Positions 1-55,987 of a stretch of 55,987 nt of DNA are shown piece after piece. Every line of letters starts with the position of its first letter. Within the stretch, counting starts at the first letter, position 1. The notes under the pieces were generated by a model, which did no database searches, was not told the origin of the DNA, and saw only the letters and a list, made by a program, of their open reading frames with translations. Both the position numbers and the translations under genes were made by a program. The stretch is from a virus (lineage: Duplodnaviria; Caudoviricetes): positions 1 through 55,987 of the IMG/VR virus record IMGVR_UViG_3300025838_000004. One strand, given 5' to 3'.

Positions 1-84
1 AATTAAGTGATGCAACAATACGAGAACTGTCAGTTGCTTTTATGTTGGTATTACGCAGAACTCCTGAAGATGAACTTTTTGAAA
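1..84. repeat. 84-bp terminal direct repeat (copy 1); circular assembly overlap
   Basis: 1-84 is identical to 55904-55987, and an ORF reads through the junction. Confidence 0.97.
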
Positions 85-130
85 ATGTATATGAATATTC
101 AAAATTACTATTAAAGAAAGTGAGGGGGCA

Positions 131-328
131 ATGAAATTTAATTGTGGCGAATCGTGGTCAACTAAACAACAAAGACTACAAGAGTGGCACGAATGGTTTG
201 CTTGGCGTCCAGTGCGGGTTGGCGACAATGATTGCAGATGGTTAGAAAAAGTGCAACGCAAGGGTAAATACATATACTACGGCATTGACTCATGTTGGCT
301 TTGGGAATATAAGGAGATTGAGAAATGA
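131..328 (+). CDS. Cassette-array hypothetical protein (WHEWFAWRPV motif)
   Basis: ATGA overlaps on both sides; Trp-rich motif typical of small phage proteins. Confidence 0.75.
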   Translation: MKFNCGESWSTKQQRLQEWHEWFAWRPVRVGDNDCRWLEKVQRKGKYIYYGIDSCWLWEYKEIEK

Positions 329-624
329 GCAATATAGATGATTGGGCATGGAAAATCATTCGTGCTTGTGGGTTATCAACTGCCAATTCTGATATTAATG
401 TTTTTAAATTACATGAATATATTACAGAGATGATTTACACACCTCGATTTAAAGAATTTCCTGTTGGCAATTTTGTTATGCGGTTTTACAAAACAGACCA
501 TGTATGGACGTGCACAGTCACAGAAGATATGTTGGATGAAGCAATTAAAATTGCAAAACCATTGTCAGAAGAATATATTCAATCAGAATGGGAAAGACTT
601 GGAAAGAAAGCGAGTGAGAAATGA
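325..624 (+). CDS. Cassette-array hypothetical protein
   Basis: ATGA-coupled; ends KKASEK. Confidence 0.8.
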   Translation: MSNIDDWAWKIIRACGLSTANSDINVFKLHEYITEMIYTPRFKEFPVGNFVMRFYKTDHVWTCTVTEDMLDEAIKIAKPLSEEYIQSEWERLGKKASEK

Positions 625-1361
625 CTGCAAATGAACTAGCAGATGAATTAACAACTTTTGTTGTAGTTTACAAAATCAATAATCTTGATTGTATGACTCT
701 TAACGAAGCAATCACCACGCTACGTCAACAAGCCAAAGAAATTGAAGAGTTAAAAGAACGCTTAGAAGAAACTCGTCAGTTGTATTTAAAGCAATTAGCC
801 ATCACCCATTCTGACACCCAATCACACCCAATTGAACCAGTAGCAATGCGTTATGACTTTGATGGATATGGATATATGTATATTGACTCAGGTTCAGGAA
901 GTGATTGGCAAACGAGAGAGAAGGGAGAGTTTCTTTACACCAAGCCATTCTTTAATCAAAAGCCTGTTGCTATGATGGTTAAAATGGATGGGTTTGATAA
1001 ACCTGAGTTTACTACAACCTGTAGTTCTGATGCACTAAAACATCCTAACTATACTGCATTGTATGACCATCCACCAATAGCATTTGCTGAACTAGAAGAG
1101 GGGCAGAGTATTCCTCTTTACGAACATTCTGAAGATAGAGATTCTGCTATCTACGCAACTGGTTATTGGAATGGTATTCAGAAAGCTAAAGAAAAGAATG
1201 AAACCTTAGACACAAGGTCTTACTTGATTGGTAGATATGATGGGTTGCGTGAACTAAGCGATGAGGAAATAGGGGAATTTAAAGGTCAATGGTATCGTGG
1301 CGATTTCAATTCATTTTATGATTTGGTTCAAGCCATCCTAAAGAAAGCGATTGAGAAATGA
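621..1361 (+). CDS. Mosaic cassette-array protein (MTANELAD / EPVA..LY.HP / LRELSDEEI modules)
   Basis: 246-aa ORF, ATGA-coupled, ends KKAIEK. Confidence 0.85.
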   Translation: MTANELADELTTFVVVYKINNLDCMTLNEAITTLRQQAKEIEELKERLEETRQLYLKQLAITHSDTQSHPIEPVAMRYDFDGYGYMYIDSGSGSDWQTREKGEFLYTKPFFNQKPVAMMVKMDGFDKPEFTTTCSSDALKHPNYTALYDHPPIAFAELEEGQSIPLYEHSEDRDSAIYATGYWNGIQKAKEKNETLDTRSYLIGRYDGLRELSDEEIGEFKGQWYRGDFNSFYDLVQAILKKAIEK

Positions 1362-1543
1362 CAGGTTACGTTTTTACACATCCACCAGCTAAAGTAGGTT
1401 GTTGGGTTATTGGTGGAGATTTAAATGTTTTTGTTTGCAAAAAACCAAACTGGTTTCATAAAAAGATGACCAAGTTTTTCTTTGGTTGGGACTGGAAAGA
1501 TGGTGATTTTGAAACACAATTAAGGAAAGCGAACGAAAAATGA
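1358..1543 (+). CDS. Cassette-array hypothetical protein (KPNWFH..FFFGW motif)
   Basis: ATGA-coupled; ends RKANEK. Confidence 0.75.
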   Translation: MTGYVFTHPPAKVGCWVIGGDLNVFVCKKPNWFHKKMTKFFFGWDWKDGDFETQLRKANEK

Positions 1544-1857
1544 CAGCAAATGAACTTGTAGATAAGTTAGAAAGTGTAAGTATTAGATTATTGGGTAAAG
1601 AAACTGAACACGCAGGTAGAGCTATTATCCTCTACAGAGAATCAGCTATCATGTTACGCCAACAAGAAGCAGAATTGACTGAAGCAGGACATATGATTGG
1701 TGTATTACGAGAAGAAATTAGTTTGTTGAAAGAAGAAATAGAAGTGTTGAAACCATATAAAGAAAAGATTGAAATGATGGAACGAGCCTATGATGACCAT
1801 ATTAAAAAATCAATGGGTGAGGTTAAAGACCTTATAAAGAAAGCGAGTGACAAATGA
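1540..1857 (+). CDS. Cassette-array coiled-coil protein (MTANEL module)
   Basis: N-terminus paralogous to 621..1361; ends KKASDK. Confidence 0.8.
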   Translation: MTANELVDKLESVSIRLLGKETEHAGRAIILYRESAIMLRQQEAELTEAGHMIGVLREEISLLKEEIEVLKPYKEKIEMMERAYDDHIKKSMGEVKDLIKKASDK

Positions 1858-2114
1858 ATGAACCTGTAGCCCATAGATTTAAATGGGAAGAGCAAGAAGA
1901 ATGGCAGTATGGCGATGGGTATGACGCAACAGGAGCGCCTAACGACCCTGACTATTTTGCTTATGAACCCCTTTACACCCACCCAATGCGTGAACTAACA
2001 AATGAGGAAATATTAGAACTTTATCATTCTGAACCTAGATTTGATGCTTTAGATAATTTTAAATATTTAAATTTTGCAAAAGAAATATTAAAAAAGGCGA
2101 GTGAGAAATGCTAA
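1854..2114 (+). CDS. Cassette-array protein (EPVA..LYTHP + RELTNEEI modules)
   Basis: Modules paralogous to 621..1361; ends KKASEKC. Confidence 0.8.
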   Translation: MNEPVAHRFKWEEQEEWQYGDGYDATGAPNDPDYFAYEPLYTHPMRELTNEEILELYHSEPRFDALDNFKYLNFAKEILKKASEKC

Positions 2115-2335
2115 TCGGATTTGTTAAAGAAAAACAAGAAGAAGCATTTGACGATTGGGTCAAGTTGCTCAAAACTGCAAAAGCGGAAGAAGAATTCTTA
2201 ACCGACCCCAAAGCGGTATGGTTGGAAGCTTGGACACAAGCAACCATGGTTGCCTGGGGTATAGTGAATGATAATGTTCCTCCAGAATATAGAGAGAAAG
2301 TATTTGATCAAATGAAAATAAAGTTATTAAAATGA
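2108..2335 (+). CDS. Hypothetical protein
   Basis: Starts inside the junction repeat; ATGA overlap with next gene. Confidence 0.75.
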   Translation: MLIGFVKEKQEEAFDDWVKLLKTAKAEEEFLTDPKAVWLEAWTQATMVAWGIVNDNVPPEYREKVFDQMKIKLLK

Positions 2336-2517
2336 GATTTCGTGAACTAAAGAAACCACGTAATAAGTCTCATCATGAAGCCACTAGACGTAATTCACGT
2401 TATCGTCGTGGTATTTTTAATCGATGGTCTACATTTAAAATCATGATGAAATACGGACGTCGTAAACCTATTCGTTGGTGGCAAAAAAGACATAATAAAA
2501 TGTTTACTAATGAGTAA
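2332..2517 (+). CDS. Small highly basic (Arg/Lys-rich) hypothetical protein
   Basis: ATGA-coupled 61-aa ORF. Confidence 0.55.
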   Translation: MRFRELKKPRNKSHHEATRRNSRYRRGIFNRWSTFKIMMKYGRRKPIRWWQKRHNKMFTNE

Positions 2518-2531
2518 ACACATGGTATAAT
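2501..2531 (+). promoter_or_regulatory. Sigma70-like promoter (TTTACT-17 bp-TATAAT, extended TG) overlapped by inverted repeat TGTTTACT-N4-AGTAAACA
   Basis: -35 at 2503-2508, -10 at 2526-2531; followed by a CTTAA-rich leader and AAGGAG RBS. Confidence 0.75.
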
Positions 2532-2572
2532 GTATCTAACACTTAATACTAAACACTTAACTAAGGAGCTAT

Positions 2573-3049
2573 ATGAATATTTTTTATCTTCACCCTATCT
2601 CAAGAATTTGTGCTTTATATCATTGTGATAAACATGTTGTCAAAATGATTGTAGAAACTGCACAATTATTAGCAACCGCACATCATGAACACAATCACCC
2701 GGTTACGTATAAGCCTACTCATATTAATCATCCTTCTGCTATATGGGCTAGATCATCTCGTTTACATTACAACTATTTAGTTGGTTTAGGTAAAGCTTTA
2801 TGCGCAGAGTATACAAAGCGTTATCATAAAACGCATGCTTGTGAACAGTTATACGACGGCGAATTAAAAGACCCACCACCTAGTCTTACATTTAGTGGCT
2901 GGACTAATCCACCACAATGTATGCCTGATGAATATAAACATGAAGACACGGTTACTGCATATCGTCGTTATTATCGTTATAAGCAAAATGTTATCTCTAT
3001 GAAATGGTATCAAGATAATGCATATGCACCTGATTGGATGGTTGCATGA
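2573..3049 (+). CDS. Pyrimidine-dimer DNA glycosylase / endonuclease V (DenV)-like protein
   Basis: Family signature MNIFYL....CA..HCDKHVVKMI.E.AQLL, Y+PTH.NHP..IW, and PPQCMPD+YK..D.V.AYR.YY. Confidence 0.75.
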   Translation: MNIFYLHPISRICALYHCDKHVVKMIVETAQLLATAHHEHNHPVTYKPTHINHPSAIWARSSRLHYNYLVGLGKALCAEYTKRYHKTHACEQLYDGELKDPPPSLTFSGWTNPPQCMPDEYKHEDTVTAYRRYYRYKQNVISMKWYQDNAYAPDWMVA

Positions 3050-3477
3050 ATAAGTGGGATCAACGTTATTTAGATCTTGCCAAGTATATCTCAACTTGGT
3101 CTAAAGACCCGTCTACCAAGTGTGGTGCTGTTATTACTGACAAGTATAACAGAATTATTAGCACTGGGTTTAATGGTTTTCCTCAAGGCATACAAGATGA
3201 TGACAGGCTTAAAGATAGAAATACAAAGTATGAAATGATTGTGCATGCTGAGCAAAATTCTATTTTGTTTGCTAAACAAGATCTACATAGTTGCTCAATT
3301 TACACATGGCCATACCAACCTTGCTCTGTTTGTGCGGCAGTTATTGTACAAGCAGGCATACAAAGAGTAATTTCACCACAGATCTCTGCTAAAAGATGGG
3401 AAGTGTCATTTAAATTAGCAAATGATATGTTTAAAGAAGCAAACGTAGAAACTACATACATAGGACAAAAATCATGA
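3046..3477 (+). CDS. dCMP deaminase
   Basis: SKDPSTKCGAVI, GFNG, HAE and PCxxC zinc deaminase motifs; start chosen at the ATGA overlap. Confidence 0.93.
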   Translation: MNKWDQRYLDLAKYISTWSKDPSTKCGAVITDKYNRIISTGFNGFPQGIQDDDRLKDRNTKYEMIVHAEQNSILFAKQDLHSCSIYTWPYQPCSVCAAVIVQAGIQRVISPQISAKRWEVSFKLANDMFKEANVETTYIGQKS

Positions 3478-3848
3478 ACTTAACTGAACTTATAGAACAA
3501 CTTGTAGAAATTAGAAGAAAAAGAACTGATATTGCATCACAAGATAGTGAATTATCTAAACAAGCTTCACAACTAGAAGCTGATATTATGCATTTAATGT
3601 CAGAGGTAGGCACCACCAAAGCAGCTACCGAAACAGGGCATAGTGTAGTCATGGCTAAAAAGTCAGTACCTGTTATTACAGACTGGGATGCTTTTTATAG
3701 TTATGTACAACAAACAAAGAGTTTTGACTTACTCCATAAACGCTTAAGTACTACAGCATTTAAGGATCGAGCAGAAAATGGTGAACAGATCCCCGGTTCA
3801 TCAATTACAGAATTATGGGGAATTACATTAACTCAATCACGTAAATAA
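3474..3848 (+). CDS. Conserved phage replication-module hypothetical protein
   Basis: N-terminal coiled coil plus DWDAFY..LL.KR.S..A..IPG motif common next to phage PolA/SSB genes. Confidence 0.7.
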   Translation: MNLTELIEQLVEIRRKRTDIASQDSELSKQASQLEADIMHLMSEVGTTKAATETGHSVVMAKKSVPVITDWDAFYSYVQQTKSFDLLHKRLSTTAFKDRAENGEQIPGSSITELWGITLTQSRK

Positions 3849-3858
3849 AGGAACTTAA

Positions 3859-4590
3859 ATGTCTAAAAACGAAATCGTCTCATTTGAATCAGAAATGGCT
3901 AAATTAGCCGAGCAAAGTATACAAGCAGAGAAAAACTCTGCAAGTGTATCATTTATCACAACTAGTGGTGGTGTAATGAAGTACCGTGATAATCCAATTG
4001 CTGGTAATTCATTAGATGTCATTGTGCTTGCATCTCCGGTTGAGCGTTTGTATTACACATCAAGGTATGACCCTACCAACAATGCACCACCAAGTTGTTT
4101 TGCATTAGGTCCTACAATTACAGGGTTAAAGCCAAGTCATTTATCTGATTCACCTCAAGCAGAGTTATGCGAATCATGCCCTAAAAATCAATGGGGTAGT
4201 GCTACGAACGGGGGTAAAGGCAAGGCTTGTGGTGAAAAACGTCGATTATTTTTAATGACCGCTGACTCTGCAGTATCAACTGATTCAGTGAATTTAGCAG
4301 AGGTGGCAGCACTTCGTATTCCAGTTACTAGTGTAAAAGGTTATGCTACATATGTGCAAACTGTGGCTTCTACAGTAAAACGTCCATTGGCAGCAGTAAT
4401 TACTAAAGTATCATTGGTTCCTGATCCTAAAACTCAGTTTAAGATTCAGTTTACTTATGTAAAAGCACTTGATGATATGTCAGTAGTGAAAGCATTGATT
4501 GCAAGAGGTGAAAAAGAAATGACCAATGCAATTAATAATCCTGATACTGAAGCCGATGAAGAAGCTGCACCAACATCTAACAAATACTAA
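3859..4590 (+). CDS. Putative ssDNA-binding/recombination protein with Cys cluster
   Basis: P.C, CxxCP.N..GS, GKAC..RRL and L.IP.TS motifs; acidic tail; located upstream of PolA. Confidence 0.55.
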   Translation: MSKNEIVSFESEMAKLAEQSIQAEKNSASVSFITTSGGVMKYRDNPIAGNSLDVIVLASPVERLYYTSRYDPTNNAPPSCFALGPTITGLKPSHLSDSPQAELCESCPKNQWGSATNGGKGKACGEKRRLFLMTADSAVSTDSVNLAEVAALRIPVTSVKGYATYVQTVASTVKRPLAAVITKVSLVPDPKTQFKIQFTYVKALDDMSVVKALIARGEKEMTNAINNPDTEADEEAAPTSNKY

Positions 4591-4599
4591 GGAATCATA

Positions 4600-4737
4600 A
4601 TGCCAACAAGACAAGAATTAATACTACAATTTATGCTTCAAATAGCAGCAAATGGCTCTGTTCAGGTCACAGATGCAAAGTATGTACATAATATTGCATG
4701 TAATTTAGCTGACCAATATATTAAGAACCAAGCGTAA
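4600..4737 (+). CDS. Small hypothetical protein (45 aa, MPTRQELILQFML...)
   Basis: Manual ORF with AAGGA RBS; TAATG overlap with polA. Confidence 0.65.
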   Translation: MPTRQELILQFMLQIAANGSVQVTDAKYVHNIACNLADQYIKNQA

Positions 4738-6557
4738 TGACTGATCCTATCTTTTTAGACTTTGAAACAGAAGCCATTGGGCCTAGACCGGAACACTATC
4801 CGCCTAAGCCGGTTGGCTTGGCTGTTTTAGATCGAACAGGTCAGTTTAAGTCAGGTTATTACTCGTTTTGTCATGATTCAGGTAATAACACAACTTATTC
4901 TAATGTTCGTGATCTTTTAATTCGTATATGGGAGTCTGGTAGACATGTTTGTTTTCACAACGCTATGTTTGATCTTGCTGTTATTGTTGAACAGTTTCAC
5001 CTCGATTTTCCTCACCCTTCTAGGGTGCACGACACTTTGGTTCTTGCTTTCTTGTTTGACCCTTATGTCCGTTCTTTATCATTAAAAGAATTATGTGTTG
5101 AGTGGTTGAACATTAAGCCTGAAGAGCGTGATGAGCTATTTGAGTGGTTAGTACAGCACATACCTGAAGTTGCTAAGAAGCCTAAAACTGCTGGTGCATA
5201 TATTGCTCGTGGTCCTGCAAACCTTGTAGGAATGTATGCAGAGGCCGACGTTAAATTAACAGCTAAGTTATGGGACTTTACCTTATCTGTTAGAGAAACA
5301 ATGCCTGAGGCCTATCTTAGAGAAATAGAGTTAATGCCAGTACTATTAGAGAATTCCAGGTTAGGAGTTCGTGTTGATCGTGAAGGTCTGCAGTCTTGTC
5401 TTGATAAGGCAAAAGCAGATATTATACAGTGTGAGAACTGGCTGTATAAATACTTTTATGATGACACTATTAACTTTAATTCTGGTGCTCAACTCGTTCA
5501 AGTCATTCAAGCTAAAGGTTGTTATAACAAAGACAAAGAATGGCCAACGAGTGATAAAGGTACACCTCTATCGGATAAAGATACACTTGCAGATTTAGTC
5601 ACTGATACAGAGTTATCTTCTGTACTTAGACATCGAGATGTGTTGGTGAAACTTACGGGTACGTACATTGAGCCATGGCTAGAACAATCAAAACTATCAG
5701 GCAGAATTTATACAGAGTGGAACACAGTCCGTGGCGAAGCAGGAGGTACAAGAACAGGACGATTATCATCTAAGCCTACACTTCAAACAATGCCTACACG
5801 TGGCCCAAAAACTCCACTGCCCTCTGAAATTCATGATCTCATTATACCTAAAGTCAGGCAGTATATTCTACCTGATGAGGGGCATAGTATGATTGCAGCT
5901 GACTTTAATGCTCAAGAGCTTAGATTGTTTGCATATTTTGAAGACGGTAAACTTAAAGAGCAATACTTAAAAGACCCTAAAGCAGACCTTCACACATTTA
6001 GTAAGAACATGATGAGTGAAAAAGTAGGTAGAGATATTCCAAGAGACTATGTGAAAACGTTATCATTCGGTATTCTTTATGGTGCAGGACCTAAAAAGCT
6101 GAGTGAGATGTTAAAGATACCGTATGACGAAGCTCGTGAACTTGTTGATCTTTATAAATCAGAAGTTGCTACAGGTCTACCAAAGATTAATGATGATTTA
6201 ATGACTAGATATAGAGCAAAAATACCATTTAAGACAATAGGTGGTAGACTCATTAAAGGTGAACCGCCTAAGATGATTCATGGTAAGTTCATGGAGTTTG
6301 GCTTTAAGTCTTTAAATACACTTATCCAAGGTAGTGGTGCTGATATGACAAAGCAAGCAATGATTAATTTTGCTAAAATAGCAGACAGATCTAGATTGTT
6401 ATTGTCTTTACATGATGAGATTGTTATTTCATGTGAAAAAGGGTATGAAGAACGTGAAGCAAAGAAATTAGAAGAGTGTATGATGTATGCATTTAAACTT
6501 GATGTGCCATTTATTGCAGAGGCAGTAATTGGAAATAACTTTAGCGAGGTGAAATAA
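4737..6557 (+). CDS. polA: DNA polymerase family A with 3'-5' exonuclease
   Basis: ExoI DFET, ExoII HNAMFD, ExoIII YAEAD; TGRLSS, motif A DFNAQELR, motif B RxxxKxxxFGILYG, motif C HDEI. Confidence 0.96.
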   Translation: MTDPIFLDFETEAIGPRPEHYPPKPVGLAVLDRTGQFKSGYYSFCHDSGNNTTYSNVRDLLIRIWESGRHVCFHNAMFDLAVIVEQFHLDFPHPSRVHDTLVLAFLFDPYVRSLSLKELCVEWLNIKPEERDELFEWLVQHIPEVAKKPKTAGAYIARGPANLVGMYAEADVKLTAKLWDFTLSVRETMPEAYLREIELMPVLLENSRLGVRVDREGLQSCLDKAKADIIQCENWLYKYFYDDTINFNSGAQLVQVIQAKGCYNKDKEWPTSDKGTPLSDKDTLADLVTDTELSSVLRHRDVLVKLTGTYIEPWLEQSKLSGRIYTEWNTVRGEAGGTRTGRLSSKPTLQTMPTRGPKTPLPSEIHDLIIPKVRQYILPDEGHSMIAADFNAQELRLFAYFEDGKLKEQYLKDPKADLHTFSKNMMSEKVGRDIPRDYVKTLSFGILYGAGPKKLSEMLKIPYDEARELVDLYKSEVATGLPKINDDLMTRYRAKIPFKTIGGRLIKGEPPKMIHGKFMEFGFKSLNTLIQGSGADMTKQAMINFAKIADRSRLLLSLHDEIVISCEKGYEEREAKKLEECMMYAFKLDVPFIAEAVIGNNFSEVK

Positions 6558-6868
6558 TGAGTAGAAAACAAGTAACAAAACAAGAACAAGACTTATTCTT
6601 AGGTCATCATGATATACCACCTGATCAAGTCAATAGTGCGATTGAAAAGATTAAAGAAGGTGCAGATGCGCCTATGACAGAGCAGATCTATGGTGAAACT
6701 AAGTCTTATATGGGTGATGCTAAGCAAGCATTGTTTGTGAAAGACGGTGAAATACGACCTGATGATGATCCTTTAATTGAGTTCATAGAGCTATATCAAC
6801 CTGGTGTTATGGTGGATAGACAGAAGTTTTATAGACGGTTACTTGATGTCTTGGAGGGATGGAAATGA
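6557..6868 (+). CDS. Hypothetical protein
   Basis: TAATG coupling to polA, GAGG RBS. Confidence 0.75.
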   Translation: MSRKQVTKQEQDLFLGHHDIPPDQVNSAIEKIKEGADAPMTEQIYGETKSYMGDAKQALFVKDGEIRPDDDPLIEFIELYQPGVMVDRQKFYRRLLDVLEGWK

Positions 6869-7137
6869 CTAAAATGAGCCAATTACAAAGACAATTATTA
6901 AGTGGTGGAGGTGGAGTAACTCTCTTTACACAACAAGAATTTGATGAAGCTTTAGCACTTGCCAAAGCTGAGATCATGGCAGTTGCTATACAAACCACTA
7001 AGCAAGCTATTTTAATTGAACGAGAAGAATGTGCAAAGATTGCTGAAGAATGGTCAGATGGTGTCACTGACCCTGAAAGTAAAGCAAAAGAAGTAGCAGA
7101 ACTTATTCGCAACCGTATACCAAGTCAGAGGAATTAG
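6865..7137 (+). CDS. Hypothetical protein (EREECAKIAE motif)
   Basis: ATGA overlap; ERE.CA motif frequent in small phage proteins. Confidence 0.75.
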   Translation: MTKMSQLQRQLLSGGGGVTLFTQQEFDEALALAKAEIMAVAIQTTKQAILIEREECAKIAEEWSDGVTDPESKAKEVAELIRNRIPSQRN

Positions 7138-7776
7138 ATGATCTATTCATATTCCACTGTTAAGATGTACGAGCAATGCCCTCGTAAATTCAAGTTTAGC
7201 AAAATAGATAAACTACCTGATTCATCAGGAGATGCTGCCAATAGAGGTAAACTCATTCATGCAGAGATTGAAGCACTATTGAATGGTGGTCTTCCTGTTT
7301 TTTCTGATGAAGTAATTTATTTAGAAGATAAACTTTCAAGATGGGTACAGCTTAAAGCAGCATCTGAAATGTCCATTGCAGTTGATGAAAACTTTAATGC
7401 AGTTCTTTATTCTGACCCTAAAGCAAAGTTTCGTGGTGTGATTGATTTGTATTATGAACAAGGTCCTGAAGCTACTATTGTTGACTTTAAAACAGGTAAA
7501 CATCGTGATTATTCAGACCAAGTCACTGTATATGCAGCAATGATCATGTCATGTAAACCGCATATCGAGTATGTGAAAACAGCAATTGAGTTTATTGACC
7601 TTGCAAAAACTGATGAGTATAAACTTATTACTAGATCTGATCTTCCTGTGCTTCAATTACGAATTAAAAATAGATTAAAAGCTCTTGAAAAAGATAAAAT
7701 TTATGCGCCTAATCCATCTTACTTATGTAATTACTGCCATTATAGAAAATCAAATGGTGGACCGTGTAAATGGTAG
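7138..7776 (+). CDS. PD-(D/E)XK exonuclease (RecB/Cas4-like)
   Basis: SYS..YEQCP, G..IH, GVID, IVDFKTG, Q...YA, and C-terminal CxxC...C. Confidence 0.9.
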   Translation: MIYSYSTVKMYEQCPRKFKFSKIDKLPDSSGDAANRGKLIHAEIEALLNGGLPVFSDEVIYLEDKLSRWVQLKAASEMSIAVDENFNAVLYSDPKAKFRGVIDLYYEQGPEATIVDFKTGKHRDYSDQVTVYAAMIMSCKPHIEYVKTAIEFIDLAKTDEYKLITRSDLPVLQLRIKNRLKALEKDKIYAPNPSYLCNYCHYRKSNGGPCKW

Positions 7777-8066
7777 AAAAAGTATTAGAACGTGATCTTG
7801 AAAGACATTTTAGTAAAGAATGTAAACGATTAAAAATCACAAGTCTTAAACTTCATCTTCGATACAGCACAGGTTATCCTGATCGATTAGTGATACTTCC
7901 ATTTAATAAAGTGTTATGGATAGAGTTAAAGACGCTTACAGGTAAATTATCAGCAAGACAAGAACAAATCCATTTTCAATTACGATTACATCATCATTGT
8001 GTACTTGTACTAAGAACAAAAGAGGAGATTACGAATGCTTTGGAAACCGCATCAATATCAGCATAA
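7770..8066 (+). CDS. VRR-NUC domain nuclease
   Basis: LERDLE, GYPDRL, WIELK..GKLS..Q. Confidence 0.9.
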   Translation: MVEKVLERDLERHFSKECKRLKITSLKLHLRYSTGYPDRLVILPFNKVLWIELKTLTGKLSARQEQIHFQLRLHHHCVLVLRTKEEITNALETASISA

Positions 8067-9462
8067 CGCAGTACAATTCATGCTTGAAAATGGTTCAGGT
8101 CAGTTATGGTTAGAGCCTGGATTAGGAAAAACTAGTATCACATTAGAAGCAATTCGTCAACTTAAAGACTCAGGTGCAGTTAAAAAAGTATTGATTGTAG
8201 CGCCATTAAGACCATGTTATGCAGTATGGCCTGATGAAGTAAAGAAATGGGATAATTTTCATGAATTAACAGTGAGTGTTCTTCATGGTTTTCATAAAGA
8301 CAAAACACTACATGATAAATCATTAATCCATGTGATTAACTTTGAAGGCTTACAATGGTTATCAGCAACCTTGAGAAGGTTGAACATTAAAATGCCATAT
8401 GATATGTTGGTGGTTGATGAAATAAGTTATTTAAAAAACACCAGGACCCAAAGATTCAAGTCTTTAAATCCTTTACTTGATCAGTTTAAAAGACGTTTTG
8501 GATTAACAGGGTCACCTGCGCCGAATGGATTAATGGATATATTTGGTCCACAATTAGTAATTGATAGAGGTGCCACATTTGGTAAATACATTACTCACTT
8601 TAGAGCAAATTATTTCTATCCTACAGGCTATGGTGGATACACATGGGCATTACAATCAGATGCAGAAGAAAAAATCTATGAAGCGCTTGCAGGTAAAGTT
8701 CTTCGTATGGCTGCAAAAGACTATTTAGATCTTCCTGAGCTAATTACAAATAAAGTATATGTAGACCTTCCAACTGATGCAAGAAAAATGTATAAAGAAC
8801 TTGAAGACAAATTACTTACAGACATAGATCTCGGTCAGGTAACAGCAGCAACGGCTGCAGTGGCAATTGGTAAATGTCAGCAAATTGCAAATGGGGCAGT
8901 ATACTTAGACGGTGATGAAAGACATGTCAAAATTGTGCATGAAGCTAAACTTGATGCAGTAAAAGATATTGTAGAAGAATTATCAGGTCAACCATGTCTT
9001 ATTGGTTATCATTTTAAGCATGATTTAGATCAGTTAAAGACAATATTTCCTCATGCACCTGTCATTGGATCAGGCGTTTCAGGCGATAAGCTTACTAAGA
9101 TTATTAATGTTTGGAATGCAGGAAAAACGCCTGTACTTCTTGCACACCCACAATCTGCCGGACATGGTCTTAATTTACAAGGTGCAGGACATGCTGTGAT
9201 CTGGTTTAGTAATACATGGTCTCTTGAAATCTATGAGCAATTTGTAAGACGTCTATGGCGCCAAGGGCAGCGAAATAACATTATTGTGCACCAGATCATT
9301 GCTCGTAAAACAGTTGATGAGGCTATTGTAAAAGCAATCGAATCTAAAGACAAGACACAGCAAAGTCTGATGAATGCAATAAAAGATTATGCAGCTGTTT
9401 CACATGATGAAAGTAAAGTGGTTACTTTTATTAAAAAATGTGGTACTATGTTTAGGCAGTAA
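8035..9462 (+). CDS. SNF2-family DNA helicase
   Basis: PGLGKT Walker A, VVDEIS Walker B, LTGSP, HPQSAGHGLNLQ, RLWRQGQ. Confidence 0.93.
   Translation: MLWKPHQYQHNAVQFMLENGSGQLWLEPGLGKTSITLEAIRQLKDSGAVKKVLIVAPLRPCYAVWPDEVKKWDNFHELTVSVLHGFHKDKTLHDKSLIHVINFEGLQWLSATLRRLNIKMPYDMLVVDEISYLKNTRTQRFKSLNPLLDQFKRRFGLTGSPAPNGLMDIFGPQLVIDRGATFGKYITHFRANYFYPTGYGGYTWALQSDAEEKIYEALAGKVLRMAAKDYLDLPELITNKVYVDLPTDARKMYKELEDKLLTDIDLGQVTAATAAVAIGKCQQIANGAVYLDGDERHVKIVHEAKLDAVKDIVEELSGQPCLIGYHFKHDLDQLKTIFPHAPVIGSGVSGDKLTKIINVWNAGKTPVLLAHPQSAGHGLNLQGAGHAVIWFSNTWSLEIYEQFVRRLWRQGQRNNIIVHQIIARKTVDEAIVKAIESKDKTQQSLMNAIKDYAAVSHDESKVVTFIKKCGTMFRQ
9398..9449 (+). promoter_or_regulatory. Promoter inside the helicase 3' end driving the nucleotide cluster: 15-bp palindrome plus extended -10 TGTGGTACTAT
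   Basis: TTTCACATGATGAAA at 9398-9412, -10 at 9444-9449, then AAACACTTAACTAAGGAG leader identical to the one before 2573. Confidence 0.65.
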
Positions 9463-9483
9463 ACACTTAACTAAGGAGAATTA

Positions 9484-9732
9484 ATGAAAGCATTTCCATG
9501 TATTAGTTTAATTAATAAAAAAGAAGAATTAGGTATGGATTTAAGAGACTATTTTGCAGGACAAGCAGTTATAGGATTATTATCAGCAATAGGCCAATAT
9601 ACAACAGGTTTTCCTCAAGGTACAAGTTTTGCAGAGATCACTGCATATGATGCATATTGGATTGCAGATGCAATGTTAGAAATGAGAAAAAACACATCTG
9701 AACAACTTGATCAAATAGGAAATAAACGATGA
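9484..9732 (+). CDS. Conserved phage protein (GMxLRDYFA..A family)
   Basis: AFP...GMDLRDYFAGQA...AY.IADAML motif. Confidence 0.85.
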   Translation: MKAFPCISLINKKEELGMDLRDYFAGQAVIGLLSAIGQYTTGFPQGTSFAEITAYDAYWIADAMLEMRKNTSEQLDQIGNKR

Positions 9733-10181
9733 CTAAGAATCCATATATTTATATAGCAGGCCCATTCTTTAATGACTGGGAATTAGGTGTCATTGAACGA
9801 ATTAAGATGATTATTGAAACATATAACTTTAAATACTTTAGTCCTAAAGACGAACTGATGTATAAACCAGGCGTAACAACCCCTGAAGACATACTTAGAG
9901 CAAATGTTAATGGTCTAATGAAATCAGATTTATTGATTGTAGTTACTGACGGTAAGGATCCAGGCACAATGTTCGAGGCCGGCTGGGCATATGCTAAAGG
10001 TGTTCCTATGATCTATATGTGGCTTACAGGAACAAAGGAACAGAAGTTCAATGTAATGTTAGCAGCCACTGGTTCTGTGGTTAGATCATTTAATCAGTTA
10101 TTTGAAGCACTTGATGACATTAGAGATACAGGCGAATTTCATCGTAAAATTTGGGGAGAAGGAGGAATGATGTATGAATAA
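9729..10181 (+). CDS. Nucleoside 2'-deoxyribosyltransferase-fold nucleotide N-glycosidase (NDT/MilB/DNPH1-like)
   Basis: YIAGPFF, D.GT.FE.GWAYA.G.P and FNVM motifs. Confidence 0.85.
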   Translation: MTKNPYIYIAGPFFNDWELGVIERIKMIIETYNFKYFSPKDELMYKPGVTTPEDILRANVNGLMKSDLLIVVTDGKDPGTMFEAGWAYAKGVPMIYMWLTGTKEQKFNVMLAATGSVVRSFNQLFEALDDIRDTGEFHRKIWGEGGMMYE

Positions 10182-10680
10182 AGAGGATCATGATTTCTTT
10201 ATGCGTAGTTATTCATTAGAACATACTAAGCGTTACTCAATGAAACCTGTGATTCACTCTGAATCAGTAGCTACTCATAGTTATTTCGTAGCACTTGGTG
10301 TATTGATGATGTCTAAAGACTATGATTTTGATGTTGATCTTGCAATGAAAATTGCTATATGTCATGATCTTGCAGAGATGGAAATTAGTGATGTTAATCA
10401 CTTAGTTAAAAAGAATTTTCCACAAGTTGCTATTGCACTTAAAACTGCAGAAGAAGAAATTGTCAATAATTTTCCTGATCAAGTAAAAGAATACTGCCAT
10501 TTGTACCATGATGAAACGCCAGAAGCACTTGTAGTACATTATTGCGATGCATTTCAATGCTACCAATATGCAATGAATGAGATTAATATGGGAAATGGCG
10601 GTTACATGGTTGATGTTAGAGATAATAGCTTAATACGTATGGCAAAATTAGCAACTAAACTAGAGGCGTATAAAGTATGA
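10174..10680 (+). CDS. HD-domain deoxynucleotide phosphohydrolase (YfbR/DatZ-like)
   Basis: RYS...ESVATHSY, ICHDLAE..SD and V..CD motifs. Confidence 0.88.
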   Translation: MNKEDHDFFMRSYSLEHTKRYSMKPVIHSESVATHSYFVALGVLMMSKDYDFDVDLAMKIAICHDLAEMEISDVNHLVKKNFPQVAIALKTAEEEIVNNFPDQVKEYCHLYHDETPEALVVHYCDAFQCYQYAMNEINMGNGGYMVDVRDNSLIRMAKLATKLEAYKV

Positions 10681-10955
10681 CAACAACTGATGATGTAATT
10701 ACTGAACGTGGTAATGTCTATGGTGATTTTCATGAAGGCATTATGCTGGAAACGATTATCATTGAGTCAATTAAATTTAGACACCAAGAACATCACGGTA
10801 AACAAATGCCACCTGAGTTTGTGATGTATATGACTAAAATTGCTATGAAATTATCAAGATTAGCCATTACACCGAACCATATAGATAGCTGGACCGATAT
10901 TGCAGGATATGCAAGACTTGTTGAATTACACTTAAAGAAAGAAGAAAATGCCTAA
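10677..10955 (+). CDS. DUF6378-like protein
   Basis: ERG..YGDF, K.SR...P.H.DSW.DIAGYA.L. Confidence 0.8.
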   Translation: MTTTDDVITERGNVYGDFHEGIMLETIIIESIKFRHQEHHGKQMPPEFVMYMTKIAMKLSRLAITPNHIDSWTDIAGYARLVELHLKKEENA

Positions 10956-11877
10956 AGTAACTAAAGATAAAATGCCTCATTTACAAAAGATGCACACCGA
11001 ATTAAAGTTCGGTAAACAACCTGGACCATTGCAATTTGTAAACCAACTTACTGCAATTGATGTCAAGATTGTGCATGCACCAACAGTTGCAGAGCTTCGT
11101 AAAACGATCTCTGTATTCTTAATGAATACATGGAATGATAAGATTCAGTGGACTTTTCCTGAAGAAGACATAGATCAGACCATTGACGAATTGTTTCGTT
11201 ATGAATTACTACCCACTGCGATGGAAACGATCAATCTGACGTGGTCCGTAAATGGTATGGATATGATCGATACAACACATCTGATACGTCATCGCTTGTT
11301 TAGCTTTGCGGCACAAGTACATGGTGATCGTGATATGAGAGATGATAGAGTAATGGTAAAACCCTCTATTATGGCTAACCCTGAATTTTTTGATAGATAC
11401 AGAAAGATAACTCAAGATGCTAGACAACTTTATATCGATATGCTTGATAGTGGGCTTGTGCATGGTCTCGATACCCGTACTATTATGCCTCGTAATTTTG
11501 AGCATTTTTATATGGTTCGCTGCACAATTAAAGACCTTATTGGTTATTGTGTTATGCGTGGTGATGAACAAATTCAAACAACAGTAGATAACATTATTGC
11601 AATGAAACTATGGTTAGAAGTATTAAAGATCTACCCATTCCTAAAAGGATTAGTTGACTTTAGAAAACCTGATGCATTTTATCAAAGACAATCTGCTAAA
11701 GGTAAAACAAATATCTTTCCACCTAATGCAAAGAACGATAACTTTGATTGGTGTGAAGAACAGTTTTACCACCCTATTGGAAGAGATGAATTCCCAGGCG
11801 GTGATGTCTATTTAAAAATACGAGAAGACTTATTAAGTCAAATTGATGCAATAGAAAAAAGGCATATACATGAGTGA
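10948..11877 (+). CDS. Divergent ThyX-like flavin-dependent thymidylate synthase homologue
   Basis: HLIRHRLFSF, Y..M.DSG, R.I.P.N and downstream MR align with the ThyX fold; the RHRx7SxR motif is degenerate (RHRLFSFAAQVHGD). Confidence 0.85.
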   Translation: MPKVTKDKMPHLQKMHTELKFGKQPGPLQFVNQLTAIDVKIVHAPTVAELRKTISVFLMNTWNDKIQWTFPEEDIDQTIDELFRYELLPTAMETINLTWSVNGMDMIDTTHLIRHRLFSFAAQVHGDRDMRDDRVMVKPSIMANPEFFDRYRKITQDARQLYIDMLDSGLVHGLDTRTIMPRNFEHFYMVRCTIKDLIGYCVMRGDEQIQTTVDNIIAMKLWLEVLKIYPFLKGLVDFRKPDAFYQRQSAKGKTNIFPPNAKNDNFDWCEEQFYHPIGRDEFPGGDVYLKIREDLLSQIDAIEKRHIHE

Positions 11878-12109
11878 AAGATGGTCAGTATATCAGTATA
11901 AGTTAAGTCAAAAGACTCATCAACAACGACTTCAGTTCTATCTTGATTTCTGTAAGCAACACCCTAAGCTTACAGAAAGAGTAAAGAGTGCATTATATGT
12001 TGTAGCAGTGAACTTAGAAACACAAAGTTTTACTGCAGAGATGTCAGGTCTTCCTAAACAAGTAGTGAATCGAGTAATTCGTAAGTTTAGAGACTTCTTA
12101 CCTTTTTAA
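11870..12109 (+). CDS. Small putative HTH DNA-binding protein (TrfB/KorA-like)
   Basis: ALYVVAVNLETQSFTAEMSGLPKQVVNRVIRK resembles the A..VLV.G..Q...A...G.....V...V.R HTH pattern. Confidence 0.5.
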   Translation: MSERWSVYQYKLSQKTHQQRLQFYLDFCKQHPKLTERVKSALYVVAVNLETQSFTAEMSGLPKQVVNRVIRKFRDFLPF

Positions 12110-13363
12110 CTTATCACTAAGATATTCATAACCTTCGTAGCCTAGGTATGGCAGTTGCATACCTAGTCCTACACCTCTTGCAAGTGGGTGAGGAACAGCA
12201 CTTAATACACCTCCTGCACCACTGATTGCTTCAAGTGCACCTTTTAGCTTTTCACCTTTTTGCCAGTCTTCAATGCCTTGAAGACCTTGAATAGTGCCTA
12301 ACCCACCACCTACTGTAGGAAGCACATGACGAAGAACAGGGTTAGCATTCATTGCTGCATTTGCTTTAGCAAGTACGTCCATAGCTTCTTGGCCATATGG
12401 TATTTTAGCAATGGTTTTACCAATAATAGATGGTTGATCAGTTGCCTTACTTAGTCTGTCTAATGCTTGCTGTCTTTGTATATCAGCCTCTGTTAATTTC
12501 TTAGCAGCTTCTTTTTTACCTTCAGGTACAGCACTCTTTAATTCTTCAAGTTGCTTACCGATTTTATGAGTAATCTCTGCATGACTATCATGCTCTGCTT
12601 TTGCAAGATCATATGCTCTTTTAGCAAGTCTTTGCTCACCAGGCGTAACTCCTTGTACAGGTGGTTTATAAAGTTCACCTTCTAGTTCACCTGAAAGACG
12701 ATAGTCACCAAGACCTAGTGCTTTTTGTTTAGCTGCTGCAATTCTATTCTTCTCAGCAATTTGCCATGCAGATGTGCCTTGCTCATTTGCTTTAGACATG
12801 TCTTCAACTTGTGTAAGTAGCTTATGCGGTATCTTTTCACCTGGAATGACTGCACCATAGTTATAGCTCATTGGCGCACCTGCAACTTTTCTTTCACCAA
12901 GATCAAGTGCATCAAGCATTGTGGCTCTATGTGTTGCTTCATTTAACTTATCTTTAAGCATTGATAATTTAGCTACATGATCATCATGCACATTTTGTAA
13001 TTGCTCTATGCTGTTTAAATGTAGTCTATTAATATTATCTAAGCTTTTTTGATATGAGTTCTTTGCAATCTCTGCATCAGATAACTTTGTTGTAGCTTCT
13101 TGAAACTCAGGTCTCATGTAATCAGGTTGAGGACCTTTTTTAAGTAGCATCTCACCTGCACCTGCACCTAATGCTGCAGGAATAACTGATTCAACTGAAT
13201 TAATCGTAGGAGAACTAAGAGTGACTGTTCCTTTAGGCTCTGATTGTGATGTGTCTTGTGCTACAGAAGAAATGGCAGGTGCAGGAGGTTCATCAAAAAT
13301 ACCTGCATAGTGTTCTGAAGGTATTTCAGGTTGTGACTGCTGATCAGTATTTTTAGGGTCCAT
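12098..13363 (-). CDS. Putative internal virion/ejected protein
   Basis: Last gene of the structural arm; coiled coils and Gly-rich hydrophobic C-terminus. Confidence 0.6.
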   Translation of the reverse strand: MDPKNTDQQSQPEIPSEHYAGIFDEPPAPAISSVAQDTSQSEPKGTVTLSSPTINSVESVIPAALGAGAGEMLLKKGPQPDYMRPEFQEATTKLSDAEIAKNSYQKSLDNINRLHLNSIEQLQNVHDDHVAKLSMLKDKLNEATHRATMLDALDLGERKVAGAPMSYNYGAVIPGEKIPHKLLTQVEDMSKANEQGTSAWQIAEKNRIAAAKQKALGLGDYRLSGELEGELYKPPVQGVTPGEQRLAKRAYDLAKAEHDSHAEITHKIGKQLEELKSAVPEGKKEAAKKLTEADIQRQQALDRLSKATDQPSIIGKTIAKIPYGQEAMDVLAKANAAMNANPVLRHVLPTVGGGLGTIQGLQGIEDWQKGEKLKGALEAISGAGGVLSAVPHPLARGVGLGMQLPYLGYEGYEYLSDKLKR

Positions 13364-13372
13364 ATATTACCT

Positions 13373-15187
13373 TTATTGATAAGGATATCGTTTTAATGCT
13401 TCATTCATCATCTTTGTATGATTATTAGGTAGCTCTTTTCTGTATGTATCAGAAGTAAAGAAGCCTCTAGGATCAGCAGTTTGATTTCTGTCATATGCTT
13501 GTTTAACATAACTATTATATGCATCGCCTAGTTCTAATAATGCAGAGTTGTCAACTTGTCTTCTTGTTGCCCAACCTTTAATGTAGTTAGGAAGTTGGCT
13601 CATGTTTGCATTTAAAGCAGATAACTGTTGATCTTGGTAGTTAGTTACACGAGATCCACCGAATGCTGCAGTCTTATTAGCAATAATGTTATTAATCACC
13701 TGTTGTGAAATAATATTAGCAGCTCTTGAAGCCATTACTTTTTCTTGTGGCGTTAGTTTAAGATTTTGATAAACAGGTTCTAAGTTAATACCTGCATGTG
13801 CATTCACATTATTAACTGATAAATTTCCGCCTTCTTGAAGAACTTGCATAGCAGCTTTACTAATTGCTTGTGCATAATTTTCTTTACCATTAAGCTGTAA
13901 AGGTGCAAAAATAGGGTTTGTCCCATCGGGACGCTTATACTCTGCATAGCTTTTTAACTCACTTAAGTCTGCATTAGATGACTTAAGTGAATCAATATTG
14001 ATCTTAGCAAGACCTGAAGCCATTTCATTATAGTCTTTAATTGCGCCTGCTTCAATTGCTTTTCTTCTTTCATTAAACTGTTCAGGCGTTTCATCATATC
14101 TTTTGATAATGCCACTACTTTGTACAGGTGTTGTCTGAGGTTGTGGTTGATTCGCTGTTGATGTCTGTTGTTTTCCTAAATCCACACCATTCAGTATCTT
14201 ATTAACATACCCTGCGGCTTTAGATGAGTCACTATATCCACCATAAGCAGCAAGTGCTTTATAGTAGTCTCCTCCATTTTGTTTAACAAGCTGTTGAATA
14301 TAATAATCAGCAGCAGCTCTTGATTCTTTTTCATCAAAAGGGTTAAACTTAACACCTTGTTTATTTAGCATTGCAGCAGTATCAGGAATAAATTGATGCT
14401 TACCCATTGCTTTACTGTCTTTGTTCACTGCATACGGATTATCAGTACTTTCCACCATTCCTAAGTTGTCTAAAAGTTTAGGCGGTGTTCCATAGCTTTT
14501 CTCAGGGCTAAATTCAACAGGCTTAACAGCTTCAGGTTGCTTAACGGCACCTGTGCCTGATACAGGAATTGTAAGACCTAGTTTTGAAGACCAAGGACCT
14601 AAATTAGAAAGTAAATCATCTTTTTGCTCTTGACTTAAGCCTGAAGTTGCTTTAGCAATATCAACACCTTTGCCTAATAGTTCAATTGCATTCTTCATAT
14701 CAGTCTGTTGTAGTTCAACACCTGTTTTAAGTGCATTTCCCATGTCTTTATCTACTGACATAAGTGCTACAATTTGCTGAGGAGTTGCCATTCTAGCAAC
14801 AGAGGGTGCAACATTACCTGTCTGTAAGCTCTTCAATGCTTCTTGTGGTGATTCACCTCCCATAATATTGCTAAGAAGGTTCATACCTTGCTGCTTAAGT
14901 CCCATTTGGTACTGTTGACCTAACAATTGTGCTTTGATCATCGCAATATTAGGGGCTTGTTGCTGTTGCTGCTCTTGTTGTCTACCAACTTCAGTAGCTG
15001 CACTACCAAGAGCTTCACCTGCACTACCTGTTCGTCCTGGATTAAGAAGTGCGCCTGCAACTGAGAACCAGTTTGGGTTCTGTCTTTGGTTTAATGAAGA
15101 AACAAGCTCATTCAGTGCTTGGTTTTGCTTTACTAAAATATCGCCAGGTGAGGTTGATGTATTATCAGTTTCAATAGGTAGTGCCAT
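13373..15187 (-). CDS. Internal virion protein with lytic transglycosylase (SLT) domain
   Basis: VES..NP.A....AMG..QFIP.TA and ALAAY motifs; start at MALP after AAGGA RBS. Confidence 0.85.
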   Translation of the reverse strand: MALPIETDNTSTSPGDILVKQNQALNELVSSLNQRQNPNWFSVAGALLNPGRTGSAGEALGSAATEVGRQQEQQQQQAPNIAMIKAQLLGQQYQMGLKQQGMNLLSNIMGGESPQEALKSLQTGNVAPSVARMATPQQIVALMSVDKDMGNALKTGVELQQTDMKNAIELLGKGVDIAKATSGLSQEQKDDLLSNLGPWSSKLGLTIPVSGTGAVKQPEAVKPVEFSPEKSYGTPPKLLDNLGMVESTDNPYAVNKDSKAMGKHQFIPDTAAMLNKQGVKFNPFDEKESRAAADYYIQQLVKQNGGDYYKALAAYGGYSDSSKAAGYVNKILNGVDLGKQQTSTANQPQPQTTPVQSSGIIKRYDETPEQFNERRKAIEAGAIKDYNEMASGLAKINIDSLKSSNADLSELKSYAEYKRPDGTNPIFAPLQLNGKENYAQAISKAAMQVLQEGGNLSVNNVNAHAGINLEPVYQNLKLTPQEKVMASRAANIISQQVINNIIANKTAAFGGSRVTNYQDQQLSALNANMSQLPNYIKGWATRRQVDNSALLELGDAYNSYVKQAYDRNQTADPRGFFTSDTYRKELPNNHTKMMNEALKRYPYQ

Positions 15188-15197
15188 GTTTATTCCT

Positions 15198-16304
15198 TTA
15201 AGTTCCAGTATTGACCACACCAGGTACTACTTGTCCTGATTGTACAGCATTTTGTTGGTCTAGTGTACCTGTATTACCATATGCATTTTGAGCATTTGTA
15301 GCCAATAAATTACCAAATTGATCGACTGCTTGACCTGATGAATTATATTCAATAGGCGCGGTTGTATTAGAACCTCCTGAATTCCCAAATAAACCACTTA
15401 AATAACTACCTAAACTACTTAAACCTGATCCAATTAACCCACTTGACCCAGGTGATGTACCGGTTGCTGGTGTTCCAAACAATGATTGTCCAAGAGGCGT
15501 ATTACTAATACCAGCACCAAGAGCCCCTAATCCTGCTATCTGCTGTAAAGGTGATGCGGCATACGCACCAGGAATTGGACCAGTATAGGAAGAACTTGTG
15601 CTAGTTGGCATTGTATAGCCACGTAAGAGAGCAGACTCATTGGTTAGTTGCTGCATAGGGAATAACTGTTGGTTCTGAGCAATGGTTTGTTGCTGACCAC
15701 CGAGTGTAGCAAGTGCATTAACATCACCTAATCCTAATGATTGCTGCTGGCTTGCTAAATTTCCTAACTGTCCAGATGCTGCTACTTTGTTGGCATAGTC
15801 TTGCTGTAGTGCTTGCTGTTGCTGAGCAGTGATGCCTAACTCAGCATTTGATATCACATCACCTAAAGCAGTTGCACCACGAGTTGAGCCAAACTGACCA
15901 CTGCCTACTAGACCTGCAGTTGCCTGAGGTGCTAAGTTATATGCTATATTAGACTGCCCTAAATCACCGATAGCCTGTGCAAGATTAGAACTTCCTACGC
16001 CTTGTGCTAAGTTAATTGCACTATTTAATGTAGGTTGATAGTTTCCTACATTCTGTTGTGCTTGACTAAATGCTTGTTGCTGTAAGGGCTGTGCTCCTAC
16101 ATACTGAGCATTCTGTGCTGCTTGTCCGCCTTGCTGTGCTAACTGATTTAAATAATCGGTATAGAACTGAGGGGCAGCTGTTGCTTGTGATTGTGTAGTC
16201 GTGATATTAGGAAGAGCAGAACCTTGAGTAAATGAACCGCCTGATTGTGATCCAGCGGTGATGCCTAAATCAGGGACAGCAGGTGAAGAAGATGGAAGTG
16301 CCAT
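15198..16304 (-). CDS. Putative DNA-injection (ejection) protein
   Basis: Gln/Gly/Ala-rich with GQFGSTR and ALATLGGQQQ motifs; position typical of podovirus ejected proteins. Confidence 0.65.
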   Translation of the reverse strand: MALPSSSPAVPDLGITAGSQSGGSFTQGSALPNITTTQSQATAAPQFYTDYLNQLAQQGGQAAQNAQYVGAQPLQQQAFSQAQQNVGNYQPTLNSAINLAQGVGSSNLAQAIGDLGQSNIAYNLAPQATAGLVGSGQFGSTRGATALGDVISNAELGITAQQQQALQQDYANKVAASGQLGNLASQQQSLGLGDVNALATLGGQQQTIAQNQQLFPMQQLTNESALLRGYTMPTSTSSSYTGPIPGAYAASPLQQIAGLGALGAGISNTPLGQSLFGTPATGTSPGSSGLIGSGLSSLGSYLSGLFGNSGGSNTTAPIEYNSSGQAVDQFGNLLATNAQNAYGNTGTLDQQNAVQSGQVVPGVVNTGT

Positions 16305-16307
16305 ATA

Positions 16308-18071
16308 TTATCCTTTACTATGCCTTTTTAAGGCTTCTTTCATATACATCAACGGTGACGCCTTAGGCGGTATTTTATCATTGGGAGCCGATCTTTTGTG
16401 AGCTCTTAATGATTCTCTGAAGTGGTCAAGAAGTTTTGCTCCAGCATCACTACTACCGTTTCCGAGGGCAGCCACAGTGTCAGCATCAAATACATACTCA
16501 CCATCGGCCAGCATCGCAGGAATATCATCTGATTGCCCATCGCCTCTTCCTTTCACGTAGTGCCCAGTAGCACCTGTTATAAACTCAGGTTTGTGCACAT
16601 CTCCACCATCTTTATAGCCTAATGGAGAACTACCACTAAGCATATTGACACCAGAAGACAATAAACTATTTGTCGGATTAGATCCACCTTTATCTGCTAG
16701 CATGGTCTGCATTAAACTTGAATAAGGATTAGTTTGCTGACTGCTTGATGACTGAGATGTCGGATTTAATGCGGATAAACCACTTTGCATTAATGCGGTA
16801 TTTTGAGATTCATTAGCAAGATGTGGTGCTATCATTGAAAGTAACTTAGGATCTAACTGTTTTAATTGCTGTAGTATTTGAGCATTTGTATTGTACACAG
16901 GAGCACCTGTTAAAGACTGACCAGATATTGGAGTAGGTATTTTTCCACCTGTTGTTGAACTACTATTCAATGCATCAATAGCATTACTTACTGAGCTAGG
17001 ACTAGAACTAGAAGAAGTGCCTGCACCGGTTGCATAACTTGAAAGTGCTCCTGCGGCTGATGGAATTAAACTACTTGAAGTAGTTGTAGACCCTGGTGAT
17101 AAAGCAAGATTAGTGCCTACACCAGCAGCAGTTCCTGCAGTACTGCCTAGTAATGCGCTATCTGTAACTTGACCTACTAAGTTTCCGGCACCGCCTGCTG
17201 CCCCACCAATGACTGCACCTTTAGCAAGACCTGATGCAGTGATAGGCTGACCTGTTATAGCATCAACAGCAGCAGTAGTTAAAGCTCCTTTGGCTGCACC
17301 TGTTAAAGCAGCATTACCTACTTGAGGTAAACCTACTATTGTATTTCCTACAGCAGGGTACAAAGCATTTTGCTGTGCTACTAAATTATCTAATGCTACT
17401 TGATCAGGAGTTTGAGCAGCTGCTGCTTGATCAACTAAACTACTAGTCGGATCAAGTTCAGGCGCAACATCTGTTGCTGCTGTTGATAATGCCTCTGAAG
17501 TATCAGATACTGGTGCAAGGCTATTTATTTGATTAACCCATGCTTCAATTCCATCAGGTGTTGGAATTTGAATGGTTGTTCCACCAAAGCTTGCTGATGT
17601 TGTTGGACCTGTGTAAGGAAATGAGTCGGTTGCAATTGCACCTGTCAATGGCTGTACACCTGTATCAATAACAGGTGCTGTAGACAAAGGAGGAGTTGTT
17701 GTAATTGGATCAGGTGTTACAGTAATCGGTGCATCAGGAACTGGAGTTACAATCGCACCAGAATCGGCTACAGTAGCATCTGTTCCTGCTTGTGTTGCCA
17801 TGCTTCCTGTAGCATCTAATTCAGGCGCAACATCTGCTCCTGCAGCAGCCGCATCAAATGCACCAGCAGCACCTGCGGTAGCAACAGTAGCCGCTACTGT
17901 TCCAACTGTAGCCCAACCTCCTGGAACGTCATTTCTAACGGTTTGGTCAATTGCAGTACCTGCATTATCTATAGCATTATTAACCGTATCATCAACTTGT
18001 TTTGTAGTATCAAGTACTTGATTTACAGGTTCATCAACAACAGGTACGCTTATAAATCCATCACAACACAT
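16308..18071 (-). CDS. Putative internal virion protein
   Basis: Ala/Thr/Gly-rich; YKDGG tag then conserved G.GDGQSDDIPAMLADGEYV..AD.V..LGNGSS.AGA domain. Confidence 0.7.
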   Translation of the reverse strand: MCCDGFISVPVVDEPVNQVLDTTKQVDDTVNNAIDNAGTAIDQTVRNDVPGGWATVGTVAATVATAGAAGAFDAAAAGADVAPELDATGSMATQAGTDATVADSGAIVTPVPDAPITVTPDPITTTPPLSTAPVIDTGVQPLTGAIATDSFPYTGPTTSASFGGTTIQIPTPDGIEAWVNQINSLAPVSDTSEALSTAATDVAPELDPTSSLVDQAAAAQTPDQVALDNLVAQQNALYPAVGNTIVGLPQVGNAALTGAAKGALTTAAVDAITGQPITASGLAKGAVIGGAAGGAGNLVGQVTDSALLGSTAGTAAGVGTNLALSPGSTTTSSSLIPSAAGALSSYATGAGTSSSSSPSSVSNAIDALNSSSTTGGKIPTPISGQSLTGAPVYNTNAQILQQLKQLDPKLLSMIAPHLANESQNTALMQSGLSALNPTSQSSSSQQTNPYSSLMQTMLADKGGSNPTNSLLSSGVNMLSGSSPLGYKDGGDVHKPEFITGATGHYVKGRGDGQSDDIPAMLADGEYVFDADTVAALGNGSSDAGAKLLDHFRESLRAHKRSAPNDKIPPKASPLMYMKEALKRHSKG

Positions 18072-18072
18072 A

Positions 18073-18486
18073 TTAAATCTCCATCCGCATTAAATACGGG
18101 TCTGTTGTTCTATTAGAGTCTTCAGTAAATGAAACATCATCTACGCCGACCGCACGAGCTATTTTTTCAGCTTTATCAGGTTCAGCAACAAACATAAATA
18201 CAGTTTTTATACGTTTTTCTTGCATGGTTTTAAGAAAACTAGATAATGCTCTTAAATACATTTTTTGAGAACCGCCATTAATGATTCCCATTAATATACC
18301 TCCAGGTACTTTACCATAAGCAATTAAAACGTCTTGATAAGGATATACAGCAAATCCTGATTTAATATAAGTAGCAAGCGTAGTTTTTAATGCTTGAGCA
18401 TTACCTCCACGATTTTTAACATGATTTTCTATAATTCTATTTACATCAGGCTTAGCATTTAAAGGATTCATATCAATAATTCGCAT
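18073..18486 (-). CDS. Hypothetical protein (possible degenerate GNAT-like fold)
   Basis: 137-aa ORF between tail and internal-protein genes. Confidence 0.6.
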   Translation of the reverse strand: MRIIDMNPLNAKPDVNRIIENHVKNRGGNAQALKTTLATYIKSGFAVYPYQDVLIAYGKVPGGILMGIINGGSQKMYLRALSSFLKTMQEKRIKTVFMFVAEPDKAEKIARAVGVDDVSFTEDSNRTTDPYLMRMEI

Positions 18487-18721
18487 TCGTATAAATAATA
18501 TTCATAAAGCCACATAATTCACTTGCCCAATCCTGCCAATTTTCAAACCCTCTATGGTCTGGTACACCGTTCTGTACAAAATATCCAATACCATTCATGC
18601 CATCAACCCAGTCACGCCACTTATCTTCTGGAACAGTTCCTAATTGGTTAGATGCAAATAAACCGGCCATTAAAGCACACCAATAGTCCCAAGTCATGTT
18701 TCTAGGATCATATGTTATCAT
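18473..18721 (-). CDS. Conserved Trp-rich hypothetical structural-module protein
   Basis: DPR.M.W..W...W..W...PD..F..WQDWA. Confidence 0.75.
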   Translation of the reverse strand: MITYDPRNMTWDYWCALMAGLFASNQLGTVPEDKWRDWVDGMNGIGYFVQNGVPDHRGFENWQDWASELCGFMNIIYTNANY

Positions 18722-20733
18722 GGATTACCTGTTCCTCTGACATCACCAATATCAGCACTTACTAATATTCTACCCATCTGGTAGTCGCCATTAAAGGTAT
18801 TACTTTCAAAACGCATTCTTAATTCGCGATACTGCTCTTTCATGTCAATTTTAAGCGTACTTGGACTAAATGTATAAGGAGATAATTGGCTAGTTACATC
18901 TTGTTCATCAGCATAGCCTTTACCTTTAATATAAAGATTCATATCGCCTACTTGAACAAAGTCCGGCTCAACTCTTTCTACACGAATCCACACATTATCA
19001 CCTTGCAACTGAGGATTACCTGGTCCTCCGCCTACCCAACCTAGTGAATTAGTCTCAAAAAAGGACTGAACAGCGTCCACATTAGTTAAGTATACCTGAT
19101 CAGTGCCTACTTCATGCTGCCATAAAGTATACGCTTGGTTCAATGTAAATGAAATAGTTAAGCCTGAACCAGTAGAAGGCGCTCTTGATATTGTAGGAAC
19201 TGTTCCTGTAAATGAAGAAGTATAATTTCCGCCTTGGATAATATTTAAAGAAGTAACAGCTCCTCCACTTACAGTAGCAACAGATAATAATGCAGGAGAA
19301 CCAGCTCCCCCAACTACTTGAACTACATCTCCAACTGTATAACTTGTACCACCATTAATGACAGTTGCTGAGCTCATATAGTAGCCAGAAGATGTATTAT
19401 CTGCCCATATAGGGTATCTAAATACTTCAGAGAAAATACCTGCAGATCTATTAGCGCCTATAGCGAATCCTGCATCATACCAAGTTTTTTCTCTTACATT
19501 ATAGATAATAGCATTATTACATTCTGTTGAATTCCCTGATGGATAGAACCACCAGATCTCACCCCATCTAGGAATTTTGGTAACCCATACTTTTTGTCTT
19601 TGAGCATAGTTTAAATTATCAAAGAAATAATTTTGGTTAGTGTCATTCGGTATTTCTTGTACTACTCCATTGTACATTAAGAATCTATCTACACCAGCCC
19701 AATAGAATATACCATCATACTCAATAACACACTGACTAGACATAATAGATGTCTGAGTACTAATGATATCATATCGCCAATAAATGGTAGATGTTCCTAC
19801 AGATTGTGGAGCATAAGTCACTCTTGTTAATTGATCAGTACTCCAAAACAAGCCTGCAGGAGATGTTGTACCACCTCTTAATGGCATACCTTTTATGACT
19901 TTAGTGCCTGATACATTATTGGCGTTAGCATCTGCCCCTACCCAATTCTCAAGATTTCCTGCGCTATTATTTTGAATTAATCCGTTATTACCGTAGACAA
20001 ATGTATATGGGTAAAGTACTACTACTCCGCCTGACACACTAATATTGTTATCATAAGTTAAAGTTTCAGTTGCTGAAACAGTTGCAGGATTAGACAAAGT
20101 AATTGTGGTTGTCCCGCCTGCTGTTGACACTGCAGTAATCGTTGTATTAGCAGGAATTCCAGTGCCGCTAATGGACTGACCACTAGCAATTAATAAGTTA
20201 GCAGGTGTAACTGTAGCAGTTGTTGTACTATTAAGCACAGTAGATGCTGTAAAAATACCAAGCTTAGTCATTCCGCCATATGGAAACTGACCTACCATTA
20301 CCGGACTATTGACGGTGCTTGAAATATCATTTAAGTTTTGTCCAGGGTGCCCTAGTACGGTTAATTGACCACTTCCACCTGAATCGTAAACTACATCCCA
20401 TTGCCATAAGTTATTAGCATTAGAGCTAAAAGCAGAGGACATTGAAACTTGTGTTGGGCCAGAACCTACACCATTGGTATTATTGGTTTGCCAAACATAA
20501 ACTCCATCACTCTGTCCGGAATATACATAGTTAATACCATTAACGGATTGCATAATAATGCCGCGGCTTATACCTGTAGCATTTTGGAATAATCCATTAT
20601 AGCCACCGATCTTACGGGGTCTACCTCTTTGAAATCTCACCCAAAGACCGTTCACATAACGAATAGAGTCAAACTGAGTTCCATCCCGCTGAATACCAGG
20701 TTGAATGTTTAAAGTAATGACTTTAGAGGTCAA
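18718..20733 (-). CDS. Tail nozzle/tubular (stabilisation) protein, beta-propeller type
   Basis: PGIQRDGT, WVRFQRGRPRKIGG, EIWWFYP...ECN.AIIYN..E..WYD; position typical of podovirus tails. Confidence 0.7.
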   Translation of the reverse strand: MTSKVITLNIQPGIQRDGTQFDSIRYVNGLWVRFQRGRPRKIGGYNGLFQNATGISRGIIMQSVNGINYVYSGQSDGVYVWQTNNTNGVGSGPTQVSMSSAFSSNANNLWQWDVVYDSGGSGQLTVLGHPGQNLNDISSTVNSPVMVGQFPYGGMTKLGIFTASTVLNSTTTATVTPANLLIASGQSISGTGIPANTTITAVSTAGGTTTITLSNPATVSATETLTYDNNISVSGGVVVLYPYTFVYGNNGLIQNNSAGNLENWVGADANANNVSGTKVIKGMPLRGGTTSPAGLFWSTDQLTRVTYAPQSVGTSTIYWRYDIISTQTSIMSSQCVIEYDGIFYWAGVDRFLMYNGVVQEIPNDTNQNYFFDNLNYAQRQKVWVTKIPRWGEIWWFYPSGNSTECNNAIIYNVREKTWYDAGFAIGANRSAGIFSEVFRYPIWADNTSSGYYMSSATVINGGTSYTVGDVVQVVGGAGSPALLSVATVSGGAVTSLNIIQGGNYTSSFTGTVPTISRAPSTGSGLTISFTLNQAYTLWQHEVGTDQVYLTNVDAVQSFFETNSLGWVGGGPGNPQLQGDNVWIRVERVEPDFVQVGDMNLYIKGKGYADEQDVTSQLSPYTFSPSTLKIDMKEQYRELRMRFESNTFNGDYQMGRILVSADIGDVRGTGNP

Positions 20734-21977
20734 AACCCACCTCCATAAATACCGCCTAGTGCAAAGAATCCAGTACCATTAAAATAACCTACTTGATTAT
20801 TAGCAACTACAAAACCTAATTGGCTAGATGCTGGTAAATAAAGACCAGTGTTTAAGTCACCCGTAAACTTAAGAGAAGGTACTGAAGTAGAACCATTACC
20901 TAGTGTTAATGATGTAATGTTAGATGATGAGCCAGATGCTGCATTATAGACGTTGGTACCATCACAAATAAGAATAAGAGAGGTGCCTTGTGTTACCTGT
21001 ACTGTTGCTCCTCCGCCTACTGAAGTTTTTACGGTAAACGTATAAGAACCTGTTGTATTGTTGGTAACAGAGTACAACTGAACAGTAGAAGGCACAACTA
21101 TAATCTGATTGCTAGTGAGTGCCCCTGAGTATACCTGAATAGTATTTGCAGCTTGAGCACTACTTAATGTGGTTGTTCCACCGGTGACGGATAAAGCAAG
21201 TTCTGTATATGCAAATTGATTAGATCTACCATAAGCATAAGAATACCAACCGCCTGAGCCATATGATACTAGTACTATTGACTCTGTTAACTGTAATTGC
21301 TGATTTGAATTTGAATCAATAGTATCAGAACCATTCGGAGTTAACGTTAATATGCCTGTTCCATCATTCTTAAAAATAGTGAACCAACCAGAACCTACAG
21401 TAGCAGCAGATGGTAAGTTTAATGTGCCTGCCCCTCCTGTCCAAGTGTTCATCTGAGCTCTTGCGGTAGTCGGTATGTTAGAAGTAACATTATACGTTTG
21501 TACTACTGTTTGCTGATTTAAAGTAGCGCCTATTGCGGTTAGCCCATAACCAGCTAGTGTTGCTGCATTAGCAGCTGATGTTCCTGCCCCGAATGTAACT
21601 GTTGCCCATGTACCTTGAATGGTAGTATTATCGGTGACATAAAGATAGTAAGCAATACCAGCAGTAGCAGAGACTATACTTGTACTTCCTACCGTACTAT
21701 TATTGGTTGCAACCGTGAAAGTATTTGCCCCAATATTTCTAATAATCATTGCCTGACCGGTCGACACTTGTGTCGCAGGTGGCATATAAAGTGTTAGTCC
21801 ACCAGTAGTTGCCGATACTTCAATAATATTGGCAGTAACTTGATTTTGATTATTACCGTTAATCGACCACTGTAAAGTCGTATTAGCGCTTAAAGTAATT
21901 GACTCATATGAGACAGCACTTGGCGATACAGTTTGTCCTGTAAATGGGCTGGTATAGGTTGGATTTGATGTAGTCAT
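20730..21977 (-). CDS. Tail structural protein
   Basis: Thr/Ser/Gly-rich beta-strand protein with LTLP.A repeats; C-terminal GGGF. Confidence 0.7.
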   Translation of the reverse strand: MTTSNPTYTSPFTGQTVSPSAVSYESITLSANTTLQWSINGNNQNQVTANIIEVSATTGGLTLYMPPATQVSTGQAMIIRNIGANTFTVATNNSTVGSTSIVSATAGIAYYLYVTDNTTIQGTWATVTFGAGTSAANAATLAGYGLTAIGATLNQQTVVQTYNVTSNIPTTARAQMNTWTGGAGTLNLPSAATVGSGWFTIFKNDGTGILTLTPNGSDTIDSNSNQQLQLTESIVLVSYGSGGWYSYAYGRSNQFAYTELALSVTGGTTTLSSAQAANTIQVYSGALTSNQIIVVPSTVQLYSVTNNTTGSYTFTVKTSVGGGATVQVTQGTSLILICDGTNVYNAASGSSSNITSLTLGNGSTSVPSLKFTGDLNTGLYLPASSQLGFVVANNQVGYFNGTGFFALGGIYGGGF

Positions 21978-21979
21978 AA

Positions 21980-22636
21980 TTAGCTTTCAATAGCAATCGC
22001 TTGTCTATCGGCAAGACGTAATTGATCTTCTTGTTTAAGAACCTGCATTGCTTCACTATACTTTTGTTGAAAGATCTGCCGTTGATCATTCTTTACAAAC
22101 AGAATTGCTTGTAATAATGTACCAAACAACATAGCATTCGGTGCATTCTGTGTTAACCAATTAGTTTGATTATCATTAGACAATGGAGCAAGCCTTTCAT
22201 AGTACAAGACTTCAAATGGGTAGTTCTGATCAGGTGTTGGAGACACTATCCAGTTATCATAATTATAGTCGGCAAAATAAAGAGGCGTTCCTGTGGCGGT
22301 AGAACTAGGACTATACTGTCTTAAGTATTCATATTTACGTAAGAAAACAGGCTGAATCTGACCACTATTAGTTAAGTTCATACTAACTGTTTTACGCCAT
22401 CTTGCAGGTTTAGGAATAACAGGATTAGTTGCAGTCATAGTAGACTCAGCTACTTGTAACTGACCTAATGTCTTAATCTGCTGAGCAATTTCAAACTCAG
22501 CAAGCATAATAAATTCAGGAATTTGATTGGTAACAGCACTATCATTACGTTCTAAATATTGCTGAACATCCAAGATCAGCGAATTATAAGTCATCGCTGC
22601 TGCATTAGTGTTTGACGGTGTGGTTTGAGTCGCCAT
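21980..22636 (-). CDS. Head-tail adaptor / tail tubular protein A-like
   Basis: MTY.SL..DV..YLER.D...IP.FI.LAE, P.PD, NWLT..AP..LFG.L. Confidence 0.75.
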   Translation of the reverse strand: MATQTTPSNTNAAAMTYNSLILDVQQYLERNDSAVTNQIPEFIMLAEFEIAQQIKTLGQLQVAESTMTATNPVIPKPARWRKTVSMNLTNSGQIQPVFLRKYEYLRQYSPSSTATGTPLYFADYNYDNWIVSPTPDQNYPFEVLYYERLAPLSNDNQTNWLTQNAPNAMLFGTLLQAILFVKNDQRQIFQQKYSEAMQVLKQEDQLRLADRQAIAIES

Positions 22637-22705
22637 AATTTATCCTAGTTCATCATGCCAACCATTTTTCCCAAACAGTTTTATTGATTTTAATATATTT
22701 CTTAC

Positions 22706-23221
22706 TTATACAACCATATTTTCTGAAATAGTTTTTACTTCAGCAACACGATTCAGCCATCCTTTACCGAATGTCTGAAAAGTCGCTAAAGATCTATAAA
22801 AACTTTCTTTTAAATGACTAAATTTTTCAATCAATTCTTTTGTATCAGCCTTTTGAATAGCCGATAAGCTCGCTGGTCCCAACACGCCATCCGAAGTAAC
22901 TCCAGCTGCCTCTTGTATGAGTTTGGAAGCTCTGCCCACACCCATGTTAACAGCACTATCGAATACGGCATAATCGATGCCAGCAGGAAGGTCATCACCA
23001 TGTATCTTATCCCAATAAAGTTGTTTATATAAATCATGCACTTCTTGATCAGGAATAGCTCTTAGTTCATCTTTAGTAGCATGTTGGTTACGTTTCCAAC
23101 CACGATAAACATTTAAAGTAATACCTTTCATAGTAGCACCCCCTGGATCAGCTGGATTATCTGACCAGCCTCCTTCGCTCTTTAGTACGTGGTTAAGAGC
23201 TGCTTGATAGTTATCCTTCAT
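22706..23221 (-). CDS. Endolysin, glycoside hydrolase family 108 with peptidoglycan-binding domain
   Basis: EGGW...P.DPGG.T..GIT, FD.AVN.G, DG..GP, F..GWLNR. Confidence 0.92.
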   Translation of the reverse strand: MKDNYQAALNHVLKSEGGWSDNPADPGGATMKGITLNVYRGWKRNQHATKDELRAIPDQEVHDLYKQLYWDKIHGDDLPAGIDYAVFDSAVNMGVGRASKLIQEAAGVTSDGVLGPASLSAIQKADTKELIEKFSHLKESFYRSLATFQTFGKGWLNRVAEVKTISENMVV

Positions 23222-23423
23222 CTTTTTCTCCAATCTTAATACCTGTAATTAAGCCTATAAAACCACCGACAATAGTTTGAAATGCTGGTCCAATAATCTC
23301 AAATACTTTTGTGTCATCAACTGATGGATCTAATATAGCATACATAAACATTAGTATCATAGCAACTACAACTGCTACTAATGACCATGAAGCAATCAAC
23401 ATAACGTGTTCTTTAGTATTCAT
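23211..23423 (-). CDS. Two-TM membrane protein (lysis cassette)
   Basis: Two hydrophobic segments; PAFQTIVGGFIGL. Confidence 0.7.
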   Translation of the reverse strand: MNTKEHVMLIASWSLVAVVVAMILMFMYAILDPSVDDTKVFEIIGPAFQTIVGGFIGLITGIKIGEKDEG

Positions 23424-23827
23424 TTTGATGCTACTCCTTGCACCTTTTCAAATGTTCTTAATCCACCCATACCTAGCATGCCCATCATAAGCTGCCATAA
23501 ATTATCGTCAAGTCCGGGTAATGGAGGAGCAACAATTCCAAAAGTAGGTAGTATGCCTATGGATAGCGGTTTTAATAAATATTGGTAGAACAGTGCCAAC
23601 GCGCATACCCACCCGATTGCTGGTCTCCAACCCGATACAAATATTGATGCACTTTTAGCTTCCTCTTTGTTAATGTCAGTTTGTGCGGTCATAGTAGCCA
23701 AATCGCCTGACTGTTGTAACTTTAACAACTCTAACTTAGCATTTGCGGCTTGCGCTGGGTCTGGAAAAATTCTAGTAATTAAAGTATTACCTAAATCTAA
23801 TGCCGCTGAAATTGGGTCTAAAGCCAT
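23420..23827 (-). CDS. Holin (3TM, GTA-type family)
   Basis: Q..IN..EA.S..FV.GWRPAIGWVC and MLG.GG.R.FEK motifs. Confidence 0.85.
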   Translation of the reverse strand: MALDPISAALDLGNTLITRIFPDPAQAANAKLELLKLQQSGDLATMTAQTDINKEEAKSASIFVSGWRPAIGWVCALALFYQYLLKPLSIGILPTFGIVAPPLPGLDDNLWQLMMGMLGMGGLRTFEKVQGVASK

Positions 23828-23898
23828 ATTAATCCTTTAGCAAAATAATTAACATCATACAAATCAATGCAAACATTGTCCACCATTTAAACAATTCA

Positions 23899-24075
23899 TC
23901 ATCCACGAACAATGTCCTTTTTCGTTCTTACAATAACCTTGTGTTCTTTGTCAAACTTTGGTTTTGGTAATCTTATTTTTTCCAGTTCTTTAATCTCAAA
24001 ATGCAAATAAATAACATAAGACCAAATAACCAGTTCAACTAAAAACACAGCAAACCAATACTTAACCCAGCTCAT
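23899..24075 (-). CDS. Small single-TM protein (58 aa)
   Basis: Manual ORF MSWVKYWFAVFLVELVIW...; ATGA overlap with upstream gene. Confidence 0.55.
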   Translation of the reverse strand: MSWVKYWFAVFLVELVIWSYVIYLHFEIKELEKIRLPKPKFDKEHKVIVRTKKDIVRG

Positions 24076-24524
24076 ACAAGATTAAAGTAATACAGCAAAC
24101 AAGTAATTATAAAAGCAGCAAACCAACAATAAAACTGAACTCGTCTTACATCTTCTAACTTATGGCCGTAATACTTTTTACTTTCTTGATGCTCTTTTTC
24201 TACTACCGCTTTTAACTCTAAAACTTTTGACCACTCTTTAGCACCATACTTAGCTTTAAATTCTTTTTCAGCTTCGTTTTCTGCTTGAATAATGGCACTC
24301 TGATTTTTATACTCTTGGATGGCTCGATAGATCATCGAGTTCTCCATTGCTTCTTCGTATGCTTTGTGCTTCTTTCTTGCTTCTAATTCCTGTAATGCTA
24401 CTTCTGTACCGTCACGTTGAATATTCTCAATGCTTTTAGTGAGCTTCTTTCCAGCCTCTCTACTTTGTTCAAGGCTCTCAGCTAAAGACTTTGCTCCTTC
24501 GGCAATTGGATTAATGTCTGGCAT
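24072..24524 (-). CDS. Coiled-coil protein with C-terminal TM (lysis region)
   Basis: 150-aa ORF with hydrophobic C-terminus. Confidence 0.7.
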   Translation of the reverse strand: MPDINPIAEGAKSLAESLEQSREAGKKLTKSIENIQRDGTEVALQELEARKKHKAYEEAMENSMIYRAIQEYKNQSAIIQAENEAEKEFKAKYGAKEWSKVLELKAVVEKEHQESKKYYGHKLEDVRRVQFYCWFAAFIITCLLYYFNLV

Positions 24525-24525
24525 T

Positions 24526-24735
24526 TCATTTCACTAAGTGCTTCACCGTGTCAATTAAAAAGTCTTTACCAAAAAAGATTGAAACAATCACTGCATAAAG
24601 AAGATATTCAATACGTTCCATGCGCTTAGATCCTTTAGCAAAAGAATCTAATATACCTTCGTATCGCTCTGCACAAACGGCTTCATGTACAGACAAACGC
24701 TTATCTGTTTCTGCAATGACTGTTTCCATATCCAT
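24526..24735 (-). CDS. Small membrane protein (HEAVCAERY family)
   Basis: RL..HE.VCAERY...M.RIE followed by a TM segment. Confidence 0.75.
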   Translation of the reverse strand: MDMETVIAETDKRLSVHEAVCAERYEGILDSFAKGSKRMERIEYLLYAVIVSIFFGKDFLIDTVKHLVK

Positions 24736-24929
24736 TACTTTGCTTCTTCAGTAGTTGTTTCAGTAGTTGTTTCAGTAGTTGTTTCAACTGTAGGAGGCAC
24801 AACAACTGCTGGTGTATCATCTACTTTTACACGAGTAATGTCACCATGGTCTGTATTGTAACCAAGTGCTGATTTCACTTCATCAATCACTTTTTCTGCA
24901 GTTTCTTCAATTTTCTTTAGTAAGTCCAT
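24735..24929 (-). CDS. Hypothetical protein with TTET repeats
   Basis: AAGGAG RBS; 12-bp tandem repeat near the 3' end. Confidence 0.6.
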   Translation of the reverse strand: MDLLKKIEETAEKVIDEVKSALGYNTDHGDITRVKVDDTPAVVVPPTVETTTETTTETTTEEAK

Positions 24930-24938
24930 AAACACTCC

Positions 24939-25115
24939 TTATTGAGTTGTGGTTGGTGCTTCTACAGGTGTTGGTGCTTCTACAGGTTGTGCACCTTGCT
25001 CACCTGCTTGTTTTTGAATCTCATTAATTAATCCCGCAACTTCAACAAAAGGTCTAGAACCAAGATACTGAAGAATACCGTTAATTAAATCAGTTGTTAA
25101 TGCTATTTTTTCCAT
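24939..25115 (-). CDS. Small tail-fibre-associated protein (58 aa)
   Basis: Manual ORF MEKIALTTDLINGILQYLGSRPFVEVAGLI..IQ.QA; L...P..EV..LI motif typical after fibre genes. Confidence 0.7.
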   Translation of the reverse strand: MEKIALTTDLINGILQYLGSRPFVEVAGLINEIQKQAGEQGAQPVEAPTPVEAPTTTQ

Positions 25116-25169
25116 TTTTTAATATCCTAAAAAATTGCCACCAAAAAGGGCTGATGGCTTACCCTAAAA

Positions 25170-25496
25170 TTAAGATTGTGACCAAGGCAAAGGTTGTGAA
25201 CTTGGTGATACTGGTGGTGTAATCATAGAAGCAATTTGACCATCAATATTTGCATAGTAATTTGCTTGATTATCAGTAGCTTCATTAATCCATCCCAAAA
25301 CTTCAGCTTGAGTTAGCTGTGAATAAGGTATGTAATTCTGTTCGTTTTGCTCAGGTGTAAACTGAATGTTGCCACCAATTTCTGCTGTATGTGTACCATC
25401 TGTACCTGATACTGTAAAAATAACATTTACAACATAACCTGTTGGGTTAGGTACTGTAAACATCTGATTGATTGTGGTTGTGTAAGTTGTTGCCAT
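25170..25496 (-). CDS. Tail-fibre-associated protein
   Basis: IPY..LT...VLGW...I..QI....P....LPW pattern; follows the fibre gene. Confidence 0.75.
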   Translation of the reverse strand: MATTYTTTINQMFTVPNPTGYVVNVIFTVSGTDGTHTAEIGGNIQFTPEQNEQNYIPYSQLTQAEVLGWINEATDNQANYYANIDGQIASMITPPVSPSSQPLPWSQS

Positions 25497-27691
25497 TATT
25501 TAGCTCCTAGTTGGGTTTTAAGTGAATCTACTTCTGCTTTAAGTTCTTGAATTGCATTTACCAAAAGCGGAATAACTTCTGTATAAGAAAGACCTAAAAC
25601 TGTACCCTCTTTATCTTCTGTTTCTGTTACTGCTTCAGGCAATACTTTTTGAACATCTTGTGCAATTAAGTAAGGTCTGCGAACATCTTCTTCATCAGTT
25701 TTTAATCTACCAATAACTGTGCGAAGTGTTGCAATTTTTTCTAAACCTCCTGTAATTGGTTCAATAATAATCTTGCGAGTTTCATCAGATACAGCAGTCC
25801 ATGAAGTAGCTGTACTAGTTGCTAAATAAACGCCATAACCTACTTGATTTGTAATACAAACGCCAGTATTTGAGCCACCATTTAATCTTGTATAGGTTGC
25901 AATATAAAAACTTGCTGTTCCACTAGTGTTAGCCGAAATAATCGGTCCATACCCACTTCCACTTGCACCATTTAATAGTATAGTACCTTCATAATTGGAA
26001 GCTCCACCAGTACCAAAAAACCATGTTCCAGTTCCGTTATTATATGCTCTTGGATTACCATCACCATCAGATAAGACAATGTAGTTACTTGATGTACGAA
26101 TGTCTAAGCCACCATTGTTACCTGAGTAACCTCCAATAATAGTATTTTTAGAGCCTGTAGTTACATAGTAACCAGCCGCATTTTGTCCATTTCCAATAAA
26201 AGTATTTGCTGTTCCTGATGTTACAGAATAACCGCTATATGCCCCTATAAATGTGTTGTTAGCCGCTGTATTTGAATATCCAGCTTGATAACCTACTGCT
26301 GTGTTATTATCTGCGGCGGTTAAATTTATTAATGCTTGCATACCAAGTGCAGTATTGTAATTACCAGTGGTATTACTGTTTAAACTTTGGTTTCCGTAAG
26401 CAGTATTATTATTTCCAGTTGTATTCGATAGTAATGCGTTAAGCCCCATCGCCACATTATTACTACCTGTAGTATTTGCCCTTAATGCTTGATACCCAAC
26501 AGCAGTTAAAGAACCTGTTGTATTACTATATCCTGCTTGATAACCTACTGCTGTGTTATTGGAAGCTGTAGTATTACTGTATAGAGCTGTATATCCTACA
26601 GCAGTATTATAAGAACCAGTAGTGTTTAACCCTGATGATGCATGACCAACAGAAGTATTGTATGAACCTGTTGAGTTTGTATATAAAGCACTATTTCCAA
26701 TACCCACATTTGTAGCACCTGTAGTATTAGAATATAAAGCATAAGAACCTAAAGCAGTAATAGATCCTGTAGTGTTTGTATATCCAGCTTGATAACCAAC
26801 AGCAGTATTATTTGAAGATTGATTAAAAGATAGAGCTTGATAACCAATTCCTGTAGAAGCTGAAAAAGAAACCAATGTTCCTGTATTTCCACCCAATGCT
26901 TCAGCACCATATCCTGTATTATTACTTCCTGTTTGATTCCAATAACCTGTAGATTCTCCAAAATATGAATTGTTTGAACCAGTAGTATTTCTATTACCAG
27001 CCACATAACCAACCATAGTATTTGATGTGCCTGTACTATTATTTAAAAGAGCATTAGCTCCTAAAACAGTATTGTAGTTTGCACTACCACCACCCAATCC
27101 AACAGTAAGACCATGAATAGATGCGTCATTAGTTGCTGTTAAAGTAGTACCGTTAAACGTCATGTTGGCACTATCAGTTAATAATCCACCTGTCCCAGCA
27201 TACGTTACTCGACCACTTGTAAGCCCTGAGTCGGTCACACTTGTAAATGTTCCTGAGCCAATGTTAATGCTGTTTACCCATTGTGGGGCTGTTCCTGACG
27301 AGGACAATATATAGTTTGACGTGCCGATTGCTAGTTTAGATAAGGCTGTACCTGATGCATAATAAGGTAAGTCACCTGCTGTGTAGCTTGATAAACCTGT
27401 TCCGCCATTGCTTGTTATCAATGTGCCTGCAACAGTAATTGCACCTGTTGATGCGGTATTAGGTGTTAATCCTGTTGAGCCGAAGCTAAGTGATGCTACG
27501 TTGACGCTTGTGGCTTTACTTGCTAATAATTGAACATTGCCTGATGCGTCTTTGTAGAATAATTTACCATCATAATAATTCAGGGCAAGCTCTGCACCTG
27601 TAGATGAAGAAGTTAAATTAGCCGCTGACGGTGCATTACCTGTCGTTCCACTTGCATAAATTAATATTGGGGTGTATCCGCTCTGTGCCAT
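25496..27691 (-). CDS. Tail fibre/spike with beta-helical NTAVGYQA repeats and C-terminal intramolecular chaperone (peptidase S74-like)
   Basis: Repeated N.AVGY.A...NTTG units; SDE..K, IAQDV..V.PEAV, L.Y..IP.LV.AIQEL. Confidence 0.88.
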   Translation of the reverse strand: MAQSGYTPILIYASGTTGNAPSAANLTSSSTGAELALNYYDGKLFYKDASGNVQLLASKATSVNVASLSFGSTGLTPNTASTGAITVAGTLITSNGGTGLSSYTAGDLPYYASGTALSKLAIGTSNYILSSSGTAPQWVNSINIGSGTFTSVTDSGLTSGRVTYAGTGGLLTDSANMTFNGTTLTATNDASIHGLTVGLGGGSANYNTVLGANALLNNSTGTSNTMVGYVAGNRNTTGSNNSYFGESTGYWNQTGSNNTGYGAEALGGNTGTLVSFSASTGIGYQALSFNQSSNNTAVGYQAGYTNTTGSITALGSYALYSNTTGATNVGIGNSALYTNSTGSYNTSVGHASSGLNTTGSYNTAVGYTALYSNTTASNNTAVGYQAGYSNTTGSLTAVGYQALRANTTGSNNVAMGLNALLSNTTGNNNTAYGNQSLNSNTTGNYNTALGMQALINLTAADNNTAVGYQAGYSNTAANNTFIGAYSGYSVTSGTANTFIGNGQNAAGYYVTTGSKNTIIGGYSGNNGGLDIRTSSNYIVLSDGDGNPRAYNNGTGTWFFGTGGASNYEGTILLNGASGSGYGPIISANTSGTASFYIATYTRLNGGSNTGVCITNQVGYGVYLATSTATSWTAVSDETRKIIIEPITGGLEKIATLRTVIGRLKTDEEDVRRPYLIAQDVQKVLPEAVTETEDKEGTVLGLSYTEVIPLLVNAIQELKAEVDSLKTQLGAK

Positions 27692-27725
27692 ATTTATTCC
27701 TTTTGAATATTATAAATCCATTTTA

Positions 27726-29360
27726 TTAAAATCCACCACCTGCAACACCAACATTTGTTCCTGTACCACCATATAAAGTTCCGATAATAGTACCTTGCCA
27801 AGTGCCTGTTCCAATTGTGCCTACACTTGTTAAACTAGAACTTACTACTGTACTATTTAATGTGGTGCCTGTTAATGTGCCTGCTGCCGCTGTTACTGTT
27901 CCACTACTTCCTAAACTTATAGATGTACCATTGACTGTTACAGAACTATTTTGTAATTGTGCATTAGTTACATTTGATAAAGCTCCACCTAATACAATAT
28001 TACCGCTAGAAGTTACTGTTCCAGTTAAAGTAATTCCATTAACAGAACCTGTACCTGATACAGATGTTACTGTTCCTGAACCTTTGTTATTAAAAGTATT
28101 CCAATCCGTAGAGGTTAAATAACCACTTACAGATGACGTTGCTGCCGACATCGAAATGGTTGGGGTTGTACCACCGCTAGATACTACTGGGCTTGTTGCG
28201 CCTACTGAAGTGACATAAGTTCCTGATGGCTGTTTGTTATTAAATGTGTTCCAATCAGTACTACTTAAATATCCGTTTGTGCTTGTACTTGCCTGAGTAA
28301 TGCTAATAGCGGGAGTAGTTCCGCCGCTTGACTGAATAGGGGCAGTTCCTGTTACTGATGTCACGGTTCCTACATTAATTGTACCACCTAAACTTACCGT
28401 ATTACTATTAATAGTAATAGAACTATTGGCAAGTTGAGCATTGGTAATCGTCCCACTTAATGCTGTTGTTGGAATTGTAGCACTAGCAGTAAAAGCAGAA
28501 GTTCCATTACCAATAACATACCCTGTTAAAGTAGTTGCCCCTGTACCGCCAGATGATGGGTTTAATGTACCAGCTAAAGTAACAGGCCCACTTGTTGCGG
28601 TATTAGGGGTTAGCCCTGATAAAGTAGTAGTAAATGTGGTTACGCCGCCAGTTAATGAAAACTGTTGCCAACCAGATGCATTGTAACCTTCAAAAGTTCC
28701 TAAACTTGTATTGTATCTAAAAGCGCCGGTAGACCCTGTTCTTTGACCGGTAGTGCCATTAGGCACAGTAACTGAACCTGTTCCTGGAAATATAGCATTA
28801 CTTGATATACTAATAGTAGGCGTAGATGTTCCGTCTCCGCCTGTTATACTAATTTGATTCGTAGTTCCGGTAAGCACATTTGTACTTAAAGTCGTTCCAT
28901 TAGTAGAAATAAAACCTGTTCCACCTAAACTAGCAAGTGCCAATGGCAAGCCACTTAATCCAAGTGTAGGGTTACCGCTTACGCCACTTCCATTCGTTAC
29001 CGATAAACCAGCGCCAGTAATTGCAATGCTTCTATTAACAACGCTATTACTTGAATTTTTAATGATAAGGCCCTGAGATGCATTTTCTAATGAGCCTGAT
29101 ACTGCATTAAGGAAAACAGAGTATTGACCCTGTGCACCACCAGAACTTGTTCCAATGCCTAGTCCGCCTACTAGTCTTTGGCTATTAGGCAAAGAAGGCT
29201 CATTATTAATGGTTAAATATGTCTGAGTCTGAGTTGGACTATTAACTAAGTTATAGACTGTTGTCTGTACTGTCTGTCCATTTTGGACAATCGGCACAAG
29301 TTCAGAACCACTAATAGGGCTAGGAGCTACAGGAAGTTGTGTTATTCGTACATTGGCCAT
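27726..29360 (-). CDS. Tail fibre protein
   Basis: ITQLP.A N-terminus, G.FRYNT...FEGY, GYL.STDWNTFNNK repeats, VTSV repeats, C-terminal GGGF. Confidence 0.8.
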   Translation of the reverse strand: MANVRITQLPVAPSPISGSELVPIVQNGQTVQTTVYNLVNSPTQTQTYLTINNEPSLPNSQRLVGGLGIGTSSGGAQGQYSVFLNAVSGSLENASQGLIIKNSSNSVVNRSIAITGAGLSVTNGSGVSGNPTLGLSGLPLALASLGGTGFISTNGTTLSTNVLTGTTNQISITGGDGTSTPTISISSNAIFPGTGSVTVPNGTTGQRTGSTGAFRYNTSLGTFEGYNASGWQQFSLTGGVTTFTTTLSGLTPNTATSGPVTLAGTLNPSSGGTGATTLTGYVIGNGTSAFTASATIPTTALSGTITNAQLANSSITINSNTVSLGGTINVGTVTSVTGTAPIQSSGGTTPAISITQASTSTNGYLSSTDWNTFNNKQPSGTYVTSVGATSPVVSSGGTTPTISMSAATSSVSGYLTSTDWNTFNNKGSGTVTSVSGTGSVNGITLTGTVTSSGNIVLGGALSNVTNAQLQNSSVTVNGTSISLGSSGTVTAAAGTLTGTTLNSTVVSSSLTSVGTIGTGTWQGTIIGTLYGGTGTNVGVAGGGF

Positions 29361-29369
29361 ATTCGTTCT

Positions 29370-29741
29370 CTACGGACTAAGGTTATCAAGATTTCCGTCC
29401 AGCGGATCTTCTGCTGTTTCAGGGGCAATACCGTATTCCCCTTGAGTAATTGGTGTTTTTGGATCTTGGTTAGGTGAGTTAACCACATTCGGATCTGTCG
29501 TGATTGCGTCTTGATTAGCAGCAATGTCAGCATCTGGTCTAGGAAATCGAAGACTAATTTTTTCAGGCTGACGCATAGGCAGTCTATAAGGGTCTTTTTG
29601 ATCAATACAACCAAACCGACAAACTCTAAGACCCGGTATGTTTTCATCTTGCTGTACATCATCATATGCTCTCTTCATTTTGCAACGGTCGCAAATTTGT
29701 ATTGTTAGTACATTATTTCCACGAGTATCAAGCCACTTCAA
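29370..29741 (-). CDS. Conserved CxxC structural-module protein
   Basis: ICDRC...GL.VC..C.D..DP......RPD. Confidence 0.75.
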   Translation of the reverse strand: MKWLDTRGNNVLTIQICDRCKMKRAYDDVQQDENIPGLRVCRFGCIDQKDPYRLPMRQPEKISLRFPRPDADIAANQDAITTDPNVVNSPNQDPKTPITQGEYGIAPETAEDPLDGNLDNLSP

Positions 29742-30252
29742 TTTGAGCCTCTTTTCTTTTTGCCCACCATGCTTTTATAGCAATAGAAGTATTTAATTTT
29801 TGTTCTTCAGTTTGCTTTTTTCCTTTTTTGCCTTTGCTTACAGCAATTCTATGTTTTTCTTTTGTTTCAGGTTTTGCCATTGCCTTTATCATTATTTCTT
29901 TAAATTTTTCTTTAGACGCATCATGAGATAATTGTTGTTTTTCAGACCACTTTTTCCCAATATGCGACTTACTTAAAGATTTTTTATGTTTCTCGCTTAA
30001 TTTTTTACCTTTGTTCCAAGCAGAAACTCCTGTTAAAGAGATGTGAACCCCTTCTTCATTTAAATAAGACATTAATCTATAAAAAGCATACCCATCGCCT
30101 CTTTTTTTAAACATTTTATATCTTACGTAATGAGCGATTGCATGGTCAATTGGGTGCAACAATACAAGATTATCAGGAGAATCTGTTCCTCCAATATGTT
30201 TTGGCACAATATGATGATTATGAAAACCTTTTAAAAGATTATTTCGAGCCAT
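29728..30252 (-). mobile_element. Free-standing HNH homing endonuclease with NUMOD3 repeats
   Basis: HHIVP...GG.D...NLV.L...H..AH; WNKGKK.SE.HK..LS. Confidence 0.88.
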
Positions 30253-30254
30253 AA

Positions 30255-31313
30255 TTACCTCGTATATACACTAATGTTAGGTGCAAAGTAAATCGGAGAC
30301 TTATCTCGTTCTTCTTGCTCAGCCATCATCCAATACTTCTCTGCTTGCTGTTCACAGTAAGCAATTCTAGCAGGATCAACTTGAGGTAACTCCATAGCCA
30401 TTTGATGTGCTAGCATGTTCTGTATCGCTAAATACCATCTTTGAGGTATTTCTATAGAACCAGATAATGCACCAACATCTTGTACATATCTAGAACACCA
30501 TGCCACAATCTGAACAGAATAAAGATTAGGCGTAGGCCAAAGTGTCATAGTAGGCTGTGGAATTGTTCTATTTAACCAATACTGTAAAGGATAGTTATTA
30601 GGATAGTTCTTATTCGGTAAATTAATGTAGTCATCACGGTTCATTCTAAACATCGGAATTTCTGTTGGATTTGAACCAAAAATAACTTGATAAAACCCCA
30701 TGTTAGCACCGGATGTCTGTAAAATTCTCCAGTAAGGAGCAGTAACTGACGGATCTAAGTCATTGTAAATCCATTGTCCACTAACCCAAGAAGTAGTGTT
30801 TGGAGTAAGTAATGTAACCCAAGTAGAATTATCTTGAGAATATTGAATTTGATAGTTAACTGTTCCTGTAATAGCCGGAAAAATACCAATGGTTGCCATA
30901 TAAATACCTTGTCCGGTTCCATTATTAATACCAATATAACCTGTATTGGTTGTTAACTGACAAATATTAGTATAGACACCATCAAAAGCATTAGAAACTA
31001 TTCCTGAAGATGAATTAGCACCATTTGTATTAATCGTTAAATATCTATAGTTAGCACTTAATATATCATTAGTAGATGTAGGTAATAAGTATTCATATTG
31101 ATCAGCAACCATGCCAATCACATTCTTTTGAATACACCAATACTGAATACCAAGATTGACTAAATTAGATAGTAAATAGTAAAGAGATTGCTTTGCAGCA
31201 AAGATTTGCTCTGATGTTAATTCTTCAGCTAGTTTTCCAGCACGACGAGCGCCACTATCAATTAGATTTTGAACTGTAACAACTGTGGTGCTAACTGTAC
31301 CTGAAGTGCTCAT
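30255..31313 (-). CDS. Head-tail connector/neck protein with inserted beta-sandwich
   Basis: STSGT, Y.NLPNK...P.Q.W..R...LWP.P, IPQRW..A....LA. Confidence 0.65.
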   Translation of the reverse strand: MSTSGTVSTTVVTVQNLIDSGARRAGKLAEELTSEQIFAAKQSLYYLLSNLVNLGIQYWCIQKNVIGMVADQYEYLLPTSTNDILSANYRYLTINTNGANSSSGIVSNAFDGVYTNICQLTTNTGYIGINNGTGQGIYMATIGIFPAITGTVNYQIQYSQDNSTWVTLLTPNTTSWVSGQWIYNDLDPSVTAPYWRILQTSGANMGFYQVIFGSNPTEIPMFRMNRDDYINLPNKNYPNNYPLQYWLNRTIPQPTMTLWPTPNLYSVQIVAWCSRYVQDVGALSGSIEIPQRWYLAIQNMLAHQMAMELPQVDPARIAYCEQQAEKYWMMAEQEERDKSPIYFAPNISVYTR

Positions 31314-31876
31314 TACCACCCCTTAATATCATATTTCTTCTTTGTCTGTCCACCGTCTTTACAATGCCATCTCTTAAGCGAAGCTTTTGCTCTTGGTGCA
31401 TCGCCTTTAGCATGCTTCACTACCCCTGACATACGAGCACAAAAGCTATTATGTCTTGAACCTTTTGATTGAGGAGCTTGTAAATGACTGCCTGTTTCTT
31501 TATTAACTTTTGCACGTCCTTTTGCAGTAAGTCCTGCTCCTTGAGAAGTAGGCAGTTTTTCACCTTTCTTAATAGAAAGACGAACATCGCCACCTTGTTT
31601 CATTTTCTTAGACTGTGAATGTTTTAAATCATAGTCTGAAGGAGCACCTTTACTTCCGGGTTTGCGCATATGCTCTCCTGACCCATGCTTAATACGTTCT
31701 TGCTTAGCATGAATATTCGCCCATAAACCTGGAAGCTTACCGCCATCTTTTTTCTTTACAGATCTTTTTGTAGCGTATGCAATAGCAACCGCTTGCTTAA
31801 CAGGCTTTCCTGCTTTTACTTCAGTAGCAACGTTTTTGCTAAATGCTTGCTTTGATTTTGATTTGATCAAAGGCAT
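31313..31876 (-). CDS. Basic head-associated protein
   Basis: MPL.K.KS.....N...E...GKP.KQAVAIA, GL.ANIHAK..RI, SFCARM..A.L.RW.C; contains KxGG tags. Confidence 0.75.
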   Translation of the reverse strand: MPLIKSKSKQAFSKNVATEVKAGKPVKQAVAIAYATKRSVKKKDGGKLPGLWANIHAKQERIKHGSGEHMRKPGSKGAPSDYDLKHSQSKKMKQGGDVRLSIKKGEKLPTSQGAGLTAKGRAKVNKETGSHLQAPQSKGSRHNSFCARMSGVVKHAKGDAPRAKASLKRWHCKDGGQTKKKYDIKGW

Positions 31877-31878
31877 AA

Positions 31879-32658
31879 TTAGCTCCCTGTACCAACAGTA
31901 TTATTATTGTTTTGTATAAGTTTACCTGTAATAATAACCCCTGCAGATATTGTTCCTGTACTTGTAACAAGTTGCCATTGAATGTCGGTTTTTTCAGCGT
32001 ATAAAAACGGATTTGCTTGTCTTTGTGCTGTATAAATTGACACAAACGGTTGTTGCAACACAACAAACTTTACGCCTGTAGTGTTGTTAATTGCTTGCAC
32101 TTTGTAAGTAACAATTGTGCTTCCTGTATAACTATTTGATGTATTTACTTCAGCTAAATCTAAATAAAATGTATATCCTGCAGGTACTGTAAATACAGTA
32201 CTTTGTGATTTGCCAATTCCTACATTGATTTGAGAAACAATATTAGAGGATTGCTTTAATGTAATTGTACCTACGTTAGTAGTTTGCCCTGTTCCTGCCG
32301 ATACTAAAACCATACTATTTACACGATAATAGCTATTCAGAGTAGTTACACCTGTAGTACCGTTCATTTGTAATGATTCGGATATTTGATTAAAGTTTGA
32401 ATCCAATCCACTAATTAGCACTTTCGCAACAGTATCATCAGATGCAGAAGTGCTTACAAGAGTTAGTGTAGATGCATTTGTAATGTAAGTATAAGTTGTA
32501 GCATTTTCCCAAACAGGAATGCTAGTAGTTGTTACAGATGCTTGATAACCAAAAATATTGACTTGTTGATGACCATAAATTTGATTACGAGCAACTTGTA
32601 AATCAAATGGCTCATATGCACCACTACGAGTTACCGAAGAAACGATGTTATTACTCAT
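31879..32658 (-). CDS. Conserved structural-module hypothetical protein
   Basis: EPFDLQVAR..I.GH...IFG, beta-rich, YTVPAG-like motif. Confidence 0.75.
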   Translation of the reverse strand: MSNNIVSSVTRSGAYEPFDLQVARNQIYGHQQVNIFGYQASVTTTSIPVWENATTYTYITNASTLTLVSTSASDDTVAKVLISGLDSNFNQISESLQMNGTTGVTTLNSYYRVNSMVLVSAGTGQTTNVGTITLKQSSNIVSQINVGIGKSQSTVFTVPAGYTFYLDLAEVNTSNSYTGSTIVTYKVQAINNTTGVKFVVLQQPFVSIYTAQRQANPFLYAEKTDIQWQLVTSTGTISAGVIITGKLIQNNNNTVGTGS

Positions 32659-32674
32659 ATTAAATCTCCAAGTT

Positions 32675-32705
32675 AAAAGGAGGGGTTTTCACCCCAACCT
32701 TTAAT
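32675..32705 (-). terminator. Rho-independent terminator
   Basis: Minus-strand GGGGT-GAAA-ACCCC hairpin followed by CCTTTT. Confidence 0.55.
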
Positions 32706-33861
32706 AGTTACACTTACCACCTTTTTTATGATGCGTAGAAATCTTGCTATGATGCTTTGCATGACCTCCATGCTTCATAGGGTGGTGATCAATATGAGTA
32801 TGCCCATGTTCATGCTTACCACCATGCATATGGTGCATATGCTTATGACCATGGTCATCATGACCATGAGTGGTGTGATGCTGTTTATGACCATGAGTAA
32901 CATGTCCACCTGATTTGTAACCTGCAGGAGCTTGATGAATTTCGCCTGTCTTACCTTTTTTGGTTGGCATCTTTTCACCATCTTTCATATCATTTAGATA
33001 TCTGTTGGCTACATTCTGAGAAACTGTTCCACCTTTAGCATACTTATGCATCTTACCACCATGCTTATAGCCTACACCTTCAATGCCGCCTGATTTAGTG
33101 TGAAATGATTTAGTTTGTTTAGCTTCAACAACTTTATCTTGCACGTCAATCTTTGGCTTTAATGTGCCTTTAGTCTGAAAAGCATCGCCTTTAGCAGCTA
33201 GCCCACCACTTGCTTTATGCATCATCTTACCACCACGTTTCATTTGCTCGCCACCATGATGTACAGCAGGCATTGTTCCACCTGCAGCCATGTGTTTATG
33301 GTGCTCATGCATTTTCTTGTGATGTGCTGAACCACTTTCTTTATGCATTTTCATATGGTGTTTAGCCATGTGCTTGTGGTGCTCATGTGAACCTACAGGA
33401 TGACCTGAAATATGGTGAGCTTTACCTCCGTGCTTGTATCCAGGTCCTTCTATAGCACCTGTTGAAGCTTTGTGATGTGGTTTACCTTCTCCAAGTAATC
33501 CACCTATCTGAGGGGTATACATAGCTTTACCGCCTTTAGCCATGTGAGCTTTTCCACCATGTGTAGAGTCTTTCATCTTTTCATGACGCTTCAGCTCTTT
33601 TTCAATCTTATGCATTTCCTTCATCTCTTTTCGTTCTTCTGCTTTACCACCGTCTTTACGTCTAAGTAAAGCAGGCGGCATAGCCATCGCACGACGAGGA
33701 GCCATTGCTCTTTGTGGCATTGCCATCATAGGATTACCACCCATTGCCATGTGCTTTTTATGCGCATGACCACCTTTTTTCATACCTTCATGCTTAAGTT
33801 CATCAGCAGAAGGTTCTGTTGTCATCTCTTTTGGCTCACGTCCAAATTTGCTAGTTGCCAT
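32701..33861 (-). CDS. His/Lys/Met-rich low-complexity protein with about 15 xxxGG repeats (putative core protein)
   Basis: 386-aa ORF with GGAG RBS; MKKGG, MAKGG, YKHGG, YAKGG etc. Confidence 0.85.
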   Translation of the reverse strand: MATSKFGREPKEMTTEPSADELKHEGMKKGGHAHKKHMAMGGNPMMAMPQRAMAPRRAMAMPPALLRRKDGGKAEERKEMKEMHKIEKELKRHEKMKDSTHGGKAHMAKGGKAMYTPQIGGLLGEGKPHHKASTGAIEGPGYKHGGKAHHISGHPVGSHEHHKHMAKHHMKMHKESGSAHHKKMHEHHKHMAAGGTMPAVHHGGEQMKRGGKMMHKASGGLAAKGDAFQTKGTLKPKIDVQDKVVEAKQTKSFHTKSGGIEGVGYKHGGKMHKYAKGGTVSQNVANRYLNDMKDGEKMPTKKGKTGEIHQAPAGYKSGGHVTHGHKQHHTTHGHDDHGHKHMHHMHGGKHEHGHTHIDHHPMKHGGHAKHHSKISTHHKKGGKCNY

Positions 33862-33876
33862 GGTGTTTTTCTCCTA

Positions 33877-34917
33877 TTAGGCTTGGGCTATGCCAAGTAA
33901 ACCAGTTGTGGTGGAATTCGGACCTACTTGAATAGCCGTTAAACCTAGTGTTAAAACTAGCTTATTTGAACCATTCAATGTTCCTGCAGGTGTGTACGTG
34001 CCACGTGTATCAGCTGTTACGGAACTTGATACTAGTTGCGGCGTCATTGTAGCGGCGCTTGCTGTATATGAGCCTGAAGTATTTACAAACGTACCAGCTA
34101 AATAGTTGGCTTGTGAAGTAGATAATTTTCCAGTGGTTGCAGATACATATGTCCACCAATAGTTTGTACCAGTACTTACACCACCTGGAGGAGTCCCTGT
34201 AAATTGAACAATAGTGCCACTAGCAGGAGAATAACCAACTGTAAGTACGCCAGGTGAAGCAATCGTCCAACCTGTTACTGCTTGTACAGAGTAAGTTGTT
34301 GTATTGCTATAAAAAGCATATGCCAATGTTCCGTTGTCAACCGCTGTAGAACCTGTAAATCCTGGGTCTACAATGTATGCTTCATCACTAATACGGCATG
34401 GTAAGCCTAGTGTAGTTGTTGTATCAACCGATACCGCAACAGTAGTTGCAGCGCTAAATGCGATACTGTAAATTTGAAAGAATGCTTTTCTTCCTTTAGT
34501 TTGCGTAGAAGCAACTGTACCTGTTTGAATGATTTCAGTCATTGCATTACCGTAATAATCATAGCCAGTTACTGTTACTTGTGAGTTTGTTGGGCTACCT
34601 GATGCAGTTGTAACCGCAACTGCTCTAGGCACATCTAATTGAGTTACTGTTGTACCATCAGTACGAATCACTTGTGTTGTTCCGCCTGTACCAGATGCTA
34701 ATTGTGTACCACTATAAGTAGTTGCGCCTGTTGGCGTTTTAGCAGCTAAAACAGCAGCTGTTGTTGCAGCATACGGATTTGTATCATATAAATAAACACG
34801 TCCCATTGGACCAAAACCAAGAGACATTGGTGAAGGATTACCTAAGTTACTGGTAGCATTTGTACCAACATAACTAGGGGCTGAGCCTAAAAATAAATCA
34901 TCGCTAAATTGTGGCAT
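33877..34917 (-). CDS. Putative capsid decoration/structural protein
   Basis: Directly downstream of the major capsid gene; LDVPR.V, G.D.YG..M.E, D.RGTY.P. Confidence 0.65.
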   Translation of the reverse strand: MPQFSDDLFLGSAPSYVGTNATSNLGNPSPMSLGFGPMGRVYLYDTNPYAATTAAVLAAKTPTGATTYSGTQLASGTGGTTQVIRTDGTTVTQLDVPRAVAVTTASGSPTNSQVTVTGYDYYGNAMTEIIQTGTVASTQTKGRKAFFQIYSIAFSAATTVAVSVDTTTTLGLPCRISDEAYIVDPGFTGSTAVDNGTLAYAFYSNTTTYSVQAVTGWTIASPGVLTVGYSPASGTIVQFTGTPPGGVSTGTNYWWTYVSATTGKLSTSQANYLAGTFVNTSGSYTASAATMTPQLVSSSVTADTRGTYTPAGTLNGSNKLVLTLGLTAIQVGPNSTTTGLLGIAQA

Positions 34918-34944
34918 TGTCGTTCTCCATGAAAAGTTGACAAA

Positions 34945-34972
34945 TTAAAAAGAAGGGGTTTTTACACCCCTT
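34945..34972 (-). terminator. Rho-independent terminator after the major capsid gene
   Basis: Minus-strand AAGGGGT-GTAAAA-ACCCCTT hairpin followed by CTTTTT. Confidence 0.7.
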
Positions 34973-34978
34973 TGATAC

Positions 34979-35893
34979 TTAAGCTCCTGGTGTACCGTAC
35001 ATAGCACGTGGATCGGTCCAACCTGGGATATAACGTTCTGTTGCTTTGTAACGCATAGAGTCGGTTTCGAAGTCACCTTCCATTGTCTTCTCTAATGCAC
35101 GACGCATCAACAATTTCATACCTTCTGGAGCATCTGTTTGGATCCACCAGTTAGTTGAAGATGTTAAACGGCTAATAACCGATGCACCTTCAGGCAATAA
35201 ACCAATTGATTTAATTGGGTTAATGTCATTGTTTGCTGTACCAGTTCTTAGAACAGATTTCAACAATACTTCAGCTTGGAAAACGTTACCTGGGGCAACG
35301 ACAATCTTAAGCGGTTGTAAGCGAATTTTCTTACCATTGTTATCAACTGCTTGACGGATTTGAATCAACATCTGTTCGAGAGATGTTTGAGATAAAGCCG
35401 CTGCCGTTGCTAACTGATTGCTAAATGTACCTGAAGCAATCGGGTGAGCTGTGTTAATCAAAGATACGCCATCACCACCAACATATGAAGAGTTAAATGC
35501 ACGGTTCAAAATGTTAGCACATAACAATTCTTTAGTTTCTACTAAAGATTGTGCTAAGTGCTTAGCGTATACTTGACCTAAACGGATATGGTCACCGTCT
35601 TCAACTAAAACTCTAGTTAAAGCAAATGCCAAACCGAATACTTGGTAAACATAACGCTGTAAGAACAATACACCACCTTGTTGATATGTAACAGGTGAGC
35701 CGTCAGGAAGCTGAGGAGCTGCACCGAAACCATATAACACTGGTTCTTCATGGTAGTTACGTGGAATACCTGCTTGTTCACGGAAAACTGTAGACCATTC
35801 GTCGGAACGCTGATCATACACACCGTCAAAGGATTCGTTCAATATAGGTTCTACAATTGAACGGAAGTCCGTACTTCTCATTGGGGCTGCCAT
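34979..35893 (-). CDS. Major capsid protein (HK97 fold, Mu gpT-like)
   Basis: 304 aa; L.GFG.AP, LA..LA.S...TKE..AN.LN.AF, GGDG..L....HP, RYKA.ERY..GW.DPR. Confidence 0.9.
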   Translation of the reverse strand: MAAPMRSTDFRSIVEPILNESFDGVYDQRSDEWSTVFREQAGIPRNYHEEPVLYGFGAAPQLPDGSPVTYQQGGVLFLQRYVYQVFGLAFALTRVLVEDGDHIRLGQVYAKHLAQSLVETKELLCANILNRAFNSSYVGGDGVSLINTAHPIASGTFSNQLATAAALSQTSLEQMLIQIRQAVDNNGKKIRLQPLKIVVAPGNVFQAEVLLKSVLRTGTANNDINPIKSIGLLPEGASVISRLTSSTNWWIQTDAPEGMKLLMRRALEKTMEGDFETDSMRYKATERYIPGWTDPRAMYGTPGA

Positions 35894-35909
35894 AATTTAT
35901 TCTCCTATA

Positions 35910-36545
35910 TTAAACTGCTGCTGTGTATTGACCGTAGAAGTTAGTAGAGCTTAACTGTACACGAACTATTGTGTAAGCATCACCCCATGCATTATCTACG
36001 TTTTGACATAAATCTACCACACGCATAGCAGCTTGCTGACCGTTAGTAACAGCAGTTGAAGCTCCTAATGTTGCTTGTGATAACCCGGTTGTTGAATTAC
36101 CCGCAGTAATGTTGGTAAACCAATATTCACCACCGATACTTGTTTGAGCCATAGAACCGTCAGCTTGGATTTCATAAACGATGTTGAGGTCGTTATAGAA
36201 ATAAGCATTAGTGACTGAACCTGCTTGAACAGTTGTACCTGATGGCCAGTAGTTGGAAACACGACGACGGCCTGTTGTGTCAGTAAACTCAACGCCTTGG
36301 AATGAACCTGTTACGGCATACTGTTGGCTTGATGAATTTCCTGTTGTGGTTTGAGCAGCAATAATTGTACCGTTAGCAGAGCCAGTAGAACCTACGTTAG
36401 CAGCACTAACGTAGGCAATAGGTTGCTGTTTGTAAATATTGGCTGCATAACCCGAAGTGATACCGTTTTGTAAGCATTGTGCTCTTTCTAATCCTGTTGG
36501 AAAGAAGGCAGGACGCAAACCAAACGGAGCGGATACTGAAGACAT
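35910..36545 (-). CDS. Putative head decoration/stabilisation protein
   Basis: APFGLRP N-terminus, F.GVE.TD, YEIQ.DG; immediately upstream of the major capsid gene. Confidence 0.7.
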   Translation of the reverse strand: MSSVSAPFGLRPAFFPTGLERAQCLQNGITSGYAANIYKQQPIAYVSAANVGSTGSANGTIIAAQTTTGNSSSQQYAVTGSFQGVEFTDTTGRRRVSNYWPSGTTVQAGSVTNAYFYNDLNIVYEIQADGSMAQTSIGGEYWFTNITAGNSTTGLSQATLGASTAVTNGQQAAMRVVDLCQNVDNAWGDAYTIVRVQLSSTNFYGQYTAAV

Positions 36546-36655
36546 ATTTTACTCCTTAAAAATGGTTAATTAAAATTTTGTTTTTGACGCTTTATTCAAA
36601 GCTATAAAGCAAAATCGCAATTAACGCAATTTTTAAAGACATTATATACTTGTTT

Positions 36656-37189
36656 CTACCACACGGTAGGAACAGGTCGTGACAAATCAAACTGCATTCC
36701 GTCACCTTCAATTTCACCTAATTTTCTACCATTCGAATCACGAGCATTCAATAATGAATCTTGTTGAACTCTAATCTTCTCTTGCTCATCCATTGGTGCA
36801 TAATGGTGCACTTCTGCCATGTATGCCTCATAAATGTCAATAGGAAGTTTATAGAGAACCATCTCATTACATGCAACAAATCCCTCCATTTCTCCCGCTT
36901 TTACACGGAAATTTTCAAAGCCTGGAACTTCATCGGCTTTCACTGGAGTATATCCAATTCTCATACGACGGTGAATAGGATCATATTGATGTGTAGTAGA
37001 TAACCAACAAGTATGAAAACCCGGAATATCCGGTGCTTTAGGTAAAGCTTCTTGAAGGAACTCATCACGGAACATTCTACGACGTTCCTGAGATAATGCA
37101 AAATTACTTTCTGGTGAGGCACGTGAATCGTCCATTGCTGAACGAGTTTCACGACTTCTTACTGAATTCTTTTTTAAACGATCATCCAT
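36656..37189 (-). CDS. Conserved head-module protein
   Basis: LP.AP..PG....WL...R.R.GY.PV.A.E; position between scaffold and capsid genes. Confidence 0.75.
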   Translation of the reverse strand: MDDRLKKNSVRSRETRSAMDDSRASPESNFALSQERRRMFRDEFLQEALPKAPDIPGFHTCWLSTTHQYDPIHRRMRIGYTPVKADEVPGFENFRVKAGEMEGFVACNEMVLYKLPIDIYEAYMAEVHHYAPMDEQEKIRVQQDSLLNARDSNGRKLGEIEGDGMQFDLSRPVPTVW

Positions 37190-37191
37190 GA

Positions 37192-38160
37192 CTAGCTCCT
37201 ATTCTTGTTTTGTCGGTCCCACTCAATATAACGTTGAGTAGCTTTTCTACGAAGTTCTGGGTTGTCCCACATTCCGGCTTCTTTAATAGCATTCACACGA
37301 TCTGTACTGAGTACATATTCGTTTCCTCTAGTGTTTGCCATCGATTCTTTACCTGAACTTGTCACAACTGACCTCGGTCTTGGATTACGTGATTTAGTCT
37401 CATTATACTCATGTTTTGCAGTATTCGGTAAATATTTTTTAAGCCTATCATCAAGTTCATCCCAATAGTCTTCAGATGCTGGATCAAATCCTTCTTCTGT
37501 TAACTTTTTGTCAATTACTTGTGCAATAGAAGACTCTTCATTTTTGCCATGAGGATCATACCACTCATTTCGTTCCATCCACTCAGCAGCAAGTCTTTGC
37601 ACCATAGGGTCAGGCACATTGATATTCTGTTTAGGTTGTGACATTTGAGTAGTTGCTTGCTTCTTCATGCTTTGAAGAGATTCTTGTTTACGTTTTGCTT
37701 CAAACCATCTTTCTTGCGCTTCTGTAAGACCTTGACCATCTTGTCTTGAAATCGCATCTTGCATTTTCATCTTTGCATATTCGACTTCAACTGCAGCATC
37801 TTCAATTGCTTTATCAACTCTTGCAAGCTCAGCGCCACTGGTCTTTTGCTCAACACGAGCAAGACGCTCGGCAAGCATTTCATTTTGCTTCTTTAATGCA
37901 TTGATTAAATGGTTTGACTCTCGTGCTTTTTCACGATGAATTTGTTTCTTTAATCGACGTTCTTCACGTCTAGCAGCTCTAATCTGCTCTCTTTCATCAT
38001 CTACATCATCTGAATCATGAGATGCACTTTGTGTTTCATTCTCATTATCAGGTAATGTTTCTTGTTGCTGTGGTGACTCTATGTTTTCTGGTAATTGTAC
38101 AGTTGCGGAGCCGTCATCTGACTCAGCAATTTGCATCTCCAGCTTTTCTGTTGGCGTCAT
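37192..38160 (-). CDS. Putative capsid scaffold protein
   Basis: Acidic N-terminus, long coiled coil, W...N.W...G.DP....YW.ELD.R. Confidence 0.7.
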   Translation of the reverse strand: MTPTEKLEMQIAESDDGSATVQLPENIESPQQQETLPDNENETQSASHDSDDVDDEREQIRAARREERRLKKQIHREKARESNHLINALKKQNEMLAERLARVEQKTSGAELARVDKAIEDAAVEVEYAKMKMQDAISRQDGQGLTEAQERWFEAKRKQESLQSMKKQATTQMSQPKQNINVPDPMVQRLAAEWMERNEWYDPHGKNEESSIAQVIDKKLTEEGFDPASEDYWDELDDRLKKYLPNTAKHEYNETKSRNPRPRSVVTSSGKESMANTRGNEYVLSTDRVNAIKEAGMWDNPELRRKATQRYIEWDRQNKNRS

Positions 38161-38180
38161 GCAATTTTCCTCTCAAAAAT

Positions 38181-38603
38181 TTAAATGAATGCTTTAATTT
38201 CGCGTGGATCACCGGTGACTTTGCCAATTAGTTCATGGTCATTAAAGAAAGTAAATAAAGCTCTTCCTTTAGCGCCATTTTCATCTTCAAAATCAATTTC
38301 CCATCGATCTCCACCCCATTTTGGAACACGTACGAAGTCACCAACACTTGCCCATGCACCTTCCGGCCATGGATCCATTGATTCTCGTTTTCTAAATGCT
38401 AAAGGACCAATTGCAATCACTTTACCAATCATTGTGTTCCACTTCTCTGCTTCTTTTGTTTCTTCAGGAATATAAATTCCTGCACTTGTTACTTTTTCTT
38501 TGACTGCTCTTAACTGAATAAGAACTCTTGCACCGTACGGAGCCATTAAAGGGTCTACAAGTGGAAATGCTTCTACTAACGTTTGTTCGATATCATTCGA
38601 CAT
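38181..38603 (-). CDS. groES: Co-chaperonin GroES (Cpn10)-like protein
   Basis: P.G.RVLI, T.AGIYIP, G.VIAIGP, VGD.V, ND.E.IG.V. Confidence 0.85.
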   Translation of the reverse strand: MSNDIEQTLVEAFPLVDPLMAPYGARVLIQLRAVKEKVTSAGIYIPEETKEAEKWNTMIGKVIAIGPLAFRKRESMDPWPEGAWASVGDFVRVPKWGGDRWEIDFEDENGAKGRALFTFFNDHELIGKVTGDPREIKAFI

Positions 38604-38781
38604 CTCTATCCTTTTCTTCTAAAAGATTGTTTAAAATATCCAAGGCTTCTGCCAGCCCTTGGTGTATACCTACATATCTCTGGTAACTTTCAAAGTTCAC
38701 GAACCTTCCATTTACCATTGACTCTACTACTTCTTGCTGCTTTGCTTTTACTGCACTAATAAAACTGTTTGTAAGGTCCAT
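38593..38781 (-). CDS. Small conserved head-module protein
   Basis: G....E.Y..YVG...GL..A; coupled to neighbouring genes. Confidence 0.75.
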   Translation of the reverse strand: MDLTNSFISAVKAKQQEVVESMVNGRFVNFESYQRYVGIHQGLAEALDILNNLLEEKDRDVE

Positions 38782-39101
38782 TAACGACCTCTAGCATTCG
38801 GTTTCTTTCCCACTGCTATTGCTATCATTAAACCAGGTTTCTTAGTCATTCCACCTTTTTTCATGGTAGCAACTGAATGAGGAACTGGTTTTGTTAACTT
38901 TGGCTTAGTTCCTTTAGCAGGTAAGTTTCTTACTTTGCTTTCAGGGTATGCACCAATTAACTCATTATCAGGCTGATGTGACTCAGGGATTACTTGTCCA
39001 CCTTTAGCATACTTCTTAACCTTACCACCTTTTTTAAGATGATTTGCTTCTTCCATTCCGTACATAGCCATGCGCTTATGCTTGTTAATTGCTTCAGACA
39101 T
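38781..39101 (-). CDS. Small basic protein with three KxGG tags
   Basis: LKKGG, YAKGG, MKKGG; start chosen after the AAGGAG RBS. Confidence 0.7.
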   Translation of the reverse strand: MSEAINKHKRMAMYGMEEANHLKKGGKVKKYAKGGQVIPESHQPDNELIGAYPESKVRNLPAKGTKPKLTKPVPHSVATMKKGGMTKKPGLMIAIAVGKKPNARGR

Positions 39102-41622
39102 TTCTTTCTCCTTGAAGTTGGTTTTGAGCTTCAATTGCAGTCTTCAGTTGCTCATGCTGAAGCTCTGCTGCGTCACTTGTAAGCTCAGCAGACTTAATTC
39201 TTTCTTGCGTTAAATTATTCTCTGTATTTTGTTGCATTTCTGCTTGAATCTGTGCTGCTTTTTCTTGTGCAATCATCTGCATGTCTTGTGCTTTTAGCTG
39301 TATGTCAGCCTTGTCTTTTGCGGCTTTACGCTGTGTTTCTGCCATTGCAGTTTGTGTAAGCGCTTGTACTTGAGCCATGACATTCGGATCAGTAGGTTGC
39401 TGTTGCTGACCTTGCATTTTCTGCATCATCTGTAGCATTTGTTGTATAGAAGGCATAATCTGTTGTGTCAGTTTTTGTCCTGCATCTTGTAACACATGCT
39501 GTGTAGCCACTGCAATCACTTGCTGAGCTTCTTTAATGATAGGTCTAACAGTGTGTACATCATACGGTTCACCGAGTGCATTCGATGCATACTTATCAGT
39601 CTCACTAAGGTACCATAGTGTTAAGTGTTGTTTCAGATGCTCTAGCATTGCTGGCAGAAGTACAGGGGCCATGATCGGATTAGATCCGTACAACGGATCC
39701 ATTGCATATGGTAAGTGAGTTAAGAAATGTGCCAAGTGATCTTGATGAGGGAAAGCACCGACAGGTTTTCCGAGTGTCATTGCCACATTTTCAAGCGCTG
39801 GGTTCATATCTTGTACTTTTGCAGGATCTGGAAGCACTTCGTTAATGTCTGGAAGCTTAATTTGCTTCAAAATTCTTCGTTCTACCGCAAGTCTATTGTA
39901 CAGATCAGGATTTGCTTGTGCTCTTTGTGACAAAGTCTGAATCTGCGCATAACGCTGTGATTCAGCAAAGATGTGTGGGTCAGATACAGGTATTACATCA
40001 CTATTTGACTCAAAATCATCAGGCGTGACATGCAGATCTGCAATAATGTCATTCTTTCTTTGCTCGTCTAAGTACCATTTGTTCAGTCTTGTAATAATTC
40101 TAAAGACTCGACGCTGAGAATCATGTAATCTTGAGTGAATTGATGAGAAAACCGCTGCGCCTTGCTCGATTAATGCTTGAGTTGTACCGACAGGTGCATT
40201 CGATGTTACATCTGCTATCTTTTCTTCAGATGTAGTCACTACGCCTTTCGCAGCATCTGTTAACCATGCAAGAAGTTGAAAAAGAATAGGACTTGGTGGA
40301 TTAAATGGCACTGGCATTGCAATTTTTCTTACATCATCTACTCCAGGCGCACCTTCAATTTCTGTAACTTGTGTAACATCAATACTCGTAGACTGACCCG
40401 AGATCTTTCCGCCCTTAAGCTTAAGCATGGTCGGAGCGTTATTGATGTGCGCAGAATCCAGTAAAGCACGGAGTGCACCAGTAAGAGCAGCAGAAAGACC
40501 GCCAATGAGATGAGGAAGCCCAACAGCATATGCCCCTCTCCAAGGAATAAACTTAAATTCGATAATCCAGTCAAGTTTAGTAAGTGTTTCATCGCCATTC
40601 TCCCAGTTACGATATAGACCAAGTACTGCATTCTCTGATTGATCTATCATTAAAATGTAAGGAGCACGCTCACCTTTTGTGACCTTATCTTCTTGTAGTT
40701 CTAACCATGTATAGATGTGATAGACACGGCGAACGCCGTCAATGTTTGTATTTTCTGAAGTTTTACCTTCAATCTTATTGTTTGCTTTTTCTGACTTCGT
40801 CATGTCAGGCTCTTGTGATACTCTATACACGCCTAAATCACGGTACAAGCCACTTGCTACTCGAATCTCATATTCTTCTTGCGTAATGTCTTGTACTTCA
40901 GTTACACGGTGCGCTGTATAAAAGTTTCCTGCAGCAAAAGGCAAATAGATGTTGTCAATCGGTACAAACTCAATACAAGGACGCTTCTTATGCTCGTCAT
41001 ACCACACTTTAAGATACTGTGAGCCACCGAGCGGAAGCTGTGTAAGCATTTGTTCTTGCTCATCACGATACTCTTCAATCTGCTCAGTTAACTGCCAGTT
41101 CATATAATCACGCTTACGATCAGCACGATCCACTTTATCTTTGGTCATCTCACCCACGATTTTTGTTCTTACTGGGCCATCGGGCGGAAAGAGTTCTTTA
41201 ATCGCACGAGCCGCAAAGTCAATACACGCCTCTGCCATAACAGGGTGAACAACCTTAGATGCTCCCATGAACTGAGCACCACCAGGCGCATCATGTCCTA
41301 GACCAGTTCTACGAATGCCCTCTTCATATTGCTTATCACGCTCTTCACGTGCGTTCTTATCTTTCTCGATCAGCTCAATGTACTTCAGTGAGACTTTATC
41401 TAGCTCCCACTCATCGACTGAGTCTGCTAAGTTCTCATAAAAGTCAGGCGTTTCTTCTGGTCCTTTAAGATCATCTAGTCTTACGATTGCAGAGCCGTCT
41501 TCTTGCTCTTCAATCTCAGAGTGTTCGAACATCTCTGCAATTGATGGATCAGTTTCTGTTTCTTCTTGAGACAGAGGCGCAATAAAGCGATTAAAGTCTT
41601 GTGGTATGGGCATCTCAGCCAT
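39094..41622 (-). CDS. Portal protein
   Basis: 842 aa; GAS.V.HP...EA...F.A.A.KEL.P..GPV, LPL.GS...KV, APVGTT.AL.E; Gln-rich C-terminal barrel. Confidence 0.88.
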   Translation of the reverse strand: MAEMPIPQDFNRFIAPLSQEETETDPSIAEMFEHSEIEEQEDGSAIVRLDDLKGPEETPDFYENLADSVDEWELDKVSLKYIELIEKDKNAREERDKQYEEGIRRTGLGHDAPGGAQFMGASKVVHPVMAEACIDFAARAIKELFPPDGPVRTKIVGEMTKDKVDRADRKRDYMNWQLTEQIEEYRDEQEQMLTQLPLGGSQYLKVWYDEHKKRPCIEFVPIDNIYLPFAAGNFYTAHRVTEVQDITQEEYEIRVASGLYRDLGVYRVSQEPDMTKSEKANNKIEGKTSENTNIDGVRRVYHIYTWLELQEDKVTKGERAPYILMIDQSENAVLGLYRNWENGDETLTKLDWIIEFKFIPWRGAYAVGLPHLIGGLSAALTGALRALLDSAHINNAPTMLKLKGGKISGQSTSIDVTQVTEIEGAPGVDDVRKIAMPVPFNPPSPILFQLLAWLTDAAKGVVTTSEEKIADVTSNAPVGTTQALIEQGAAVFSSIHSRLHDSQRRVFRIITRLNKWYLDEQRKNDIIADLHVTPDDFESNSDVIPVSDPHIFAESQRYAQIQTLSQRAQANPDLYNRLAVERRILKQIKLPDINEVLPDPAKVQDMNPALENVAMTLGKPVGAFPHQDHLAHFLTHLPYAMDPLYGSNPIMAPVLLPAMLEHLKQHLTLWYLSETDKYASNALGEPYDVHTVRPIIKEAQQVIAVATQHVLQDAGQKLTQQIMPSIQQMLQMMQKMQGQQQQPTDPNVMAQVQALTQTAMAETQRKAAKDKADIQLKAQDMQMIAQEKAAQIQAEMQQNTENNLTQERIKSAELTSDAAELQHEQLKTAIEAQNQLQGERNV

Positions 41623-44600
41623 GTTTACCTCTCATCATCAGTTCAAATTTCATTCGGTCGTGTTCCAACGATTTTATATGGCCGCCGTGTTTATAACCTT
41701 GTATTGGCTTTTTAATGTAATGCTGATTGACTAATTGATCCCAAAGCTCTTTGCTGATAAATCTAGGTAAGTTAGGAACAGCAGCTCTAATATTAGCATC
41801 AATCTCTCTCCCACCTGCCATTTCTTTCATTCGAGATGTGTCTACAGCACCGATATTCCAAAGATCATTCACATCTTCTATTTCAGTAAATGGATGATGA
41901 TTTAGAAAATCAATTACTTCTGCTCTATACTTAGGAGAAACTTCTTTATTACTTTTGCCTTTGATCTGCATAATATGTACAGGGTCGTTAGGCGAATTAC
42001 CTTCTGTGGTTGTATTTCGAGCAGGGTTGGTCTCAATTGTCACATGAGGTTTACCTTTGGCATCACGAAGTGTGAAGATTCTAGAGTCAAGATTAGCAAC
42101 TTCATTTGTATAACCGCCTACACAGTGACCCATTAAATCGCCTTCTTCTTTAAGCGCTTTGTCAAGAGTATAATGAGGTGTGTTAAAACTTTCGATTGCT
42201 TCTTCAGGCGTTTTACCTGCTGCACCTACATCAACGCCTTGTTTATCACGAACTAAAAATGCATCTTTAGTAGGGTGCTTCTCGACTTTAAATCCTTCAG
42301 GCAGTGTATTAGCAGTGTCTAAAGGCTCTTTAAGCTCATGCCAAGCCATACCATTGTCATATGTTTTTAGTGCTGGAAAGTTCTGTCTAAACTCACCTAG
42401 GTTCTTTACTGTTGCTTTCTCTGCTAAGTCAGCACGATATTTGTTGATCTTAGCAACATGTCTGACTGCATCTGGGACTGTCATACGCTCTAGATCTTTA
42501 GTAGAAAGTCGAAGATGCTGTGGTAGATCAGTAGTTGAGGCAACTGCATTTCTAAGCTCATCAGTTAAGTGGTCAAAGCCGAAGTTGCTTAGCGTTTGAT
42601 ATCTATTTATCTCTGCTTCAGGGTCTTTTTCAAGCGCTTTTTGCAACCCTTTCCATTCTTCTACTGAAGGATGCTCATCTGGATGTAATCGATGCAATGC
42701 ATCTTTAATCTTAACTGTGTCTAAACCCCAGTCAGTTTTAAACTCCCATTCTTTTCCTGCATTCGTAGTAGCAAGCCCTTCTCTAGGATGACCACGTTCT
42801 TCTCTTACATCGCCAAGGATCTTAAACACATTAGTCATGGTGGGGTCTAATTGTTCAAATCGGTCACCAAGGTCTTGCATATGCGTAATTCCTTGATCTG
42901 CAAGGTTACGAACTGGATCTTTAGGCGTTCCCATGTCATTCTTAATATAGTTCTTAAGACGCTTATCAACCCATTGATTTAGTGACTGTGTTTCTAGCAT
43001 ATATTGACGTTGTTCAGGAGAATAGCCTATCCTGTCTGCCATTTCTTCCCAACCAGGTCTAAGGGTATAAGGGTCAGAATCATGCGCTAAAGTAAGACCT
43101 TTCTTAAAAGGCTTTAATGCATAATTAAGCTGCGCATCTACCCAATTACCGCCTGGGTTCTTAATTGAATAGTTCCAACCTTTATCGTCTTGTCGTTTCT
43201 TGATCTCTGCTTTCATCTGAGCAGCTGTCGGCTTATTCAGATTTCTTTGCGTTTGTTCTTTAAGCTGTTTACTCGTTACATAGATCGGATTACCTAACTT
43301 ATCCACACCTTTTTGAACTAATGCATTTTCAGGGTTAAGATTAAGTCCGTACTGCCCTTGTTTTAATGGATAATGCTTTAATAATTGATCTTCAGGTAAA
43401 TCCATTCTTACGCCAGGAAGATCTGCTTCCATTTCACCTGCTGTATGATAGTATCGATCAGTTGGTTCGATAAACGGAATCAATGAAGCTTGGCCGTGAT
43501 TTGCAATGTTTACAGCATTGTCATACTGATCACCATGTGGTGGTCTGCCTTTTTCTTTTTCAAAGAGCTTAGCAGCATCTAAAGCAGAAATATTGTTCTT
43601 GTTCATCAACTGCTCTAGCTCATAAGCATCTTCCATAATATGCGAAGGCGGGTGCATTGAAGGATTACTACCTTTTTCAAACCCTTCATAGTGCTGAATA
43701 GCATGCTGAAGCTCATGTTTTAATACTTTCTTTGCTTCTTTAGGGTCTTTTAGTAGCGAATTATGCAAATCAATTCTATTCAGCATCTCATTATAGCGAC
43801 CATCAGCGCCTGGAATATCCCACATATGTACGTTAATATCACCAAGATGAGGGTATGCGTTAAATAGCTTAGGATGATCTATAATGTCTCTTACTTTCAA
43901 GTCAGACCGATTAGCAAGCGATGGATCTATCTTCATCTGAGAACCTATATCAGGTATCTCTTGACGCCATTTTTGGTCAAGACCTCTATATGTGCCTGTC
44001 AATGAGTGTATTACATCAGGCTCATACTTTTCTTTTTCTAACTGTTTTGCAAAACTGCTAAAGTCTGCATTCCATAGATTTGACTTTTCACCTTGCATAA
44101 TACCAGTCTGAAGACTAGGTAATCCATATCTTCTTGTCAAATCATCAGCTGTTTTCATCATGCCTTGACCTACAAGCTTTCCTGCAGCAGGGGCATACTT
44201 CGTTGCAGCAAGTGGATCAATCATACCCCCTACAACATTTGTGCCTAGTTGCGTCATTGCATTCGATGTGTAAGGCTTAAGTCCAGGGACTTTATCTGAC
44301 ATTGATTTCAGATAGTCTTCAGTAGTTGGCATTGCAGTTTCAGAGCTGACTGTGTTCGGCAATAAGTAATTAAGACCTGCTCGACCTAACGACTCGATGT
44401 CCCCAAAAATACCTGGAACTGATGCGGCTGTGCCTAATCCTGCAGATCCTAGAGTAAGACCTAATCCTTTCATTGCGCCTGTGAACATCCCAATTGGGTC
44501 AACAGTCACTGGCTGCCCGGCTCTGTTTCTTGCAACTGCTTTATTGGCATCAACCGCTGCTCTCATTTTCTCTATTTCAAGCGGGTTGTACGTCTCATTT

Positions 44601-44704
44601 GCTGGAACGTATGCTCCCATCGGATCAACATAACTTGGATCAGGTTGATAGTTGTAATTGCCTTCAAGTGTGACCGAAGATGTAGGTAGCGGCATGCTAT
44701 TCAC
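41615..44704 (-). CDS. Large polyvalent protein: LPD23-like zincin domain plus PcfJ-like domain
   Basis: G.D.KWR.EI.D, HP.LF.AYP.L, HELQHAIQ..EGF..G, AGE.EA; L..EG..MGHCVG.Y, I..LRD..G.PH.TIE, QIKGK.N; C-terminal YKHGG. Confidence 0.75.
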   Translation of the reverse strand: MNSMPLPTSSVTLEGNYNYQPDPSYVDPMGAYVPANETYNPLEIEKMRAAVDANKAVARNRAGQPVTVDPIGMFTGAMKGLGLTLGSAGLGTAASVPGIFGDIESLGRAGLNYLLPNTVSSETAMPTTEDYLKSMSDKVPGLKPYTSNAMTQLGTNVVGGMIDPLAATKYAPAAGKLVGQGMMKTADDLTRRYGLPSLQTGIMQGEKSNLWNADFSSFAKQLEKEKYEPDVIHSLTGTYRGLDQKWRQEIPDIGSQMKIDPSLANRSDLKVRDIIDHPKLFNAYPHLGDINVHMWDIPGADGRYNEMLNRIDLHNSLLKDPKEAKKVLKHELQHAIQHYEGFEKGSNPSMHPPSHIMEDAYELEQLMNKNNISALDAAKLFEKEKGRPPHGDQYDNAVNIANHGQASLIPFIEPTDRYYHTAGEMEADLPGVRMDLPEDQLLKHYPLKQGQYGLNLNPENALVQKGVDKLGNPIYVTSKQLKEQTQRNLNKPTAAQMKAEIKKRQDDKGWNYSIKNPGGNWVDAQLNYALKPFKKGLTLAHDSDPYTLRPGWEEMADRIGYSPEQRQYMLETQSLNQWVDKRLKNYIKNDMGTPKDPVRNLADQGITHMQDLGDRFEQLDPTMTNVFKILGDVREERGHPREGLATTNAGKEWEFKTDWGLDTVKIKDALHRLHPDEHPSVEEWKGLQKALEKDPEAEINRYQTLSNFGFDHLTDELRNAVASTTDLPQHLRLSTKDLERMTVPDAVRHVAKINKYRADLAEKATVKNLGEFRQNFPALKTYDNGMAWHELKEPLDTANTLPEGFKVEKHPTKDAFLVRDKQGVDVGAAGKTPEEAIESFNTPHYTLDKALKEEGDLMGHCVGGYTNEVANLDSRIFTLRDAKGKPHVTIETNPARNTTTEGNSPNDPVHIMQIKGKSNKEVSPKYRAEVIDFLNHHPFTEIEDVNDLWNIGAVDTSRMKEMAGGREIDANIRAAVPNLPRFISKELWDQLVNQHYIKKPIQGYKHGGHIKSLEHDRMKFELMMRGKHG

Positions 44705-44740
44705 TCACAATGGGAATAATGCAATCATAACACGACTCTG

Positions 44741-46177
44741 TTAGACTGCATATGGGTTTTCAGCTCTTTTATTATAGTCGTCATCGATATAGTCATTTGA
44801 CTGTTGTACAAAATGATCGATCACAATAATGTTCGCATCCCTTAGGTAGCGTAGTGCTTGAGTCAGTGCGTCCACATAGTCGTCATGCCGACCTAATGGA
44901 AAACTACAGATCTCTGACAGGAACGGCTGTATCCACGTTCTGGCCTGTCCTGGATGCTCAGTCGACTCCGGCAAATACAGTAACCCTTTCTCGATCATCG
45001 GGGCAATAATGTTCAGTCTGGTTGCTTTATCAGCATTTCCTGGGTTATATCCTCTGATCGGAATACGAGTCTTCTGAAGGTCCTGAATGAGTGCTATACC
45101 ACTTGATTTGTTCTCTACAAGGACTAAGTCCACCTTCTTACCACTACCAAACTCGTCTGGATCTCCATAGATCTCCTCAAACTCTTCTTTTAACTTAGAC
45201 CGTAAGTCTGGGTACAAGAGCCGCTCTGACCAACAGTCAATGAGCATGACACGATTCCCCTTATCCTCTGATGGTCTAAACACGCCTAACACTACACACG
45301 CAGTCGGGTCATTGATCTGCTTGTCGGACGCTGCACAGTCGTAGGACTGAATCACATATGAAAACTCTGGAAACGGTCGGTCTGCATCCCACAGCTCAAA
45401 CCATGATCGTTTTACAAGACCAGACTCTTCTGGGTCGAGAATCTCTGCATGTATCTCTTGGCGGCCGAGGCTTGTTCCTTCATACTGCATAATCTGATTC
45501 TGAAAGTTCGGTGCTAGGTTATGCAAGTTTGAGTACGTAGAAGCTGTGGTCACATGCACGTCCTCACCATCTCTATCGTTTAACTCTACTATTTTCGGTA
45601 CAGGCTTCGGAGTAGTAGTGCACACCATACGTGGCGTTTTACCGAGACGAAGACTGAACTGTATCATGTCCCATGCCTCATCCAGATAGTCCCAAGCGGC
45701 AAGCTCGTCAGCCCATACATGGTGCCACTGAGGACCACGGAAACGGCTAGGCTCGGATGCTGCGATTCCTTTAATTAAAGACCCATTCTTAAGAGTAAGC
45801 TCATGAAGCGATATTCCGTAGTTCTGTATAATCTCAGGCGGTGTCACATTTAGCAGACCAGAGTCTCCATTAAAACACACATCACGTATATCTCCTGAGG
45901 TTGGTGCTGATACAAGTATACGACTACCTGGCTCATTCCAAGCCTTCCACCATGTCCACTCTGCTGCTAATCGTGTCTTTCCTGCTCCTCGGCCTGCAAG
46001 GAGCAACCACACTGACCAATCGGTCGGCGGTTCTATCTGGTGCGGTAGAGCAATCGTTAACCACTTCAATCGGGCTTTAAATGCTGCTCTCCACTCTGGC
46101 GACATTTGACTAAGCTCTTTATCGTGCTTCTGAATTCGCTCTGCCACTTTTTGAATCTGTTGTTCGGTAAGAGGCAT
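44741..46177 (-). CDS. terL: Terminase large subunit
   Basis: AGRGAGKT Walker A, RGPQ, WADE Walker B, TTTP, RQE..AE; nuclease SYD, DPTA and HDDYVDA. Confidence 0.95.
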   Translation of the reverse strand: MPLTEQQIQKVAERIQKHDKELSQMSPEWRAAFKARLKWLTIALPHQIEPPTDWSVWLLLAGRGAGKTRLAAEWTWWKAWNEPGSRILVSAPTSGDIRDVCFNGDSGLLNVTPPEIIQNYGISLHELTLKNGSLIKGIAASEPSRFRGPQWHHVWADELAAWDYLDEAWDMIQFSLRLGKTPRMVCTTTPKPVPKIVELNDRDGEDVHVTTASTYSNLHNLAPNFQNQIMQYEGTSLGRQEIHAEILDPEESGLVKRSWFELWDADRPFPEFSYVIQSYDCAASDKQINDPTACVVLGVFRPSEDKGNRVMLIDCWSERLLYPDLRSKLKEEFEEIYGDPDEFGSGKKVDLVLVENKSSGIALIQDLQKTRIPIRGYNPGNADKATRLNIIAPMIEKGLLYLPESTEHPGQARTWIQPFLSEICSFPLGRHDDYVDALTQALRYLRDANIIVIDHFVQQSNDYIDDDYNKRAENPYAV

Positions 46178-46183
46178 AATGTG

Positions 46184-46196
46184 ATTATAGCACGAC
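46184..46196 (-). promoter_or_regulatory. Extended -10 promoter GTCGTGCTATAAT, 6 nt before the terL ATG
   Basis: Near-identical GTCGTGTTATGAT at 44724-44736 before the next gene. Confidence 0.55.
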
Positions 46197-46377
46197 TGCA
46201 GAGCTGCAGAGAGCTGCAGAGATCAGGGAAACAAAGAGCTATGCACTAAGTGTTTACTTTAGGTACGAAGTGCTGAGGACTCAGAAGCTGACATAGGCGC
46301 CCCCGGCTGCTAAGTCTCGAGGTCCTATGAATTCTGTAGCAAAAAAGCCCAGAATCTAAGCCCAAAGCCCACAGAAT

Positions 46378-46407
46378 AAGATCTAAGGCACGTAGGCCTT
46401 AGATCTT
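46378..46407 (-). terminator. 12-bp-stem hairpin downstream of ORF 46418..46606
   Basis: AAGATCTAAGGC-acgtag-GCCTTAGATCTT. Confidence 0.55.
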
Positions 46408-46417
46408 GGTACAGAGA

Positions 46418-46606
46418 TTATAGAAACGTGATGTAAATATAATCTTTAACTTCGACTTCACAAACTTCTGAATCACTTGGAAGAGATTTAAGATATTCTA
46501 AAATCGATTTTTTCTCGATATTCACATAAACTTCTGAATTTGAGATTTGAGCTTTGAGTTTGCTTGGAAAGCATTCTATGTTTTTGATTGCAAATACTGT
46601 TTTCAT
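46418..46606 (-). CDS. Small early-type hypothetical protein between terS and terL
   Basis: AAGGAG RBS, AU-rich CTTAA leader, and its own TATAAT (46674-46679, minus strand). Confidence 0.7.
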   Translation of the reverse strand: MKTVFAIKNIECFPSKLKAQISNSEVYVNIEKKSILEYLKSLPSDSEVCEVEVKDYIYITFL

Positions 46607-46725
46607 GTAAAACTCCTTGTTAAGAATTAAGAATTTAAAATTTAAAACTTAGGAATTTGTGTTCCTAAGAATCATTATACATAGTTCTAAGAAAAAGTAC
46701 ATAATTTTTTAAATATTTTTATTCT

Positions 46726-46937
46726 TGTCACAATGTGAAATAGTTCATTTTCCTATGTACAAAGTGAAAATTTCCTGATATATACGCGCAACTTTCATCA
46801 TGTGAAAGTGCATGTCACATAGTGAAATTTCATCATGTAAAAGTGCATGTCACATAGTGAAATTTCAGCATATAAAAGTGCATTTCACGTTGTAAAAGCT
46901 CATTTCATCATGTGAAAGCTCATTTCACTATGTAAAA
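46726..46937. repeat. Tandem array of about 10 copies of the 15-bp palindrome TTTCACnnnnTGAAA
   Basis: Copies at 46726, 46755 (weak), 46793, 46813, 46828, 46848, 46863, 46883, 46903 and 46923; spacers 0 or 5 bp (GTGCA/GCTCA) in the core. Confidence 0.9.
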
Positions 46938-47064
46938 AATCTTCAAATCTGATTCAGTTCAGAATCGAGTCACTGAGCAGAATCTGAGCCGAATCTGTTC
47001 AGAGCTAGAGCCCGTTTGACTGAGCCCTGATTCTCGTCTGAGATCTGAGTCTGAGCTCTCAGTA

Positions 47065-47529
47065 CTAAGTGCTTGAGCCCGTTTGGCTGTGGCCGATCTG
47101 AAGATCATTTTGGATGTCGTTCAGAATCTCCTGTGCGATGGAGTGTGAAGTCTGGACCTGAATGGCTCCACCATTGTTGCCCGTAAGCTCGATTTTGTTC
47201 CGTTCTGAGTACTTTTGAGGAAATCTAGCGGCCATAATTCGATTATATACACCGCCATTAAGTCTTGAAGACCCTGGGTTTTCGACTATGTGCGAAATAC
47301 CTAGATCTTCCCAATAAGCCAATTCTAGCTCTTTAGCTGTGCGCAAGGCCAACAAAAATTCTTGGTGCTGCTCGGCCCAGTTATCTAGCGTTCCCCAATT
47401 CAACTTTAATTTTGCAGCAATTTGTTCCTTTGACATACCTTCTGAGCCCATTTGAATAACTTGTTGACAATATTCAGGCTTATACTTAGTAGGTCGACCA
47501 ATTTTCTTTTCAATTACGTCATATTGCAT
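47065..47529 (-). CDS. terS: Terminase small subunit
   Basis: GRPTKY.PEYC, HTH, W....EF, KIELTG..GG.I; GGAAGGA RBS. Confidence 0.85.
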   Translation of the reverse strand: MQYDVIEKKIGRPTKYKPEYCQQVIQMGSEGMSKEQIAAKLKLNWGTLDNWAEQHQEFLLALRTAKELELAYWEDLGISHIVENPGSSRLNGGVYNRIMAARFPQKYSERNKIELTGNNGGAIQVQTSHSIAQEILNDIQNDLQIGHSQTGSST

Positions 47530-48086
47530 GTTGTTTCCTTCCAAATGGAGTCTATGAGTTTATTTAATCTTGATGCTTTTATACCAAATGAACGAGCTTT
47601 AATGTGTTCAGGTGATAGTTTACGACCTTTTCTAACTGCCGATAATGCCGCAATGTGTTCAGGCGTTTGAGGAATTCCTTTTTTACCTTTGGAAATATTT
47701 GCAGCATGTTTAGCTGATTTAGGTCTGCCTTTTAGTTTAATGCTGTTTAATCGACCATTTCTTTGTCGAGTTTCTAAAGGAAGACCGCATAAAGGAGAAT
47801 CTTTTGTCGTTTCTATAGCTTGATTCGCGTATTTATTACTTTTCCAATATTGAAATGGAAGAGAATTAAGCCATTTCTTTGCTTCTGTTTCTGAGTCGAA
47901 CCATTGTTGAAAAATAACCTCGACGTTGTCGCGATGATGGCCTCCGTGCTTAGCGCAATGTGCGATCCAATATCTACCACTGCCACAATACAAATTCATC
48001 TCAGTCATCACAGTTTGGCCTATGTACATCTTATCTGATGTTTTGTTTTTCATAATGTAATACCAGCGTGGTCGCCAATCGGTCAT
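47514..48086 (-). mobile_element. GIY-YIG homing endonuclease with NUMOD3 repeats
   Basis: YYI...YIGQT, Y.GSG; repeated KG....EH...S units; start MTDW after AGGAG. Confidence 0.85.
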
Positions 48087-48118
48087 AATTTCTCTCCTTA
48101 GTGGGTGTGAAATTGATT

Positions 48119-48482
48119 GTAACACAAAGTGCTAAAAACAGGCACTATCGGTAAAAGTTACATCAGGATACAAAATTACACCTAGTCAAATTCATATATA
48201 TAAAAATAAATTTAATAATAAAATTAAAAAAAAGTAACTCAGTAACTCAGTAACAGACCAACAGCAGCTTACCTCTCCCAAGTTACATAAAGTTACAAGA
48301 AATCTTCAATTCTGTTTACTTTTCAGTAACCTATTTGCTAAACTGTGGACTATGCTAAACTGTAGTATGTTCTGGTTACAAAAGTTACAAAATCTCATTT
48401 TTTGTAACTTTTTCACAGCCAATTTTGTAACTCATTTTCTACCCCATCTGTAACCTAGAAACTAGGTTACAGATGGAGTTAC
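48119..48482. other. Candidate replication origin: GTAAC/GTTAC iteron-like cluster, AT-rich tract and perfect hairpin
   Basis: About 15 GTAAC/GTTAC pentamers in both orientations; AT-rich 48188-48233; 15-bp stem at 48444-48476. Confidence 0.55.
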
Positions 48483-48491
48483 AGAACACCA

Positions 48492-48559
48492 TTTCACAAT
48501 GTGAAAGACCACCAACTATTTCACTATGTGAAATCAACGATTCTAATCTATGGTATAAT
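48492..48559 (+). promoter_or_regulatory. Early promoter with two 15-bp palindromes and extended -10
   Basis: TTTCACAATGTGAAA 48492-48506, TTTCACTATGTGAAA 48519-48533, TGGTATAAT ending at 48559. Confidence 0.8.
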
Positions 48560-48618
48560 AATATGGTAGTAACTTAGTTTTAGATTTCTTAATTCAAAAT
48601 TTTAAACAGGAGTTTAAT

Positions 48619-48894
48619 ATGCAAAAACAACAGTTTCATTTCTACGGACAACAGTTTCACTTTTATGGTTCAAACTTTATGGAGTGGAAGACTTCTACCA
48701 ATCTCCAAGAAGTCATCGATCATTTTCGTACCAAAGAAAATGCCAAGCATAATTTTGCTGTCTGGTACGTCCCACTTGCAGACAATATCGAATACGAGAT
48801 TAACTGGTTCGAGCCACAAGTCGAAGGCCGTATCTACCTCGGTAGCTATAACAAAAAGCAACGTATCGACATTAAAGAGGAGGTGGCAGAATGA
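48619..48894 (+). CDS. Early hypothetical protein
   Basis: AGGAG RBS; first gene of the + arm; short duplicated QQFHFYG. Confidence 0.8.
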   Translation: MQKQQFHFYGQQFHFYGSNFMEWKTSTNLQEVIDHFRTKENAKHNFAVWYVPLADNIEYEINWFEPQVEGRIYLGSYNKKQRIDIKEEVAE

Positions 48895-49091
48895 AATTCA
48901 CCAAACTTTACAAAAATCGGTTTTACATTTACGAATGGCAGCCACACCATTTCTACGTCTATGACACCAAAGATCCTAGCGGTCTAGCCGTCAGCTATCC
49001 TGATAATCCGGAATTAGCCATTTCAAGTCCACTTTTATCTACTGCACATTCTCTGTGCGATATGATCCTTAGAAAGGAGTCTCAAGTATGA
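48891..49091 (+). CDS. Early hypothetical protein
   Basis: GGAGGT RBS, ATGA overlap. Confidence 0.7.
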   Translation: MKFTKLYKNRFYIYEWQPHHFYVYDTKDPSGLAVSYPDNPELAISSPLLSTAHSLCDMILRKESQV

Positions 49092-49399
49092 AAATCACTC
49101 AGTTTCATGATTCTATTCCTCATTCTAAATTTAAACCTCGTTATAAGACTTCAAGGTTGTACTTCGATTATAAAGGCGAGACATTAATGGACGACTTACA
49201 GAACCGTCGTTCCAGACCCGCTGATCAACTTAAAGTCTTACTTCCAGAGATCTTCAAGCATTACAACATTAACCCTAAACATGCCAAATGGTCACAGTAT
49301 GCCGGTTGTAATTGCCCTTGTAGTCCCGGTTTTATCCTCTATGGCGTTTATGGTAAGAACTATGCAGTCACAGTAGAAAAGGAGTTACCAAATGCGTGA
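49088..49399 (+). CDS. Early conserved phage protein (WSQ.AGC.C.CSPGF motif)
   Basis: NR..RP and WSQYAGCNCPCSPGFI motif. Confidence 0.8.
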   Translation: MKITQFHDSIPHSKFKPRYKTSRLYFDYKGETLMDDLQNRRSRPADQLKVLLPEIFKHYNINPKHAKWSQYAGCNCPCSPGFILYGVYGKNYAVTVEKELPNA

Positions 49400-49637
49400 G
49401 TTCGAATTACCCCAATTAACCCCTGAAACCGAGTCTCAGATCTATGACATTCTCTCTGCTAGATTGGCTGTTAAGATCTTTCAGTGGTTTCAGGAAGAAG
49501 CGATTGACCATTTTGATTTTGCAAAAGAAGGTGACCTCATTACCGATCTGATTGATGACGAGGACCCCATGGATGTGCATTCCAAGCTGTGGCGTATCTC
49601 CACTCGGCGTTTTGCAAATATGCTTTTAGATCAATAA
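49392..49637 (+). CDS. Early acidic hypothetical protein
   Basis: AAGGAG RBS. Confidence 0.7.
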   Translation: MREFELPQLTPETESQIYDILSARLAVKIFQWFQEEAIDHFDFAKEGDLITDLIDDEDPMDVHSKLWRISTRRFANMLLDQ

Positions 49638-49653
49638 CTTACAGATGCCAGAC

Positions 49654-49715
49654 TTTGTACTTTGTTTCAGCTATTTCACATAGTGGTAAAACAAAGTACA
49701 AAAATGTGGTATAAT
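49654..49715 (+). promoter_or_regulatory. Early promoter: palindrome variant flanked by a 14-bp inverted repeat, TGTGGTATAAT
   Basis: TTTGTACTTTGTTT 49654-49667 / AAACAAAGTACAAA 49689-49702; TTTCACATAGTGGTA 49674-49688; -10 at 49710-49715. Confidence 0.75.
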
Positions 49716-49782
49716 GTATCATGTAGTAAAAATGTTGTAGTTGTATTCTTAATTCTAAACTTACTTTTAAAGGAGCTTTATC

Positions 49783-50124
49783 ATGGAATTATCACCGATT
49801 AACACAGAAATGCCAATGCCGGTTACAACCGATGCTACTATTACTCAGTCTTCACTTGCTGATTTGTTTCACTCAATGTCCTCAATTATGCAACAAATGT
49901 CTTACAAAATCAGTCAATTAGAAGCTAAGCTCGAAGCTCAAGCACCAACAAGTATCGAAGAAACATTATCAGAGTTTTTAGTAAATAGTGAATTCGAAGA
50001 TAGAGTCAACGAGCTTGTCGAGCACCATATGCGTTACGAGTTTGATATCGATAACCATGTCGATATTGCAGATGTTGTTCGTGATACACTTAACACTAGT
50101 CTCACCATTAGTTTCGATATCTAA
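49783..50124 (+). CDS. Early acidic coiled-coil hypothetical protein
   Basis: AAGGAG RBS; very acidic C-terminal half. Confidence 0.8.
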   Translation: MELSPINTEMPMPVTTDATITQSSLADLFHSMSSIMQQMSYKISQLEAKLEAQAPTSIEETLSEFLVNSEFEDRVNELVEHHMRYEFDIDNHVDIADVVRDTLNTSLTISFDI

Positions 50125-50125
50125 T

Positions 50126-50293
50126 ATGCCTTCAGCTCTTAAATATAAGACGCTAACTAAACCTAAGCACGTCTTCGTCCTCATCGACGAAGGCGATGTG
50201 CTTAAAGTTTACGAAAGCAAAATAGATGCTCAGAACGATGCAATCAAGTATGAGCTTACCGATTATTTTATACAAGAAACGGAGTTTAAATAA
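50126..50293 (+). CDS. Small hypothetical protein (55 aa)
   Basis: 3' part of track ORF 49988..50293; TAATG coupling to next gene. Confidence 0.55.
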   Translation: MPSALKYKTLTKPKHVFVLIDEGDVLKVYESKIDAQNDAIKYELTDYFIQETEFK

Positions 50294-50631
50294 TGCAAAA
50301 ACCCTATGTTACACACAACGATCAACCTATTAGTATTCGTGGCACACATGGCCTAGCCCGTTTGTCCAATCTTTCATACGCCCGAATCGTCGAGATGTTC
50401 GGTGAGCCTTGCGATGATTTCGATGATTTTAAGTCTGATGCAGAGTGGACAATTCTATTTCCAGATGGTGAAGTAGCTACCATTTATAACTGGAAAAATG
50501 GTAAAAACTATTGTGGACCCGATGCTCCACCTGTAGAAGAAATACGTGAATGGAATGTCGGTGGCTATACAACCGATGTCGTCTTACGTCTTCACCAACT
50601 TTTAATGAAAGAGCCTATACATTATGCATAG
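50293..50631 (+). CDS. Conserved early phage protein
   Basis: Y..I...FGEP...K.DAEW...ATIYNWK...W.VGG. Confidence 0.85.
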   Translation: MQKPYVTHNDQPISIRGTHGLARLSNLSYARIVEMFGEPCDDFDDFKSDAEWTILFPDGEVATIYNWKNGKNYCGPDAPPVEEIREWNVGGYTTDVVLRLHQLLMKEPIHYA

Positions 50632-50671
50632 CTCATTGTAAACTATGTTAAAGTAATACACACTTACTTAT

Positions 50672-50696
50672 CCCCTCCCTAAAAGAGGGGTTTTTT
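50672..50696 (+). terminator. Rho-independent terminator
   Basis: CCCCTC-loop-GAGGGG followed by TTTTTT. Confidence 0.75.
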
Positions 50697-50761
50697 AAAC
50701 TTCAAAATTGGTACAGAGTCTATGAGACATATACAACAAACACCAACTCACTCGCACAAAC

Positions 50762-50792
50762 AAAAAAATCCCCAATGTATGGCATTGGGGAT
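50762..50792 (-). terminator. Hairpin with flanking A-tract (minus-strand or bidirectional terminator)
   Basis: AAAAAA-ATCCCCAATG-tatgg-CATTGGGGAT. Confidence 0.5.
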
Positions 50793-50849
50793 CTAAGCAC
50801 TTATATTAACTAAGGTAGTCCAATCGTTCACTTGTGAAGGAGTCATTGA

Positions 50850-52895
50850 ATGAGTTTCAATGAAAAAACAATTAAACCAGAAACATTATATCACACATTT
50901 CTAAAAGATAGACAGTTTAATGACCAAGATGTACAGTCATTAGGTCTAGAACACCTCGACCCACAACAAACCTCACAATTGATGGGGTTCACAGTCTATA
51001 GTGCATCGATCAAGATTCCGTACTTTGACATACATGGTCAGCCTACAGACTTTAATCGAGTTCGTCTTCTGAACCCGATCGGAAAGATGAAGTATTGCCA
51101 ACCGCGTCAGTCTGGCTCTCACATCTATTTTCCAAAGAACCCGTTATGGCCCTCAGCATTGACCAACTTACAAATTCCGTTAATCATTACAGAGGGGGAG
51201 TTTAAAGCACACGCCATTACCAAAGCGATTGTAGCAGAGAACCTGCAGTACATCTGTTTAGCGGTTCCAGGGGTATCATCATGGACAGACAAATCAGGCC
51301 TTCCTATGCACAAAGATCTAATGTCCATTCTCTATGAGAAGTCATTATCAGCCCGCGATGTGTACATTCTATATGACTATGACGGTAAAACAGATGATGG
51401 TGAGCCGAATGAGCAAGTGGCACTTGAAGAGAACAAGCTAGCTATTACACTTGCAGGACTAGGTGCTAAGGTCCACCTTTGTAGAATTGGTCGGTTCAAA
51501 CCCGTAAAAGGACAGAAATATGCAATAGACGACCACCTATTGATTGGTGGAACACTGTCTGAAGTATTGATGTCATGCATAGAGCCGACAATGATGAAAA
51601 ACAGTGAAGAGTATCGTTTATACACGGCTCGTACACAGTGGGCGATCTATGATGGACAATGGATTCGGCTCAATGATGGTAAACAGTTTAATGGGCAAAG
51701 AATAAGAATAGAGTTGGCGAACCATTCATGGATTCGGCCAGCTGCCAATGGTAGAACGACCACAGTAAAACTAACTGATGCATACCCTGCATGGTCAAAG
51801 CGTTTGAACCTACGAGGTATGGGTATGTACCCAAAACATCAAGGGCTTCGTATTACGCCGGACGGATACTATAACTTTATGAAAGCATGGAAATACGAGC
51901 CATTAGAAGGCACACCTACTCCATGGCTTGAATGGTGCTCGTACTTTTTTAAAGATGCACCAGAGTTTGAAGACTTTTTTCATAATTGGATAGCACAGAT
52001 CATACAAAAACCGTGGGAGCGTAACAATACCACAATTCAGATCATTAGCCCTAAGCAAGGTATTGGTAAGTCATTTAGTATTGGTTGGATCGCAGAGATG
52101 ATGGGTGATATGGCACTCTCTATTGGTCCTGATAGACTCTTTGAGAAGTTTAACCAACACGTACTGAACCGTGTGTTGATCACAGTGGACGAGCCAAGCA
52201 CTGATAATGCAAGGCATGCAGATGAGCTGAAGAACCTTATTACAAGTGATACACTTACATTAGAAGCAAAGAACCAAGATGCCATTTTCATTACGAACTA
52301 TGTGAACTATGCATTTACCACGAACCACGCCAAAGTGACCACAGTGAATGAAGGGGCACGCCGTGAAGCAATCTATATGCCACACTCTTTAGACCCTTCA
52401 GTATGTTCTGAGTTAATCTATAAGGTAAAAGAATGGTGTGAAAACCAAAATGGCTTTGAGATCATGATGCACTTTTACAATACACGTGATCTTTCTAATT
52501 TCGATGCAAAAGCGCCTGCCCCAATGTCCGATCACAAACAAGAAGTGATACAAGCCAGTAAATCTGCATGGTCACAATTTGCACAAGAGGTGTGGGACTG
52601 GGTTGAGAACGAGCTTGATGGCTCTGCTGCGATCAGTAAAGGCATGATGAATGTATTGATTCGTCATTTTAGGTATGAGGATTCACGTATTACTGCACAC
52701 TCAATAAATAACTCATTCAAAGAGTTGTGTTTCAGTCAACAGAATAAGATGATCAAAGACGATAGAGGCCAATGTCTTCGATGCTTATTACTTACACGAA
52801 CAGCAGAGGATACGCATAAAAGCTCTGGTTATAGAATTCTTCTACAAAAAACGAATGATGCAATCGAGAAATTAATATCAAAAACTTCATATTAG
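50850..52895 (+). CDS. Primase-helicase (DUF3854-like TOPRIM plus DUF5906/SF3-like helicase)
   Basis: KY.Q...S, IITEGEFKA, GV..W, YDYD; QGIGKS Walker A, VDE Walker B, LK..IT, FTTN. Confidence 0.88.
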   Translation: MSFNEKTIKPETLYHTFLKDRQFNDQDVQSLGLEHLDPQQTSQLMGFTVYSASIKIPYFDIHGQPTDFNRVRLLNPIGKMKYCQPRQSGSHIYFPKNPLWPSALTNLQIPLIITEGEFKAHAITKAIVAENLQYICLAVPGVSSWTDKSGLPMHKDLMSILYEKSLSARDVYILYDYDGKTDDGEPNEQVALEENKLAITLAGLGAKVHLCRIGRFKPVKGQKYAIDDHLLIGGTLSEVLMSCIEPTMMKNSEEYRLYTARTQWAIYDGQWIRLNDGKQFNGQRIRIELANHSWIRPAANGRTTTVKLTDAYPAWSKRLNLRGMGMYPKHQGLRITPDGYYNFMKAWKYEPLEGTPTPWLEWCSYFFKDAPEFEDFFHNWIAQIIQKPWERNNTTIQIISPKQGIGKSFSIGWIAEMMGDMALSIGPDRLFEKFNQHVLNRVLITVDEPSTDNARHADELKNLITSDTLTLEAKNQDAIFITNYVNYAFTTNHAKVTTVNEGARREAIYMPHSLDPSVCSELIYKVKEWCENQNGFEIMMHFYNTRDLSNFDAKAPAPMSDHKQEVIQASKSAWSQFAQEVWDWVENELDGSAAISKGMMNVLIRHFRYEDSRITAHSINNSFKELCFSQQNKMIKDDRGQCLRCLLLTRTAEDTHKSSGYRILLQKTNDAIEKLISKTSY

Positions 52896-52898
52896 CTA

Positions 52899-52940
52899 TT
52901 TCACATGATGAAATCAAATAATTCAAAAGTGTAGTATAAT
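52899..52940 (+). promoter_or_regulatory. Promoter with 15-bp palindrome and TATAAT
   Basis: TTTCACATGATGAAA 52899-52913; TATAAT 52935-52940. Confidence 0.75.
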
Positions 52941-53006
52941 AAACTTAGTAATATATTTTATTACTATTTTTAAATCTTAAATACTTAACTTTAAAGGAGC
53001 TTTATT

Positions 53007-53948
53007 ATGGCACATGAAATCGCCAAAACAGTAAACGGTAAAGATGCAATTGCCTATGTAGGTGATACACCATGGCATGGTCTTGGTCAACAACTCACAC
53101 CTGATTCACCATTAGAAGTATGGGCAACCGAAGCAGGTCTAGATTTTCAGTTACAAACTACTCCTATTTGGTATTCACCATTTAGTGATGGTCAAAACAT
53201 GAAATCATATACCGGTAAGCGTGTTATTCTTCGGAATGATACACACGATGCACTAGGTATTGTGTCAACACGTTACAAAATAGTACAACCTATAGAGGTT
53301 CTAGAGTTTTTTCGTGACATTATCGGTTCCTCTGCTCAGTTGGAAACAGCAGGCGTACTTCGTGGTGGTGCACATTACTGGGCACTCGCTAAAATGGAAG
53401 GTGAGTTTAATTTAGCAGGCGATAAGGTGAACCAATACTTACTCCTTGCATCATCAGCCGATGGTTCACTTGCCACACAAGCACGTCTTACTACAGTCCG
53501 TGTTGTATGCAACAACACAATGCAGGTTGCACAAAGTAATGGCCAAGCAGTGAAAGTACGCCATAGCTCTATCTTTGATCCATCAGAAGTAAAAGTAAAG
53601 TTAGGCGAGATTAATCAAAACTTTAAAGCATTTCAAACCACCGCCGAGACACTTGCTCGTATTAAGTTATCAAGCCAACAGGCATCTAAGTTATTTGTAA
53701 GTATACTCGGTGGTTCAGAAGATAAACCAAGTCGCCAAGCGGCACGTGCATTACAATTATTTGAAGGTAGCGGTATTGGTAGTGATCTGGAATCTGCAAA
53801 AGGTACTGGTTGGGGTGCACTAAATGCAGTCACACAATTAGTTGATTGGGAAAATGCCCGAACAGATGATGCACGTATCCGTAGTGCATGGTTTGGTTAT
53901 GGCGCCAATATCAAGCAACAAACTCTCGATGCATTAGTCACAATGTAA
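53007..53948 (+). CDS. DUF932/DUF945 family protein
   Basis: MAHE, PWHGLG, AGLD, VS..Y..VQ, ETAG.L..G, DGS, RVVC.NT, T.WG..NAVT. Confidence 0.9.
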   Translation: MAHEIAKTVNGKDAIAYVGDTPWHGLGQQLTPDSPLEVWATEAGLDFQLQTTPIWYSPFSDGQNMKSYTGKRVILRNDTHDALGIVSTRYKIVQPIEVLEFFRDIIGSSAQLETAGVLRGGAHYWALAKMEGEFNLAGDKVNQYLLLASSADGSLATQARLTTVRVVCNNTMQVAQSNGQAVKVRHSSIFDPSEVKVKLGEINQNFKAFQTTAETLARIKLSSQQASKLFVSILGGSEDKPSRQAARALQLFEGSGIGSDLESAKGTGWGALNAVTQLVDWENARTDDARIRSAWFGYGANIKQQTLDALVTM

Positions 53949-53950
53949 TC

Positions 53951-54008
53951 TTTCACTATGTGATAAAGCACAAAAAGCTTTATCACATAGTACTTTCTAT
54001 GATATAAT
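53951..54008 (+). promoter_or_regulatory. Promoter with 15-bp inverted repeat made of two palindrome variants, TGATATAAT
   Basis: ACTATGTGATAAAGC 53955-53969 / GCTTTATCACATAGT 53977-53991; -10 at 54003-54008. Confidence 0.75.
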
Positions 54009-54050
54009 GTTCATAGTAATACTTCTTAATACTCAACACAAGGAACTAAA

Positions 54051-54335
54051 ATGTCAAACTGGGATGCAGCATTAGATGCAGCAATGGAAAATCACTATAT
54101 TCAACAAGATCTTCTTGAAGAACGAATTCAAGAAACACTTACAACTGAAGAACATGATCCATGCAAATGGTTTAATGTTTGGGAAGCAATTGCTAATTCA
54201 TCATTCACTAAAGAGCAAGAAATAGAGTTTGAAGCATTGTTAAGAGCAAAAGATGTAAAAGCTCTTGAGATGATCATTGATTTATCAACACAATATCAAC
54301 GATACTTTATTGAGAAGGATATAGACAATGAATAA
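54051..54335 (+). CDS. Acidic hypothetical protein
   Basis: AAGGA RBS. Confidence 0.75.
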   Translation: MSNWDAALDAAMENHYIQQDLLEERIQETLTTEEHDPCKWFNVWEAIANSSFTKEQEIEFEALLRAKDVKALEMIIDLSTQYQRYFIEKDIDNE

Positions 54336-54420
54336 AACAACATGGGCCGATTGGTTTGTAGCAACCGTTTTCGGAATTTTTTATGCAGTACTTTTAGCGA
54401 GTTTTTGTAAACTATTATGA
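54328..54420 (+). CDS. 30-aa single-TM peptide
   Basis: Manual ORF MNKTTWADWFVATVFGIFYAVLLASFCKLL; AAGGA RBS; ATGA overlap. Confidence 0.55.
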   Translation: MNKTTWADWFVATVFGIFYAVLLASFCKLL

Positions 54421-54701
54421 CACCTATTCAATGGCACAGAAAAAGAACTAAAGCAAATATGCCGCATGTGGCAGAATCAATGCTTGATTTAATGAACGAA
54501 CACGGACCTGTTCGAATTACCGAGTTTATCGAAACAGTAGAAAAAGATGCACTAGGTTCAAGAGCGCATTTGTACTTTAATTTAAACTGGCTTCGTGAAC
54601 ATGGCTATGTAAAAGCCACGAGCCCTGTAAATAATCTTCGTGTAAAAGAAGTAAGTATTACAGCTAAAGGTTTACGTTACTTAGAGAATGATCATGGATA
54701 G
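54417..54701 (+). CDS. Winged-helix (MarR-like) DNA-binding protein
   Basis: S...L...L..L...GYV......R.K.V.IT.KG..YL. Confidence 0.7.
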   Translation: MTPIQWHRKRTKANMPHVAESMLDLMNEHGPVRITEFIETVEKDALGSRAHLYFNLNWLREHGYVKATSPVNNLRVKEVSITAKGLRYLENDHG

Positions 54702-55125
54702 TATCTCTTCTAAAGAGTATGACCATTGGAAACATGAGAGCACTAAAAAACAAGTTCGTCATCTTACTTGGTATCATGTGAATGAGCTTGTTGATACACT
54801 CGAAGCCAACATTAGAAAAGCAAAGTATCATTATGAGTTAATTGTAGGTGTCACAAGAGGTGGTTTGGTTCCTGCAGTGATGCTAAGTCATCGTCTTAAA
54901 CTTCCGATGATGGCAATCACACCACGAACATTGATACCTATCACAAAAAGATGCCTCGTGATTGATGAGATCTACGATACTGGTGATACGATTAAACAAA
55001 TTAAAGAAGTAAACCCAGGCATTCACGTCGGTGTTTTGTTTCATAATGAAGCATTACCTGACTTAGAATACTTTGCAACCAAGGATCCTTTGAATCAATG
55101 GATCGTCTTTCCGTGGGAGAATTAA
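54688..55125 (+). CDS. Type I phosphoribosyltransferase (Gpt-like)
   Basis: IVGVTRGGLVPA..LSH.L, LVIDEIYDTG.T PRPP loop, WIVFPWE. Confidence 0.88.
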   Translation: MIMDSISSKEYDHWKHESTKKQVRHLTWYHVNELVDTLEANIRKAKYHYELIVGVTRGGLVPAVMLSHRLKLPMMAITPRTLIPITKRCLVIDEIYDTGDTIKQIKEVNPGIHVGVLFHNEALPDLEYFATKDPLNQWIVFPWEN

Positions 55126-55126
55126 C

Positions 55127-55267
55127 ATGAAAAAGCAGTCTAATCCAATACCTGATTGGAGAAATCCTCAGTTTGTATACCATCAGTCAGTAGCTACTGA
55201 CATATTAAAAACGCTAAAGCGGTTTGGGTTTGTTCCGCCTTCAGAAAAGAAAGAACAAAAGCAATGA
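55127..55267 (+). CDS. Small hypothetical protein (46 aa)
   Basis: Manual ORF ...F.Y..S..TDI..T..RFGF.PPSE; ATGA overlap. Confidence 0.6.
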   Translation: MKKQSNPIPDWRNPQFVYHQSVATDILKTLKRFGFVPPSEKKEQKQ

Positions 55268-55653
55268 ACTCAGATATTTTTCATAAAGTGAAAGAGTTTC
55301 GAACGAAACTGAATTTACCGACTAATACTAAGCCTCAACTCCTTAAGCCCGAGGATATTAGTTTTTATGCTCGTTTTATTATGGAAGAGCTAAGTGAGTT
55401 GATGAAAGCCCATGAGAAAGGGAACCTTGTAGATGCTGCTGATGCACTTGCTGATTTGTCTTATGTCACTATGGGTTGTGCTCATCATATGGGTGTTTAT
55501 CTACCTCGTGTACTTGATATTGTCCATGAAGCCAATATGCGTAAAGAGCCAGGAACCACGCAAAGAGGTTACCAACAAGATGCAATGAAACCTCAAGGGT
55601 GGATAGGACCTGAGGAGATGATTGCATTAGAGTTATTCGAGCAATGTAGATAA
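55264..55653 (+). CDS. MazG-like NTP pyrophosphatase (DR2231/PRA-PH type; probable dUTPase)
   Basis: EE..E, DALADL.YV..G, VH.ANM.K, KP.GW..P. Confidence 0.82.
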   Translation: MNSDIFHKVKEFRTKLNLPTNTKPQLLKPEDISFYARFIMEELSELMKAHEKGNLVDAADALADLSYVTMGCAHHMGVYLPRVLDIVHEANMRKEPGTTQRGYQQDAMKPQGWIGPEEMIALELFEQCR

Positions 55654-55811
55654 TGAAAACATTTGCATTAATAACATCATTATTTATTTGTGGTTGCGTC
55701 ATTTTTTTAACGGAACTCGCACGCAAAGAAATAGCATATGACTGCCGTATGTTGATGGGCGGATGGCATCCTGACATACCACAACAAGTAATAAAACAAT
55801 GTAGGGGGTAA
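55653..55811 (+). CDS. Small membrane/secreted protein (52 aa, YDC...HPD.P....CR)
   Basis: Manual ORF with N-terminal hydrophobic segment; TAATG coupling. Confidence 0.6.
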   Translation: MKTFALITSLFICGCVIFLTELARKEIAYDCRMLMGGWHPDIPQQVIKQCRG

Positions 55812-55812
55812 T

Positions 55813-55987
55813 ATGACAGATGAACAAATGAAAGAGTTGGCTGAATTGCGTGTAGCCATACAAGATTTAAAGTATCAATTGATACAAAAGCATGATTTGC
55901 GTGAATTAAGTGATGCAACAATACGAGAACTGTCAGTTGCTTTTATGTTGGTATTACGCAGAACTCCTGAAGATGAACTTTTTGAAA
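55813..55987 (+). CDS. Cassette-array hypothetical protein spanning the circular junction (continues to TGA at 132-134; 74 aa)
   Basis: Manual translation MTDEQMKELAEL...HDLRELSDATIRE...LLLKKVRGQ*; shares the LRELSD module and KK-type C-terminus with neighbouring genes. Confidence 0.8.
   Translation, partial: MTDEQMKELAELRVAIQDLKYQLIQKHDLRELSDATIRELSVAFMLVLRRTPEDELFE
55904..55987. repeat. 84-bp terminal direct repeat (copy 2)
   Basis: Identical to 1-84. Confidence 0.97.

Follow-up and report, generated by a model that had tools for sequence, protein, structure and literature searches.

A cluster of overlapping genes in the complete genome of a freshwater phage, which many unrelated phages have in common with it, hints at a way of making a modified DNA base that has not been described. 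Its members encode a nucleoside 2-deoxyribosyltransferase family protein (NDT), an HD-domain phosphohydrolase (HD), a small DUF6378 protein and ThyXL, a divergent flavoenzyme of the ThyX family, and the genes at 9729-11877 make up the central part of a nucleotide-pool module that is conserved in phages. In the reading that is favored here, to which we assign a probability of about one half, the product of ThyXL would be a pyrimidine dNMP modified at C5, probably by hydroxymethylation, and HD and NDT would purge its canonical counterpart. No paper describing a ThyXL-NDT-nucleotidase module was found in the literature.

Organization of the Locus

The window is the whole stretch of 55,987 nucleotides that was analyzed, and the features discussed below are the following:

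3034-3477, + strand: dCMP deaminase (PF00383, 63.8 bits)
4737-6557, + strand: PolA, family A DNA polymerase with 3'-5' exonuclease (PF00476, 182.3 bits)
8035-9462: SNF2 helicase ORF
9484-9732, + strand: small accessory ORF (82 aa, phrog_2201, strong RBS)
9729-10181, + strand: NDT, nucleoside 2-deoxyribosyltransferase family (150 aa, PF05014, 57.7 bits)
10174-10680, + strand: HD-domain phosphohydrolase of the YfbR/HDDC2 5'-deoxynucleotidase type (168 aa, HD_3, 62.4 bits)
10677-10955, + strand: DUF6378 small helical protein (92 aa, PF19905, 32.2 bits)
10948-11877, + strand: ThyXL, divergent ThyX-family flavoenzyme (309 aa, Thy1, 41.9 bits)
11870-12109, + strand: small ORF of no family (79 aa, overlaps the ThyXL stop)
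54688-55125: PRTase, purine PRTase-like
55264-55653, + strand: all-alpha MazG/PRA-PH NTP pyrophosphohydrolase, DR2231-like (PF01503, 62.1 bits)

The four overlapping genes of the preliminary description are all real ORFs on the + strand with a Pfam assignment each, DUF6378 included (cut-off 27.1), and consecutive genes overlap by 4-8 nt. Its survey of the remaining genome also held, as the dCMP deaminase, the PRTase and the phage's own PolA are present, and the supposed DR2231-like dUTPase is the PRA-PH/MazG protein, whose best solved relative is DR2231 (E 1.8e-7) and which probably converts dUTP/dCTP to the dNMP. As had been stated, no dNMP kinase is recognizable: among ORFs of at least 80 aa, the pattern [AG]x4GK[ST] matches only a 478-aa ORF (44741-46177) and no small Walker-A kinase, and a fully substituted base would therefore need host kinases. 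A glycosyltransferase (GT) homologue was likewise not found in the window. The nearest cultured-phage relatives of PolA are ~35% identical. The genome has an A+T content of ~61%, assembles from ordinary short-read metagenomes (20 studies) and is mildly depleted in palindromes; neither the short-read assembly nor the palindrome depletion argues for DNA modification.

ThyXL and Its Active Site

ThyXL belongs to the same fold family as canonical ThyX (PF02511, TIGR02170; T. maritima TM0449, M. tuberculosis ThyX), but has 309 aa with N- and C-terminal extensions, compared with ~210-230 aa for the canonical enzymes. It exceeds the Pfam cut-off for Thy1 (24.8) and aligns with a canonical phage ThyX in hhalign (prob 93.9%), and scores 26.8 bits against the thyX equivalog TIGR02170, below the cut-off of 87.9. 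Residues were aligned to Mtb ThyX, and to T. maritima ThyX via the co-resident canonical phage ThyX, and the roles given to them derive from this alignment. R78/H79/R80 (RHR), S83, R147 and R174 are retained, so that the two substrate arginines, R147 and R174, are still present, whereas H53 (Leu/Pro), E86 (Ala), R90 (Gly) and Y91 (Asp) are all replaced, as is S88, which is Val in the studied phage and Cys in most of the family. The corresponding motif is RHRLFSFAAQVHGDRD in ThyXL and RHRxxSFSAQCxGDRDxR in the family. In the available parts of the respective sources, S88 and Y91 of ThyX are described as strictly conserved and critical (PMC11940539), and S105, R107 and Y108 of Mtb ThyX are given as dUMP ligands or lid (PMC6514825). 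The designation of this ThyX as atypical agrees with the equivalog score and with the loss of H53, S88, R90 and Y91.

Across 49 ThyXL sequences, R114 is invariant and W62, Y162, A176, R177, R204, P230 and P259 are conserved in at least 90%, while the GDRD motif is kept across lineages that are 25-40% identical. A search with ThyXL retrieved 171 cluster representatives of 1.84 billion at E<=1e-3 (78 at <=1e-10), with canonical ThyX only at the weak end of the matches, and viral members make up 86-97% of the nearest Atlas clusters. A FastTree phylogeny separates all 16 canonical ThyX rows from the ThyXL rows, with a basal support of 91, which is under the starred level of the tool. By these profile, search and tree data, ThyXL is a distinct, virus-dominated subfamily.

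Neither ThyA nor a further Thy1 gene was found in the studied complete genome, where ThyXL is the sole TS-type gene. The same holds for 7 of the 11 records searched whole, among them the studied genome, Geobacillus phage GR1 (which has no ThyA) and four CheckV-100% genomes. Canonical ThyX stands alongside ThyXL in 4/11 of these records (G001-G004) and in 12/12 loci of the group B described below, and because the two co-occur, ThyXL is not redundant with TS.

The NDT and HD Proteins

The preliminary description had assigned NDT to an NDT/MilB/DNPH1 fold of glycosidases, of which the NDT family was retained (PF05014 cut-off 28.8). The best PDB relatives are true NDTs (7m5h, E 3.3e-7; 6evs, 3.6e-4), whereas BlsM (0.0037) and MilB (0.18-0.9, a marginal match) are weaker and DNPH1 is absent from the PDB matches. 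The motifs YxAGPFF and D-x-G-T-x-x-E-x-G align between NDT and its PDB relatives, and NDT looks like a nucleoside-level enzyme rather than a MilB/DNPH1-like one.

Similarly, of the "YfbR/DatZ-like" label given to HD, the first half fits: the protein groups with the YfbR/HDDC2 5'-deoxynucleotidases (YfbR-like, 49.8 bits), and H35, H64-D65, E68, D73 and D125 align to 1xx7/2cqz, while its score against the 5'-deoxynucleotidase model NF003009 is 34.6 bits, under the cut-off of 122. DatZ was not among the PDB matches at E<=1, and the likely activity of HD is that of a dNMP 5'-nucleotidase instead of a DatZ-like dNTPase.

Linkage Across Phages

In evaluable close relatives, NDT homologues were found in 68/69 and DUF6378 in 69/69. 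Among 29 evaluable distant loci (flanked by 2.5 kb or more in each direction), NDT lies close to ThyXL in 28, HD adjoins NDT in 19, an all-alpha NTP-PPase occurs in 22 and a TMK-like P-loop protein in 15. The ten HD-less loci belong to group B, in which a dUTPase_2-NT5C-like fusion (12/12 group-B loci; NT5C at 23.4 bits, just under the Pfam cut-off) is encoded directly upstream of ThyXL. ThyXL, NDT and a dNMP nucleotidase hence travel together in lineages that are 25-40% identical, with gene orders as different as NDT-HD-ThyXL, ThyXL-NDT-HD and NDT-HD-kinase-ThyXL, and the neighbors of the module are always replication genes (polymerase, helicase, primase). A DUF6378 homologue was found in only 1/29 distant loci (L110, directly upstream of ThyXL) and, in the same position, in the short, non-evaluable loci L128 and L143; in other lineages its slot is filled by a small P-loop (TMK-like) protein. 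No solved relative of DUF6378 and no link to dUTPase_2 were found.

In 50,697 records of cultured phages, NDT homologues are present in 20, HD in 7 and ThyXL in 1, namely GR1, which holds all three. In Streptococcus phage GXN1, the gene that comes after NDT-HD is an even more divergent Thy1-like one (21.4 bits). In GR1, a GT is encoded between HD and ThyXL, which matches phrog_2888 "alpha-glucosyltransferase" (E 6e-53) and is homologous to the a-gt of 439 other records (~22% identity, E ~1e-5), nearly all of them T4-like phages of enterobacteria; a single-sequence search with it gave no PDB match. The GT at L118 matches phrog_842 "beta-glucosyl-HMC-alpha-glucosyltransferase" (2.9e-7) and scores 23.1 bits against TAGT, just under the Pfam cut-off, and P0147 and the ORF of L123 are GT-A-like-ThyXL fusions (GT2 at 22.1 bits, just under the Pfam cut-off). 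A SPASM/radical-SAM neighbor is found in L120 and L135.

Proposed Pathway and Comparison With Known Systems

Gene content, the changes in the active site, the conserved linkage and the association with GTs in relatives are observed; the substrate, the product, the direction in which HD and NDT act and the incorporation into DNA are what we infer from these data. ThyXL would be a neofunctionalized ThyX fold that still binds a pyrimidine dNMP against the flavin, but lacks the residues used by canonical ThyX for methylene transfer and reduction. 5-hydroxymethyl-dCMP would be its most likely product, and 5-hydroxymethyl-dUMP and a 5-hydroxy pyrimidine are the other candidates. HD, as a YfbR-type enzyme, would convert the competing canonical pyrimidine dNMP to the deoxynucleoside, the base of which NDT would then remove or transfer, and therefore the canonical nucleotide would not be re-salvaged by host kinases. 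The dCMP deaminase (dCMP to dUMP) and the DR2231-like pyrophosphohydrolase would feed and balance the pool, and PolA, which would need to accept the modified dNTP, would incorporate the modified nucleotide. A ThyX-made new pyrimidine with an HD/NDT purge had been proposed before and is now favored by the linkage of the trio, the lost ThyX residues, the co-resident canonical ThyX and the adjoining or fused GTs of relatives, and by the NDT-family enzyme that purges dAMP in Z-genome phages. As to the associated proposal that dUMP is funneled to the flavin enzyme, dCMP may instead be the substrate.

The T4 hydroxymethylcytosine (HMC) system comprises the ThyA-family dCMP hydroxymethylase gp42, the dCTPase gp56, the dNMP kinase gp1, a dCMP deaminase and alpha/beta-glucosyltransferases. 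The module family resembles it in its all-alpha NTP pyrophosphohydrolase, dCMP deaminase, TMK-like kinases and, in some members, canonical TS, as well as in the a-gt-family or HMC-GT-like GTs of GR1 and L118. In contrast, the candidate synthase comes from the ThyX and not the ThyA superfamily, the kinase and GT of T4 have no counterpart in the window, and T4 is not known to have an NDT or a 5'-nucleotidase, the constant partners of ThyXL. In the 2-aminoadenine substitution systems of Z-genome phages (PurZ, DatZ, DmtZ, DpoZ), as far as the available text of the source covers them, a new-nucleotide synthase is likewise combined with HD/NDT purge enzymes and a family A polymerase: the NDT-family DmtZ hydrolyzes dAMP and the YfbR-like HD protein DatZ removes dATP (PMC12884076, 2026). 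Those systems act on a purine, whereas the ThyXL module would act on a pyrimidine and has no PurZ; DmtZ is DNPH1-like and acts on dAMP directly, while NDT resembles nucleoside-level transferases, and HD differs from DatZ as outlined above.

Flavin-using ThyA homologues are described to make 5-hydroxy-dCMP in RB69, DLP3 and RL38JI, and the parallels include a repurposed TS-superfamily enzyme, a C5 oxygen on a pyrimidine dNMP, GT decoration and flavin chemistry; however, these enzymes have the ThyA fold, and the available text of that paper nowhere mentions ThyX (PMC13326640). By analogy, ThyXL could conceivably be a hydroxylase. PolB of polyoxin biosynthesis, the one neofunctionalized ThyX paralogue described in the available text of its source, indicates that the fold can switch substrate, but it is a bacterial enzyme of secondary metabolism that still methylates UMP and dUMP and has no NDT or HD partners (PMC5954106). 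MilA/MilB and BcmA/BcmB also pair a TS-like C5-modifying enzyme, a hydroxymethylase, with an NDT-family N-glycosidase, yet their TS-like enzymes have the ThyA fold, their substrates are ribonucleotides and the free base that results is used for antibiotics.

Alternative Explanations

A rather unlikely alternative, though the foremost one, is that ThyXL, despite its great divergence, is a true dUMP to dTMP synthase in ordinary thymidylate supply or salvage and that the DNA is canonical, with HD and NDT rebalancing the pool of an AT-rich phage by conversion of dNMP to deoxynucleoside, base swap and re-phosphorylation by host kinases. It would account for the Thy1 score above the Pfam cut-off and for the retained RHR, R147 and R174, with which dUMP could still be bound and dTMP be made in a changed way; the ~61% A+T content, the dCMP deaminase and dUTPase-like enzyme, the likeness of NDT to a true nucleoside transferase and a purine PRTase-like gene that could recycle freed bases fit as well. 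That ThyXL is the sole TS-type gene in 7/11 whole records, the studied complete genome included, speaks against the modified-base reading, since this is what is expected of a plain thymidylate synthase. However, such an enzyme would have lost H53, R90 and also S88 and Y91, the two that the available text of PMC11940539 calls critical, falls under the equivalog cut-off, and would be kept beside a canonical ThyX in G001-G004 and all group-B loci. A plain TS also leaves the T4-type glucosyltransferase homologues and GT-ThyXL fusions of relatives unexplained. The strict tie of NDT and a nucleotidase to the ThyXL subfamily, which NDT and HD do not show in cultured phages in general (20 and 7 of 50,697 records), speaks against it too.

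It is improbable that the trio, following the logic of MilA/MilB and BcmA/BcmB, in which an NDT-family glycosidase acts after a TS-like enzyme, yields a modified pyrimidine as free base or nucleoside instead of a DNA precursor, with ThyXL modifying the nucleotide, HD dephosphorylating it and NDT releasing or transferring the modified base, so that the product could be an antimetabolite or a signal or feed another enzyme. ThyXL, nucleotidase and NDT form an invariant core that read in sequence is a catabolic or release pathway, the studied genome has no recognizable dNMP kinase, and there are precedents in the available texts of two sources, namely TS-like and NDT-like pairs that give free 5-hydroxymethylcytosine (PMC4081090) and PolB, a paralogue of ThyX that takes part in making nucleoside antibiotics (PMC5954106). 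Nevertheless, the TMK-like kinases at 15/29 distant loci point to dNDP/dNTP and DNA, replication genes are constant neighbors of the module, the GR1 GT is homologous to T4 a-gt, whose target is DNA, and no base-exchange enzyme was found. Least probable is a catalytically dead or non-enzymatic (regulatory or nucleotide-binding) ThyXL within a loose set of auxiliary nucleotide genes, as might be read from the several missing catalytic residues and from DUF6378 and small flanking ORFs without known function, given that the lost residues are replaced by a conserved new motif rather than by decay across lineages 25-40% identical, that the gene is intact in 80/80 close relatives fetched and that the linkage with NDT and nucleotidase outlasts rearrangement.

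Upstream Region and Flanking ORFs

The dedicated promoter that the preliminary description had placed at 9398-9449 was not confirmed, as this stretch falls within the SNF2 helicase ORF and no site was found there in a sigma-70 scan, which gave 12 sites in 7000-12600 vs 24 expected from shuffles. In relatives, NDT follows directly after SNF2, and the small ORF at 9484-9732, found in 2/69 evaluable close relatives, is accessory and lies outside the conserved module. The ORF at 11870-12109 is present in 46/69 close relatives and is the final + strand gene ahead of the structural block, which is encoded on the - strand.

Organization of the Gene Cluster

The window genome is complete (55,987 bp, direct terminal repeats, CheckV completeness 100%). 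A blastn search of 50,697 phage records returned no match between its cluster and cultured phages, and among cultured-phage polymerases none exceeds about 35% identity to its PolA; close cultured relatives are thus lacking. The gene content asserted in the preliminary description, namely genes for NDT, HD, DUF6378 and a divergent ThyX-family protein (here ThyXL), is borne out by the ORFs and family assignments, and the dCMP deaminase, PolA, PRTase and DR2231-like pyrophosphohydrolase placed elsewhere in the genome are all present.

Genes of the coupled run
9484-9732, plus strand: p82, 82-aa protein, phrog_2201
9729-10181, plus strand: NDT, PF05014
10174-10680, plus strand: HD, HD_3 / YfbR-like
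10677-10955, plus strand: DUF6378
10948-11877, plus strand: ThyXL, Thy1 family
11870-12109, plus strand: p79, last gene of the run

From p82 to p79, each gene overlaps the next by 4 or 8 nt, and the run is translationally coupled. Ahead of it on the plus strand lie the gene of a Cas4-like nuclease, then a small ORF, then the gene of an SNF2 helicase (8035-9462). The promoter that had been assigned to the cluster at 9398-9449 finds no support, as this stretch is coding sequence of the SNF2 gene with no sigma-70 site listed there, and the scan of the region gave fewer promoter-like sites (12) than shuffled sequence (24). Moreover, SNF2 runs directly into NDT, without p82, in 67 of the 69 evaluable close relatives, and the most fitting view of the cluster is that it forms the end of a long replication/nucleotide operon and no separate unit. 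The p82 gene (9484-9732), which has a strong ribosome-binding site (AAGGAGA) and is present in just two of these 69 relatives, resembles a strain-specific addition to a gene order that is constant in other respects.

DUF6378 gives no sign of kinship with dUTPase_2 (hhalign probability 0.1), matches no other Pfam family at E up to 10, and has designed helical repeats as its sole PDB matches; the Atlas gave weak leads only, including DUF1599 at 0.75, and no functional literature on the family was found. No small Walker-A protein or dNMP kinase was recognised in the window genome. Depletion of palindromes is only mild (CATG 228 observed vs 301 expected, no site absent), hence it is uninformative as an indirect sign of unmodified DNA. 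The PRTase (54688-55125) is matched by xanthine/guanine phosphoribosyltransferase models over its C-terminal 60 residues only (56.7 bits vs a cut-off of 138); speculatively, it could recycle purine bases freed by an NDT.

ThyXL Compared With Canonical ThyX

ThyXL passes the Pfam Thy1 model (PF02511) with 41.9 bits against a gathering threshold of 24.8, over residues 72-230 only (43.1 bits in the genome search), and fails the NCBIfam thyX equivalog TIGR02170 (26.8 bits vs 87.9). In a single-sequence PDB search it matches Mycobacterium tuberculosis (Mtb) ThyX at E about 0.5. When 1.84 billion cluster representatives were searched exhaustively with HMMER, only 171 reached E ≤ 1e-3, and proteins bearing the classical motif (HQLVRHRxASYSQQSQRY) were confined to the weakest of these matches. 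The Atlas clusters nearest to ThyXL are 86-97% viral, and the family counts 332 relatives in IMG/VR, with holders in 20 freshwater studies. Viral contigs yielded no relatives to queries with single distant members (P0143, P0161, P0158, P0147), nor did metagenome contigs to P0147, and no longer ThyXL proteins were found in the range of 619-2000 aa, which lies above the fusions of 515-551 aa.

The family motif is RHRxxSFSAQCxGDRDxR. In the window the corresponding segment reads RHRLFSFAAQVHGDRD, so that the canonical RHRxxSxxxxSxRY is absent, and the window protein and its nearest clades have Val at the Cys position of the family consensus C-x-G-D, which is the site of S88 (Thermotoga maritima ThyX numbering throughout). 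Residues were mapped by alignment to Mtb ThyX and by a route to T. maritima ThyX through the canonical phage ThyX proteins encoded on the same contigs as some ThyXL genes (hhalign probability 93.9%). According to these alignments, ThyXL retains equivalents of R78/H79/R80, of the first motif serine S83, and of R147 and R174, the last two being R177 (in DARTIMPR) and R204 of ThyXL, each at least 90% conserved in 49 sequences. Replaced, by the same mapping, are H53 (Leu/Pro), E86 (Ala), S88 (Val/Cys), R90 (Gly) and Y91 (Asp); H53, which belongs to GHxTPxE on the folate/flavin side, aligns to the L88/P89 segment LLPTAME, where there is no His. In canonical ThyX, S88 and Y91 are strictly conserved and critical, and together with R90 have been proposed as the acids that assist the flavin carbinolamine in transferring its methylene (PMC11940539), while the Mtb equivalents of S88, R90 and Y91 are among the dUMP ligands, the Tyr forming a lid over C5 and N5 (PMC6514825). 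A new conserved motif in place of the lost residues is not what decay would leave; the nucleotide-binding arginines are kept, the methylene-transfer and lid residues gone. We infer that ThyXL would still stack a pyrimidine nucleotide on flavin, with either a different chemistry or a different base.

P0122 (515 aa), whose ThyXL part is 53% identical to that of the window, ends in an HNH/His-Me homing-endonuclease domain; the ThyXL gene is thus a target of mobile endonucleases, like classical thymidylate synthase (TS) genes.

The NDT and HD Proteins

The NDT protein passes PF05014 with 57.7 bits (cut-off 28.8) and has the catalytic triad: its alignment with 7m5h and 6evs matches Y6/Y8 (in YIYIAGPFF), D67 and E83 (in GTMFEAG). 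The 5'-OH-binding Asp92 and Asn123 of Lactobacillus NDT presumably have their counterparts in D77, which precedes E83 by six residues, and in N108. The triad of the family is defined as Tyr, Asp (or Asn) and Glu (PMC12884076). As to the suggested NDT/MilB/DNPH1 fold, the best PDB matches are true NDTs, with MilB a marginal match and DNPH1 absent. The HD protein scores 62.4 bits (HD_3) and 49.8 bits (YfbR-like) with PF12917/PF13023, and its metal ligands H...HD...D (H35, H64-D65, D125) align to 1xx7 and 2cqz. With 34.6 bits against the 122 of NF003009, the equivalog for Escherichia coli YfbR orthology, it is identifiable from its sequence as a member of the YfbR/HDDC2 5'-deoxynucleotidase family and not as a YfbR orthologue. 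Its proposed YfbR-type character is upheld. As to the proposed likeness to DatZ, it matches phrog_7076 "dATP triphosphohydrolase" (E 2.5e-11), but its PDB matches at E ≤ 1 include no DatZ chain.

A Conserved Association of ThyXL, NDT and a Nucleotidase

Among 80 close relatives (83-100% ThyXL identity, 69 evaluable), NDT is present in 68 of 69 and HD and DUF6378 in all 69, which is to be expected of a single phage lineage. The informative set consists of 29 distant loci, with ThyXL about 25-40% identical and at least 2.5 kb on each side. An NDT homologue is found in 28 of these, an HD homologue in 19 (nearly always adjoining NDT), an all-alpha NTP pyrophosphohydrolase (dUTPase_2 or PRA-PH) in 22 and a small TMK-like P-loop protein in 15. 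All ten distant loci that lack HD come from a single set of larger phages (group B), in which a dUTPase_2 domain fused to an NT5C-like 5'(3')-deoxyribonucleotidase lies directly upstream of ThyXL (12/12 loci); the NT5C assignment, at 23.4 bits, falls just below its cut-off of 24.8. The gene order varies between lineages (NDT-HD-ThyXL, ThyXL-NDT-HD, NDT-HD-kinase-ThyXL, DUF6378-ThyXL-NDT-HD), and the linkage has survived both rearrangement and the exchange of HD for a nucleotidase unrelated to it, which argues that ThyXL, NDT and a dNMP 5'-nucleotidase work as a trio. The replacement of HD by an NT5C-like dNMP nucleotidase also suggests that HD acts on dNMPs rather than on dNTPs, and the constant partnership with a 5'-nucleotidase fits a nucleoside-level substrate for NDT. 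As to the group-B fusion (e.g., at L092:9075-9992, with PF08761 as its dimeric-dUTPase-like part), one polypeptide could in principle take a dNTP to the deoxynucleoside.

These genes are rare in the 50,697 cultured-phage records, 20 of which have an NDT homologue, seven an HD homologue and one a ThyXL. Geobacillus phage GR1 has NDT, HD and ThyXL within 5 kb, while Streptococcus phage vB_SagM-GXN1 (GXN1) has NDT-HD followed by a 411-aa "thymidylate synthetase", with only 21.4 bits to Thy1, and then by a UDG-PolA fusion. This fusion, a 1882-aa ORF directly after the NDT, HD and Thy1-like genes (L144:10917-16565), starts with a UDG-superfamily domain and also contains an intein and a family A DNA polymerase, in a 176-kb record that is largely unannotated (40 features).

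Eleven records were searched whole for TS-type genes. Canonical ThyX (119-182 bits) occurs together with ThyXL (62-73 bits) in four (G001-G004), of which G001, the record of locus L083, has an additional ThyA-like gene and hence three TS-type genes; in group B, canonical ThyX lies 2.8-4.5 kb from ThyXL in 12 of 12 loci. Such co-residence argues against redundancy of the two. ThyXL is alone in the other seven records, i.e., the window genome, GR1, four CheckV-100% genomes and one fragment.

Glycosyltransferases Near ThyXL in Relatives

In GR1, a 459-aa glycosyltransferase is encoded between HD and ThyXL. It matches the full profile of phrog_2888 "alpha-glucosyltransferase" (E 6e-53) and is homologous by tblastn to the a-gt of 439 other records, nearly all of them T4-like enterobacterial phages, at about 22% identity over 65% (E about 1e-5). 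The a-gt enzyme of T4 glucosylates hydroxymethylcytosine in DNA. No ThyA-family gene was found in GR1, where ThyXL is the sole candidate for making a hydroxymethyl pyrimidine. At locus L118, a glycosyltransferase two genes from ThyXL matches phrog_842 "beta-glucosyl-HMC-alpha-glucosyltransferase" (E 2.9e-7), with TAGT at 23.1 bits, below the cut-off. In P0147 (551 aa) and in an ORF of locus L123, a GT-A-like domain is fused to ThyXL, with GT2 at 22.1 bits, just below the cut-off, and a visible DxD-like motif, HDNDLY. A PDB single-sequence search with three glycosyltransferase candidates gave nothing useful. Loci L120 and L135 have a SPASM/radical-SAM neighbour of ThyXL. The window contains no homologues of these glycosyltransferases or SPASM/radical-SAM proteins.

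Proposed Mechanism and Alternatives

Taken together, these observations are consistent with a pool-level mechanism in which ThyXL would make a C5-modified pyrimidine dNMP while the nucleotidase and NDT purge the canonical one; for this mechanism as a whole the chances appear about even. The substrate and product of ThyXL and the direction of the nucleotidase and NDT steps are those that we infer. The favoured reaction of ThyXL would be a hydroxymethylation, given the T4-type and HMC-type glycosyltransferase homologues and the fusions in relatives, although an O2-dependent hydroxylase is also conceivable, as both the His on the folate side and the carbinolamine acids have been lost. Its substrate would tend to be dCMP, with dUMP, as in an SPO1-like system, as the alternative: a canonical TS is kept beside ThyXL in some genomes, as in T4, an invariant Asp (D127) stands where R90/Y91 stood, and the partners mirror those of T4 (dCTPase-like NTP-PPase, dCMP deaminase, dNMP kinase). 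The nucleotidase (HD or NT5C-like) would convert the competing canonical dNMP to the deoxynucleoside, from which NDT would release the free base, possibly passing the deoxyribose to another base; after such a two-step dismantling, host nucleoside kinases could no longer undo the purge. In the window, sequence and context make ThyXL a candidate for the dedicated synthase of the non-canonical dNMP, and HD, NDT and the DR2231-like NTP-PPase are candidate excluders of the canonical nucleotide. The base-substitution reading offered in the preliminary description is partly supported and, as a hypothesis, considerably stronger with the comparative data, apart from its promoter. A more far-reaching reading, at a probability of roughly 0.45, is that ThyXL may be the first phage-DNA-modifying enzyme of the ThyX fold, a flavin-dependent pyrimidine-dNMP C5 hydroxymethylase or O2-dependent C5 hydroxylase of an origin independent of the ThyA-fold ones. 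With an undescribed two-step purge (5'-nucleotidase, then deoxyribosyltransferase), it would lead to modified DNA in a widespread group of freshwater phages and in cultured Geobacillus and Streptococcus phages, some lineages also glycosylating it.

Ordinary thymidylate synthesis with pool rebalancing is favoured by the retained substrate arginines, by the missing kinase in the window and by the seven genomes in which no other TS-type gene accompanies ThyXL; we nevertheless consider it unlikely, in view of the lost catalytic residues, the co-residence with canonical ThyX and the glycosyltransferase links in relatives. That the cluster, like MilA/MilB, yields a modified base or nucleoside in free form appears improbable, and a non-catalytic ThyXL, against which the conserved replacement motif speaks, highly improbable.

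Precedents and Implications

Enzymes of the NDT and HD families are established purgers of canonical nucleotides in base-substituting phages, as in Z-genome phages the NDT-family DmtZ specifically hydrolyses dAMP, with deoxyribose 5-phosphate passing to the Z base, and the YfbR-like DatZ and Dut-like enzymes remove dATP (NAR 2026, PMC12884076). Flavin-binding ThyA homologues make 5-hydroxy-dCMP, which is then glycosylated (NAR 2026, PMC13326640); that paper does not mention ThyX. PolB of polyoxin biosynthesis is the one neofunctionalised ThyX paralogue with a published description (PMC5954106). Full-text searches, with most subscription journals outside their scope, found nothing that connects phage DNA modification with any relative of ThyX or with an NDT-HD-ThyX trio, and no paper that deals with GR1 or GXN1; ThyXL or NDT may overlap with the "NDT-like" or TS-homologue sets in the supplements of PMC12884076 and PMC13326640.

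In the cited papers, the phage pathways to C5-modified pyrimidines all begin with a ThyA-fold enzyme. If ThyXL acts as proposed, a ThyX-fold route would be a second, independent origin of C5-pyrimidine chemistry and a new flavoenzyme reaction, and pool-level base substitution would be built on a fold not known to serve it. As the family is common in metagenomes, ThyXL would offer a new marker for detecting phages with modified DNA there, and the NDT-nucleotidase pair would extend NDT-family purging of canonical nucleotides from purines to pyrimidines. Modified DNA is relevant to restriction and CRISPR evasion and to enzymes for modified-DNA production, and the question is directly testable, since the module is carried by phage GR1, which is grown on Geobacillus stearothermophilus ATCC 10149.

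Further Genes Near ThyXL

In GR1, a nitroreductase/flavin-reductase-like gene (L001:7256-7855) lies directly upstream of ThyXL, perhaps as a source of reduced flavin; the other loci gave no homologue of it. In five group-B loci (e.g., L088:12621-13607), the genes within a few kb of ThyXL include one for an NAD-dependent sugar-nucleotide epimerase/dehydratase (PF01370, 101.7 bits), which could make an unusual NDP-sugar for DNA glycosylation, or may be unrelated. Two conserved neighbours in group B, c9 and c10, were dropped as glycosyltransferases, being Gly/Ser-rich repeat proteins that are probably structural. Proteins of about 300 aa encoded just downstream of ThyXL in several lineages (L138:10846-11736, L129:11064-11978, L141:2355-3233, L083:11039-11947) have a thymidylate-kinase-like N-terminal part (PF02223 27.6 bits; phrog_761), while their C-terminal part is similar to the central portion of ThyA (PF00303 positions 89-219; phrog_160). 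They have the look of fusions between a kinase and a shortened TS-like domain that possibly binds nucleotides. DNA glycosylases (UDG, Fpg/Nei, HhH-GPD) recur near ThyXL in distant loci; at L083:7818-9457, a UDG-superfamily gene lies between two NDT-family genes just upstream of HD-ThyXL, and the window encodes a T4 endonuclease V-like pyrimidine-dimer DNA glycosylase (2573-3049; PF03013, 31.1 bits) immediately upstream of the dCMP deaminase.

Follow-up and report, generated by a model that had tools for sequence, protein, structure and literature searches.

A viral clade of ThyX-like proteins with putative flavin and nucleotide anchors, an altered substrate loop and nucleotide-dismantling neighbours

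Does a phage gene that databases annotate as 'thymidylate synthase (FAD)' make thymidylate, or has the ThyX fold been turned to another reaction on a pyrimidine nucleotide? The question is raised by a 309-aa ORF in the complete genome of a freshwater phage (the window, a stretch of 55,987 nucleotides analysed at its full length), for which a sequence-only reading had proposed a flavoprotein still acting on a pyrimidine nucleotide but probably with a co-substrate or chemistry other than folate-dependent methylation. The best explanation of our comparisons is that this protein and its viral relatives, here termed class C and carrying that database label, are neofunctionalised ThyX paralogues and not the phages' thymidylate synthase.

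A ThyX-fold protein and its active site

10948..11877, + strand: class C ThyX-like flavoprotein gene, 309 aa (ORF, Pfam Thy1, AF2, Foldseek, quick tree)

The ORF encodes a real ThyX-fold protein and member of the Thy1 superfamily. It begins at an ATG, its start overlapping the stop of the upstream ORF, and its product matches Pfam Thy1 (PF02511) with an E-value of 1.2e-10 and 41.9 bits (cut-off 24.8) over aa 72-230, corresponding to profile positions 35-190 of 191. Searching the window genome with PF02511 returned this ORF as the sole match (43.1 bits), and no other thymidylate synthase was found when the complete genome was searched. The AF2 model (pLDDT 96.6, pTM 0.93) had M. tuberculosis ThyX 3gwc_B as its top Foldseek match in the PDB (E 7e-11, TMt 0.68), followed by PolB (E 2.9e-10) and T. 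maritima ThyX, all at ~15% identity, and among the matches listed by name, out of 156 at E≤0.001, there were only ThyX or PolB. Searched against the PDB as a single sequence the protein gave a weak match (E 0.5), and a family profile was then used; PHROGs returned no family for it. The N- and C-terminal extensions remarked on in the sequence-only reading (309 versus about 220 aa) are real, as hhalign covers aa 68-257 only, with ~35 residues beyond the canonical N-terminus and ~50 past the aligned C-terminus.

Residues were mapped from two sources, an alignment of the family profile with PDB chains (where the T. maritima chain is numbered residue + 12 for its tag) and an hhalign alignment of class C with canonical ThyX (probability 99.9, E 8e-33, the region ungapped), and conservation was counted over 41 class C representatives. 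The elements concerned are:

11209..11226, + strand: LPTAME segment, aa 88-93; folate-stacking His absent, T90 and E93 kept (alignments)
11263..11286, + strand: helix before RHR, aa 106-113, with M106 at the M. tuberculosis R87 (dUMP-binding) position and H111 at T. maritima Q75
11287..11295, + strand: RHR motif R114-H115-R116 (= T. maritima R78-H79-R80), putative FAD/nucleotide anchor, kept (both alignments)
11302..11349, + strand: equivalent of the ThyX active-site loop, aa 119-134, SFAAQVHGDRDMRDDR (alignments)
11476..11478, + strand: R177 (= T. maritima R147, nucleotide phosphate ligand), kept (alignments; 40/41 representatives)
11557..11559, + strand: R204 (= T. maritima R174, which binds and polarises the pyrimidine), kept (alignments; 41/41 representatives)

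The strings on which the earlier by-eye comparison was built (LPTAME, TTHL, AAQVHGD, TRTIMP and VMR) are present in the translation, and both alignments confirm its claim that RHR, E58, R147 and R174 (T. maritima numbering) are retained, with E58 at E93; T55 and S83 are likewise kept, as T90 and S119. Across the representatives, R114 is found in 41/41, H115 in 31/41 (Tyr in 6) and R116 in 39/41.

In ThyX, the folate His (H53 in T. maritima, which stacks on the folate) and the loop Ser, Arg and Tyr (S105, R107 and Y108 in M. tuberculosis) carry the methylene over from the flavin carbinolamine to C5. The profile-PDB alignment places L88 at H53 (Leu in 37/41 representatives, with P89 after it in 41/41), and hhalign puts the His one column earlier, at a variable position; the aa 87-88 segment has no His, a Leu or variable hydrophobic residue standing there instead. 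In the loop, S88 corresponds to V124, G89 to H125, R90 to G126 and Y91 to D127, such that V124, G126 and D127 replace the canonical Ser, Arg and Tyr, and an Arg/Asp-rich stretch follows. The claimed replacement of H53, S88 and R90 therefore holds, both alignments placing other residues at these positions, and two losses had been overlooked, those of Y91 (= D127) and of the M. tuberculosis R87 equivalent (= M106). Those of R74 (= T110) and E86 (= A122), which had been counted as telling, carry no weight because neither residue is conserved in canonical ThyX (mostly T-H-Q and Q there). Q75 is replaced by H111, which is invariant (41/41), position 124 is most often Cys (C 27, V 5, T 3 and S 3 of 41), and D127 and a following R or K at 128 each occur in 38/41; being fixed across class C, the replacements are not chance. 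A one-residue shift of the loop would pair Q123-V-H-G126-D-R128 with E86-L-S-G89-R-Y91 and so keep the Gly, with the Ser position then held by His in the window and by Thr in 19/41 class C representatives, and R128, R131 and R134 could stand in for R90, a point against neofunctionalisation.

Set against the sequence features of a functional ThyX, RHR and the R147/R174 pair are present, and the Ser and Arg/Tyr of the loop and the folate His are absent. In passages of PMC11940539, S88 and Y91 are described as strictly conserved and critical, with Y91 mutation slowing flavin oxidation ~1000-fold and H53 hydrogen-bonding Y91, and PMC8316439 reports that S88A, R90A and Y91A consume the carbinolamine more slowly; what is said here of these three T. 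maritima residues draws on both sources and on PMC3498832. The alignments support a class C protein in which flavin and nucleotide anchors (RHR, R177, R204 and E93) appear to be kept while methylene-transfer and folate residues are absent.

These residues could also belong to a true flavin-dependent thymidylate synthase that converts dUMP to dTMP with a rewired substrate loop and folate pocket, H111, D127, R128 and the Leu-for-His taking over the jobs of S88, R90, Y91 and H53; the neighbouring genes would then serve ordinary dTTP supply and salvage. We regard this as unlikely but as a serious contender, given that the Thy1 score lies above cut-off, the fold is that of ThyX and the FAD and nucleotide anchors are kept. 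T. maritima ThyX is moreover described, in part of PMC8316439, as accepting formaldehyde instead of folate, so methylation could survive the loss of the folate His. Against a rewired synthase stands the clade-wide absence of the strictly conserved, critical Ser and Tyr.

Distribution of class C and coexistence with canonical synthases

Class C is a viral clade of ~300-aa proteins comprising, at E≤1e-30, at least 52 clusters formed at 50% identity, carried on viral contigs whose lengths run from 35 to 284 kb; in a quick tree it forms its own group, which includes the window's protein (SH-aLRT 100). A pattern-limited scan of cellular genomes gave three class C matches, all in metagenome-assembled genomes. 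Geobacillus phage GR1 is the sole cultured carrier that we found, its protein being 85.6% identical to the class C representative P0130. There is a second clade of ~300-aa ThyX-like proteins, class B (best identity to a cultured phage protein 33.5%), and a viral scan with the class B sequence P0227 found no relatives. The freshwater phage of the window is recorded in 20 freshwater metagenome studies and was assembled from ordinary metagenome libraries, so any modification of its DNA is no block to sequencing, a point against the explanation favoured here. The window is 35-45% G+C.

Class C coexists with a canonical thymidylate synthase in part of its carriers. All 48 class C virus records searched contain a Thy1 match at 60-86 bits, and 15 of them contain another that scores 115-182 bits and lies in a frame 216-267 aa long; three second copies were inspected, and these have the full canonical motif and group with canonical ThyX (SH-aLRT 99, quick tree). 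ThyA lies above cut-off in 3/48 records, and overall canonical ThyX or ThyA accompanies class C in 17/48, which argues against a rewired synthase. Among the records that are ≥90% complete, however, a second synthase is found in only two of nine and in none of the other seven, so class C could be the sole synthase in most phages. That count, along with the ThyX-like gene being the only thymidylate synthase homologue in the complete window genome, favours the rewired synthase.

Genes that travel with class C

The genes of the window that bear on the function of the ThyX-like protein are:

3034..3477, + strand: dCMP deaminase, a dUMP source (Pfam PF00383 E 1.4e-17, phrog_174)
9729..10181, + strand: nucleoside 2-deoxyribosyltransferase (NDT) family gene, 150 aa (Pfam PF05014 E 1.6e-15)
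10174..10680, + strand: HD-domain 5'-deoxynucleotidase (YfbR/HDDC2 type), 168 aa (HD_3 E 6.4e-17, YfbR-like E 4.2e-13)
10677..10955, + strand: DUF6378 gene, 92 aa, between the HD and ThyX-like genes (Pfam PF19905 E 1.3e-7)
55264..55653, + strand: all-alpha NTP pyrophosphohydrolase (PRA-PH/MazG-like), candidate dNTP pyrophosphatase (Pfam PF01503 E 6.7e-17)

Class C is co-inherited with NDT and a 5'-deoxynucleotidase, joined in most cases by an all-alpha dNTP pyrophosphatase and a Tmk-like kinase. We examined 82 class C loci, the distant ones retrieved with a 7-sequence alignment and 80 diverse ones being the best 80 of 145 matches; 60 of the 82 have a common ~1179-aa neighbour gene (unannotated here, the GR1 member being annotated 'PHP domain-containing protein'), so locus counts do not represent independent events. 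The most constant partner is NDT, found in 78 of these 82 loci (80 of them the best 80 of 145) and in 69 of 70 close relatives, on the same strand as class C, within 1 kb in 64 of the 78 loci and in two gene orders. As a control, 80 canonical phage ThyX loci from one canonical subfamily were taken and the 79 without class C counted, among which NDT occurred in none, compared with 76/80 class C loci (best 80 of 145) by the same method; this contrast also counts against a rewired synthase. The best PDB match of the NDT profile was the N-deoxyribosyltransferase 6evs (E 1.8e-21), with DNPH1 at merely E 0.12, and the catalytic Glu and the FNLML Asn are invariant in the family. Complex prediction for the ThyX-like protein and its NDT neighbour gave a score of 0.00, to which we attach no weight on either side of the question of binding.

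A 5'-deoxynucleotidase adjoins class C in 80 of the 82 loci (80 of them the best 80 of 145), the other two being cut off upstream. It is of HD type in 33 loci and of NT5C type in 47, with both types never present in one of the 82 loci, which is a case of non-homologous displacement, and each of the 47 NT5C genes carries a fused dUTPase_2/MazG-like domain. The fusion speaks against a rewired synthase, as a dUTPase-like domain joined to a 5'-nucleotidase would drain dUMP. The window's HD protein matches 1xx7 and HDDC2 in the PDB, is found in 75/75 close relatives, and has seven weak phage matches, none of them to the characterised roseophage dTMP phosphatase. The DUF6378 gene is found in 78/78 close relatives and in 0 of the other class C loci examined. 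Its identity as a MazG-like pyrophosphatase was considered and rejected, as hhalign against the MazG/dUTPase_2 cluster gave a probability of 0.4% and the PDB nothing meaningful.

The nucleotidases bring up a further explanation, that class C is a non-catalytic decoy that forms mixed tetramers with host ThyX or sequesters dUMP and so halts host thymidylate synthesis. The dTMP phosphatases of dU-DNA phages come from these same two families, HD YfbR and NT5C, as treated in part of PMC12697855, and ThyX active sites are described in parts of PMC6514825 and PMC5003785 as built from several subunits, which means that one subunit lacking the loop residues could disable a mixed tetramer. We nevertheless consider a decoy very improbable. 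The invariant residues of class C are ligand-binding ones plus the new polar H111, D127, D214 and N215, an enzyme-like pattern; at ~15% identity to cellular ThyX, mixed assembly is unlikely; and 15 of the 48 carriers encode a canonical ThyX of their own that a decoy would poison too.

MazG/dUTPase_2-like genes occur in 72 of the 82 loci (80 of them the best 80 of 145), and several class C loci have Tmk-like kinase-NDT fusions; the PRA-PH gene of the window is linked to the MazG/dUTPase_2 cluster through Pfam alone, with an hhalign probability of 1%. Genes of dUTPase-like, ThyX and Tmk-like type also make up the textbook dTTP route, and the dUTPase_2-like and Tmk-like neighbours would accordingly suit a rewired synthase working from dUTP through dUMP and dTMP to dTDP. 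The dCMP deaminase, present in 27/27 close relatives long enough to test and in 16/82 diverse loci (best 80 of 145), is the usual partner of a real thymidylate synthase; its presence here favours the rewired synthase and counts against neofunctionalisation. In GR1-type loci (6 loci) a nitroreductase-family gene adjoins the ThyX-like gene, which fits an external flavin reductase.

The module could instead house an active flavoenzyme for nucleotide-pool management and not for DNA modification, for example one whose redox chemistry on a pyrimidine nucleoside or base lets the pyrophosphatase, nucleotidase and NDT recycle deoxyribose taken from host-derived pyrimidines into the nucleotides that an AT-rich phage needs. 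This would agree with an NDT closest to true nucleoside transferases (6evs) with its key residues invariant, with a nucleoside-yielding nucleotidase that is always present, with the phosphoribosyltransferase gene of the window, which could recycle the released base, and with a window of 35-45% G+C in which a search for a kinase or a glycosyltransferase found neither, a result that also counts against neofunctionalisation. However, we know of no salvage route that requires a ThyX-like flavoenzyme, the kept R177 and R204, like the Arg-rich loop, suggest that the ligand is a nucleotide and not a base, and the kinase-NDT fusions point to a nucleotide made for use, not breakdown; we judge pool management rather improbable.

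Proposed chemistry and its precedents

The comparisons of paralogy, NDT and nucleotidase speak against taking class C for nothing more than the phage's thymidylate synthase. The earlier claim of non-folate chemistry is partly supported: the paralogy (17/48 records) and the NDT/nucleotidase module back it, and the weight given to R74 and E86 falls away. On the sequence evidence we lean, by somewhat better than even chances, towards class C being a flavoenzyme that modifies a pyrimidine deoxynucleotide independently of folate, within a module stripping the competing canonical pyrimidine dNTP. In such an enzyme, FAD (reduced or oxidised) would stack on the pyrimidine polarised by R204 and effect a folate-independent change at C5, with H111 and D127 as possible acid/base groups replacing Q75 and Y91; D127, which adjoins the O4-contacting position, may select a 4-amino group, i.e., cytosine. 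The reaction that we would prefer is O2-dependent hydroxylation of dUMP or dCMP, although we hold this specific assignment to be doubtful, and the second choice would be oxidation of the thymine methyl to hydroxymethyl through an exocyclic methylene. Hydroxymethylation from CH2-THF ranks low, because it requires the same methylene-transfer residues that are absent.

The product would be phosphorylated by host kinases in the window's phage and by the Tmk-like kinase in other phages, and would then enter phage DNA, while pyrophosphatase, nucleotidase and NDT would strip the competing canonical pyrimidine dNTP to nucleoside or free base, or swap its base. A base-swap chain would run from dNTP pyrophosphatase to 5'-nucleotidase to NDT to kinase. 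That class C and such a chain install an as yet undetected non-canonical pyrimidine (e.g., 5-hydroxy-dU or 5-hydroxy-dC) in phage DNA, both that of GR1 and that of abundant phages from fresh water and the sea, is a tentative proposal, to which we give less than even chances.

The closest known systems each share part of this picture. ThyX itself (T. maritima TM0449, M. tuberculosis Rv2754c) shares with class C the fold (TMt about 0.7), RHR, the Arg pair and the Glu, but class C is without equivalents of H53, S88, R90, Y91 and M. tuberculosis R87, is only ~15% identical, has extensions, co-occurs with canonical ThyX (15/48) and is tied to NDT and nucleotidase. PolB of polyoxin biosynthesis (PDB 4p5a, 4p5b) is a ThyX paralogue that methylates UMP/dUMP at C5, according to parts of PMC5003785, and is the only characterised neofunctionalised ThyX that we found in the sources covered. 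Its numbering, derived from that paper, is the T. maritima numbering + 8; its His83, which contacts phosphate (PMC5003785), is the counterpart of class C H111. PolB serves a bacterial antibiotic pathway, however, and class C is viral; PolB also methylates with folate and keeps a substrate recognition peptide of Glu94, Ser96, Arg98 and Tyr99 (PMC5003785, which also counts Loop 1 and Loop 2 tyrosines among its hallmarks), whereas class C has none of the four, with A122, V124, G126 and D127 there.

For the proposed chemistry, the nearest precedent comes from ThyA homologues with bound flavin in phages RB69 and DLP3, which make 5-hydroxy-dCMP using O2 (PMC13326640, in part). They resemble what is proposed for class C in being folate-independent flavin/O2 C5 hydroxylases that act together with a dNMP kinase, and differ in having the unrelated ThyA fold and a demonstrated activity, that of class C being proposed only; the passages of PMC13326640 that describe them mention no NDT/nucleotidase module. 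For the NDT partner a model is offered by DmtZ of Z-genome phages, an NDT-family enzyme that removes dAMP and rebuilds dZMP (PMC12884076, in part), taking a canonical dNMP out and using its sugar phosphate for a non-canonical base. The substrates of DmtZ are purines (dAMP, Z), however, and the class C partner resembles nucleoside-level NDTs. Bacillus phage SP-15, a T-hypermodified phage, encodes a divergent Thy1 paralogue, gp130, beside a canonical-like one, with the NDT-family gp127 1 kb from gp130 and an HD 5'-nucleotidase, gp90, elsewhere in the genome; gp130 has been hypothesised to be a hydroxymethyl-dUMP synthase (PMC5977210, in part). It was rejected as a member of class C, having no RHR, a length of 413 aa and an hhalign probability of 2%.

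A ThyX paralogue among nucleotide-dismantling neighbours suggests that an unusual DNA base is made by a route not described before. If the chemistry of class C differs from methylation, the label 'thymidylate synthase (FAD)' misnames a clade of at least 52 clusters, and class C would join PolB as only the second neofunctionalised ThyX, with no earlier viral example, as well as being the ThyX-fold counterpart of the ThyA-fold 5-hydroxy-dCMP synthases. The combination of pyrophosphatase, nucleotidase (of two unrelated types), NDT and ThyX-like gene would then serve as a genomic marker for unrecognised phage DNA chemistry, with relevance to restriction evasion, sequencing bias and enzyme tools, and with Geobacillus phage GR1 as a carrier in culture the question is open to direct test.

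Fold, clade and genome context of the ThyX-like protein

The window's ThyX-like protein matched Pfam Thy1 above threshold and none of the PHROG families. Solved ThyX structures were barely reached by a single-sequence search (E 0.5), and a profile built from 16 relatives reached M. tuberculosis ThyX at E 1e-5 and T. maritima chains at E 0.005-0.13. An AF2 model using 84 relatives was very confident (pLDDT 96.6, pTM 0.93), with ThyX and its paralogue PolB, from polyoxin biosynthesis, as best PDB matches at ~15% identity.

Searching 1.84 billion representatives with a profile for relatives of this protein revealed 445 clusters (E<=1e-3), of which 115 reached E<=1e-10 and 52 reached E<=1e-30. They sorted into three sets. 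Canonical ThyX has ~200-240 aa and the complete motif; class B is longer (~300 aa) and has no His in its RHR equivalent; class C, the window protein's own set, is likewise ~300 aa long and has the motif TH-[LI]-[IL]-RHR-x-x-S-F-S-A-Q-[CV]-[TH]-G-D-[RK]. In a maximum-likelihood tree of 100 rows, from a quick search, a branch with SH-aLRT 100 set the 44 class C rows apart, and another (SH-aLRT 99) the 18 canonical ThyX rows. Residues H111, R114, R204, P89 and Y162 (window-protein numbering) were invariant across 41 class C representatives, with D127 in 38/41 and a basic residue (R or K) at position 128 also in 38/41. Class B (P0176-P0267, ~300 aa, R-[AQT]-R in place of RHR) has the loop motif Q-C-[TS]-G-D-x-D-x-R-H in common with class C; it had no close cultured phage relative (<=33.5% identity), and its representative P0227 had no IMG/VR relative.

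Geobacillus phage GR1 was the sole class C carrier among 50,697 phage records, and a pattern-limited scan of prokaryotic genomes (one per species) gave three matches, all in metagenome-assembled genomes. Two of these (L243, L244) were archaeal (Methanobacteriota, Methanobrevibacter) and could represent viral contigs swept into the bins, or viruses of archaea. In the open-access literature we found no paper on GR1, nothing on class C and no characterised ThyX paralogue besides PolB.

The window record is a complete viral genome (55,987 bp, direct terminal repeats) whose phage was detected in 20 freshwater/lake metagenome studies, and its ThyX-like gene is the fourth in a run of five translationally overlapping genes:

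9729-10181, nucleoside 2-deoxyribosyltransferase (NDT) family gene (Pfam)
10174-10680, HD/YfbR-like 5'-deoxynucleotidase (Pfam)
10677-10955, DUF6378 gene (Pfam)
10948..11877, + strand, ThyX-like gene, 309 aa (Pfam Thy1)
11870-12109, 79-aa ORF overlapping the ThyX-like gene's stop codon (possible HTH_Crp_2 match, weak at E 0.047)

Within the window's own lineage NDT was kept in 69/70, HD in 75/75, DUF6378 in 78/78 and dCMP deaminase in 27/27, and the 79-aa ORF was present in only 39/78 close relatives. A 122-aa, TTG-started ORF nested entirely within the ThyX-like gene (11209-11577, minus strand) was assumed to be a by-product of composition and no gene. Elsewhere the genome encodes a dCMP deaminase, an A-family DNA polymerase, a primase, a phosphoribosyltransferase and a PRA-PH/MazG-like pyrophosphatase, and profile searches of the complete genome found no ThyA, second Thy1 gene, Tmk-like kinase or GT_1/GT_2 glycosyltransferase. 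Directly upstream of the dCMP deaminase lies a T4 endonuclease V-like pyrimidine-dimer DNA glycosylase domain (2573-3049; Pfam Pyr_excise, phrog_624). Near the right genome end, a short phosphoribosyltransferase-domain gene (54688-55125) stands closely upstream of the PRA-PH/MazG-like NTP pyrophosphohydrolase (55264-55653); their products could together recycle a released base and hydrolyse dNTPs.

Active-site residues

The sequence-only reading had aligned this protein by eye to T. maritima ThyX, and tool alignments reproduced its map of kept and replaced residues. RHR, E58, R147 and R174 are retained as R114-H115-R116, E93, R177 and R204, and H53, S88, R90 and Y91 become Leu, V124, G126 and D127; M106 occupies the position of the dUMP-binding R87 of M. 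tuberculosis. The further losses named in that reading, R74 and E86, carry no weight, as both positions vary in canonical ThyX. Because the active-site segment forms a loop, the alignment there may be off by one residue; such a shift would keep G89 and put Thr for Ser in 19/41 class C relatives.

Published work assigns roles to these residues. Strict conservation and a critical role are ascribed to S88 and Y91, Y91 being hydrogen-bonded to H53 and its mutation slowing flavin oxidation ~1000-fold (PMC11940539), and the methylene-bearing flavin carbinolamine is used more slowly in S88A, R90A and Y91A (PMC8316439). Hydrogen bonds to dUMP come from R78, R80, S88 and R90 (PMC3498832). In PolB, equivalents of R74, Q75, S88, G89, R90 and R147 hold the phosphate, with the R90 equivalent contacting O4 and that of R174 contacting O2 (PMC5003785). 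The missing set is therefore the machinery passing the one-carbon unit to C5. The kept set is the flavin site plus the residues needed to bind a pyrimidine nucleotide and polarise it; that a protein with these residues is a non-catalytic decoy seems very improbable.

The module around class C genes

Gene context was evaluated at 82 loci (the best 80 of 145, chosen as diverse class C loci, plus GR1 and the window) by calling ORFs and searching iteratively from the window proteins. An NDT-family gene was present in 78/82, in every case on the strand of the class C gene and in 64 no more than 1 kb away, in two gene orders: NDT-HD-ThyX-like, or ThyX-like-NDT with a 0-20 bp gap. Three of the four NDT-less loci end close to the class C gene, and L149 looks like a true exception. 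As a control, 80 loci around canonical phage ThyX, all from one canonical subfamily, were scanned by a six-frame method; NDT appeared in 1/80, a locus also holding class C. By that method NDT was found in 0/79 class C-free control loci versus 76/80 class C loci, and in 54/55 class C loci of at least 15 kb. The NDT partner's profile was closest to true nucleoside deoxyribosyltransferases (6evs, E 1.8e-21; 1s2d, E 9e-13) and remote from DNPH1 (E 0.12), and neither its catalytic Glu nor the FNLML Asn varies.

A nucleotidase was present in 80/82 loci (HD in 33, NT5C in 47, both in 0); the two loci without a nucleotidase are truncated on the upstream side. In HD-less loci the directly upstream gene encodes a protein of ~310 aa in which a dUTPase_2/MazG-like NTP pyrophosphatase domain is joined to an NT5C-type 5'-deoxy(pyrimidine) nucleotidase (L124:9025-10011, L145:8741-9673 and 45 further class C loci), which would take a dNTP fully to the nucleoside. 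Because two unrelated nucleotidases fill one slot, the module needs nucleotidase activity. MazG/dUTPase_2-like genes occurred in 72/82 loci, Tmk-like kinases in ~50 and NAD-dependent epimerase/dehydratase genes in 48. In several loci NDT is fused at its N-terminus to a Tmk-like P-loop kinase, weakly matched by Pfam Thymidylate_kin, and this arrangement suggests consecutive steps:

L088:8567-9487, kinase-NDT fusion
L102:8513-9445, kinase-NDT fusion
L155:8388-9431, kinase-NDT fusion
L161:8551-9498, kinase-NDT fusion

Such a gene complement might serve pool management without any DNA modification, a reading we consider improbable. A nitroreductase-family gene adjoins GR1-type class C copies and would fit an external flavin reductase; the glycosyltransferase annotated inside the GR1 cluster had no Pfam confirmation. 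At distances of up to 10 kb from class C genes, Fpg/Nei-type glycosylases occurred in 27 loci, HhH-GPD glycosylases in 18 and the NAD-dependent enzymes, of sugar epimerase/dehydratase type, in the 48 loci already counted, recurring in large marine-type phages (e.g. L122:6172-6996, L145:6630-7061, L106:16012-17004).

Whole-record searches of 48 class C virus records, many of them fragments, gave a class C match in all 48 (60-86 bits) and a second Thy1 match in 15 (115-182 bits, frames of 216-267 aa). Three second copies, upon inspection, had the full canonical motif and grouped with canonical ThyX in a quick tree. ThyA exceeded the cut-off in three records, one also with canonical ThyX, such that a standard synthase accompanied class C in 17/48. 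Among the nine records at least 90% complete only two had a second synthase, and the window phage had none. Its class C gene is the sole synthase homologue in the genome, where a dCMP deaminase is also encoded, and the combination dUTPase/ThyX/Tmk is the classic route to dTTP; these points favour a rewired but true thymidylate synthase, which we regard as possible though unlikely.

Proposed chemistry and related systems

These analyses show class C to have the ThyX fold, with the flavin and nucleotide anchors present and the methylene-transfer set absent; it often occurs as a second copy and is tightly linked to a pyrophosphatase-nucleotidase-NDT(-kinase) module. The sequence-only reading had proposed a flavoprotein acting on a pyrimidine nucleotide, probably by a chemistry other than folate-dependent methylation. 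This is partly supported: the kept anchors and lost transfer residues agree with it, and paralogy and the module favour the different chemistry. We infer that class C would make a folate-independent change to a pyrimidine deoxynucleotide, while the module would remove or base-swap the competing canonical nucleotide. C5 hydroxylation ranks first because it would require no more than reduced flavin, O2 and an activated pyrimidine, which are all retained. Second is oxidation of the dTMP methyl via an exocyclic methylene, which would account for the co-occurrence of canonical ThyX. Folate-based hydroxymethylation ranks lowest, since it would need the missing residues. D127, adjoining the O4-contacting position, speculatively hints at a cytosine substrate, as in ThyA homologues a switch from Asn to Asp offers a parallel (PMC13326640).

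Known systems match this logic: NDT-family DmtZ of Z-genome phages (PMC12884076), dTMP phosphatases of YfbR and NT5C type in dU-DNA phages (PMC12697855), and the ThyA-fold, flavin- and O2-dependent 5-hydroxy-dCMP synthases (PMC13326640). Phage SP-15, with hypermodified thymine in its DNA, encodes a pair of Thy1 proteins. The more divergent of them, gp130, is separated by 1 kb from a tandem NDT gene, and the authors of the SP-15 study hypothesise that gp130 is a hydroxymethyl-dUMP synthase. The two-domain NDT gp127, SDR reductase gp129 and gp130 stand in a row (L242, record positions 113729-116910), with HD 5'-nucleotidase gp90 elsewhere in the genome. Comparison with class C led us to reject gp130, a very divergent Thy1-family protein without RHR, as a member. 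The chemistry of class C itself is well worth bench work.
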